Shown: positions 1 to 43,299 of the stretch, one piece after another
Numbering within the stretch: the stretch's first letter is position 1
How the letters are laid out: every line of letters starts with the position of its first letter
NCBI GenBank assembly: GCA_030668825.1
Contig: DAOVET010000013.1
Coordinates: 1-43,299 of the forward strand
Direction: 5' to 3'
Length of the DNA: 43,299 bases
Source of the DNA: Candidatus Heimdallarchaeota archaeon
GTDB taxonomy: Archaea > Asgardarchaeota > Heimdallarchaeia > Heimdallarchaeales > Heimdallarchaeaceae
Program-made: the position numbers and the translations under genes
The notes under the pieces: model-generated
What the model saw: only the letters and a program-made list of their open reading frames with translations
What the model was told of the DNA's origin: nothing
Databases searched by the model: none

Positions 1-1
1 T

Positions 2-496
2 AACGGTATTGGAATAGAAATTCACGATGGTTATCATTTGGAAATACTAAATAATACTATTTCAGAAAACAATAGAATGGGTATAGATGCAACCAACCTT
101 CATTTAAGCACCATTTCTTTTAATAACATAAGTTACAACCATATAGCAATAAATTACGGGTATGGAATTAAATTCGTTGATTCAAACGATAATAACGTAA
201 CTTACAATTTAATCAAAGAAAACAGAGAATATGGAATCTATCTTGAACATTCGAGAGACAATATTATTCATCACAATGCTTTCATACAAAACGGTAACCA
301 AGTAACCGCAAATGCGTTTTCATTTGATAATTCAAATAACACATGGTTTGATACAACCACTTTAGAGGGTAATTTTTGGATGGGGTGGAATACAAGTATT
401 CCTTATGCAATTCAGGGAGAAACAACAGAAGACCCTTATCCACTTGAAGAAAATCCAGTTGAATTAGAGCTGTATTTCATAGTTAATGAAAAATAA
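2..496 (+). CDS. C-terminal part of a right-handed parallel beta-helix (NosD/CASH-like) surface protein, open at the window start
   Basis: Frame is open from position 2. Repeated N-N-x-I-x-x-N..GI units and a 'SRDNIIHHNAFIQN...NNTWFD...EGNFW...DPYPL' end resembling the proteins at 8913 and 32916. Confidence 0.8.
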   Translation, partial: NGIGIEIHDGYHLEILNNTISENNRMGIDATNLHLSTISFNNISYNHIAINYGYGIKFVDSNDNNVTYNLIKENREYGIYLEHSRDNIIHHNAFIQNGNQVTANAFSFDNSNNTWFDTTTLEGNFWMGWNTSIPYAIQGETTEDPYPLEENPVELELYFIVNEK

Positions 497-562
497 TATT
501 TCTGAAATTAACTCTACCATTTTTTTAAATCTCAAGAACCAACCGCGCGTCGAAAACGAGAA

Positions 563-600
563 AATCTTACCACACAACTAATTATTTACGTGGTAAGATT
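563..600. repeat. Family A palindrome, copy 1
   Basis: AATCTTACCAC (563-573), 16-nt spacer acaactaattatttac, GTGGTAAGATT (590-600): perfect 11-bp inverted repeat. Confidence 0.9.
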
Positions 601-758
601 CTTGCCAGTGTTTTTCTTTTGCCTAAAACTGAGATAGATTTCTCAATTGAATAAACCTACTCCTAAATTCAATATTGCTAATTTTGGAAGTAACAGCAAA
701 TATTTATTAATTCTAAAGACTAAGTCTTTTTTTGATAATATCTCTAAAGTGATGAAAT

Positions 759-1287
759 ATGAACGATAAATCTTGCTCTAATTGTGGAACAAAATTACCA
801 AGTGAAGCTAGCTTCTGCACTGTGTGTGGAGCAAGAATCGAAGTTGTTCAAGGAGTTCCTTCAGCTATGCCAGTAAACGCATATCCTCCTCCTGAAGAGA
901 AAAAGACTAGTTTTGTGTATATAGTGTTTATCATCTTATCAGCAGTAGGAGTGGTCGCAGGAGCAGTAATATTTTTTCTTAAGTGGGGGTTGGCTTTATG
1001 AAACTACCTTATGGATTATAGGAATTAGCATTGGAGTAGGGAGTCTTTTCTCAGGATTACTAACACCTCGTAGAGAATTAAAGAAAAGTATAGCAATTGT
1101 TTTTGGATCATATTTTGTAATAATTCTTCTTCTATTCTTAGCAACGATTATTTTGAGTTTTACATTAGATGATTACATACTACTGATTAAAGTAACTTTA
1201 GTACCATTTGCTGCATGTTATCTACCAGGTTTGTTTATTAGAATACTATCTGAATATGTATTCAAATTATCAAGCAAGACTGAATAG
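759..1287 (+). pseudogene. N-terminal double-zinc-ribbon membrane protein with a +1 frameshift
   Basis: CSNC...CTVC then a TM helix. Removing one T from T6 at 972-977 continues the frame as ...FFLSGGWLYETTLWIIGISIG...SSKTE* (TAG 1285-1287), adding about three more hydrophobic helices. Confidence 0.7.
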
Positions 1288-1366
1288 AAGGATAACAGCA
1301 GTTTCTTGGAATAGAAGAGATAGTGAACTAAAAGAAGATTCTCTAGATTGAAACACAATCTTCCAA

Positions 1367-1446
1367 AAAACCAAGCAAGAAAAGAAGAATCTTACCACAC
1401 AAAAAATAGTTTACGTGGTAAGATAAACCAAAACTTGTTTGGTTTT
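1367..1446. repeat. Family A palindrome, copy 2, with an outer stem
   Basis: ATCTTACCAC (1389-1398), N16, GTGGTAAGAT (1415-1424). Symmetric outer arms aaaaccaagcaag (1367-1379) and cttgtttggtttt (1434-1446). Lies between convergent genes. Confidence 0.9.
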
Positions 1447-1488
1447 GCTGGGGGTTAGAAAATCAAAAAAAGTAAGAACTAGTTGAAA

Positions 1489-3498
1489 CTAGTTCAAATT
1501 AGATTTTCTCTTACAAATTCTAGTAACTGCAAACACTAAAACAAAAGCAGCAAGTATCAAACCTGACACTATACTAAATTCTCGTAGATGAGGAACCTTG
1601 TATTCAACGTATTCACAATTAGAATGAGTGCTGTTTAGTATTCCGTCACTAGCTACAATAGTATAGAAGTAGTAACCTTCTGAGGGAAGGGAATCAATAT
1701 AGGATGTTGAGCCAACAGTAGTTAGTGGAGTTAACCCTTCAACTGACCAGATATAGGTATCAGATCTATAGATATAATATTCTATTGCCCCGTCTATACT
1801 AGCCCATTCTAGAGAAATACTGCTTGAATCTGTAGGATTGGGTAGAATAGGAGCTAATTCAGGAGCGTCAAGGTCAGCAAACCTTACTTCGACATATTGG
1901 CAATTGGAATGCGAGCTGTTTCCAGCAAAGTTTCCAGCCACAACAACATAGTAGTAGAAGCCTTCAGACGATACAATATCGATATAATCACTTGAGGAAA
2001 CAGTAGCAATTGGTGTTAATCCCTCCACAGACCAGATGTAAGATGTGGAACGATAAACATAGTAAGTGGTTGCCCCTAGTACATAATTCCAATCTAGATG
2101 AATAGAAGTGAATTCAGTAGGATTAGGAACAATGAAAGCTAGTTCAGGATCAGCAAGAGGACCAGTGAAAAGTTTATAGAAGATATCCATATCTGTTCCA
2201 GCACCAGTATAATTAGTAGAATCATGCCACGTTATATACACATGCTCTGCAGAATCGACAGCAAGAGAAGGATACCAAGACCCACTTGTACTTTCGGTGG
2301 AAACTACTTCTGGAGTGGTCCAAGAGGAGGAAGAAGAATCCCAGCGTTTGTAAAAAATATCAATATCTGTTCCAGCATCAGCATAATTAGTTAGATCCAT
2401 CCAAGCTATATGCACTTTCCCTGCAAAATCAGTAGCAAGCGAAGGATAATTTGAATGACCAGCACTTTCTGTGGAAACAACTTCTGTAGTAGTCCAGGAT
2501 GAAGTTGAAGCATCCCAACGTTTATAGAAAATATCCATATCTAGATCACTCCCAGCATAAGCAGTTCCATCATACCAAGCAACATGCACATTCCCTAAAG
2601 TATCAGTAGCAAGAGAAGGATTAGAAGAAGCATCTGTACTCTCGGTAGAAACAACCTCTGTTGTTGTCCAGGAGGAGGTGGAAGAGTCCCAACGTTTATA
2701 AAAAATATCATTATCTATTCCACTCCCAGCATAAATAGTAAAATCTTCCCATGCAATATGAACAGTACCAGCAGAATCCACAGTAAGAGAAGGAAGGTAA
2801 GAATCACTTGTACTCTCAGTAGAAACAACCTCTGTTGTGGTCCATGAGGAGGAAGTAGCGTCAAAGCGTTTGTAAAAGATATCCCTATCTGTCCCACTTC
2901 CCGCATAAGCAGTTCCATCAGACCATGCTATGTGTACATGACCAGCAGAATCGACAGCAAGAGATGGTAACCAAGAATCTGCTGTACTTTCAGTTGAAAC
3001 GACTTCTGTTGTAGTCCACGAAGAGGTAGAAGCGTCCCAACGTTTATAGAAACTATCACAATTGGTTCCAGCACCAGCATAATTAGTATAGTCACTCCAA
3101 GCTATATGCACATTCCCAGTGGAATCAACTGCAAGAGAAGGATAGAAGGAATTATCTGTACTCTCAGTAGAAACAACTTCGATAATGGTCCATGAGGAAG
3201 AAGAAGAGTTCCAGCGTTTGTAGAAAATATCCCGATCTGTTCCAGCACCAGTATAATCAGTCTCATCTTCCCACGCTATGTGGATATTTCCTGCAGAATC
3301 GACAGCAAGAGAAGGATAACCAGAAAAATCTATACACTCGGTAGAAACAACCTCTGTTATATTCCATTTCCAAGTAGATTGAACAAAAGAATCTATGGTG
3401 TAATGATTATGGTTTTCATCTACTAGAGCTTGTGTGCTATTTATATTAAGCGAAGAAGTGCTTATTAAAAAACTAATAATGAGAACACTTAAGCTCAT
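1489..3498 (-). CDS. Secreted/surface protein: seven 58-aa repeats (probable 7-blade beta-propeller), two Fn3-like domains, C-terminal TM anchor
   Basis: Signal peptide; 7 x WTTTEVVSTES..PSLAVDS.G.VHIAW.D...DIFYKRW; two 'PELA.I.PNPT...W...GA..YY.YRS...YY..VA' domains; EF + hydrophobic helix + RICKRK tail. Confidence 0.85.
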   Translation of the reverse strand: MSLSVLIISFLISTSSLNINSTQALVDENHNHYTIDSFVQSTWKWNITEVVSTECIDFSGYPSLAVDSAGNIHIAWEDETDYTGAGTDRDIFYKRWNSSSSSWTIIEVVSTESTDNSFYPSLAVDSTGNVHIAWSDYTNYAGAGTNCDSFYKRWDASTSSWTTTEVVSTESTADSWLPSLAVDSAGHVHIAWSDGTAYAGSGTDRDIFYKRFDATSSSWTTTEVVSTESTSDSYLPSLTVDSAGTVHIAWEDFTIYAGSGIDNDIFYKRWDSSTSSWTTTEVVSTESTDASSNPSLATDTLGNVHVAWYDGTAYAGSDLDMDIFYKRWDASTSSWTTTEVVSTESAGHSNYPSLATDFAGKVHIAWMDLTNYADAGTDIDIFYKRWDSSSSSWTTPEVVSTESTSGSWYPSLAVDSAEHVYITWHDSTNYTGAGTDMDIFYKLFTGPLADPELAFIVPNPTEFTSIHLDWNYVLGATTYYVYRSTSYIWSVEGLTPIATVSSSDYIDIVSSEGFYYYVVVAGNFAGNSSHSNCQYVEVRFADLDAPELAPILPNPTDSSSISLEWASIDGAIEYYIYRSDTYIWSVEGLTPLTTVGSTSYIDSLPSEGYYFYTIVASDGILNSTHSNCEYVEYKVPHLREFSIVSGLILAAFVLVFAVTRICKRKSNLN
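2170..3367 (-). repeat. Intragenic tandem repeat, 7 x 174 bp (boundaries approximate)
   Basis: The gaaacaac(c/t)tc motif recurs at about 174-bp spacing and matches the 58-aa protein repeat. Confidence 0.85.
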
Positions 3499-3679
3499 AA
3501 TTATTTTCGTTTTTACCTTTTCATATTATCAACCTTTTTTTAAGTTTTCATTCCCGTTTACAACAAACGAGTTTTTCAAATTGTACACAATAGGTACGAA
3601 GAATAAAAGCGTTTTCCTCAAAAGAAGTGTAAAATTGGAATAAATTAATATATTTCAAAGCATATAACCTAATGATTCC

Positions 3680-4579
3680 ATGATTATTGAACAAAAGCGT
3701 CTACAAAATGCATGTATTTTAGAAGATGGTAGAAAACTGGTTTATGATATCTATGGTGCAATGGAGGGAACTCCTTACTTCTACTTTCATGGATATCCTA
3801 GTTCAAGAATAGAAGCAAGTTGCATTCATGAAAAAGCAGAAGAAAAAAACATCAAAATTATAGCTGTTGATAGACCAGGAATTGGTTTATCTGATTTTCA
3901 AAAAAATAGAAAGATTGTTGATTGGGCAGAAGATGTTTCAGAACTTGCAAATGAGCTTGGCTTCATGAAATTCGGAGTGATGGGTATGTCATCAGGAGCT
4001 CCATATGCTTTGGCTTGTGGATATAAAATTCCTGAAAAACTAAACAAAATCGTTCTTATCTCAGCTTTAGGAGGAGTGGATTTTAAACAACCAGGACTCA
4101 AAAACGATCATAAAGCTGCCTTTAGGGTTGCAGGAAGCCTTCCTTTTGTTTACAGATTTCTTCTCTTGTTATGCAGAATCCGTCATATCAAAGGAAAGAA
4201 TGCAGCCAAAAAATACTTTAGAATAAATTTCAAGCATCTAGCTCTAAAGGACCAAGAATTATTACAGAATCCAGACATTCTAGATGCGGTAGTCGAGTTT
4301 CAGTATGAATCATGTAGAAAAGGATTGAAGGGATTAGTATATGAAGCAAAATTGCTAGGAAGACCTTGGGGAATGAATTTAAGCACAATATCTAGTAACT
4401 TGAAAATCTATTTGTGGCATGGGACAGCTGATCTTGTAGCCCCAGTAACAGCGTCAAAAGAGATAGAAAGAATGTTACCTAAATCCATCGCTGATTACAA
4501 AGAAGATGAAGGGCACTTTTCTTTATTGTTTTATTATCATCCAGAAATATTAGAAGTACTTCAAAAAACAGAAAGATAA
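3680..4579 (+). CDS. Alpha/beta hydrolase
   Basis: FHGYP oxyanion motif, DRPGIG, GMSSG nucleophile elbow, WHGTAD, EGHF. Confidence 0.9.
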   Translation: MIIEQKRLQNACILEDGRKLVYDIYGAMEGTPYFYFHGYPSSRIEASCIHEKAEEKNIKIIAVDRPGIGLSDFQKNRKIVDWAEDVSELANELGFMKFGVMGMSSGAPYALACGYKIPEKLNKIVLISALGGVDFKQPGLKNDHKAAFRVAGSLPFVYRFLLLLCRIRHIKGKNAAKKYFRINFKHLALKDQELLQNPDILDAVVEFQYESCRKGLKGLVYEAKLLGRPWGMNLSTISSNLKIYLWHGTADLVAPVTASKEIERMLPKSIADYKEDEGHFSLLFYYHPEILEVLQKTER

Positions 4580-4623
4580 CCAGATGTTTTTTTGAGTTGT
4601 CAGAAAGTTGGGAGCAAGATTTG

Positions 4624-4657
4624 TCTTACCACACAAGTAATTAATTACGTGGTAAGA
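4624..4657. repeat. Family A palindrome, copy 3
   Basis: TCTTACCAC (4624-4632), acaagtaattaattac, GTGGTAAGA (4649-4657). Confidence 0.9.
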
Positions 4658-4770
4658 TTCTTATTCGATTTATTTTTGTTCGCTTTGGAAAAAAAGCAAT
4701 TTAAAGAGATTTCCATTCACATTCATTTGACAAACCTTATAGTTATTGGATTCATTAATATAATGATAGA

Positions 4771-5391
4771 ATGACAAAGATAGCAATCTATGTTTTTGAT
4801 GATGTAGAAGAGCTTGGTTTAGATATTGTCTATAATGTATTAAAGAAAACTAAAACACTTAAACAACACGGAATTCTTCCTATAGACCAACCATTGGAAG
4901 TAGATCTTCTTGCAAATGAGAAGTTAGTTATTGGTACAAAAGATAAGCAAATCACTCCACATCAAATTGGTTTAGATTTTACCGATTATGATATTCTCAT
5001 CATTCCAGGAGGAAAAGGAGTTGAAACTATTGTTCAAAATCAAGAATTTTTGGATAGGCTAAAAGAATTTGGTCAAGAAAAAATGGTCTGTTCAATTGGT
5101 TTAGGCACATTTGCTCTTGCTCTTGCCGGATTATTGAAAAACAAAAAAGCAACAACTCATCATAAACATTTTCTCAGGTTGCGAAAATATTGTAAGGTTG
5201 AAAATAAACGAATAGTTGTTTCTGATAAAATAATAACTGCAGGTGGTATGCTCTGTGCAGTAGATTTAGCAGAAAAAATACTGGAAATTTGTTATTCGAG
5301 AAGCATTGCTGATATTGTTTTAGAATATATAGAGGTTCAAAGAAAATCTAAGGGAATAGGTATAGTTCTAGGAGAGATAGACGAGGAATGA
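4771..5391 (+). CDS. DJ-1/PfpI (ThiJ/InhA-like) family protein, nucleophile Cys apparently absent
   Basis: IAIYVFDDVEEL, DILIIPGG, AGLL..KKATTH, IITAGG. SIGLG stands where SVCTG is usual. Confidence 0.85.
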   Translation: MTKIAIYVFDDVEELGLDIVYNVLKKTKTLKQHGILPIDQPLEVDLLANEKLVIGTKDKQITPHQIGLDFTDYDILIIPGGKGVETIVQNQEFLDRLKEFGQEKMVCSIGLGTFALALAGLLKNKKATTHHKHFLRLRKYCKVENKRIVVSDKIITAGGMLCAVDLAEKILEICYSRSIADIVLEYIEVQRKSKGIGIVLGEIDEE

Positions 5392-5557
5392 CTAGAAGAC
5401 TACTCTGAAATACTTTAGTTGGTATTAAGTTATTATTATAAAAAAGTTGGAAATATGGATAACTGTACTTAAAGAGGAAATGAAGAAATAGAGTTTATAA
5501 GACAACAAGTATTGAATAAAATTGATTTCTTTGTATCTTCTTGTTTTTTATTCTAGA

Positions 5558-6469
5558 TCATTTTACGACATATTTTCTCCTATTTATAAGCTTCCTTATC
5601 CCCGGATTTCCAATTAATGTATAAGCTAGTGAAATTGAAAAGGCAATTATTATAGCAGCATAATATCCATATGAACCTAAAGCAGCATACGCTATTAACA
5701 GAATTATTCCTAATAGCGCTGTAAAGAACATCATTTCAAAAGCATAAGGTAAACCCTGATTCAATTTATGATCATCATTCCGATTTGCTATTCTATCTAC
5801 TACAGCATTAATTGCATCTTTTGCAACATATTGGAGATCAACTAAACCTAAGTAATTACTACTTTCAACATCTTGAGAATTCTTAATAACTGGTAATCTT
5901 TCTCTGAATTCAAAAACAAACTTAAGCTTTAGAAGTGATCTATCATCTGTAGCGAAAAGAACAGTAGTGAATCCTCTCCCTGTTTTAGTTTTTGCAGGAA
6001 TAAGAATATCCTGGTATGAAATTCCATGAGGTTCTAATCTCATCTCAGTAATTTTATCTCCATTTTCAGGATAAAATCCCTGATCGTTTGTTTTAGCATG
6101 AATTTTCAAAACCATAGCAGAGGGGAGTTGATTTGTTCTAAAAAACATTCTAAAAGCAATTACGTCGTTTTCACTGTAACGGCATAGAGGGAAAATTGCA
6201 AAATTAAATAATAAACCATCTAACCATCTTAACTGATTCAAAGCAGCTACAGGAACATTTTCTAGTTGAGTAGTTGAATTCCTCCATTGTTTGAACACTA
6301 AAGGATAGTTCATAGAATCGCTAAAATCTATACTACTCAGATGTTCAATTTCTTCTTCTAAATTAATGATTATTTTTGGATACTGCGTTTTAATCATGCT
6401 TGCTGCTATTGACTTGTTGGAACTTTGTTTTGCTATTGCCCTGCCAAGACTAATTACCATTTCTTTCAC
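5558..6469 (-). CDS. Hypothetical protein with two C-terminal TM helices
   Basis: 303-aa ORF with a hydrophobic C-terminus and basic tail; no family recognised. Confidence 0.6.
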   Translation of the reverse strand: MKEMVISLGRAIAKQSSNKSIAASMIKTQYPKIIINLEEEIEHLSSIDFSDSMNYPLVFKQWRNSTTQLENVPVAALNQLRWLDGLLFNFAIFPLCRYSENDVIAFRMFFRTNQLPSAMVLKIHAKTNDQGFYPENGDKITEMRLEPHGISYQDILIPAKTKTGRGFTTVLFATDDRSLLKLKFVFEFRERLPVIKNSQDVESSNYLGLVDLQYVAKDAINAVVDRIANRNDDHKLNQGLPYAFEMMFFTALLGIILLIAYAALGSYGYYAAIIIAFSISLAYTLIGNPGIRKLINRRKYVVK

Positions 6470-6655
6470 AACCTATAGAAAATGATGGTAGAAATAATAT
6501 ATTTAAAAGTTGTGCAGTTCTTCTTAGATAACCGAAAATTTTCATTCAAAAGAGACTAAAATTTTGGCATAAGTTTTGAAGAACAAAACTTCGTTTTACA
6601 AAAGTAATTTCATCTCCAGAATAAAACTATAACCACGTGACTAGACACCAAATTG

Positions 6656-6680
6656 TCTTACCACATAAGGATATTTGTAC
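6656..6680. repeat. Family A half-site (degenerate copy 4)
   Basis: ttgTCTTACCACa is identical to the left arm of copy 3. The 16-nt spacer also ends in TAC, but the right arm is missing. Confidence 0.55.
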
Positions 6681-6855
6681 CTATAATACCCTTGTTTATG
6701 CTCATTGTGAGACAAGTTTAAACATCTTCAAATGGAAATAATTTTGAAATTAATACGAGAGGTCTTGTTGAATCTCCATGTTTATTTAATATTTTTTAGA
6801 AAATACTTTTATATCTTCAAAACGAGTCTTTGCTATTATTGTCAAGGAGATATAA

Positions 6856-7956
6856 ATGACCACAGGTAGATTGATAGATATAATTCTAGAAAAAGAAGAA
6901 ACAGAATCTTCTCATGATCCTCGACATCGTGATAAGAAAATAGTAATAACAATGGCTTCCCATGGACTTTCTTACGAGGCAATAAAACTAGTTAAACCAT
7001 ACCGTAAATCCACCACATATAGTGGAGTTGGAAAACTTCTCAGAAGTACTAATCCTTACTTCAAGAGATCAGTGAATTTCTCTAAATATGCACAAAATTT
7101 AGTGACACAGAAGATAGAAGAACAGCTTTTAGCATATAATGTCAAGAAAAGAAATATTGTCAGTTTCATTGGAGGGGTAAGAGAAGGAGTTAATGTGCAA
7201 ATAACCTGGTATTGGCAAAAGCCTCTACAAGAATTTTCTCTAGAAAAACCCTTGGAAGAGATTTATCAGGGACGATTACAAAGAATTTACACACTTGTTT
7301 CTGCTCCTGAAGATTCTATTAGTCTGGATGACAGAGAAAAATGGAGAAAATTAGAAGTAAGAATGTCTATGGCTTCAAAGTCCAATGATACAAAAAATAT
7401 TATCTCGCTCTATAATGAAATGAAAAACATGTATCCGAATAGCATTGAAATTCTGTCCGAATATGCTAAGTTTTGTAAGGAAGAAAAACTGAATTCTGAA
7501 GCTATTGGAGCTTACAAACAGCTTCTAGGATTCTTGCCATTTGATGAAATAGCTTTAGCAAGTATTGGTGAACTTTACTTTCTTGAAGGAAACATAGATC
7601 AAAGTATATTCTTCCTGAGAAGAGCTGAGTTTGAAACACCATCAGAAGTTGAAGTACTATCAAAATTAGGTGATATCTATGCGCAAAGAAATGAACTAGA
7701 ACATGCTTATTTCTACTATCTAAGGTATACTGAGCTAATGGGACCTTTTGAAGGGCACCAACAATTTACAGATGATTGGAACAGAAAAATATCTACAGGT
7801 ACTATAGGATCCTTCATTCAAAGCAATCCTGTGTCTCAAGCCCGATTTGATTGTTTAAGAATCAAAAGAACGGAAATTCAAAGAGAGATAGAAAGTTATT
7901 ATTACAAAGCTAATGATTTGAAAGCGAAAGGAGTACAACCTATAAGACCTGAATGA
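6856..7956 (+). CDS. Tetratricopeptide-repeat protein
   Basis: C-terminal helical repeats (EAIGAYKQLL..P, ALASIGELY...G.IDQSI, VLSKLGDIY...ELEHAY). SD-like aggag upstream. Confidence 0.75.
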   Translation: MTTGRLIDIILEKEETESSHDPRHRDKKIVITMASHGLSYEAIKLVKPYRKSTTYSGVGKLLRSTNPYFKRSVNFSKYAQNLVTQKIEEQLLAYNVKKRNIVSFIGGVREGVNVQITWYWQKPLQEFSLEKPLEEIYQGRLQRIYTLVSAPEDSISLDDREKWRKLEVRMSMASKSNDTKNIISLYNEMKNMYPNSIEILSEYAKFCKEEKLNSEAIGAYKQLLGFLPFDEIALASIGELYFLEGNIDQSIFFLRRAEFETPSEVEVLSKLGDIYAQRNELEHAYFYYLRYTELMGPFEGHQQFTDDWNRKISTGTIGSFIQSNPVSQARFDCLRIKRTEIQREIESYYYKANDLKAKGVQPIRPE

Positions 7957-8036
7957 AAATCGTCAATGTAAACAAAGTTTCTATTAATCTTGAAAGAGAA
8001 AAGTAAAAATACAGAATAGAAGATGGAAAAATAATT

Positions 8037-8672
8037 TCAGCCATATTCTGATTTTTTATCTAACCGCGAGAAGAAATCTTCAGCTGATTCATCTTCTACA
8101 ATTTCAGTTTCAGTAGGTTCAGGAAATGTTGTCTCAGTATAATTATGTGTTTTTGTTTCCACGTATGTTTGGGTAGGAGGTTCCTTAGGAGGAGCTATTG
8201 GAGCACTTGTTTTACGATCAGAAGTTTGGGTAGGAGTGTCTTTGAGTATCTTTACTAATAGCCAGATTCCTGCAGGAAGTAAAGTTAATGCCCCACCACC
8301 TACAAGCATTACACGTGCACTCCCATGAGCACCATCATAAGCTTGAGCTAGCCCAGCAATGATTTCAACAAGTCCAACAAGAGAGAAGAAACCAAGTTTT
8401 AATGTATCGAGATATTCTTCCCCAGTTTTACGTTTCTTCCTTTCTTGGTAGAACAAAAAAAGGACAGCGAATGCAGTCAAAGCTAGCCCACCACCAACTT
8501 TACCAAGACTCTCTCCTACAGAAATTTCTCCAAATATTAAATCTCCAATACCCCACGCAAAAATTATAGGTCCACTAAAAAAAATCGCTAGAAGATAAAA
8601 TCTGACCATCCCTTCCAATATACATCGAGCACAAGTCTCTGTTCCTTCTGTTCTAGGAATAATTATTACCAT
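8037..8672 (-). CDS. Membrane protein (4 TM) with a Pro/Thr/Glu-rich tail
   Basis: Hydrophobic segments and a low-complexity C-terminus. Confidence 0.65.
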   Translation of the reverse strand: MVIIIPRTEGTETCARCILEGMVRFYLLAIFFSGPIIFAWGIGDLIFGEISVGESLGKVGGGLALTAFAVLFLFYQERKKRKTGEEYLDTLKLGFFSLVGLVEIIAGLAQAYDGAHGSARVMLVGGGALTLLPAGIWLLVKILKDTPTQTSDRKTSAPIAPPKEPPTQTYVETKTHNYTETTFPEPTETEIVEDESAEDFFSRLDKKSEYG

Positions 8673-8730
8673 TGTGAATCGAAAGGGGGTATAATTGATA
8701 TTATAAAAATATTTTGCAGAGAAAAATCAA

Positions 8731-8784
8731 TGAGAAAATATCTTACCACAAAAAAATTAATTTTACGTTGTAAGATTTTCCTCA
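8731..8784. repeat. Family A palindrome, copy 5
   Basis: ATCTTACCAC (8740-8749), N17 ending TTTAC, GTTGTAAGAT (8767-8776); outer arms tgagaaa/tttcctca. Confidence 0.85.
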
Positions 8785-8912
8785 GTTGGTTACTCGGGTC
8801 TTAAAAAGCTCAGATTTCAAATAATAGATTCTTTTCTAAGAAAGTGTTTCCCTAGATTAAAATGCTAAGAAGAATCACACTTATAAGTGTCTAAATCTTA
8901 TAATTAAGTTGA

Positions 8913-10580
8913 ATGAAGAGAATTAGATTAACATTGTTAGTACTAAGTATTATTTTTTTAAATATAGCGTTTTCTTCATTTGATGGTCACTATTTGGCAA
9001 AGGAAGATCAAAGCATCAATGAATTAGAGACTCCCATCTTTAACAATTCAGAACTGAGATGGTCATTTCTTTATGGGGGCATTAGTTCTTTCAGTATCCT
9101 ATGCTTCAATTCTTCCAAAACACTTGTAAAGGGGAATATATGCACTAATTATCCTTCTTCACCATTCCCAGCTAAATTGAAAAATCAATGTCTAAACAAC
9201 TACTCGAATTTAACATCTCATCCACCAATTAACATCCAATCTGATGAAGATTTCACTTCTCTTGGATTAAACAATTCTGGGAATATTGATGACCCGTTTA
9301 TCATTGAGAATCTATACATTAATGTAACTAGTGAGAACGAAATAGGAATAAACGTTAAGAATACATTAAAATTTTTTGTAATTAGAAATTGTTTGATAGA
9401 ATCTTACAATAGTTCAATAATAATTAACAACATAGCAGATAATTCTGCTTACATTTTTAATAACACTTTAATTCATAAATCAAACCTTAACCCTTCAGCA
9501 GGAATCCATTATAATGCTTCTGATGGTTCTATTATTGAAAAAAACGCCTGCAAGAATTTTCAATATGGTATAAAAGCTGAAATTGCTATTGACACTGTTA
9601 TTAAAGAAAACAAATGTTTGGGTTCTAAATATGGAATTTTTACTAATTATTGTTGCAATTTATCAATAATTAACAATCAATGTAGTAGAGGAATCTCTTT
9701 TTCTACAAGTAATCCAGCAGGAATACTATTATCAGAATCTCCAGAGAGTATAATTGAGCAAAACACTTGCAGTTACAACAAAATGGGGATTTCAATCTAT
9801 AATTCAAATCACACAATCATAAGGAAAAATAATTGTCACTATAACATATTCTGTAGTTGCTGGTCTAGTATTTTTTATCAAGACGCAGGGATAAGCATTT
9901 GTGTCTCACATAATTGTTCGATTGAGGAAAATAACTCTTATTCAAACTTCAAGGGTATTGGAATAATGGGAACCTCAAATTCCAACATTAGTAAGAACCT
10001 AGTTAGAGATAACTCAGATGGAATTGCTGCTTTAAGCATTGCAAATTCTAAGATTTATAACAATACTATTGAGAATAATGTTATGGGAATAGATATATCA
10101 AGTTGGTCCCATATGCTAACAGAGTTTAATGTAATCGAACATAATGTCATTAAAAATGGAGGATATGGGTTATTTTTATGGGGATGTTATAATAGTCAGA
10201 TAAAATCAAATGAGATTTCGAATAACAAAGGTTACGGAGCTTATCTGAATATTAATAATGAAGATAACGAAATTTATCACAACTATTTCACTAATAATAG
10301 CTATAAAAGAGAAGAAGAGTCAAAACAAGCTTGTGATAAAGGAGAAAGAAATTTCTGGTACAATAAGGAGATTAAGGAAGGAAATTATTGGGATGACCTT
10401 GAGGAGCTTGTATATAGAATAGATGGATCTGCAAATTCAGTTGATTTATACCCATTAAATAGTCCTCTTAGAGAAATAACCACAGAACCTTTTCTTCTGA
10501 CAGTAAGCTGTTTAATTTGCCTTTGCACATTAATTACAAGAAAAAAAAGAAAGAAGACTGATGAACTAACTAATCCATGA
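8913..10580 (+). CDS. Secreted parallel beta-helix (NosD-like) protein with C-terminal TM and basic tail
   Basis: Signal peptide, HPPINI.SDEDF...G..DDPFIIEN motif, N-x-C-x-x-N..GI repeats, GNYWDD...DLYPL, TM + RKKRKK. Confidence 0.85.
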   Translation: MKRIRLTLLVLSIIFLNIAFSSFDGHYLAKEDQSINELETPIFNNSELRWSFLYGGISSFSILCFNSSKTLVKGNICTNYPSSPFPAKLKNQCLNNYSNLTSHPPINIQSDEDFTSLGLNNSGNIDDPFIIENLYINVTSENEIGINVKNTLKFFVIRNCLIESYNSSIIINNIADNSAYIFNNTLIHKSNLNPSAGIHYNASDGSIIEKNACKNFQYGIKAEIAIDTVIKENKCLGSKYGIFTNYCCNLSIINNQCSRGISFSTSNPAGILLSESPESIIEQNTCSYNKMGISIYNSNHTIIRKNNCHYNIFCSCWSSIFYQDAGISICVSHNCSIEENNSYSNFKGIGIMGTSNSNISKNLVRDNSDGIAALSIANSKIYNNTIENNVMGIDISSWSHMLTEFNVIEHNVIKNGGYGLFLWGCYNSQIKSNEISNNKGYGAYLNINNEDNEIYHNYFTNNSYKREEESKQACDKGERNFWYNKEIKEGNYWDDLEELVYRIDGSANSVDLYPLNSPLREITTEPFLLTVSCLICLCTLITRKKRKKTDELTNP

Positions 10581-10652
10581 TGAAGTTAAAATTACATTAC
10601 TAGAAAAAAGTCTACAAGATTTAAATAATTGAATTCAAACTAAACATATAAG

Positions 10653-11360
10653 ATGATAGAATCAAAGGATAAGATGAAAATCAAGAAATTTCTTCTAGCA
10701 GCAGGAATCAGTTTTATTCTATATCCAATTCTGGAAGTAGTGTTTGGATTTACATCTTATCTGTGGAGTGGAGAATTCTATTTAATCATATATCTTCCAA
10801 CAAAATTTTGTTTTATATTAGGGTTAATCTTCACTTTGCTGATCATCAACATTCTGAGAAAAAATGAGAGTATAAATTCTAATCTTTATATAACCACTTT
10901 TGTATCCCTATCTGTTCTGACTGCATTCTTTACCATTCAGTTTATAATTTTAGCACCATTAGGAATACTATCACATAGTTACTTCCTGTTTCTTGCACCT
11001 ATGACCACAGGAGGGCAGGTATATTTTACCTACCCATATGGAATAGAAACGTTCATCCCTATGATTTTCATAGAAGGGATAGCTTTTACAGGAATATATC
11101 TAATTGCAAATGAACTTGATAAGAAAAAGAGTAACAGAATCATACTATTTCAAGGATGGAATAAAACAATTTTCTTCACATTATTTGTAATCCTATCGTA
11201 TTCAATCCCATTGGAAATTAATGGAAGCTCATTACCACGTCACATAATTCATATCGTTTCAAATTCAGTATATCTGTTAGTAAGCTTATTAGCAACAATA
11301 ATTCTTGGGGTTTTTATTATAATCAAAACAAAGGGAATAGAAGTTAAAGCTGCAAAATAG
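10653..11360 (+). CDS. Polytopic membrane protein, unknown function
   Basis: About six hydrophobic helices. Confidence 0.65.
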   Translation: MIESKDKMKIKKFLLAAGISFILYPILEVVFGFTSYLWSGEFYLIIYLPTKFCFILGLIFTLLIINILRKNESINSNLYITTFVSLSVLTAFFTIQFIILAPLGILSHSYFLFLAPMTTGGQVYFTYPYGIETFIPMIFIEGIAFTGIYLIANELDKKKSNRIILFQGWNKTIFFTLFVILSYSIPLEINGSSLPRHIIHIVSNSVYLLVSLLATIILGVFIIIKTKGIEVKAAK

Positions 11361-11473
11361 TAGATTTATTCTTTTCAGCGTAGATAATATTTCCAACTGT
11401 AAAGCAGTAGGTAGAAAATTCTCCCGCTTGTAAATCAATTTGCTGCTTAATTGTGGCAGCTTTAAAAAGATTA

Positions 11474-11500
11474 TCCGAGTTTAAAAATCCTTTAACAAAT
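11474..11500 (+). promoter_or_regulatory. Conserved upstream motif shared with 12544-12570
   Basis: TCCGAGTTTAA...AACAAAT, 21/27 identical, 109 bp and 111 bp upstream of two paralogous genes. Confidence 0.45.
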
Positions 11501-11582
11501 TAACAGTTTAAAAAAACATATATTTATTAACTTGGATAAGCTAGCATCTTATTGCACTTAAATTTCAATCGAGGTAATAAAT

Positions 11583-12404
11583 ATGTTAAACTCAGATATT
11601 AATAAGAAATCGATGTCCCCTGTTCTTATTGTAAATGGACTGCTATTAGCTATAGCTGGAGGAATCACTCTACATCTAGCTATAATTAATACTCTTTCAT
11701 CAGGTTACATGAGTTATGGTGAAGCTTTAACTGGGACAATTTGTTCTTACGCTGGTATTGCTTTTCTTATTGTTCCAATTGCTATAATCGGAAGTCTTTA
11801 CACAAAAAATAAAAAAACAACTAACACAGCAATCGTTTTACTGCTCATTTTTATTGGAGTTGATCTATTTGTAAGTCTCACTCCCAGTATAGCATCTTGG
11901 GGAGGTGGGTGGGGAGGATTAGCAGTCCTTGCTATTTACGGTATATTTAGAGGAATAACATTTCAAACAGCAAATAGAGGGTTAAAAGTACCAGCAAGAG
12001 GATATGGAAATGGCTTTCTGACTCTTTATGGTTGGTCTTATATGACAACATTTGTTGTATCATTTGTTTTAACTATGATAGCAGTGAGTACTTGGAATCC
12101 GGCTTTATTGCTAGCTGCTTACTATACCTTAATAGCTCAGGTATACATAGATGGAATATGTCTTGGTGCTGTAGGACTGAAATTCTTGGTAGATGCATCT
12201 AACAAGCCTGAGATAAGCAGGAAAATAACTCCATTTGGAACTGGTGTACCAGCTAGTGATGGAAGATATCAACCAATAAGAACAGAAGAAATAGCTACAA
12301 AAGTAGAAACTACAGAATCAGTTGCTAAATACTGTACATATTGTGGGGCTAAGATTTTCGATGTAGGGAAATTCTGTGAAAATTGTGGACAATCACTAAC
12401 CTAA
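11583..12404 (+). CDS. Polytopic membrane protein with C-terminal double zinc ribbon
   Basis: About 6 TM, then YCTYCG...FCENCG; gaggt SD upstream. Confidence 0.8.
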   Translation: MLNSDINKKSMSPVLIVNGLLLAIAGGITLHLAIINTLSSGYMSYGEALTGTICSYAGIAFLIVPIAIIGSLYTKNKKTTNTAIVLLLIFIGVDLFVSLTPSIASWGGGWGGLAVLAIYGIFRGITFQTANRGLKVPARGYGNGFLTLYGWSYMTTFVVSFVLTMIAVSTWNPALLLAAYYTLIAQVYIDGICLGAVGLKFLVDASNKPEISRKITPFGTGVPASDGRYQPIRTEEIATKVETTESVAKYCTYCGAKIFDVGKFCENCGQSLT

Positions 12405-12543
12405 TTTTTTTTATTTTCATATTTTGAATTTAATATTGTATTTATAGAGTTTAGTCTATCAGTACCACTAGTTTTAGGTATATACTTGATAATTAAGTGT
12501 AGGGAAACAAAGAAAGAGTAAGGCTGGAATTGACTATCTATTC

Positions 12544-12570
12544 TCCGAGTTTAACATTTTTCAAACAAAT
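12544..12570 (+). promoter_or_regulatory. Second copy of the upstream motif
   Basis: tccgagtttaacatttttcaaacaaat; see 11474. Confidence 0.45.
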
Positions 12571-12654
12571 CTTATTTGAAAATCATTAAATTTTGACTAA
12601 TTTCTTAAGGAAGATTTTCAAAATTACAACAGATTTTAACTAGAGGGTCTTCAA

Positions 12655-13540
12655 ATGAGTAAACCAACATTCATAGGTAGAATAAATCCAAGAGTGTTTT
12701 TCTTAATCAATGGCTTGCTTTTTGCTACAATGTCAATTCTAGCTTGGTTTTCGTCAACTGTGATTTATTATTGGCTTCCCGTACTCCCAATTGTTGGAGA
12801 TGCTCTGGCTTTAAGCTCATTTATAGTCTATAATATTGCAATTGTTTCCCTATTCATAACCATCTACATTTTACATCCTGAACCCATGGAGTTGAAGAGA
12901 TACAAAATGCCTATAATCTCAGTGGGGATATTCTTTGCGATTTTGTTGGCACTAAATAACGTTGTAATGTTTGTAGATTTTTCAGAGAGTGTTGTTCTAG
13001 TTTACTTGATTGTACTACTTGCTTTCTCAGCTGTACAAGTGCTCATTTTCTTGTGGATTATATGGATATTGAAATCAAGGGCAACAGGATATCTCAACGG
13101 TGTTTTACTTTTGTATGGCTCGTTTCATCTACTGAACAGTATGGTGTTTTATGTGCTTTATCCTATATCTCAAAACCCTTCAGTTCAATTAACTGATCCC
13201 AACAGAGCTATAAGATACTACTTCGCTTCAATGGATCTTCTAATGGTTCAAGGGTATATTGAGTTTGGAAGTTATGCAATTATAGCATTACTATTTTTCA
13301 TTGATACAATACGAAAACCAATGATGAGTGAAATAAGTGTAGAAAGAGTAACTAAGAAAGGAAAAACATATATTGAAAAGAAGAAAAGTACCATTGAAAC
13401 AACAAGCTCAGGTTATATGGAATACATAGATAAAGCTCATACATCAGAGGAAAAGGATATAGTTTATTGTAAAAAATTGTGGAGCAATAAACACAGATGT
13501 AGATGAGCAATGTTTCAGCTGTAAAACGAGTCTAAAATAA
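12655..13540 (+). CDS. Paralogue of 11583: membrane protein whose C-terminal zinc ribbon is frameshifted
   Basis: Shared NGLL, GY.NG.L.LYG, Q.YI and F..D...KP motifs. Removing one A from A6 (13471-13476) restores YCKNCG...QCFSCKTSLK* (TAA 13538-13540). Confidence 0.75.
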
Positions 13541-13556
13541 TAGAGGATGTGCTTAA

Positions 13557-14318
13557 TTGGAACTAGAAGCAAGTAAGAACGAACAACTTACAATAAATAG
13601 ATTAAGATTTCTAGAAACAACCTCAATTCAATATAGTTACATAATTATGTTTGTAATCGGAGGATTAGTTCTGATATCTGGAATTATCTTATCTCAGTTG
13701 GATCTAAGTGGTGAAGCTGCTGGTAAAATTTTTTATCCTATAACAAGCATTGAACGTTTCTTAATCAAAATAATGTACTTCGGAGTTATCTTTTTCTTAT
13801 CTCTAAATTTCGTTAAAGTTAGCAAATGGTCGGAATGGGAAGAACCAGTTCCTATAGCCAGAAATATAACTAAAATTTCAGCAGTGTTCTCTTCTACCTG
13901 TCTGTTCATAATGAATATAGTCTACTACATTTACTATGATATCTTTAATTTCGAATATATGATAAGTATTGGAGGGGATTATGATGCATGGAGGAGGGGT
14001 CACATGATAGCAGGTGCCTTAGGTTTAGTCATATTGGTTTTCTTATGCTTGCTTATAGTTTCACTATTTGCAGGAATAATTGTAGAATTAATCCATAATA
14101 GAAATGTAAGAAGAATAGATTATAGACCAGCAATATTAGCAATAGCAATAGTAATTGTATATACATTCATGTTTTATGGAGGTAGAATTTCAGGTCGGCT
14201 TACTTATACTTGGGGTTGGAATGTTGGTTTATTTGTCTCCAGATTAGTACACGCAACACTTTTTTTCATAAATGGAACGATTTTTCTCCTTCTGGATATG
14301 AAGCAAAAGAAGAAATAA
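13557..14318 (+). CDS. Polytopic membrane protein, unknown function
   Basis: About six hydrophobic helices; TTG start with gagga upstream. Confidence 0.65.
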   Translation: MELEASKNEQLTINRLRFLETTSIQYSYIIMFVIGGLVLISGIILSQLDLSGEAAGKIFYPITSIERFLIKIMYFGVIFFLSLNFVKVSKWSEWEEPVPIARNITKISAVFSSTCLFIMNIVYYIYYDIFNFEYMISIGGDYDAWRRGHMIAGALGLVILVFLCLLIVSLFAGIIVELIHNRNVRRIDYRPAILAIAIVIVYTFMFYGGRISGRLTYTWGWNVGLFVSRLVHATLFFINGTIFLLLDMKQKKK

Positions 14319-14402
14319 GTGTTGTAAGGCAGGAGTTGATTTTTAAAATTTTTCCTCGAGTTTATAAATCAATTTGCAAATTAACTTGTTGGTGAAAGAC
14401 AC

Positions 14403-15557
14403 ATGGCTTCGTCTACATCCACGAAACAAGTAATAATAAGTAAAAACGACCAAAAAGATTTTTTGACAGAATGTGTTGATATTGCAATAGGAGAAGAAAC
14501 AGGATCTCCTTATATGATAGGACTAGCAGCTGAGAAAGGGATAAAGAAAGGGGATATAAACAGCTGGGAAGAATTAGCAGAACAATTTGGAGCAACAGAT
14601 CCAAATATATTTAGAGATAAATCAGTAATGTTTACAACAACAAAATGGGCACATGAATACTACGCAAAGCACCCAGGAACAGAAATGCAGGTAGCTGAAA
14701 CAGGAGGAACTACAGGGGCTCCTAAAAAAAACATACTTTTTGCAAATACCCTTAGAAACGACTTTGACAACATGGATTATTTTAGTCTTGATACAGATAC
14801 TTTCAATGTCTTAGCTAAAGTCTGTGAAGGTCAGTTCGAAGATTTTGGTATTCCTAGAGATTTAACCTACCTTGCAACTGTCCCTACAGGTCCCCACACT
14901 ATTGGTAAGTGGACTCTGAAGAGCTTTGAACGCGATTTCGCTAAATCCGTCTTTATGATAGACATGGACCCACGGTTTGTGAAAGTTGCAATGATGACAG
15001 ACCCCAAGATTGGTGGGATGTATATGCAACATTTGCAAGACCAAGTTGGACGTCTAGTCAAACAAGAATTTCCATTTATAACTGGTATGTTCACAACTGG
15101 TGTGCTCATCGAAAAGATGTTCCCACTGATCCAAAGTCTAAAAGAAAAAGGAAACCTTCAAGCTATCGTACATGGCGGAACACCCCTTTCTAATGAGACT
15201 CTAAAAATTCTCAGAGAAGATATGGGCTTGAAAGTTTGTGGGTTCTATGGCCAGTCACTTTTCGGTACTGCCTTCGAATCTCCGGATCATGAAGGGTATC
15301 ACATCGACTACTATCCCCATCCTCGTATGAACATGTTTGTTATTGATAATCCTACTAACATCTCTACTCGAGTTAACTATGGTGAACAAGGTACTGTTGT
15401 CAGCCAAAGAATCAGTCCTGAGACAGTAATTCCAGCTTTGATACAGACAGGTGATTTAGCTACTCTGATTAAACCAAAAGGTAAGTTTGCTTACGCTGAT
15501 GGAGTTCGAGATCCTCATAGAGACTTAACTGGTAATCAACAAATGGGCGTGTATTAG
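14403..15557 (+). CDS. EhpF/GriC-like adenylate-forming enzyme (ANL/PaaK-related superfamily)
   Basis: ETGGTTGAPK P-loop-like motif, PTGPH, IDMDPRFVK, HGGT, FYGQS, GDLA. Confidence 0.7.
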   Translation: MASSTSTKQVIISKNDQKDFLTECVDIAIGEETGSPYMIGLAAEKGIKKGDINSWEELAEQFGATDPNIFRDKSVMFTTTKWAHEYYAKHPGTEMQVAETGGTTGAPKKNILFANTLRNDFDNMDYFSLDTDTFNVLAKVCEGQFEDFGIPRDLTYLATVPTGPHTIGKWTLKSFERDFAKSVFMIDMDPRFVKVAMMTDPKIGGMYMQHLQDQVGRLVKQEFPFITGMFTTGVLIEKMFPLIQSLKEKGNLQAIVHGGTPLSNETLKILREDMGLKVCGFYGQSLFGTAFESPDHEGYHIDYYPHPRMNMFVIDNPTNISTRVNYGEQGTVVSQRISPETVIPALIQTGDLATLIKPKGKFAYADGVRDPHRDLTGNQQMGVY

Positions 15558-15577
15558 ATCCTACAATATTCATTTTT

Positions 15578-15596
15578 TCAACCTTAAGGAGGTTGA
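15578..15596. repeat. Family B palindrome, copy 1
   Basis: TCAACCT-TAAGG-AGGTTGA followed by a T-rich tract; contains the stop codon of 15584..16291. Confidence 0.9.
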
Positions 15597-16291
15597 TTAT
15601 TTCTTTTTCTTTTAATGATTACTCGAAAGATTGCCACACAAATGAATAAGATAATAACTGAGCTGAATTCTCCACTTGCTAGATCTAATCCTCCAATAAA
15701 TTCTACATCTATAGTATATTCTATTTCATATACATCTATGTAACCATAAAAAGACTTTTCCCTTAAAATACCTGTATCTTCATGTACTTTGATGTCATTG
15801 GTAAATTCATCAGCCCCAGTTCCAGTACGAGTTTTTATTACTAAATTACCTCCTTTACGTGATATCTCATACTTTGGAGGGTTCTCTATGTTTTGTTTAA
15901 AGTACTCATAGTAAGTAAATGATTCTCCGCCAATAACTCTGATAATAGGGTAGATGTAGGAACCTATTAGCTGGCACATAGTTGCTGAAATTACAGATGC
16001 TGAAATTGGAGATGTTGAAACAGCAGAATAATCAAAGTATGCACCATAGTCTCCTTCATTTAGAGTTACATCTTCCACATCTTGAAGTACTGTTATGGTA
16101 ATTTTACTCGTATCAGTTGTTATAGGATTAAGATGTAGATTTTTTAAAACATAATTCCATTCTAGAACAGTTCCTGCTACAAGATCAGATGAATAATAGT
16201 TGCCATTATCTAGAGCTTCTACTAAGTTAAAGCTACTCATTACTGAAAGCATTAGAAAGAATACTAGAATTTTTACTTTTGTAATTCGCAT
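15584..16291 (-). CDS. Secreted protein with C-terminal TM/sorting tail
   Basis: Signal peptide ending VEA; GEF + hydrophobic helix + KRKR. Confidence 0.75.
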   Translation of the reverse strand: MRITKVKILVFFLMLSVMSSFNLVEALDNGNYYSSDLVAGTVLEWNYVLKNLHLNPITTDTSKITITVLQDVEDVTLNEGDYGAYFDYSAVSTSPISASVISATMCQLIGSYIYPIIRVIGGESFTYYEYFKQNIENPPKYEISRKGGNLVIKTRTGTGADEFTNDIKVHEDTGILREKSFYGYIDVYEIEYTIDVEFIGGLDLASGEFSSVIILFICVAIFRVIIKRKRNNQPP

Positions 16292-16544
16292 AGCTAAGAA
16301 TATTTACAGCTTTTATAAGCTTATTGTAAATTCTTCATCTTAAGACGCTTAAAGTGATTCTTTATCCCCCTAAAATTTATAAACTGCAATTCTTATAACA
16401 TAAGGAATTCTTAAAGATAAATCTAGAATTTGATTAAAACTGTCCAAAAGATTCTAGCTATAGTTGCATTAGTCTATACTATAAACGATTTAAAAAATCA
16501 AGAATGAATTTACATAAAATCATTTATGATTTAGCTTCTCACAA

Positions 16545-16566
16545 AGGTTGATTTTTCTTTCTTTTT
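16545..16566. repeat. Family B right half (copy 2)
   Basis: AGGTTGATTTTTCTTTCTTTTT, just 3' of the minus-strand gene ending at 16574. Confidence 0.6.
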
Positions 16567-16573
16567 ATGGGTT

Positions 16574-16975
16574 TTATACTGTGCTAGTTTGTGTTGTTTT
16601 TGTTTGCCCAACTAGTGACCATATTCCTCCTGATAGAATAAACAATCCTCCTGCTCCTCCAGTTATGAAACCGATAATTATTAGTATTACTGCTATTATT
16701 GTAATATCCTTAATCCACGGACCTGTTTTCATTTTCTTCTGTAACCAATCCCATACCAGGAAGAGAACTAATATTCCTAAAAGAAACATTATCAAACCAT
16801 TCAACCAATAGATTCCGGTGAAAGAAAGAAATGACATTCCTCCTACTACTTCCAAGCCTCTAGCAGCTTTCGCTTCAGCGATAATGGTTAATAAACCCTG
16901 TATCACAAGAATAAATCCACCAGTCAATGAATTTATTCTTCCGCAAGTTAATCCGCATGTTCTTTCATTTATCAT
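16574..16975 (-). CDS. Small membrane protein
   Basis: Three to four Gly-rich hydrophobic helices. Confidence 0.65.
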   Translation of the reverse strand: MINERTCGLTCGRINSLTGGFILVIQGLLTIIAEAKAARGLEVVGGMSFLSFTGIYWLNGLIMFLLGILVLFLVWDWLQKKMKTGPWIKDITIIAVILIIIGFITGGAGGLFILSGGIWSLVGQTKTTQTSTV

Positions 16976-17081
16976 ATAAATTCATTAATTATAAGGTATA
17001 TAAATTTACAGCAAAACACCTATCTTAATTAGCTAACAGAGCTCAACAATCTTATAGATAGAGTTGTAAAGAGCTTGGTTT

Positions 17082-17100
17082 TCAACCTTAGGGAGATTGA
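17082..17100. repeat. Family B palindrome, copy 3
   Basis: TCAACCT-TAGGG-AGATTGA + tttttcttttc. Confidence 0.9.
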
Positions 17101-17135
17101 TTTTTCTTTTCTTTTGTTGATTTATTTCTTACAGA

Positions 17136-17549
17136 TTACAATATTCTGACGAATTTCTTATATTCTTTCGGAGTTTTTTTCAATAATTTCTCATCTGCCG
17201 TGATCAATTTCCCTTCTCTTATTCTTGCTAGAGCTACACATACCGAATCATACAAGGAGAGTTCACTCTTCATAGATATTTCTATAGACTTACCTGCTAG
17301 TTCTTTGTCAAATGTGAAGAATTCTATTCCATAATTTATTATTATATCAAAAATCCTTTCTATTTCTTCTTGATTATGTAACTTGATATATTTTAGAGCA
17401 TTCAAAACTTCGTATAAAATCAGATTTGGTGCAATTAAATCAAATTTTCCTTTAATATAATTGTCCCTTATTTCTATTGCAGATTCAGATTTTATTTCAT
17501 TTACGAACCATTTAATTAATACACTTGCATCAATCACTAGGAGTTCCAT
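17136..17549 (-). CDS. vapC: VapC PIN-domain toxin
   Basis: VIDASVLIKW, YEVLNAL, SLYDS, LITAD acidic PIN residues. Confidence 0.9.
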   Translation of the reverse strand: MELLVIDASVLIKWFVNEIKSESAIEIRDNYIKGKFDLIAPNLILYEVLNALKYIKLHNQEEIERIFDIIINYGIEFFTFDKELAGKSIEISMKSELSLYDSVCVALARIREGKLITADEKLLKKTPKEYKKFVRIL

Positions 17550-17775
17550 ATCTATTATCTCTCCAATTGCGGATTAGTTCTGTTGAATCCCACTTTGAGG
17601 GAGCATCTTTTCTCAATTCCTCGTTTGAAAGAAGAGCTTCTGCAATATTTTTATTTTCTTCCTGATTTATTATCTTTAAAATAACTTCTCTAAGCTCTTC
17701 ACTCCAGTTAATATGGCTTAATTTCTTCATTTTCCTCTTTATCTCATCAGGTACTCGAACACTAATTGATGTCAT
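17530..17775 (-). CDS. vapB: VapB-type ribbon-helix-helix antitoxin
   Basis: MTSISVRVPDEIKRKM...NWSEELRE...STELIR..RD; overlaps the vapC start. ATG 17775 preferred over 17838, which falls inside a family B site. Confidence 0.85.
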   Translation of the reverse strand: MTSISVRVPDEIKRKMKKLSHINWSEELREVILKIINQEENKNIAEALLSNEELRKDAPSKWDSTELIRNWRDNRYGTPSD

Positions 17776-17834
17776 TGTATATACGGTATGACATGTCGTA
17801 CATATATTTTTCTGTTCGAAATATTCTCGTTTTT

Positions 17835-17853
17835 TCAACCTTAGGGAGGTTGA
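17835..17853. repeat. Family B palindrome, copy 4
   Basis: TCAACCT-TAGGG-AGGTTGA + gttttcttttc; upstream aatattc..tttttt is shared with copy 1. Confidence 0.9.
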
Positions 17854-17908
17854 GTTTTCTTTTCTTATTTGATTTGTAAAACTAATAGAAACTATTATTT
17901 ATGATTAT

Positions 17909-18370
17909 ATGTATATTCTCTTGAGAAACATGACTATATCTAACCAAGAGGAAGCTCTCTCAAAGTTAGTTGAATCTTTAAAGAACAACTTATCTCCACT
18001 ATTTAAAGATTATAATGTATCTTTTGCCTATTTTAGTGGTTCCTGGGTTAGAGGTCAGCAAGGTGTTTTAAGCGATATAGATATCTTTGTTTCTTTCCCT
18101 TCTCTTGATACAATTTCCCCTAAAGAAATAGTAATTCTTTTTAGTGATTTCTCCCGAAAAGCAAGTGAGGTTACAAAGCAAGATAATCTCGAAATCACAA
18201 TTCTAGAGAGAACACCTCTACATGTACAATTTCAAGCAATTAAAGATGGGATATTGCTTTATGAGGAAACCAAAAATGTTCGAATAAAATTCATAGAAAA
18301 TCTCTTAAAATACTATTATGATCACAAAATTTGGTTTCAAAACTATCTTAGTCAAGCAGTAGACGGATGA
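17909..18370 (+). CDS. mntA: Minimal nucleotidyltransferase (MntA-type antitoxin)
   Basis: FAYFSGSWVRG....SDIDI motif; AIKDGILLYE. Confidence 0.85.
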   Translation: MYILLRNMTISNQEEALSKLVESLKNNLSPLFKDYNVSFAYFSGSWVRGQQGVLSDIDIFVSFPSLDTISPKEIVILFSDFSRKASEVTKQDNLEITILERTPLHVQFQAIKDGILLYEETKNVRIKFIENLLKYYYDHKIWFQNYLSQAVDG

Positions 18371-18376
18371 AAATTT

Positions 18377-18805
18377 ATGGCAGTTAATTCTGATTTCCTT
18401 AAAGAAAAATTAGCTTATAGCAAAAAATACATTGAAAGACTCAGGAGAATTATTGAGATTTCTGAAAAAATATTTCTAGATGATTTTTCTCTTCAACTAG
18501 AGTCTGAAAGGATTTTTGAAGTTATTTCCCAAATAATGCTTGATATCTGTACTCATATTATCGCTCATTCAAGCGAAACTCCTCCCTCTTCATATTCTGA
18601 TTGCATGAATAAATTAGTAGATGTTGGGGTTATAAAAGAGGATGAATCAAATAATTTTATTAATATTATAAAAATGAGAAATTTGCTGGTTCATCAATAT
18701 GGAATAATTAATCTAGAAATTCTTTTTGCAAGTTTAAAAATGTTAGATTCTGACTTCGTAAAATTCAAAGAAATAATACTCTCTTGGATAGAGAAGCAAA
18801 AGTAA
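18377..18805 (+). CDS. hepT: HEPN (DUF86/HepT-type) RNase toxin
   Basis: ER.FE...Q..LDI, P.SYSD, RNLLVHQY (R-X4-H-x-Y). Confidence 0.88.
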   Translation: MAVNSDFLKEKLAYSKKYIERLRRIIEISEKIFLDDFSLQLESERIFEVISQIMLDICTHIIAHSSETPPSSYSDCMNKLVDVGVIKEDESNNFINIIKMRNLLVHQYGIINLEILFASLKMLDSDFVKFKEIILSWIEKQK

Positions 18806-18839
18806 TCCAGACAAACAAGAACTTAAAATCTAATTCTGA

Positions 18840-18854
18840 CAACAGGGAGGTTGA
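18840..18854. repeat. Family B palindrome, copy 5 (3-nt internal deletion)
   Basis: CAAC---AGGGAGGTTGA + tttttcctttt, between convergent hepT and vapC. Confidence 0.8.
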
Positions 18855-18867
18855 TTTTTCCTTTTAT

Positions 18868-19269
18868 CTATTTAAGCTGTAAAACATCTACATTATATTT
18901 TGTTGCTATTTTTGCTTGTTTAATATCTGAAGTAAGTAATTGTAGATTTTCTGCTAATGACAAAACTATATACAAAATATCATATACAGGAACTCTTTCT
19001 TGAATTGCAATTTTAAAAGATTCTTCAATCAAATGTTTTGATTCATGTATAACTAAAACTCCATCAAATAGAATCTTTAGAGCAGTATATTTTTCAAAAG
19101 CATCTTTTGCTTTCTTTTTATATATATAATTGTCTTTCCAGATTGCATTTGTGACCTCTATAAGAACAAAATCCAGACTTTGACCTTTCATTATATATGG
19201 TTTCACTTTTTCCCAATCTGGTTCTTGTAGTAAATATTTAGACAGAATTGAAGCATCAATTACTATCAC
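18868..19269 (-). CDS. vapC: VapC PIN-domain toxin
   Basis: IVIDASILSK, EVTNAIW, VYDILY, LLTSD. Confidence 0.9.
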   Translation of the reverse strand: MIVIDASILSKYLLQEPDWEKVKPYIMKGQSLDFVLIEVTNAIWKDNYIYKKKAKDAFEKYTALKILFDGVLVIHESKHLIEESFKIAIQERVPVYDILYIVLSLAENLQLLTSDIKQAKIATKYNVDVLQLK

Positions 19270-19486
19270 GTTCTTCCCTCACTATCTTCTTAGCTGTTCC
19301 TATAGGTGAAGAGGATGTTTTTTTTATCATTTCATGTGCTTTGTCTAATTTCTTTTTTCCTTCAATTTCTCTTATTCTTTTCTTGATGTATTCTCTTAAT
19401 TCTTCGCTCCATTCTACTTGATCTTTTAATTCTTTCATCTTTTCTCTTAATTCTTCTGGAATCTTAAACGACATGGTAGTACTCAT
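19256..19486 (-). CDS. vapB: VapB-type RHH antitoxin
   Basis: TTMSFKIPEELREKM...VEWSEELRE...IVREERD; overlaps vapC. Confidence 0.85.
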   Translation of the reverse strand: MSTTMSFKIPEELREKMKELKDQVEWSEELREYIKKRIREIEGKKKLDKAHEMIKKTSSSPIGTAKKIVREERDSN

Positions 19487-19621
19487 GGTATCACCATATA
19501 GTATACTTGTAAGTAATACTTAAAGATTTTCTTGGTAAATTTGTTTTCGGAATTTAAGAAACATGCAAAGCATTGCTTATTATTAGAAGCTATAATATAC
19601 TTTATTACATTATAATTAGTT

Positions 19622-19840
19622 ATGAGTAAAACAACGATTCAAATCGACAATGAACTTAAAGTTATGTTAGAACGACTTAAAATTCATCCTAGGGAGCCTT
19701 ATTCCGATGTCATTGCTCGTTTGCTTTTTCTTAATTCTGAATCCACTGAAGAAATCCTCAAAACATCAGACAAAGTTCAAAGGGAAAAGATTGGAGAACT
19801 TTGGGATAATAAAGACGATGAAGTTTGGAACAATGTGTGA
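19622..19840 (+). CDS. Probable RHH antitoxin without a cognate toxin
   Basis: TTIQI..ELK..L..LK.HPRE.Y.DVI.RL N-terminus; WDNKDDEVWN acidic C-terminus. Confidence 0.65.
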   Translation: MSKTTIQIDNELKVMLERLKIHPREPYSDVIARLLFLNSESTEEILKTSDKVQREKIGELWDNKDDEVWNNV

Positions 19841-19863
19841 AATTAGTGGATAGTGCTTATTTT

Positions 19864-20226
19864 CTATCTTAACCCATTAGCAACAGAAACTGAACAAAGT
19901 ATGTGTTTATCTGAATAAATGACTGCATATTGTTCATTGAGATCTAACAAAGTAAGTAACTCCATGTAGAGAGTTCTTAATTTCAGAGGATTAAGTTGAA
20001 TTAATGCTAAAGTTATGTTAGATTTCTTATCTAGTATATCGATATTACAGCCATACGAATGGTCTTCCACTAGAAATTCAGCTATTATCTTTCGCCAATT
20101 CAACACAGAACTAGATGGCTTAGATTTGTAAAATTCTAAAATGAAACTCTCTGTTTCTAGTATCCTTTCCCCATTTGAAAAGAGAAGATCAGCAATCTTA
20201 TGAATCTCATCTTGAAACCTATCCAT
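19864..20226 (-). CDS. Hypothetical protein
   Basis: 120-aa ORF filling the intergenic space; no motif recognised. Confidence 0.5.
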   Translation of the reverse strand: MDRFQDEIHKIADLLFSNGERILETESFILEFYKSKPSSSVLNWRKIIAEFLVEDHSYGCNIDILDKKSNITLALIQLNPLKLRTLYMELLTLLDLNEQYAVIYSDKHILCSVSVANGLR

Positions 20227-20302
20227 CAGTACATCAGTATGTCAAAACTATAAAAAAACCAAGAATAATTGATGTCTAGTCTCTCTTTCAAATCGTTGTA
20301 TC

Positions 20303-21169
20303 TTATTCATCAATTGTATGTATGTGTTTGTTAATCATTTTTGCAAACTCTACTACACCTGGTTTAATATGCATGAAATTGTAATCAGGAATTTCGATCA
20401 GAGTACTATTTTCTATTAAATTACATACTTCTCTTGTTTTTTCTATTCTATGATATTTATCATCTGAAGTAGTAAAAATAAAGATAGGACATTTTATTCT
20501 TTTATAATCTTCTGAAGCATTCCATCTTCTCATTTTTGAACATCTTTTCCATCTCCCAACATCAATGTTTGTTACTCGTTCATAATATACTTTCTTCTGA
20601 AAACCAGCAGCTACTCGAGTTCTGAGATATCTTCTGGCTATTCGCTTTCCAACCTTTTCTAAAAGGGAAGTAGGTAGCATAAATGCTAATTGTGTAGATA
20701 GATTAGGATAGCTCGTACGAACAAATGGTCCAATGAAAAAACAATTCTTAGGCATAACCCACTTTTGGCTTACACAATGTGCAACATAATATACTCCAAA
20801 ACTAGATCCAATGAAAATAACATTCTCTTCTTTGAGTTTTAGATAATGTATAGTTTCAACAATATCTAAGGCTATACGCTGAACAGTGCAGTGCTTTTTT
20901 TTCTTCAGATTAATAGAAGGTTTCTCTCTTGAATCTATAATAACAAGATCATAGTCTTTGTACAATTCATCCCATAGATCGGACCAAGAATAGACTCCTG
21001 GACCTAATCCTTGAATAAAGAAAATAGTTGGTTTGTTAGAACCAGCGTGTTTTGTTGAATAAAAACAAAAGACCTCTTGCTCATCAGACATGAGAATTTG
21101 CTCTTTAACTGATTCTTTTATGAAAACCATTTCTTGAGGAAATTCTTCATTTAATGAGTTAGACATCAT
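20303..21169 (-). CDS. Alpha/beta hydrolase
   Basis: FIQGLG, GSSFG elbow, IKCP, C-terminal His. Confidence 0.8.
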   Translation of the reverse strand: MMSNSLNEEFPQEMVFIKESVKEQILMSDEQEVFCFYSTKHAGSNKPTIFFIQGLGPGVYSWSDLWDELYKDYDLVIIDSREKPSINLKKKKHCTVQRIALDIVETIHYLKLKEENVIFIGSSFGVYYVAHCVSQKWVMPKNCFFIGPFVRTSYPNLSTQLAFMLPTSLLEKVGKRIARRYLRTRVAAGFQKKVYYERVTNIDVGRWKRCSKMRRWNASEDYKRIKCPIFIFTTSDDKYHRIEKTREVCNLIENSTLIEIPDYNFMHIKPGVVEFAKMINKHIHTIDE

Positions 21170-21220
21170 TTTCTTTACTCTCTAAAAGCTCATATATAAT
21201 TCTTAATTTCTGTGTATGAG

Positions 21221-22516
21221 TTAATCAAGTTTTATTTTCTTCAGTGGTGAAAAGTAAGCTATTCTTCCTCTTCCAGCCATAACTTTTCCATCTTTGATAA
21301 CATGAGAAAAATTCAACGGATCAACAACTGCTGAGATGTCTTCGAGAGGATTTTTGTCACTAATAACTATGTCAGCTAATTTTCCTTTTTCGATCGAACC
21401 AATTTTATCATCTAGCCAAATAGCACGAGCACCTTCTATAGTTGCAGCTTGCATGGCTTGAACAGGAGTCATACCTATATCATCAACCATGAATTTAATC
21501 TCTAATCCAGTATTTCCATGAAAATTCCCAGGGGTAGCAGCATCAGTCCCAATTGCAATTTTAACACCTTTATCTAAGGCTATTTGATGACTTTCTTTTG
21601 CTTTATCGTAACACTTCACAATCTTCTTCTGTACTTCAGGAGGCATCTGTTTATGAATATCAGAACTAGCTAGACAGACGATTGCTGAACGAGTAGGAAT
21701 CAAGTAAGTTCCTTTCTCAACCATCATTTTAGCGGTTTCCTCATCCAGAAAACTACCATGTTCAATAGTGTCAAATCCAGCTCTAACAGCTGCCTGTATA
21801 CCAGCATTTCCATGAGCATGGCAACCAACATGCATTCCTAATCGGTGAGCTTCTTCTCGAATCGCAACTAGTTCCTCATCGGTCCAAAGAACAAAGCTAA
21901 CTTGAGATTCCATACCATGAAGAACACCGCCAGTAGTCGCAGTCTTAATGAAATCAGCTCCAAGTTTTTTCTGATCTCTAACAGCATATTTTACATTATC
22001 AACTCCAGCTTCTATGACAGAAACTTCCCTGTCAAAATCAATTAGAGCTTGAGGACCATAAGCTTCTGAATCCCCCCACTGCCAAATTCCAGTTTCAGAT
22101 CCAACCAATCTGGGACCTGCAAAAATACCTTTATTAAGAATTCGTTTTAGTGAGGAAACAATCCCTTTGTAACTACCAGCATCTCGTACACAAGTAAATC
22201 CACTTACTAGATGTTTCTGAGCATTGTCAAGAGCTATAAGATTATACATGTCTCTCTTTGTTCTGAGGTATTCTCTTTCATATTGAGGATCACCAGTTCC
22301 ACTAAGATGAACATGACACTCGACCATACCAGGAAGGACAGTTTTTCCTGTAGCATCAATAATCTTATCAGTTTCTTCTTTCTCGAAACTTCCTTCATCT
22401 CCCACCCATGCAATCTCTTTGTTCTTAACTACTATAGTGAGATTTTCTTTTATTTTTCCTTCAATAGAATCGAAAACATTTCCTGATTTTATGACTAGTC
22501 TTGTTTCTTCAGTCAT
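21221..22516 (-). CDS. Amidohydrolase-superfamily metal-dependent hydrolase (prolidase-like subgroup)
   Basis: PGMVECHVH, GADFIK, CHAHG, TIEHG, IGTDA, GKLADIV. Confidence 0.92.
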   Translation of the reverse strand: MTEETRLVIKSGNVFDSIEGKIKENLTIVVKNKEIAWVGDEGSFEKEETDKIIDATGKTVLPGMVECHVHLSGTGDPQYEREYLRTKRDMYNLIALDNAQKHLVSGFTCVRDAGSYKGIVSSLKRILNKGIFAGPRLVGSETGIWQWGDSEAYGPQALIDFDREVSVIEAGVDNVKYAVRDQKKLGADFIKTATTGGVLHGMESQVSFVLWTDEELVAIREEAHRLGMHVGCHAHGNAGIQAAVRAGFDTIEHGSFLDEETAKMMVEKGTYLIPTRSAIVCLASSDIHKQMPPEVQKKIVKCYDKAKESHQIALDKGVKIAIGTDAATPGNFHGNTGLEIKFMVDDIGMTPVQAMQAATIEGARAIWLDDKIGSIEKGKLADIVISDKNPLEDISAVVDPLNFSHVIKDGKVMAGRGRIAYFSPLKKIKLD

Positions 22517-22644
22517 AAATTAAAGATTGTATACTAAATTTAAAGTCTTCGGGAAAAAGGATAACCTACCAAACTATCCCCGAAGGTGACATTGAGCGAA
22601 GAGATGATGAGTTCTGTTGCTAATTGTTTCCTTTATGATTATTA

Positions 22645-24045
22645 ATTGTCATGTAGTCATATTAAAGGTACAATGAATCACTTTGGAAGACACTTTTAGA
22701 ACAATTATTACGGGAGCTTTTATAGGGAATTCTAGGGAAAACTGTGATGACCAAAGTACTACGAGTAGAATGCATAGAACTCCCCTATCGCCAAGCTTTG
22801 AGTACACTTTGTCATCAAGTGAAAAATCTCTATAATCGAGCGAACTATCTGGTAAAACAATCTTTGAACAAGAAGCACAAGCTGCTAGTATACTATGATC
22901 TTAATACTTTACTCAAGGAAGAAGAGTGTTATCGAGTCCTTCCAGCTCACACAGCTCAACACACCCTTAAACTCCTTTGTAGGAATTGGAAGGGATATTT
23001 TCAAGCGAAAAAGGAGTGGAAGAAGAATTCCGCAGCGTTTTTTGCTATGCCCCACCCACCCAACTACAAGGCGAAAGATGGAGAAGTGGTGGCAATCTTT
23101 ACGAATCAACAAGCGAGACTAAGAAATGGATGGCTAGTCCTTCCTAAGAAAGTAGGGTTTTAATATAAAACCCGATTAACAGCTCGTACCAAGTTGAAAG
23201 AGGTGAGAATCGTTCCAAGACGAGTAGGCTATACCCTAGAACTAGTTTATGAGAAAGTTTTACCTAAACAACGAAAACGACTAACCAGAAAAGGAGCGAT
23301 CGATTTAGGGTCTATCAATCTAGTGACCTTTGTGGATAACCTTGGCACTCAACCAATTGTTATCAAGAATCACGGGAAAGGAATAAAGAGTATCATTCAG
23401 TATTATTTGAAAAAACAGACACAATTAAGATCACAATATGTCCAACAGCAAAGAAAACAACTGAAAAAGCAGAATAGATTAACTTATGGTCCAGCTTATT
23501 ATATTCTTCGAGAGAAATGGCGCAAAAAACTCAAAGATGCCCTCCACAAACTCACCAAGTATCTGGTAGACTTGTGGGTAGAACGGAACTTGCATGAAGT
23601 CATTATCGGCTACAATGAGAAATGGAAACAAAATGTTCATTTCTGGAAAAAGATTACTCAGATATTTGTTTCGATTCCCTTCATGAAACTCATCAACCAG
23701 CTGAAATACAAAGCAGCTGAACATGGGATAAAAATTGAACTCATCCCTGAACAATATACTTCTAAAAGCAGTTTTCTGGATAATGAGTTTCCCAAGTTTA
23801 GAGAAAAGTATGCTGGACGAAGAATTGAACGAGGATTATTTCGTTCTGCTCAAGGTTTTCTCATCAATGCTGACGTGAATGCTGCTTATAACATTTTAGT
23901 CAAAAGCGATCCGAAAGCACTGCCTAAGCGGAGTGTGAACGGGGTAGGAGGATACGTGATGTATCCACGTAGAGTGAGTGTTGACCCACAATGACCTCTA
24001 CAAAAGAAGTTCAACAACTCTTGTTTAATATGACAAGATGACAAT
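22645..24045 (+). mobile_element. Non-autonomous tnpB-only element bounded by 22-bp terminal inverted repeats
   Basis: Left attgtcatgtagtcatattaaa (22645-22666) matches the reverse complement of right tttaatatgacaagatgacaat (24024-24045) at 20/22. Encloses only tnpB. Confidence 0.7.
22747..23994 (+). pseudogene. tnpB: TnpB RNA-guided nuclease with a single in-frame TAA at 23161-23163
   Basis: The two ORFs are in the same frame. KNLYNRANY, RuvC-I AIDLG, IIGYN..WKQ, EQYTSKSSFLD, RuvC-III NADVNAAYNI. Confidence 0.9.
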
Positions 24046-24051
24046 AACTCA

Positions 24052-24423
24052 TCATTTTATTCTATATTTACCAGTAAAACGATTGTATATTCCTGGAAGT
24101 TTTCCTTTTTCTTGTAAATAAATAAACCAATGATGAATCTCTCCAGACGCCATTTGAGTACCAGTAGATGTAAACTGTTTGATAACAGAGTCATAAATAT
24201 TAAAAATTTTAATTTCATCCATATAATACGCTTCAGCAATAGCAACAGTTGTGATTTCAAGGAGATGAATTTCATCTGTAATATTGAAAAGACATCGAAC
24301 ATAAGCTCTCACAATCCACTCAAAAAATCTTTTGAATTTCTTGCTTACAAACATTTTACCGAGTCTTCCTAAAGCAAAAGGAAGAAGTATCTCTTCAAGC
24401 TCTTGGATTTCTTTTTCTAACAT
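24052..24423 (-). CDS. Hypothetical protein
   Basis: 123-aa ORF ending 6 bp from the right TIR. Confidence 0.55.
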   Translation of the reverse strand: MLEKEIQELEEILLPFALGRLGKMFVSKKFKRFFEWIVRAYVRCLFNITDEIHLLEITTVAIAEAYYMDEIKIFNIYDSVIKQFTSTGTQMASGEIHHWFIYLQEKGKLPGIYNRFTGKYRIK

Positions 24424-24581
24424 AGCTTAACTTAGTATATTCAAATATTTATACTTAGTTCATTACTACGATGAACAAGAAAATATCGAGTAAAATGATT
24501 TGAGAATCAGTTTCATTAATTTTTCATTAGTATGCCAAAAAATAGGAAAGGTTTATACATTACAAAAGGTATTAAAAAACC

Positions 24582-25256
24582 ATGTCCCCAAAAGAAAATT
24601 ATGAACCTCCTTTGAGGATTCAAATTATAATAAAGAATATTCTCATTATTATGGCTTATACGCTTATTTTAACCTTGTTTTTGGCAATATTCTGGTATCC
24701 TGAAAGATATCTTGCATTTCAAGAACATATAAGCAACTTAGGAGGAACAGTGAGCTTTACTTCATCCTTGCCAAACACCACCTCTATGATTATTATGATT
24801 GTTGGATTTGGTATTTGTAGTGCCTTAGCTTTGTCCGTATCCATCCTCTACTTTATAAATAAGGAACTACGTGGAAGAATTCCAAAAGGAATCTTGACTT
24901 TAATACTTGCTCTTGGTGCAGTTGGAATAGCTATTCCTTTTGATCATAAACTAAGAATTTTACATCTTATTGGAGCAGCATGTTTTATTGGTGGATTTGC
25001 AGCTTTCAATGCCTTTCTACAGATATCAAGTACAGTTAGAAAACACATCAAAGGATGGTCCAATGTTGGCAAAGGAGATGCCATATGGGATGTGATCCTA
25101 TCTGTAATAGTGCTTGTTATTCTAGTTGGATATTTTGTAATCTTCGCTTTAGATCAGCTAAATGTTGGTGCTGCTTTCTTAGGACCTGTTTTCCAAAAAG
25201 TAACAGTCTTTGCAATGATACTTGCGTACTATTTCATTGACAATATTGATATTTAA
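24582..25256 (+). CDS. Membrane protein, DUF998/Frag1-like
   Basis: ISNLG after TM1, H..GA..F motif, about 6 TM. Confidence 0.65.
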   Translation: MSPKENYEPPLRIQIIIKNILIIMAYTLILTLFLAIFWYPERYLAFQEHISNLGGTVSFTSSLPNTTSMIIMIVGFGICSALALSVSILYFINKELRGRIPKGILTLILALGAVGIAIPFDHKLRILHLIGAACFIGGFAAFNAFLQISSTVRKHIKGWSNVGKGDAIWDVILSVIVLVILVGYFVIFALDQLNVGAAFLGPVFQKVTVFAMILAYYFIDNIDI

Positions 25257-25307
25257 TTTACGAATGAGGAGTAAAACCTTCTCCTTTTTTTCTAATTTCT
25301 TGATAGA

Positions 25308-25685
25308 TTAATCACCTGTTGGTTTTACAGTAATATTTTCAACCATCATGATAACTGTCCGAGTAGGAGCCCTGGTTTGGTGCAATATTCTTCGAGGAAT
25401 GACAAATCCTTCCATAGGATTGAGTTCTACAGTTTGATTCTCTAAATCTATGAACAGTTTTCCATCAATTACATAGAAGAATTCATCCCCATCATCATGC
25501 TTGTGCCAGTGAAATTCTCCCTCTAATACGCCTAATCTTACAACTGAATCATTTACTCTGCAGAGAGAATAGTTTTGCCATTTCTTCTTACTCTCCTCAA
25601 TTAATTTTGGAATATCAATTAATTCAAGAGGCTTGAAAATTATTTCCATGTTAATAGCGTATTTAGCTTCTAAATCTTCTTTCAT
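25308..25685 (-). CDS. Cupin-domain protein
   Basis: GEFHWHKH...DEFFYV..G, IPR...H motifs. The start may be the second Met. Confidence 0.88.
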   Translation of the reverse strand: MKEDLEAKYAINMEIIFKPLELIDIPKLIEESKKKWQNYSLCRVNDSVVRLGVLEGEFHWHKHDDGDEFFYVIDGKLFIDLENQTVELNPMEGFVIPRRILHQTRAPTRTVIMMVENITVKPTGD

Positions 25686-25787
25686 AAGAATCTCCAGAAT
25701 TTAAAAAGACTAAAAGAATAAGAAGTTTATGTATCTCTGCTGCTAAGCATTTTTAAACACCAATTATTCTAAAATTAGTGAACAATC

Positions 25788-25925
25788 ATGGAATGTCCTC
25801 GTTGTCGAAAAACTCAGAAGAAGAGAGTAGGTATGAAGCAAGTGAAACGAAAGGGGGGATTTCATAAACAAACTAAATTTCAATGCCCAAACTGTGGGTT
25901 AGTAAAAATGATCAGAAATCGATGA
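25788..25925 (+). CDS. 45-aa CPxC/CPxCG zinc-finger microprotein (not in the ORF track)
   Basis: MECPRCRKTQKKRVGMKQVKRKGGFHKQTKFQCPNCGLVKMIRNR*; TATA-like ttttaaa upstream. Confidence 0.7.
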   Translation: MECPRCRKTQKKRVGMKQVKRKGGFHKQTKFQCPNCGLVKMIRNR

Positions 25926-25943
25926 AAAAATAGAGGAACAGAA

Positions 25944-26984
25944 ATGAAATTTATCAAGCCAAAAAAACTTCAGAAAGGAGATACTGTAGGAATCATATCT
26001 TCCTCATGGGGTGGACCAAATACTTTTCCTCATATCTATGAAGCAGGGTTACTTTTGCTAAAGGAGATGGACCTTCAAATAAAGGAGTTCCCAACTACAA
26101 AAGCAAATGCAAAATATCTTTACATCAATCCTGAAATAAGGGCAAATGATGTGAATGAAGCGTTTTTAGATGAGGAAGTGTCAGCTATTTTTGCATCAAT
26201 AGGTGGTGATGATTCTGTACGAACTCTACCATATCTGGATGCAGATGCAATTAAATCAAACCCCAAGATAGTTATGGGATATTCAGACACATCAATATTA
26301 TTGACGTATGCTAACCAACAAGGATTGGTCACGTTTAATGGCCCAAGCATCATGGCGGGATTCAGTCAAATGAGAGAATTCCCAAGTGCAATAAAACATG
26401 TAGAAGATATGCTCTTCAACACTAATGACAATTATGTGTATAAACCCTACAAGGAATATGTGGATGGATATCCTGATTGGGCAGAAGAAGGGAATACTGG
26501 TAAAGTTCATGAGAAGAAATTTGAATACTTACAATGGAGTTGGCTTCAAGGAACATCAAAGGTAGATGGGGAACTGTTTGGAGGATGCATTGAAGTTTTA
26601 GAGTTTATGAAAGGAACTGATTATTGGCCAGTGAAAGAATTTTGGGATGGAAAAATATTATTCTTCGAAACATCAGAAGAGAAACCATCTCCAGATAATG
26701 TGAAATATATGTTACGAAATTATGGTGTACAAGGGATATTTGAAGAAGTAAAGGGTATACTTTTTGGAAGAGCAAGAGATTATTCTATAGAAGAGAAAAA
26801 GAAATTGGATGAAATTATCCTTAATGTGGTAAAAAAGGAGTTTGGATATTCAGATTTACCAATTGTAACCAATATGGATTTTGGTCATACAGATCCTCAG
26901 TTCATTATGCCCTTAGGTTGCACACTAGAAATTGATTGTGAAAAGAAAAGAGTCTCTCTTTTAGAGAGTCCAGTAAGAGAATAA
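25944..26984 (+). CDS. S66 family peptidase (LD-carboxypeptidase/MccF-like)
   Basis: L.KGDTVGII, IGGDDS, GYSD, LFFETSE, DFGHTDP. Confidence 0.92.
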   Translation: MKFIKPKKLQKGDTVGIISSSWGGPNTFPHIYEAGLLLLKEMDLQIKEFPTTKANAKYLYINPEIRANDVNEAFLDEEVSAIFASIGGDDSVRTLPYLDADAIKSNPKIVMGYSDTSILLTYANQQGLVTFNGPSIMAGFSQMREFPSAIKHVEDMLFNTNDNYVYKPYKEYVDGYPDWAEEGNTGKVHEKKFEYLQWSWLQGTSKVDGELFGGCIEVLEFMKGTDYWPVKEFWDGKILFFETSEEKPSPDNVKYMLRNYGVQGIFEEVKGILFGRARDYSIEEKKKLDEIILNVVKKEFGYSDLPIVTNMDFGHTDPQFIMPLGCTLEIDCEKKRVSLLESPVRE

Positions 26985-27122
26985 ATTTCAATAGATTTCA
27001 ATTTAAAACTAGCAAATCTATAGATATTTTTTGAAACAATCCTCGCATGTAAAGAATCAGAATTACATTTCATGGCGAATTTCAGCATAAAATTCAAGAA
27101 TATTAACCAGTACTTCAGATAT

Positions 27123-27779
27123 ATGGAAGAACAGTTCTTTGATTATGGAAAGCAAAAATTACAGTTCATAATAACATCTCCAAAAAAACCATCAAAGATA
27201 TCTTTGTTGATGATTCATGGTGCTCATCGTCAGCTACAGAACGCTTTCGCTTTTTCAAAGAATATAGACACACTAGGACAAGATTTCCTTTCAGTTTCAG
27301 TTTCACTCTTAGGACATGGTGATTCTATACCAGGAGCTAAAACAATAATTGAAAATGAACGAGTCTCAATAAAGGATCAAGTAAAAATCCTCAATGCTTT
27401 TATTGGTTCAAAATTTAAAGCAAAGCAACTTGTTCTTATTGGAAGATCGTATGGAGCTAGAATTGCAATGAACCTTGCTCTTACTAACCTTTCAAAGACT
27501 CTGGGATTAGTTTTAATCTCTCCAGTAGGTTCTCATCTTTTCAAAAAAGAAACTGAACTACACACTATCCCTTTATTATTAATTTGGAGTAAGGATGATC
27601 CAATTATTCCATTCTCTGAAACGAAGATATTTGAGGAAAATTCTAAAAATTTGTCAAGACTTTATTTCGATTCTCTTCAGCAAAAAGGCGAGGAATGGAG
27701 AGCTCATTTAGCTCAATCAGAACGTCCAGATAAGGTTAATACAGCAATTCTAAATTTCGTTATGCAATTAAGCAAGTGA
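27123..27779 (+). CDS. Alpha/beta hydrolase
   Basis: MIHGA, GRSYG elbow, WSKDDP, AHLAQ. Start uncertain (27072 or 27123). Confidence 0.8.
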   Translation: MEEQFFDYGKQKLQFIITSPKKPSKISLLMIHGAHRQLQNAFAFSKNIDTLGQDFLSVSVSLLGHGDSIPGAKTIIENERVSIKDQVKILNAFIGSKFKAKQLVLIGRSYGARIAMNLALTNLSKTLGLVLISPVGSHLFKKETELHTIPLLLIWSKDDPIIPFSETKIFEENSKNLSRLYFDSLQQKGEEWRAHLAQSERPDKVNTAILNFVMQLSK

Positions 27780-27943
27780 TGGTCAAAGAATTCACTCTGC
27801 AATTACTTATGTTAATGAAAAGAAACAACAAAACTTTACTATTAAGTATTAGATAATGCAAAAAGATTCTTTGGAATTAACTAAAGTTTTCTTTTTTTTG
27901 ATGCACAAAAATTTTATCAATTACAGCTTAATATAGTCTAACA

Positions 27944-28768
27944 ATGACAAAAAAGAAGACTAATCATACTGTCAGAAAATTCTCAGTAGCTCGAAGAATT
28001 TTAGCTGATTTCAATGATGTTGCAGCTAAATTCCCTAGAATTCAAGGATTAGTTGAAGTTGATGTAACAGATGCTAGAAAAAGGATTAATCAGATCAAAG
28101 AAAAAGATGATTACAAAGTCTCCTTTACTGCTTGGGTAGCTAAGTGCATTAGTAAAGCAGTTAAAGAAAATCCTAAACTCAACTCTTTTAGAAAAGGTGG
28201 GAGGAAAATAATTGTTTTTGACAATGTAGACATTAGCGTTATGGTGGAAGTCACAACCAAATCAGGAAAATATGTTCCCTTCAATCATGTAGTTCGAAAG
28301 GTTGAAACAAAGAGTGTGAAAGAAATAACCGATGAAATAAGAGCTATTCAAAACAAGAAAATAGAGGATAAAGAACAGTTGACAAGAGATTCTTCAAAAT
28401 TCTCAGGGTTAATAGTGCTTATTCCTAGATTTGTTAGACAGTTTGCTATGAAAAAACTCCTCAAGAACCCTTTCTATGTTCAAAAATTAATAGGTACAGT
28501 AGGTATAACTTCTTTGGGAATGTTCGCTAAAAATATAACTGGATGGGCTGTCCCTTTTCCAGATAGAACATGCAATGTTGCTCTTGGAGGGATGAAAAAA
28601 ATAGCATGCGACATAGATGGGAAATTGCTAAGTAGAGAAATACTATGTGTAACATATCTGGTAGATCATAACCTTGTAGATGGAGCTCCAATAGCTAGGT
28701 TTATCTCAAGAGCTGGAGAATTGATGTCAGAAGCATATTGCCTCGAAGATATAACTAAAGCTGATTAA
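27944..28768 (+). CDS. Stand-alone 2-oxoacid dehydrogenase E2-like acyltransferase catalytic domain
   Basis: VEVDVT, P.LNS, GTVGITSLG, DHNLVDGA (H-x3-DG); no lipoyl domain. Confidence 0.85.
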   Translation: MTKKKTNHTVRKFSVARRILADFNDVAAKFPRIQGLVEVDVTDARKRINQIKEKDDYKVSFTAWVAKCISKAVKENPKLNSFRKGGRKIIVFDNVDISVMVEVTTKSGKYVPFNHVVRKVETKSVKEITDEIRAIQNKKIEDKEQLTRDSSKFSGLIVLIPRFVRQFAMKKLLKNPFYVQKLIGTVGITSLGMFAKNITGWAVPFPDRTCNVALGGMKKIACDIDGKLLSREILCVTYLVDHNLVDGAPIARFISRAGELMSEAYCLEDITKAD

Positions 28769-28792
28769 ATAAAAAAGAAAGAAAGAGAAAAT

Positions 28793-30505
28793 CTATTTCT
28801 GCTTTCTTCGGTTTATTATAACAATTGCAGTCCCTAAAATAAAGACTCCTAGAATTGTTGGACCTATACTTAATCCAACAGCTGAACCTTTTTCTAGAGT
28901 AAAATGGTAGTATCCTGTATAATCATTTCCCAGTTTAATCTCATAGACTTCTTCTCCAAGATCATAAGGTAAAGTTAAGATAAATGAAAGAAGTTTATTG
29001 CTATTAGCATCAATACTAAAGGAACTTGTTAGCAATGTTCCATCTTTAGTATAGAGGTCAATAGTATCCATGGTTTTAATTCGAGGGCTTAAGTTAGTTA
29101 CATTAAAGGAAAGCTCTACTTCGTCATCTAATTTGTACCCACCAGAAAGAACTTCAGGGATAATGGCTAATCTAGGTGTATTATCAAGCAAGTAATCAAA
29201 ACCAGGAAGAACATCAAACCAAAGAGCATTAATGTACTGTGGGTAAGGGTTGAAGTAATCATAGATTGATTTCCATTCAAGAATCAAATGAGTGGAGTTT
29301 TCAACAAGAACAGTTTCTGCACTAGGAGCGACAGAGGAATAGTTTCTGTAAAGTTCAAAAGTAATAGGTGCTAAGCAGTCCCTCTCAAAGTACATCCAGG
29401 AATCCCAACTACCCGCTAAAACAGCGGAATCAGCCTTTGGATAATTCTCCTGCCCATATCCAGTATAAATTTCTGTGAACGAAGGAGGGAGAATCCTAGT
29501 ATAATCTTGCACCATATTCCAGTATAAAGTAGGTTCAGCCCAACCATATGGATCATCTACGAAAAATGTTGCATTAATTCCTGAATGCAAGGAATAAGAC
29601 ATACCAAAACTATGATTTAGAGCAAAATCACGAAAGGCTCGGGTTTCGGGCTCAGAGAAGGGTGCGTGCCCCGGAAATACTTGAGACATAGTATCTGGGC
29701 TCCATCCGCTACCATCTCTCCAATAAGAATCATAATTGCGGTTAAGATCTGTATAACCAACATCATCCTCGTTAATTTTACCATCCAAATCATCATCTAT
29801 TCCTTCATAATAGGTGTAAAGAAATACTGGGTTTGAAGGATTGGTATTATCAAAAACATCGAAAGAAGAGATAATTCCATCACCACTCACATCATCAGCT
29901 CGATCTTCTTCAAAGAATCCATCGTTATCGTCATCAAATGGTCGTAGATTCTTTCTTAACCAATGATTGTCCTAATTAATAACCAGGTCTAATGAATCGA
30001 GATTTAGAGCTGGAATCACGTAAATTTCTTGATAATCTATGAAATCGGTTATGGTTGAATTTTCTTGATAATTGTTAAGCAAATAGAGAATGAATCTCAA
30101 AGCAATTTCAATACTGATCTGTTCTCGACCATGATGGTGCGATACAACCAATGCTTTTGCTTTTTGTTGAGTTCGTAGCTCATTTGTTATTCGTAAAGAG
30201 ACTATATCTTTTCCAAGGTATGTTTGACCAAATACTTCTAAATCTACCAATTCCGGTACTGTATCATGAATATAAGCTATTTCTTCATAAACTTCAGAGG
30301 AATTGTGAAAGTGATTATCATAAAGCAGAGCCAAATCTTCCCAAGTTCTATCAAAATTAGAAAGGGGAGAAGCTGTAATTGAGACTGAAATCCTTGCAGA
30401 GCTTATTTGAGGAGAAACACCAAGCAAAAGAATTAAACAAAACATAACTGCAACCGTTATCTGAGAGTAAAATCTTCTAAAAATCATGATTGTACAAAAC
30501 CTCAA
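28793..30505 (-). pseudogene. Membrane-anchored M14 zinc carboxypeptidase interrupted by one in-frame TAG (29972-29974)
   Basis: HHGRE, then *DNHWLRKN in the same frame, DLNRNY, SEPET, LHSG, FEL. Signal peptide and C-terminal TM + RRKQK. Confidence 0.85.
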
Positions 30506-30607
30506 ACACTTATATATTTTTAATCTTCCAGTTTCATTGTGTCAGCAGAAATATTCCTCTTCTTTTTTTTGAGTAAGATTTAAATAAATTCATTCCATTC
30601 CCCCTCT

Positions 30608-31003
30608 ATGTCAAGTGTTAGATCATCGTACTTCAGACGACTTATTTATGCAGCTCCAGGTTTGATCATTATAGGTGGAATTATCATGATTTTTGATGTA
30701 GAATATGGAGGAGCTGTATTGGGAGCAGGAGTGGTTGGTTTAATAATAGGAATTATAACTGTAGTTAGATCACGCCAAGCAAACCAAAGACAAGCTCAAG
30801 GATACAGTCCTGTGGTGCAACAAGCGGAAACTTACCAAAGTACAGCTCAACAACCACTTCACCAACCAGTTCAACAAGAACCTCAAAATCAACCGGTTGA
30901 ACAACATACAACATCTGAACCAAAACCAAAATTTTGCACAAATTGTGGTGGAAAAATAGACGATACTATGACAGCTTGTGCACATTGTGGATCTAATCTT
31001 TAG
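30608..31003 (+). CDS. 2-TM protein with Gln-rich linker and double zinc ribbon
   Basis: FCTNCG...CAHCG. Confidence 0.8.
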   Translation: MSSVRSSYFRRLIYAAPGLIIIGGIIMIFDVEYGGAVLGAGVVGLIIGIITVVRSRQANQRQAQGYSPVVQQAETYQSTAQQPLHQPVQQEPQNQPVEQHTTSEPKPKFCTNCGGKIDDTMTACAHCGSNL

Positions 31004-31128
31004 ATTTTCTTTGATAACTTAAAAAGAGAATCAAGGTATTTTTCCTTTTTCTAGAAGATAGTTGTCTAATTCTAAACAGTAACTATAAATGAATGAAGAA
31101 AGGCTTCAATTCTTAACTCGAATACTTC

Positions 31129-31617
31129 TTATAAAAACAATTCTGGTTCTAGATTCATTAAAAGTTGTTGGATTTTATTCCCCACTCTCACGGCACTTGG
31201 TGGGTCATAGTTTGAAAGAACAATAACAGTATAATGTGGGTACATTGCAAAGTTAGAGTTGATACCTGGTGCTTCACCATCAACATTTATTCTGTATGGT
31301 TGTTTAAAGTCTTCAACGACAAAAATATTATGGTTCTCAGAGTTAAAACGCGGATCATATTGCATTAATTTTCCTGATAGAACTAGATGTGTATAAGTAG
31401 TATTTAGAATCTAAAAGTTTGTAATGCCTTGCTAAAACGTAATAAATCATTCGCTGTTGAATAACCCCCTCCAGCTGCACTCCCTCTTTTGCGCGTCATT
31501 GATCTATTTGATTTCCATACTTTCTCATCATTATTTTTAGTGGATACATTTTAGTAAACCCTGTTGCGAGATTTGGTACAGGATCATCTATGAAATAACT
31601 ATTAGTATTATCCATAT
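31129..31617 (-). pseudogene. 3' remnant of a serine hydrolase (beta-lactamase class C-like)
   Basis: Fragments in different frames: DDPVPNLATGFTK, KRGSAAGGGYSTANDLLRFSKAL, GEAPGINS...YTVIVLSNYDPPSA. The 5' half with SxxK is absent. Confidence 0.75.
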
Positions 31618-31702
31618 TATCAATAGATGAAAGGCGTCTTGAGAAAGTTCCAAAGTTTCTGTGTTACTTTTTGTGTTTAACCTAAAAAAATATAGAAAAA
31701 AT

Positions 31703-31721
31703 AGTTGCTTTATGGTTGCTT
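31703..31721 (+). promoter_or_regulatory. Candidate operator (GTTGC direct repeat, 11-bp period)
   Basis: AGTTGCTTTATGGTTGCTT, 15/19 identical to 32828-32846. Confidence 0.4.
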
Positions 31722-31757
31722 ACAATTATTCAATAATAGCTTGCTGATAATCTATTT

Positions 31758-32825
31758 GTGAGTTATATTACTAGAAACTCTTTTTTACTTGATAAAAAAG
31801 ATGATAACATATTGCATTACAAAAGTAATTACAAAAAATTCGTTTTTTTGGTATTATTTGTGACATTCATGTTTCCATTGCAAATGTGTTCCTGTTATGA
31901 TTCTAATTCAGATTGTTATGATTGTTCAGTTATGGCTCAATACTCTCAAATTATCAAATCTCACCATATAAAAATTGATATCTTAAGTATAGATGAAATA
32001 TATATTACTGAAAGTTTTTATGTTAAACAAGAATACGATTCTTCAATATCCTCGCTGGATTTCTGGTTAAATCATTCTCTTCAATCCCTCAGTTTATTTG
32101 ACGGCAAGGGCGAGTTGAATTTTACTAGAAATGAAGTAACAAATTCTTCGAGTCTTATTTCTGTTGATTTTCGAAATAAACTAGAACAGAATCAAACAAC
32201 TTATTTTTATTTATTTTATAAACTGGATAAAATACCCATTTCGGAAAATGGCGGCTCTTTCTATATTTTCGAATTTGAATCTTCTATTACTTATTTCACT
32301 GAATTTCATGAAATTTCTGTAAAAATTCCAACAAAGAGCTCGATTCATGAGGAAGGAGAGTTAAGATCTTTTTATCCGGATAATGCTACTATAGTCCTAG
32401 ATCCAATAGTCTATGTATCTTGGTCATTTTATTTGCTCAAACCCTTTCAAAATCCTTTCTGCTTTGTTCGTTTTGATAAACCTGCTGGAAATCCGTCTAT
32501 ATTGATATCTATAATTATTCCAATTGTTGGCATGATTTTTGGAATCAGTGGAGCAGTGATATTTATGAGAAGAAAGGGGAGAAAAACGGTAAGAATTCTG
32601 AGTAATACTTTTCTGAATAATACACAGAAAAGAATTATTAATCTAATTTCTGAAAATGATGGAAAAATGCTTCAAAAAGAACTCTGTTCTCAGACAGGTT
32701 TTATAAAGTCTAGAATATCTAGAAATCTTGTTTCTCTGGAAAAAAAAGGGTTTATCAAAAGAGAAAAATGGGGGAGAAACTATTCTATTAAACTAACTAA
32801 AACTGGTTGGAAGGTGGTTGAATGA
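31758..32825 (+). CDS. Membrane-anchored winged-HTH protein (extracellular domain, TM, MarR-like wHTH; COG2512-like)
   Basis: N-terminal hydrophobic segment, TM near residue 255, then QKEL...TGF.KSRISR.L.SLEKKG.I.REKWGR. Confidence 0.8.
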   Translation: MSYITRNSFLLDKKDDNILHYKSNYKKFVFLVLFVTFMFPLQMCSCYDSNSDCYDCSVMAQYSQIIKSHHIKIDILSIDEIYITESFYVKQEYDSSISSLDFWLNHSLQSLSLFDGKGELNFTRNEVTNSSSLISVDFRNKLEQNQTTYFYLFYKLDKIPISENGGSFYIFEFESSITYFTEFHEISVKIPTKSSIHEEGELRSFYPDNATIVLDPIVYVSWSFYLLKPFQNPFCFVRFDKPAGNPSILISIIIPIVGMIFGISGAVIFMRRKGRKTVRILSNTFLNNTQKRIINLISENDGKMLQKELCSQTGFIKSRISRNLVSLEKKGFIKREKWGRNYSIKLTKTGWKVVE

Positions 32826-32827
32826 GA

Positions 32828-32846
32828 AGTTGCATTAAAGTTCCTT
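32828..32846 (+). promoter_or_regulatory. Candidate operator, second copy
   Basis: AGTTGCATTAAAGTTCCTT upstream of the beta-helix gene. Confidence 0.4.
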
Positions 32847-32915
32847 CTATGTTGAGAAAAAGTTCTTACCAAATTATCAATAATAATAACTTCTTAAGTA
32901 TAAGTAGGTGGTATA

Positions 32916-35024
32916 ATGAATTTCACTAAAAAAAATCTGATTACATTAATCGTTGGAGCACTAATTGTTTCCACAGTTATTATAACTGTACCAATTGCTG
33001 TTCATTTAAGAAATATAAAAAACAAAGATATATTAATAGAACATGATCCAATACTAATTTGGAAAGATGATGATTTCAATCAATACAAATTTCCTGGAGA
33101 AGGAACTGAAAACAAGCCTTACATCATTGAAAATTATAATATTACAACTTCTTTTCCGTATTGTGTTACCATTTGGAATACTACTAAACACGTCATTATT
33201 CGCAACTGCTTTTTTCATTCAGTTGTATACTCGATTTACATCAATGATGTTTCTAATAACACAGTAACAATTATTGGAAACAATTTCACAGATGTAAGTT
33301 CTAACTTTGATATTCATGTTGTTAATAGTCCTGGTTCTAAAATTGTTGACAATAAGCTATTTGATATTTTCTTGTTCAATTCTGAATACTCTACAATCAT
33401 TGGCAATTCTGGTTTCGCAGATAAATCGCGTTTCAGTATAGTTAATTCAGGGTATTCTTTGATTGAGAATAACACGTTTACAAGTTGTCGTTTATATATA
33501 CGATATTCAAGTAATACTATTATAAAAAACAATACATTTCTATATGGTAATGTATATTTCGATGGTAATGCATATTTTGGAAATATCGACTTAGAAAAAT
33601 CAAGCAATTGCATCATAATGGATAATACTCTATATGGAGGATCAAATTGGGGAATTGGTCAAAAAGGCATATCTATCTCAAAATCAAGAAACACTATTGT
33701 TGTTAACAATACCGGATATGATATGCGCGTTTTCATATTGCTTGAAGAATCAGAGTGGTCTTCAATTAAAGATAATACGTACTATGGTGAAAATGTGAAA
33801 TCGATTATTAGTTTAACAAACTCAAACAGTTCTCAAATTAGATCCAACACTCTCTTTAATTGTAATTTTCAAATATATGATACTACTATAGAAAATTATC
33901 TTTCTAATACCATTGAAAACAACTTTGTAAACAGTAAACCTTTTGTTTTTCTAACCAACCTTATTTATACAACATTTTCTTCTTTTGATTACGGTCAAGC
34001 TCTCTTTGTCAACTGCTCAAATATAAAAATAAGTAATATAATTGTTGAAAATTCTTCTCCTGGAATTTCTTTCTGCTTATGTGATAATGTAACTGTGGAA
34101 AACAGTATATTCTCAAATAGTGGAATCTGGTCCTACTTATCATCAAATATTTTGATTGTTAATAATACCTTCTTCGACAATTTTTTCGGTATATTTCTAG
34201 AAAAATCAAGAGATCCTAAAATTAGTAACAATGTTTTCCATAACAATGAAAAAGGAATCTATCTAATTGATACTTCGAATTCTATTATATTGAATAATAC
34301 TTGCAGTAGCAATAGAGAACAAGGGATATTTTTAGATAATTCCTGTAACTCTACAATTGTAGATAATAATTGTACCAACAATGACGGTACTGGTATCATT
34401 TTGATTGAATCCTCTAACTCTACAATAGCTAATAACACGTGCAACAACAATAGTCGTGGAATCCACTGTTTCAGTAGCGATTCTAATCTCATTAATAATA
34501 CCTGTAATCATAACAGAGGTATTGGTATCCTTCACTTAGGTAAAAATTCTATCCTAACTAATAATACTTGTACAAACAATGGAGATGATGGTATCTATTG
34601 TTATGGTGATGACTCAATCCTTGCTAATAATTCCTGTAACTATAATGGAGATACTGGAATTTTCTATGAAGGAAGTAATTCTACACTAACCAATAATATT
34701 TGTGCAAACAATGAAGATGATGGTATCTTTATGCATAAAGCTTCTTCGTGTGTTGTTTCATATAACCTTCTACAAGATAATGGCCTCTATGGTATTTACA
34801 TGTTTGAAGAATCAAACAATAATATTATACATCACAATGCTTTCATAAATAACAACCCCACAGGATTTTCTCAAGCTTTTGATTCATCAGTAAATAATAC
34901 ATGGTATGATGAAACCTCAGTAGAAGGAAATTTTTGGAGCGATTGGATATCTGGATTTTACTCTATCGATGGCTCTGCTAATGCTTTTGATATTTATCCT
35001 TTATTAGTTAATCCCCTTGATTAG
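32916..35024 (+). CDS. Parallel beta-helix (NosD-like) surface protein with N-terminal anchor
   Basis: HDPI.I..DDDF...FPGEGT..PYIIEN, about 22-aa NNTC..N...GI repeats, GNFWSD...DIYPL; aggtg SD. Confidence 0.88.
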   Translation: MNFTKKNLITLIVGALIVSTVIITVPIAVHLRNIKNKDILIEHDPILIWKDDDFNQYKFPGEGTENKPYIIENYNITTSFPYCVTIWNTTKHVIIRNCFFHSVVYSIYINDVSNNTVTIIGNNFTDVSSNFDIHVVNSPGSKIVDNKLFDIFLFNSEYSTIIGNSGFADKSRFSIVNSGYSLIENNTFTSCRLYIRYSSNTIIKNNTFLYGNVYFDGNAYFGNIDLEKSSNCIIMDNTLYGGSNWGIGQKGISISKSRNTIVVNNTGYDMRVFILLEESEWSSIKDNTYYGENVKSIISLTNSNSSQIRSNTLFNCNFQIYDTTIENYLSNTIENNFVNSKPFVFLTNLIYTTFSSFDYGQALFVNCSNIKISNIIVENSSPGISFCLCDNVTVENSIFSNSGIWSYLSSNILIVNNTFFDNFFGIFLEKSRDPKISNNVFHNNEKGIYLIDTSNSIILNNTCSSNREQGIFLDNSCNSTIVDNNCTNNDGTGIILIESSNSTIANNTCNNNSRGIHCFSSDSNLINNTCNHNRGIGILHLGKNSILTNNTCTNNGDDGIYCYGDDSILANNSCNYNGDTGIFYEGSNSTLTNNICANNEDDGIFMHKASSCVVSYNLLQDNGLYGIYMFEESNNNIIHHNAFINNNPTGFSQAFDSSVNNTWYDETSVEGNFWSDWISGFYSIDGSANAFDIYPLLVNPLD

Positions 35025-35155
35025 ATTCTTTAATGAATCATAGATATCATGCAAGTTACTTACTCACTTCCGATATGGATTTGCCTTCATGACAAATCCA
35101 CTCCCTACCTCTTTCTCTTTAACATACATATAAACAAAGTCTATCCTTTGTATAA

Positions 35156-35334
35156 GATTATGACTCGAGACTGGATAGAAGAGGTTTAACACGAAACCCT
35201 AATGGAGATGGAGTGTATAGTCCAACTGGAATATATGGTGATCCTACCCTTGCAACTAAAGAAAAAGGGAAAACCTTGACAGATGCTTAGTTGAAGAAAT
35301 TATCAACCAAGTTATGAATCTGATTAAACTATGA
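35156..35334 (+). pseudogene. 3' remnant of a creatininase-family gene
   Basis: DYDSRLDRRGLTRNPNGDGVYSPTGIYGDPTLATKEKG, then a frameshift into LVEEIINQVMNLIKL*; no 5' part. Confidence 0.7.
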
Positions 35335-35601
35335 AAAAAATCAATCAGATTTACAACCAATTATATTTTAACAATTTTTTGGTGTTTTCTGTGTTCTGAA
35401 TCAGTAAAAGAAAAGAATCTTGAGATAGATCTAAAGTCTCTGAATTGATATTTGGGTGGACAGTGACAAAATTAGCTGGCGAAACTTTTTTAAAATCAGT
35501 TTGTAAAGTAGGGTTTGTTAAAGACTAACATAGAAAATAATTATTTGATCTTATAACAAAGAATGCTTTAATGATAGAGAATTAAGTACGAAGTGCATAA
35601 A

Positions 35602-36642
35602 ATGAAATATAGGGTCGGGATCCCTCGGGCTTTACTTTATTACAAATACCCTGTCTTATGGACCACTTTTTTTGAAGAACTGGGTGTAGAGGTAGTTATT
35701 TCTCCAGAAACAAATAAAAAAATAAAAGAAGTTTCAATTAGTAGTGCTCCTGATGAAGACTGTTATTCTACAAAACTCTATTTTGGACATGTGCTAGAAC
35801 TAGTTGGTGATGTTGATTACCTGTTTATTCCAAGATTGGGAAGTGATCATAAGTTCAACGTAGGATGTCCAAAATTTATTGCGTTAGCAGAAGTACTCAA
35901 ATCCATGTTTCCCGAACTACCAGAAATAATAATGCCTTTTTTCTCTAAAGCTAAAAACAATCATGGAAAACTCAAGATTCTTAAAATTATTTTTTCAATT
36001 GGTTCCAAATTTACTCATAATCCCCTAAAAATACTAAGAGCTGGAAAGAGAGCTTTTTCAGCTCATCATGATTATAAAAAGAATCTAGTTATTTCAGAAG
36101 AAAAACTGAAAAAATGGGAAAATTCAGAAGTATATCTTAATGATATTCCTGTTCAAGAGCATGAGAAGGGAACTCTAAAAATAGCACTTGTTGGTCATCC
36201 TTACGTTATTAATGATGAATTAGCATCGCTGAATATACGTAAAATATTGGAATTAAATGGTGTAGATATAATAACTTCAGAACAAATGCCTAGATCACTT
36301 ATTGAAAAACAGATGGAAAAACTTGATTATAATATGTACTTCGATAATGAAAGAGAGCTTTTAGGTACTGTAATGCATTTTATTGAGAGTAAAACAATAG
36401 ATGGTATTCTTCATCTAGTAGTCTTTTGTTGTGGTCCTGATTCCCTTATTGGGGAAATGTCTACTCGTTTTTCAAAAAGAGATCCTGAAATTCCCCTTCT
36501 ACAATTAGTACTAGATGAATTAACTTCAGAAGCTGGTATCAACACTAGAATTGAAGCATTTCTCGATATGATAGAAAGGAGAAAATTGAAAATAAGGAGT
36601 GATAAAAATTGCCAATCACATGGCCATATTTTGGTTCAATGA
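35602..36642 (+). CDS. Acyl-CoA dehydratase activase-related protein (DUF2229-like)
   Basis: VGIPRALLYY, EDCYSTK, GCPKF, GHPY, CGPD, DE..SEAG..TRIEAF. Confidence 0.85.
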   Translation: MKYRVGIPRALLYYKYPVLWTTFFEELGVEVVISPETNKKIKEVSISSAPDEDCYSTKLYFGHVLELVGDVDYLFIPRLGSDHKFNVGCPKFIALAEVLKSMFPELPEIIMPFFSKAKNNHGKLKILKIIFSIGSKFTHNPLKILRAGKRAFSAHHDYKKNLVISEEKLKKWENSEVYLNDIPVQEHEKGTLKIALVGHPYVINDELASLNIRKILELNGVDIITSEQMPRSLIEKQMEKLDYNMYFDNERELLGTVMHFIESKTIDGILHLVVFCCGPDSLIGEMSTRFSKRDPEIPLLQLVLDELTSEAGINTRIEAFLDMIERRKLKIRSDKNCQSHGHILVQ

Positions 36643-37700
36643 CGTATGTGAGTGAGATTCTTGCAAGGGAAATTGGAAGAAAAGATATTATGTGTCCAAA
36701 AACACCCAATAAAAGAACATTTGAAATAGGTGCAAGACATTCACCTGAGTTTGTATGTACTCCTTTTAAAATCACTCTTGGAACATTTATTGAAATGCTT
36801 GATGAGGGGGCAGATGAAATTGTTACAGGAGGGTGTCATTCTTGGTGCAGATTTGGGTATTACTGGCCTGTTCAGAAATTGATTCTTGAAGATTTAGGAT
36901 ATGATTTTAAATTCATTCCTTTGGATTATCTAAAACCGTCTAATTTTCTTAAGACTTTAAAAGATGATGTTAGTGTTGGTTGTAGTTTATGGCAAGTGTT
37001 GAAAGCTTTCAGAGTTGCATGGATAAAGGGTCGATTTATAGACCTTATAGATGAATTGCACTACAGATATCGAGCTATTGAACTTGAAAAAGGGATTTCA
37101 GATAAAATAGCTCTTAAATCGTTTCGAATGGTGGTAGACGCAGAAAATTTAAGAGAAGTTCGAAAATTGAAAAAGAGAATACCAGAGCTATTCGAAAATA
37201 ACGTAGAAGTTGACAAAACTGCTAACCCCTTGAAGATTGTTATTTGCGGTGAATTATATGTTGTTTTCGAGCAAACATTAAACTTAGATATACATAGAAG
37301 GCTAAATGACATGGGAATTATAGTGAAAAATTCCGTCACAGTATCCAGTTATTTAGATGCAGGACACAAAGCCAATCCATTTATTACAATGCACTATGAG
37401 AAAGCTAGAAAAGCTGCAAAACCATATTTAGAAAACCGTTGTGGTGGAGAAACATTAGAAAATATAGGTGACATTATTCTCTATAAGAAGAAAGGTTGGG
37501 ATGGAGTAGTTCATCTATATCCCTTTTCATGCATGCCTGAAATTATTACAAGAAGTTTTATCCCTCAAATAAGTCGAGACCACAATATTCCTGTTATATC
37601 ATTTGTATTGGATGAACATACAGGTGAAACAGGTTTCCAAACAAGAATTGAAGCTTTTGTAGATTTATTGGAAAGAAGAAAAGAAAAAAATTTGATTTAA
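36609..37700 (+). CDS. Partner CoA-activase/2-hydroxyacyl-CoA dehydratase-related subunit
   Basis: SPEFVCTPFK, CRFGYY, GELYV, PFSCMPE, DEHTGETGFQTRIEAF; TTG start with aggagtga upstream. Confidence 0.85.
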   Translation: MPITWPYFGSMTYVSEILAREIGRKDIMCPKTPNKRTFEIGARHSPEFVCTPFKITLGTFIEMLDEGADEIVTGGCHSWCRFGYYWPVQKLILEDLGYDFKFIPLDYLKPSNFLKTLKDDVSVGCSLWQVLKAFRVAWIKGRFIDLIDELHYRYRAIELEKGISDKIALKSFRMVVDAENLREVRKLKKRIPELFENNVEVDKTANPLKIVICGELYVVFEQTLNLDIHRRLNDMGIIVKNSVTVSSYLDAGHKANPFITMHYEKARKAAKPYLENRCGGETLENIGDIILYKKKGWDGVVHLYPFSCMPEIITRSFIPQISRDHNIPVISFVLDEHTGETGFQTRIEAFVDLLERRKEKNLI

Positions 37701-37706
37701 GTACTT

Positions 37707-38114
37707 TCATGTAAGTTTTGTTCCAGCAAATCTATCTTTATTCTTTCCACAACTGCTACAAACGGTTTCAGATGGTTCCATCCTAGCTTCACAGTATTCA
37801 CAGAAAATCGCTTCCTTAGATGCCTGAGCTTTAGATGGATCATAGGGCTTATACTCAATGTCTTGATCATAAGGTCGATGTTTCTTAGCTAAAACAAAAT
37901 CATTTCTTTCTTTTTGTCTTATCCTAACAAAAACAACCCACATTATAGTAACTATTAACATAACACCAATAGCAGATGGTACCACGACTAAAACAGGATC
38001 TGCAAAATCCAAAAAGGCTAGAATTACAACTACTCCACCAAGTATGATTGAAATCAATGAGAGAATAATATATGTTTTCTTAGCTCTAGGTTCCATTACA
38101 ATTATTATGCTCAC
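37707..38114 (-). CDS. 2-TM protein with double zinc ribbon
   Basis: FCEYCE...CSSCG. Confidence 0.75.
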   Translation of the reverse strand: MSIIIVMEPRAKKTYIILSLISIILGGVVVILAFLDFADPVLVVVPSAIGVMLIVTIMWVVFVRIRQKERNDFVLAKKHRPYDQDIEYKPYDPSKAQASKEAIFCEYCEARMEPSETVCSSCGKNKDRFAGTKLT

Positions 38115-38138
38115 AAACGATACTTAAATTTTATTAAA

Positions 38139-38810
38139 GTGAAAATGCTTATGACAAAACATCCATTTCACATGAAAATTTTTAAACTGAAGAATCATCA
38201 ATATAATGTGTCATCCAGTGAAATTTTTAAAAGAGAAGCATTAACAGAAAAAATCCAAGAAATTTTTGGAACACCAGAATTCGGTCTAGAACATATAAAT
38301 GGAGATATGTATATCTTCAACAACTCCTATTTAGTCGCAAATGTCCTTCTAACTCAAGAAATAGATATTTACATCCCATCAGAGAAAGTGTTTTTCAGTG
38401 GAGAGTATGATGAGAAAACATACTTGAGAGAAAAGATTGTTTTTGAACAATATGTAGAAATTTATACAAATAAAAGTGAAAATTTCTCTACAATGGCTAG
38501 TGGTTCTAAGAAAGTAGCTTCTTTTGATGAAGCCTTTGCTAACTTAGAAAAATTTGGAAGAAAAATATATTTTATGCTAGAGAAAATTGCAGAGTTTTAT
38601 AGTGGTGATATAAAATATTCTTATCAAGATTGCAGATTTAAAGGTTTAGAGAAAAAAGACTATGAAAGTTCATCAGAACACGAGTATTTTGTTCAAAGTT
38701 CTTCAATAAGCAGTCAAGAGTTAAGTAGTGGGAATTTAAAGAAAATTCAGCAAGTAGATAAAGAAATACAAGAGTATGCGGAGAGCAAAGCTGAAGAAAA
38801 TAAAACTTAA
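38139..38810 (+). CDS. Hypothetical protein
   Basis: 223-aa ORF, start uncertain. Confidence 0.5.
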   Translation: MKMLMTKHPFHMKIFKLKNHQYNVSSSEIFKREALTEKIQEIFGTPEFGLEHINGDMYIFNNSYLVANVLLTQEIDIYIPSEKVFFSGEYDEKTYLREKIVFEQYVEIYTNKSENFSTMASGSKKVASFDEAFANLEKFGRKIYFMLEKIAEFYSGDIKYSYQDCRFKGLEKKDYESSSEHEYFVQSSSISSQELSSGNLKKIQQVDKEIQEYAESKAEENKT

Positions 38811-38942
38811 AGAACATACTAGTCTAATTCTACACGATCTTCACAGCGAAGTTCAATTCCTTTTATAGTTTTGGTGAAATAAGAATCGCGAAAAACATAT
38901 AAGTTTTTTATATTAGCACGAGTTTTATTTCTTGCTTCATTG

Positions 38943-39986
38943 ATGAAACCTATTTCATTTATCCTGAGTTCCTCTCCAATTGATGAGATAATTAGACTAG
39001 CAAATTATAAAGTAAAACATATATGGAATATTAGCGAGTCAAGAAGTTTCAATGAAATGAATTATCTTCCTCAGCAGTATTGTCAGCTCAGTAAACACAT
39101 CTATACCACTATAGTACCTAAGATTAGAGATAGAACAGACAAACTATTAATTATAAGTCATTGTTCAGAACTGAATAGATTTCATTCATTATTAGATGAG
39201 ATTTGCAGACATGATTTTATAGAAATTCCAAGAAGTAGTAGAAAACATGCTCAAGTTTATCTAGAAAAGCAAATTGAAGATCATATTAGTAATGATTCAT
39301 CATTAAAATCTGTTTCAATAAATCAACTGAAACAAGAAGTTAAAGACAGAAGGAATCTAATAAAATATTTGAAAGAAGTGCATTTAAAAAATCAAATGAA
39401 ATATGTGGATGTACTTTCGCTAGTGCATGTAATTCTTGATCGGGATGCAGCATCTTTTCAACAAATTAAGAATGAAATAGATAAGAAAATCAGCAGGAGT
39501 AGTTTAGAAGGTAAAACAAAAATCGATAAGCCCTCTATTCTGATATTGGGAGAATTTTGGTGTGAAGAGATTATTAAAATATTAGAAAAAATGGATGAAT
39601 TATTCGAAATAAAGAAGGATACGTTTGAGAATGGGCTAGGTTTTGTATATCAAGAACTTAAGGAAACCTCCATTGAAGATCTGAAGTCATACATTAATTT
39701 TGTTGTTCTAAATACAATAAAAGGTAAGTTTAACCCATCTTCACTGGATTTTGATGTAGACGAAATTAGCAATGTAGTTGAACAAAATAGTACTGAAGGA
39801 ATCATCATCTTAAGTTACAAATTCTGTGATGTATATACATTTCTTGCACCATTGATAAAACAGATACCAAATTTTGATTTGCCTATATTGGAAATTGAAC
39901 TTGAGAGCGAAGGATTAGGTTTTGAACAAGTTAAAACAAGACTTGAAGCCTTTCAAGAATGTTTGCTTGACAGGAGGGAAAATTGA
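38943..39986 (+). CDS. 2-hydroxyacyl-CoA dehydratase/benzoyl-CoA reductase family subunit (divergent)
   Basis: LPQQYC, HC, IEIPR, KFCDVY, EQVKTRLEAF. Confidence 0.75.
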   Translation: MKPISFILSSSPIDEIIRLANYKVKHIWNISESRSFNEMNYLPQQYCQLSKHIYTTIVPKIRDRTDKLLIISHCSELNRFHSLLDEICRHDFIEIPRSSRKHAQVYLEKQIEDHISNDSSLKSVSINQLKQEVKDRRNLIKYLKEVHLKNQMKYVDVLSLVHVILDRDAASFQQIKNEIDKKISRSSLEGKTKIDKPSILILGEFWCEEIIKILEKMDELFEIKKDTFENGLGFVYQELKETSIEDLKSYINFVVLNTIKGKFNPSSLDFDVDEISNVVEQNSTEGIIILSYKFCDVYTFLAPLIKQIPNFDLPILEIELESEGLGFEQVKTRLEAFQECLLDRREN

Positions 39987-41233
39987 TGGATGCAAGTAAG
40001 TTCTTAAGATTCACTTTCAAGCATTTGACAGTAAAACCTGTAAGATTTACAGTTTCTACATTAGCTTCATGGTTGACAAATATTAAATCAGATAGAATCA
40101 TCTATAATCAATACTTTAAGTTTATCAGAGAATGCTACAAAAATTCAAATAGAGTTGCCTGGGTTCCTTTTGTATATCCTGTGGAAATCCTATATTCAAT
40201 GAATTTGCTACCATTCACTACAGAGGTATTTGGGATTAATTGCGCAAGAGTACCTGAGTTAATACCAGATGCATTTGAAAAAGCTTTCCAAGTAGGATTA
40301 TCGGCTGATTCTTGCAGTTTTCATCATGCTTCAGTAGGGATATTTGCACAAAATATTCTTCCAAAAGCAAAAATAATTTTGGGTGGTACTCCAACGGGTT
40401 GCGAGGATCAATACCATTCATTACGCATTCTGGCAAAGATGTTCAAAACGAAATATTATGCTATAGATGTTCCTAGACATTATTCAGGAGAAAAAGAGAA
40501 GTTAGAGTATTTCAAAGACGAACTGTACGGATTAATTGAGTTTTGTGAAAAAGAAACAGAGTTCAAGTTTGAAAAGGAAGAATTGAGGAGAATTAACTCT
40601 CGTTATAGGGAGGTTTATCAAAAATACGAGCAAATTATGCAACTTAAAGCAGATGTTCCAGTAAAGCTTTATGAAGGTCACTTCACTGCTATTTCTTCAG
40701 TTTTAGTTGATTTTGTAGGAAGTTTAGAGATGGTAGAGAAATATTTCGATAAAGCAGTAAAAGACTTCAACTATCTAAAATTTCCAAAAATGGGAGATTC
40801 ATCTAAACGTATTGCATGGATAGGACACCCAATTATTCCTCTCAGAAAACTTCAGTATTTCTTGGCAGAAAATAACGCATTTATAGGTTATCAAGAATTC
40901 ATGGAAAGTACTGTTCCTCCTCCTTCGAAAAGAAAGGATCCTATTGAGGAAGTGGCAGAAAAATATCTATCAGCTTACTCAAATGTACCAATTGAGAAAA
41001 GACTAGAAGTAATAAAAAAACGTTTGAACAAACATCGGTACGATGGAGTTGTTTACATGACTTCTTGGGGATGTCACCAATTAAATTCTGCAGCTGGTTA
41101 TATTGTTGAAAGCTTGAAAGAAGATTATCCTGTTGTTCTGATTGATTCAGATAGCTGTAATATCAAGAATGTTGGAGAGGAACAAGTTAAAATGAGATTA
41201 GAAGCACTACTAGAATTAATAGAACAAAGATAA
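39986..41233 (+). CDS. 2-hydroxyacyl-CoA dehydratase family subunit
   Basis: PVEIL, DSCSF, TGCED, IDVP, DGVV...WGCH, EQVKMRLEA (three Fe-S Cys). Confidence 0.85.
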   Translation: MDASKFLRFTFKHLTVKPVRFTVSTLASWLTNIKSDRIIYNQYFKFIRECYKNSNRVAWVPFVYPVEILYSMNLLPFTTEVFGINCARVPELIPDAFEKAFQVGLSADSCSFHHASVGIFAQNILPKAKIILGGTPTGCEDQYHSLRILAKMFKTKYYAIDVPRHYSGEKEKLEYFKDELYGLIEFCEKETEFKFEKEELRRINSRYREVYQKYEQIMQLKADVPVKLYEGHFTAISSVLVDFVGSLEMVEKYFDKAVKDFNYLKFPKMGDSSKRIAWIGHPIIPLRKLQYFLAENNAFIGYQEFMESTVPPPSKRKDPIEEVAEKYLSAYSNVPIEKRLEVIKKRLNKHRYDGVVYMTSWGCHQLNSAAGYIVESLKEDYPVVLIDSDSCNIKNVGEEQVKMRLEALLELIEQR

Positions 41234-41284
41234 TAAGAACAGATTTTGAAAAGTTTTTAAAGGCCACTATAGTAGCAATCACAT

Positions 41285-42049
41285 ATGTTTGTAATTGGGT
41301 TAGATATTGGTTCAACTACTACCAAAGCTACTGTGCTAAATGATAAGAAGAAAATAATTAGCTATGAAATTATTCCAACTGGAGCGAACATGGTAGAAGC
41401 AGAAAAACAAGTCTTTAACACAGTATTAGAAAAAGCTAATCTTGAAAGAAATCAGATAACTAACATTGTTTCTTCAGGTTATGGAAGAGAAAGGTCACGA
41501 TTTGCTAAGAGTCAAATCACTGAGATTAAAGCTATGACTCTAGGAGCCGAATATCTATTCCCAGGAGTTAGAACTTTGATAGATGTGGGTGGTCAGGATA
41601 ATAAAGCCATCAAGATAAAAGGAGGAAAAGTGCAAGATTTCAAACTAAATGACAAGTGTGCAGCTGGTACAGGTCGTTTTTTGGAACTGATTTCAAAAGT
41701 TCTGGAGATACCCATAGAAGAGATGTCTAACGTAGCTAAGAAAGCAAGACGGTTTGAATCTCTCTCAAAGACTTGTGCAGTATTTGCTCAGACAGAGGTA
41801 ATCAATCTTCTATCCCAAGGTTCTTCAGCGGCTGAAATTATTCAAGGATCTTATGAATTTATAGCTAAAAGAGTTCTATCAATGGCCACTAGCCTTCGAA
41901 TTGAACAGCCTATTGTTCTTTCAGGAGGAGTAGCAAAAAGTGAATCACTTGTCAAAATGTTCAATAAAACATCTAACTTGAAGGTTAAAGTACCAGCTGA
42001 ACCACAATTGTTAGGAGCTATAGGTTCTGCAATTCATGGCTTATCTTAA
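41285..42049 (+). CDS. CoA-substrate-specific enzyme activase (HgdC/BadF-BadG-BcrA-BcrD ATPase)
   Basis: GLDIGSTTTK, GYGR, DVGGQD, NDKCAAGTGRFLE, CAVFA, SGGVA. Confidence 0.92.
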   Translation: MFVIGLDIGSTTTKATVLNDKKKIISYEIIPTGANMVEAEKQVFNTVLEKANLERNQITNIVSSGYGRERSRFAKSQITEIKAMTLGAEYLFPGVRTLIDVGGQDNKAIKIKGGKVQDFKLNDKCAAGTGRFLELISKVLEIPIEEMSNVAKKARRFESLSKTCAVFAQTEVINLLSQGSSAAEIIQGSYEFIAKRVLSMATSLRIEQPIVLSGGVAKSESLVKMFNKTSNLKVKVPAEPQLLGAIGSAIHGLS

Positions 42050-42092
42050 TTATATTTTCAAGATAACAACACTTCAATCTCTTTTTTCTATT

Positions 42093-43298
42093 TCAGGAAT
42101 TGTTCAATGGAGTTTTCTTAGTTAATCTTTCCTTACCGACCAAAGGTATCAAAAATAGTATCGGAATTATCCCTACGATATAAACTGATGCTGTTACAAA
42201 GAAGTTTAGTTGGTAATTTCCTGGTGATTCATCACCTATTAGATACCCACCTATTACAGCTGAAAAATTCCAGAAGAATCCCCATGCTAAAGTTTCCAAT
42301 GAGTTCCATTTTCCTCTATTTTTCTTAGGAATCACATCCATCAAAATGCTTCTACTAAGTGGTTGTGCTGCGTTCATTAAACTTCCTCTAGCAATGAATA
42401 ATGGAATCAAAATACTTAATCTAGGATAGAGAGCAATTCCAAATAGACATAGAGTCGCAGTTAACTGCACAACAAATATGATGACAGCTCGACCTCGTTT
42501 CATTGAGAAACGTTGAGCAAGAAGACTTAGTAACCCCGTAGCAACAGATGTTGAACCCATGATGAGCTGAACATCTATGGGACTGAGATCATAAAATGCA
42601 GGATCTGCAAAGAACACAGGAAAGAATTTTATGGTCATCCCTGCTCCTATACCAACAATAACGTTTGATCCTACGAGAAGATAAGGTATGAGTTTAGTTC
42701 TTCTCTTTTCTGACATTTTAGATCCAAACCCATTTCTTCCTTCAGTAATTGTTTCTACAACTTCTTCCTCAATGGATTCACTATCTGAACCCAAGCTTTT
42801 TTTGTCATTGAAAAATAGCATAATACCTATTGATAAGAATGTAATAACAATTCCCACAATCATTACACTTTTTAGGACATTAAGTTCCCAGACATCTCCA
42901 AATATGAAGAAGAGAACTGCATTAACAAAAGGTCCGACAGCCATTGCAACATTTCTTGTAAGATGTAGCCATGAATAAGTTTTCGACCTTCTTCCTGATT
43001 CAACTGAATCTGCTAATATCGATTCTAATGAAGGACGAGAAAGTGCTTGAAAGAGTCCCCACAGACCTAAAGATATGAAAATATAAATTATTGAATTTCC
43101 AAATAAAATTATTGCTAGTGCTGCAATACCTATTGCAGATCCAATCTTAAGAAAGAGGGCACGACCATATCTATCAGCTAAAATGCCTGCTGGAAATACG
43201 AAAATAGTTAGTACTATTCCCATCGTAAAGGAAGTCCAACCAAGAATTTTATTCGAGTCAGATAACAATTTAATATAGAGAGATAAAACGTTCCCCAT
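42093..43298 (-). CDS. MFS transporter (N-terminus probably beyond the window)
   Basis: G.LADRYGR motif A and multiple TM helices. Confidence 0.88.
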   Translation of the reverse strand: MGNVLSLYIKLLSDSNKILGWTSFTMGIVLTIFVFPAGILADRYGRALFLKIGSAIGIAALAIILFGNSIIYIFISLGLWGLFQALSRPSLESILADSVESGRRSKTYSWLHLTRNVAMAVGPFVNAVLFFIFGDVWELNVLKSVMIVGIVITFLSIGIMLFFNDKKSLGSDSESIEEEVVETITEGRNGFGSKMSEKRRTKLIPYLLVGSNVIVGIGAGMTIKFFPVFFADPAFYDLSPIDVQLIMGSTSVATGLLSLLAQRFSMKRGRAVIIFVVQLTATLCLFGIALYPRLSILIPLFIARGSLMNAAQPLSRSILMDVIPKKNRGKWNSLETLAWGFFWNFSAVIGGYLIGDESPGNYQLNFFVTASVYIVGIIPILFLIPLVGKERLTKKTPLNNS

Positions 43299-43299
43299 C

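Follow-up and report, generated by a model that had tools for sequence, protein, structure and literature searches.

What brings together short gene units between copies of a single hairpin repeat, all in one orientation, in the genome of a Heimdallarchaeota archaeon? The host is a MAG of the Asgard archaea (2.76 Mb, 90.6% complete). In the window—the whole 43,299-nt stretch analysed here—the array occupies 15.57–18.87 kb, where five same-strand copies of the site partition intervals of one unit each. The orientation of the site is constant across the array, while the direction of the unit genes varies. We consider it probable that the locus is a gene-cassette array peculiar to the genus, a flexible hotspot that recombination has built at an att-like site roughly 36 nt long. 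We found no description of such a hairpin-bounded array in the literature searched.

The anchor gene and the site

The slot of the array is fixed, immediately 3′ of one conserved enzyme gene. In the window, this left anchor (14403..15557, + strand) encodes an EhpF-like adenylate-forming enzyme of the ANL superfamily, 384 aa long and ending in ...QQMGVY*. The assignment comes from sequence similarity to EhpF in the PDB (E=4.7e-15), the AMP-binding Pfam match being weak. The array begins about 20 nt past the stop codon of the anchor. On its right flank lies a conserved 120-aa gene of no assigned family (19864..20226, − strand; Pfam/NCBIfam and locus comparison), which adjoins the array in four of the examined loci and is then followed by alpha/beta-hydrolase and amidohydrolase genes.

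The site consists of a short T-run, the palindrome TCAACCT-TARGG-AGGTTGA (with G at R, TCAACCT-TAGGG-AGGTTGA) and TTTTTCTTTTCTT. The 19-bp palindrome that the earlier note on this DNA had taken for the site is real, but the repeated unit is longer, about 36–44 nt, with the short T-run ahead of the hairpin and a 13-nt T-tail behind it. With up to two mismatches, the 19-mer TCAACCTNNNNNAGGTTGA matches the + strand of the window at 15578, 17082 and 17835; 0.30 matches are expected by chance, and three were reached in 0 of 100 shuffles. The right half with its T-tail also occurs at 16543–16557 and 18846–18860. The five same-strand copies described earlier are thus borne out, as three full copies and two without the left arm.

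Copy 1 (15570..15613, + strand; covariance model E=7.7e-8) carries the hairpin TCAACCT-TAAGG-AGGTTGA at 15578–15596 and a T-rich tail. Copy 2 (16525..16568, + strand; covariance model E=3.8e-4) retains the right half only, AGGTTGA at 16545–16551 plus the T-tail, and unrelated sequence stands in place of its left arm. Copy 3 (17074..17117, + strand; covariance model E=2.1e-8) forms its hairpin at 17082–17100 with one mismatch in the right arm (AGATTGA) and keeps the T-tail, and copy 4 (17827..17870, + strand; covariance model E=4.4e-10) has a perfect hairpin at 17835–17853 and a T-tail. Copy 5 (18828..18871, + strand; covariance model E=6.1e-4) has lost the left arm and reads AGGGAGGTTGA at 18844–18854 before its T-tail. 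The right halves start 549, 753 and 1001 nt apart, as reported before, and the first spacing, given then as 955, is about 955–967 nt. To the five boundaries drawn earlier we add a sixth, decayed one, strandless and with no recognisable motif (19487..19621, near 19490–19620), which was located by alignment to the units of relatives. From 19553 the window aligns with the start of a DUF7557-MazF unit; in other species, that unit opens at a motif (L044 2107–2398 and L041 1471–1731 versus window 19553/19584–19844).

Where does the motif occur?

This locus is the only place in the genome with a full 19-mer and T-tail. The eight other loose matches of the 19-mer, with one or two mismatches, lack the T-tail, and a covariance model run over the whole genome returns five matches, all on the + strand of this contig. 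Neither scan found a further array in the genome, nor copies dispersed over other genes' 3′ ends, a pattern that the earlier note had set against gene capture. In the genus of this archaeon, g1, the covariance model finds the motif in 20 of 25 genomes; a genome almost always has one array (rarely on two contigs), and always on one strand. A scan of one genome per species (185,579 species) yielded 14 stretches, 13 from Candidatus Heimdallarchaeota and one from an “uncultured archaeon”.

A search with the last 135 aa of the anchor gave matches in 23 of the 31 genomes of the family, and the gene was confirmed as full-length in the checked loci. By pattern, the motif lies 18–30 nt past the stop codon at 14 of the 16 available anchor ends of genus g1, and the remaining two show a degenerate copy by eye. 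At anchor ends from four other genera of the family there is a plain T-run only (6/6), and the motif is absent within 15 kb downstream of the anchor in four extended loci of these genera.

These distributions bear on the reading that the motif is a transcription terminator or insulator only, in a vertically inherited cluster whose species differences stem from loss. The hairpin with its T-run is indeed terminator-like, + strand genes precede copies 1 and 5, and the wobble pairs described below favour folding of the T-tail strand. Yet no + strand gene precedes copies 2–4 and the rest of the genome lacks the motif, and we regard this reading as improbable.

Structure of the repeat

Non-Watson–Crick pairs in the hairpin are few, with G·T on the + strand 11 versus 1. 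Any fold would be that of the T-tail strand, as would equally be the case for a terminator hairpin on the + strand. No covariation support for the hairpin was found, and the hairpin is conserved at 84% versus 78% for the adjacent anchor remnant (p=0.09); both results count against the cassette-array reading. Loop variants are genome-specific, a point in its favour, and motif variants are homogenised inside genomes.

Several of these features suit a reading that we rank second and hold to be somewhat unlikely: homologous recombination only. The repeat would be the terminator region of the anchor, copied by Campbell-type insertions, and the general machinery of the host would loop out, reinsert and exchange units via repeats of 36–130 bp, with no dedicated enzyme or sequence-specific site. 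Homogenisation within genomes, a hairpin not significantly more conserved than its neighbour, and wobbles befitting an RNA terminator hairpin all speak for it. Against it, the shared segment begins and ends sharply and at constant points, the left edge of the hairpin and 13 nt past the hairpin, and one genome, G004, retains a palindrome through different arms (AATCAAC...GTTGATT). In addition, other genera end the same gene by a T-run alone and have no array there.

The half-copies also argue against homologous recombination alone, since they break at the loop. About 16 copies retain the right half alone, broken off at the loop or arm, and left-half-only copies are essentially lacking, an excess that is partly an ascertainment effect because the right half was how copies were first found. 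The same half-copies resemble the lone left ends of small non-autonomous transposons with 7-bp TIRs (AGGTTGA ... TCAACCT), lying head-to-tail in a duplicated 5-bp target, TAGGG. Under this reading, in which each unit is such a transposon, TAGGG stands on both sides of every unit and the unit termini are inverted 7-mers. It would, however, require all insertions to have chosen the same five bases beside an existing end, and there is no copy elsewhere in the genome. The searched transposase families (DDE_1, IS110 and Y1, PF01797) gave 0 matches, and the ends of the TnpB-like genes, one of which lies in the window (23680–23895), are unrelated to the array sites. We judge the transposon reading very improbable.

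What do the units encode?

The array units are short: mostly toxin–antitoxin pairs, along with small membrane or secreted proteins, to which relatives add hydrolases and zinc-ribbon proteins. The gene contents proposed earlier hold for the two vapBC pairs and mntA-hepT by Pfam/NCBIfam, but units 1 and 2 match no family there, and their labels, “secreted” and “membrane”, come from reading the translations.

Unit 1 (15584..16291, − strand) is an ORF for a 235-aa protein with an N-terminal signal-like segment, a C-terminal hydrophobic segment and a basic tail, ...KRKRNNQPP*. Its final codons and stop lie inside site copy 1, just as the earlier note had stated, and proteins with ...QPP* ends inside the motif recur in other arrays. 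Unit 2 (16574..16975, − strand) is an ORF for a hydrophobic, membrane-like protein of 133 aa (membrane-133), which is present in four other species at different array positions. Unit 3 is a vapBC pair (17136..17775, − strand), with the PIN toxin at 17136–17549 (Pfam 1.6e-15) and VapB at 17530–17775 (NCBIfam 4.1e-14). Unit 4, mntA-hepT (17909..18805, + strand), lies on the strand opposite to that of most units and comprises mntA, for an MntA-type nucleotidyltransferase, at 17909–18370 (Pfam Polbeta 2.3e-12) and hepT at 18377–18805 (HepT-like 2e-24). Unit 5 is the second vapBC (18868..19486, − strand; PIN 18868–19269, Pfam 4.3e-9; VapB 19256–19486, NCBIfam 4.2e-22), with homologues in L036, L037 and L042. 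Unit 6 (19622..19840, + strand) is an orphan DUF7557/VapB-like antitoxin of 72 aa (Pfam DUF7557 9.8e-6). Its MazF/PemK-like partner is lacking in the window and present in L042, where the pair measures 72+115 aa and the PemK match reaches 22.0 bits versus a cut-off of 23.1. A contig from sequencing run X13 diverges from the window sequence at 19836 onward.

Exchange of units between arrays

The array is not syntenic or invariant among relatives, the outcome that the earlier note had held to be fatal to its proposal. Unit content and order vary by species, and the same units reappear beside different neighbours: membrane-133 lies ahead of vapBC in three loci (the window, L035 and L038) and behind it in L044, and the first array unit is of seven different kinds across eight genomes. 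When relatives were compared for breakpoints in the motif, as proposed before, 57 of 120 HSP ends between arrays fell within 35 nt of it versus 5.8% of positions expected, a count that conservation of the motif itself inflates.

The window and L044 share the unit 3 vapBC at 90% identity, its neighbours differing on either side, and a 90%-identical unit, again beside other neighbours, occurs in L035. The unit 4 mntA-hepT is 86% identical to units of L041 and L042, where the anchor genes are only 71–72% identical. One vapBC unit, its site included, has a counterpart of 79% identity in another genus, where the anchor protein is at 61–65%. Being more alike than the flanking core genes, some units appear, from these identities, to have moved between lineages. 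The similarity of these units relative to the core flanks, the presence of one in another genus, and unit-order differences beyond what loss alone can give count further against a terminator-only reading. Low-depth contigs from four sequencing runs showed no excision or empty-site joint.

Remnants of the anchor gene at internal sites

A remnant of the anchor 3′ end is found at 12 of 43 internal sites. The remaining 31 have no more than about 36 nt in common, a short length for homologous exchange to work efficiently. The remnants vary in length from 25 to about 100 nt; in genus g2 they also occur at sites distant from the anchor gene, and in L038 and L041 they often match the species-specific sequence of the resident anchor. 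Variable length is more in line with homologous recombination or decay than with a single fixed crossover, and the match to the resident anchor likewise favours homologous recombination. Taken together with the fixed slot, the 12 remnants fit att-site accretion at a gene 3′ end better than an attI/attC arrangement.

Is there a recombinase?

The linked integrase or XerA that the earlier note had suggested looking for did not turn up: none of the examined arrays has a recombinase gene within it or next to it. Neither the 14 window proteins nor 56 scanned array proteins, drawn from 85 ORFs of at least 60 aa in relatives' loci, contain a recombinase or transposase domain. The tyrosine recombinase family PF00589 has 0 matches in this 90.6%-complete genome. 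It is found in 13 of the 25 genus genomes, where its members are sporadic, not orthologous and never near the motif, and PF00589 searches revealed no conserved Xer-type recombinase in the family. Three small serine recombinases are core genes in 29 of 31 genomes; they do not track the array, because array-less genera have them too. This lack of a linked or co-distributed recombinase in the window, arrays and genus genomes favours homologous recombination between repeats, which would explain much of the data that had been ascribed to a recombinase acting on the 19-mer.

How could units come and go?

We propose that units enter, leave and shift place via recombination at the ~36-nt site.

Loss: Two sites would recombine to give an excised circle bearing one site.

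Gain: A circle would recombine with a resident site, giving an insertion with a site on either side. Such looping out and insertion at sites would account for the constant site orientation regardless of gene direction. Insertion at the anchor-proximal site would in some cases also copy the anchor-gene end, leaving remnants at older boundaries.

As for the enzyme, we tentatively prefer to homologous recombination a site-specific recombinase supplied in trans, acting on the 7-5-7 (or 6-7-6) core. The hairpin and T-run probably also serve as the + strand terminator of the anchor, insulating the units.

Comparison with known systems

The earlier suggestion of integron-like gene capture stands as far as a directional array of exchangeable, motif-bounded units is concerned, but the defining features of integrons are absent. 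Integron identity was rejected: the array is not an integron because it has no attC-type extended fold, no IntI and no tyrosine recombinase in the genome or arrays. Integron arrays and CALINs, including the archaeal and Asgard ones of Ghaly et al. 2022 (PMC9668308), likewise form a single chromosomal array with same-orientation structured sites, units of ~0.5–1.2 kb rich in toxin–antitoxin and exported proteins, and some ORFs ending within the site. Their attC sites span 55–141 nt with R and L boxes, unlike the 19-nt single hairpin plus T-run found here.

Could the repeats still be attC sites of an integron remnant (CALIN) with IntI encoded elsewhere? The signal-peptide and toxin–antitoxin units between same-orientation sites, AAC...GTT inside the palindrome, and GTTGAKT, which fits GTTRRRY at six of seven positions, would agree, and archaeal integrons and CALINs are reported to be enriched in Asgard genomes (PMC9668308). 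However, the fold is one 7-bp stem, with no R''-L''/L'-R' in ~100-nt folds on either strand, and the Heimdallarchaeia in part 1 of Data S1 of that study belong to other orders (Hodarchaeales and JABLTI01). Furthermore, units face both ways, and the array opens not at an attI beside intI but in the 3′ region of a metabolic gene, which its first site overlaps and whose remnant some sites bear. A CALIN is, in our view, extremely improbable.

The fixed slot has other parallels. Integrase-less accretion at the 3′ end of a protein gene is known from SCC and pseudo-SCC arrays at rlmH (orfX) in staphylococci and from CIMEs at fda in Streptococcus thermophilus; those elements that lack a recombinase are presumably mobilised in trans. 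They share with our array a fixed slot, where a single conserved gene ends, and tandem elements separated by direct repeats, sometimes including the gene end. In contrast, our units are far smaller (0.55–1.2 kb, one gene or gene pair), no recombinase-bearing unit was found in any array, the host is archaeal, and the 31 remnant-free boundaries have the hairpin site alone in common.

The pdif modules of Acinetobacter plasmids, often toxin–antitoxin pairs, lie between XerC/XerD sites of 28 bp (11-6-11) in alternating orientation. Small modules between short inverted-arm sites are common to both systems. Their recombinase is encoded elsewhere, which for our array is a candidate reading only; our sites are 7-5-7 and all face one direction, in a family with no conserved Xer-type enzyme in our searches. 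Finally, tRNA-anchored additive flexible islands resemble the array in their integrase-less, exchangeable single-gene units and in boundary repeats that copy the 3′ end of a conserved gene, whereas the anchor here is protein-coding and the common boundary palindrome and T-run lie outside it.

A directional array of boundary sites

Between 15400 and 20100 of the window, a short T-run is repeatedly followed by the palindrome TCAACCT-TARGG-AGGTTGA and then by a tail of the form TTTTTCTTTTCTT. Matches to the 19-nt palindrome with at most 2 mismatches lie at 15578, 17082, and 17835, on the + strand throughout; the chance expectation is 0.30, and three matches were reached in 0 of 100 shuffles. In addition, the right half and the tail are present at 16543-16557 and 18846-18860, where the left arm is unrelated sequence. 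The directional motif array described in the earlier note is thus borne out, with three full and two right-half copies, all on the + strand. In the genome of the window (G000; 2.76 Mb in 138 contigs, GC 33%, 90.6% complete), a genome-wide pattern search placed the 19-mer with its T-tail at this locus only, and a covariance model built from 38 site copies gave five matches, all on one contig, at one locus, and on one strand.

What lies between the sites? The array stands behind the gene at 14403-15557 (+ strand), hereafter called the "anchor gene", which matches EhpF in sequence; EhpF is a truncated adenylate-forming enzyme. Unit 1 encodes a 235-aa signal-bearing protein (15584-16291, minus strand), and its last codons and stop (...KRKRNNQPP*) lie inside copy 1, as had been noticed earlier. 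The following units are a 133-aa hydrophobic protein (unit 2), vapBC (unit 3), mntA-hepT on the opposite strand (unit 4), a second vapBC (unit 5), and an orphan DUF7557 antitoxin (unit 6). The boundary between units 5 and 6 is decayed; from 19553, the sequence aligns with the start of a DUF7557-MazF unit, which begins at a motif in other species. A "117-aa minus-strand ORF" unit was rejected as an ORF-picking artefact, since by homology it is the DUF7557-MazF pair, encoded on the + strand.

Several unrelated proteins have C-terminal tails (K/R-rich, then xQPP*) that run through the T-tail and right arm and end within the loop. The site thereby supplies their basic C-terminal tails, and the array boundary falls within the last codons of these proteins. 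The tail and the stop codon are taken from the minus strand of the site at 15584-15613 of the window and, in other loci, at 4382-4411 of L040, 2105-2140 of L041, 4657-4692 of L035, 5149-5175 of L099, and 221-244 of L105. The proteins with such tails are unrelated anchored or secreted proteins.

Architecture and folding of the site

Across 38 aligned copies, every unit shares a segment made up of a few T's, the 19-nt palindrome, and a tail of 13 nt, and unit-specific sequence begins sharply at both edges of this segment. Conservation reaches at least 90% in the GAGGTTG columns and over much of the tail, and is lower in the left arm. About 16 copies are right-half-only, broken off at the loop or where the right arm begins, an excess that is partly due to ascertainment, as the copies were first found via the right half. 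Among five "left-only" pattern matches, four have a mutated right half and one lies outside any array.

Pairing is perfect in 12 of the 38 copies. Another 12 have one or two non-Watson–Crick pairs (11 G·T on the + strand, 1 G·T on the minus strand, and 2 neither), counts that represent only about five independent variant types. The hairpin gave no covariation signal: 82.3% of the cells are paired, and shuffles are equally good. When stretches of ~100 nt around five sites were folded on both strands, only the 7-bp stem with the 5-nt loop appeared (Z-scores −0.4 to −2.9), with no conserved outer helix. One relative (G004) carries the variant AATCAAC-TGGGAG-GTTGATT, which preserves the palindrome through different arms, and loop variants tend to be identical within one genome. 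The GC, TA, and GT skews, in 70-nt bins after 55 sites and before 39 sites, showed no gradient.

We rejected several other readings of the motif. A CAT triplet, the minus-strand ATG, lies 6 nt left of many hairpins and could suggest a ribosome-binding site or 5′ leader of minus-strand genes; this CAT belongs to the spacer that was copied along from downstream of the anchor gene and is not a conserved start. A promoter was dismissed because the units bring AT-rich upstream regions of their own, which lie at varying distances (60-250 nt) from the motif. A CRISPR-like array does not fit a spacing of 550-1200 nt with genes as the spacers. MITE and REP elements occur in many copies, dispersed intergenically in both orientations, whereas the five matches in G000 lie at one locus on one strand. 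Finally, an ordinary intrinsic terminator is an unlikely reading: such an element is expected just downstream of a same-strand gene and should recur at many genes; only copies 1 and 5 follow a + strand gene, and the motif is present at this one locus of G000, not as single copies scattered over the genome.

Distribution among genomes

A motif scan of one genome per species (185,579 prokaryote species) returned 14 stretches; the title is Candidatus Heimdallarchaeota archaeon for 13 of them and "uncultured archaeon" for the other. In a set of 61 relatives, with at most 1 mismatch allowed, the pattern matched 13 genomes, against 2 for the reversed control pattern. These 13 are G000, 10 of the 24 further members of its genus, one of the sister genus, and one from another family of the class, the last being a single-mismatch pattern match. 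The covariance model found the motif in 20 of the 25 genomes of the genus, with the matches in each genome nearly all on one contig and one strand. In the sister genus it gave one strong match and a few weak ones; it gave no match in two closed genomes of one further genus of the family (g4) and none in another (g5). A metagenome scan yielded six stretches: four are further arrays or sites of the same kind, L102 overlaps one of these, and the sixth is a chance match of 51% GC. A scan of viral contigs for an attP-like site on viruses or plasmids gave no credible site; the one match lies within a coding region of a contig of 38% GC.

Variable content and breakpoints at the site

We compared ORF and motif maps of 11 further loci, together with five more arrays behind the anchor gene. 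In the mapped arrays, 2 to 6 motifs follow one another at intervals of 0.55-7 kb, and all of the site copies in a locus lie on one strand. The content depends on the species, yet common units recur: vapBC (81+137 aa), the 133-aa membrane protein, mntA-hepT, a second VapB-PIN pair (70+135 aa), a VapB(76 aa)-PIN pair, DUF7557-MazF, a DUF6144 fragment, ParE pairs, and anchored secreted proteins. The 133-aa membrane protein precedes vapBC in the window, L035, and L038, and lies three units behind it in L044, and the first unit of the array is of seven different kinds across eight genomes. In the comparison that the earlier note had suggested, content and order differ between species, and the ends of homology concentrate at the motif; the array is neither syntenic nor invariant.

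All-against-all blastn gave 30 aligned segments within arrays. Their ends lie at most 35 nt from a motif in 57 of 120 cases, versus 5.8% of positions, a count inflated by the alignment of the motif itself. The vapBC unit at 17079-17815 is the clearest example: it is 90% identical to that of L044 over the whole span between motifs, and its neighbours differ on either side. The mntA-hepT unit of the window has 86% identity to that of L041 or L042, compared with 71-72% for the anchor gene; in one genome of the sister genus, a vapBC unit that carries a perfect site reaches 79% identity, compared with 61-65% for the anchor protein. Some units are thus more alike than the adjoining core genes.

The right edge of the array is not fixed: the alpha/beta-hydrolase gene beside the window's array itself lies between two sites in L091 (G004, contig C16, 3754-4798).

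Twenty sequencing runs contain all or some of this stretch; four with partial coverage (X12-X15), compared over 14000-21200, consisted of low-depth contigs and contained no joint, skipped unit, or circle junction. Single-contig loose ends in these runs lay at 15568, 17191, 18899, 19802, and 19836. At 15568, the end of another species' anchor gene is joined to the first site of the window, in one contig only.

A fixed slot behind the anchor gene

How did the site come to lie behind the anchor gene? With the last 135 aa of the anchor as the query, matches were found in 23 of 31 family genomes. In the genus of the window, the motif follows 18-30 nt past the stop of the anchor gene in 14 of the 16 available 3′ ends, by pattern, and the remaining two carry a degenerate copy seen by eye. 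In contrast, six anchor ends from four other genera have a plain T-run only, and the four of these loci that were extended contain no motif within 15 kb downstream. On this comparison, it looks as if the hairpin was inserted into the ancestral oligo-T terminator of the anchor gene, and it appears there together with the array.

Moreover, 12 of the 43 internal site copies have, left of the hairpin, a significant remnant of the 3′ end and spacer of the anchor gene, 25 to ~100 nt long; none of the window's four internal sites has one. The remnants often match the species-specific sequence of the resident gene (L038, L041), and one in L042 matches another species' version of the anchor end. In the sister genus, two small arrays away from the anchor gene still bear anchor remnants. 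Duplication of the gene end is the pattern of elements that integrate into the 3′ end of a gene. The remnants show that at least some insertions occurred at the anchor-proximal site, duplicating the gene end. Their variable length and decay leave the crossover point unfixed.

Search for a recombinase

The earlier note had proposed a recombinase acting in trans and a genome-wide scan for further arrays and a linked integrase; that scan yielded no further array in G000 and no match to PF00589. No recombinase or transposase domain was found by Pfam in the 14 window proteins, nor in the arrays, where 56 proteins were scanned of the 85 ORFs of at least 60 aa listed for the loci of 11 relatives. The families sought in G000 were PF00589, PF00239, PF01797, PF01548, PF07282, and PF01609. 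PF00589 had 0 matches in this 90.6% complete genome, with the control positive in 14 of 14 named genomes; the Y1 (PF01797), IS110, and DDE_1 families likewise had none. Across the genus, PF00589 matches 13 of 25 genomes, sporadically and mostly on short contigs, and these genes are not orthologous and none is near the motif. No site was present in the 15 recombinase loci examined.

We found no conserved Xer-type tyrosine recombinase in the family: the six best-quality family genomes all lack the XerC/D-like protein of the relative G001, which occurs in 7 of the 31. Three small serine recombinases of ~250 aa, paralogous to one another, belong to the core genes: they were found in 29 of 31 family genomes, with up to 98% identity. 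They are also present in the array-less genera, so their distribution does not track the array, and they are possible helpers. Over the genus and the family, nothing in the distribution of a tyrosine and a serine recombinase tracks the arrays. In G000, the serine recombinase genes lie at 26216-26944 of contig C90, 4478-5179 of C80, and 24409-25119 of C29 (L058-L060).

G000 has ~24 TnpB-like matches and no Y1 TnpA match. One TnpB-like gene lies in the window at 22744-23994 (+ strand), broken into two ORFs (139 and 266 aa), between an amidohydrolase gene and the next conserved gene; it is absent from the related species in L035. This gene was rejected as a source of the motif, as its ends are unlike it.

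Possible mechanism

Most likely, the array was built and is reshuffled by recombination at the boundary site. A unit would be looped out as a circle carrying one site, and the circle would be reinserted at a resident site, which would produce a constant site orientation whatever the direction of the genes. The supply of a dedicated site-specific enzyme in trans is credible at a little under an even chance. We lean toward such an enzyme because the 7-5-7 (or 6-7-6) core is palindromic around an asymmetric centre, the edges are sharp, half sites occur, the motif is restricted to one locus, and the centre variants are specific to individual genomes. The rearrangements could instead stem from homologous recombination between copies of the terminator region of the anchor gene, which we regard as a genuine, if minority, possibility: no enzyme was found, the remnants vary in length, and conservation of the hairpin and tail does not significantly exceed that of the adjacent anchor remnant (84% versus 78%, p=0.09). 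A role of the hairpin and T-run as a + strand terminator or insulator would be compatible with recombination by either route.

Comparison with known systems

The attC sites of integrons are imperfect palindromes of ~55-141 nt with paired R″/R′ and L″/L′ boxes and extrahelical bases; the core motifs RYYYAAC ... GTTRRRY stand at the site ends, and the integrase IntI is a tyrosine recombinase. As in integrons and CALINs, same-orientation sites part the cassettes here and the content varies between relatives, and the locus behaves like a sedentary chromosomal integron or a CALIN. However, there is no attC-type fold around the five sites tested on both strands, and no IntI was found, with 0 PF00589 matches in G000 and none in the scanned array proteins. 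The consensus TTTCAAC ... GTTGATT agrees with the core motifs at 6 of 7 positions on each side, and GTTGAGT of copy 4 agrees with GTTRRRY at 7 of 7, as the earlier note had stated; such short AT-rich motifs are weakly informative. The locus is thus a genus-wide variable array that is integron-like in behaviour and is not an integron: the variable, directional character of the gene-capture array proposed earlier stands, and an attC fold and IntI were not found.

SCC elements at rlmH and CIMEs at fda are accretion arrays. Our locus resembles them in lying at one fixed position, the 3′ end of a gene, and in the occasional gene-end remnants. In such rows, some element or helper is expected to encode the recombinase; here, no recombinase domain was found in the 56 scanned proteins, and the viral contigs carried no credible site. 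Xer/dif modules use a conserved chromosomal Xer recombinase and 28-bp sites of the form 11-6-11, whereas the site here is 7-5-7 and the XerC/D-like protein is confined to the minority of family genomes described above.

According to the sections of PMC9668308 covered here, archaeal integrons are mostly CALINs and are enriched in Asgard genomes, their cassettes are rich in toxin-antitoxin and signal-peptide proteins, and the Heimdallarchaeia in Data S1 part 1 belong to other orders than this one. In the passages considered, a Heimdallarchaeum mobile-element survey describes aloposons at tRNA genes and does not contain the words "integron" and "cassette" (PMC8813620). Other Asgard elements and variable, toxin-antitoxin-rich ANME-1 hotspots have been described, with no such site in the passages considered (PMC11529989, PMC13385816). 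In the literature searched, bioRxiv preprint supplements excepted, we found no description of the motif or the array.

An independent second invention of the integron principle in Asgard archaea is, taken as a whole, rather unlikely. It would involve a minimal site of ~36 nt with a 7-5-7 core folding on one strand, and a non-IntI recombinase, encoded off-locus, by which single-gene cassettes would be captured, excised, and rearranged downstream of a housekeeping gene. Such cassettes would pass between species and even genera.

If the sites truly recombine, a lineage near the eukaryote root would have a compact gene-capture system without attC or IntI. The known routes by which cells pool and swap accessory genes (here, for the most part, toxin-antitoxin modules and surface proteins) would thereby be extended, and the hunt for the enzyme would set out from a site that is very small and well defined. 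Under homologous recombination, too, the locus would be a clean natural example of a terminator-sized repeat organising a flexible island. It further serves as a practical strain-variation marker for Heimdallarchaeota metagenomes. Since 4 of the 11 array stretches of relatives reach a contig end, the arrays also mark where assemblies stop.

Other repeats in the window

A second repeat family, unrelated to the site motif, is a palindrome of ~39 nt, TCTTACCACACAA...TTTACGTGGTAAGA, found at three to four intergenic places left of the array: 565-603, 1390-1428, and 4624-4662, with a partial copy near 8734-8763. It is perhaps the "family A" of the earlier note. In addition, six tandem repeats of 174 nt (58 codons) occupy 2172-3341 within an ORF of 669 aa (1489-3498, minus strand).
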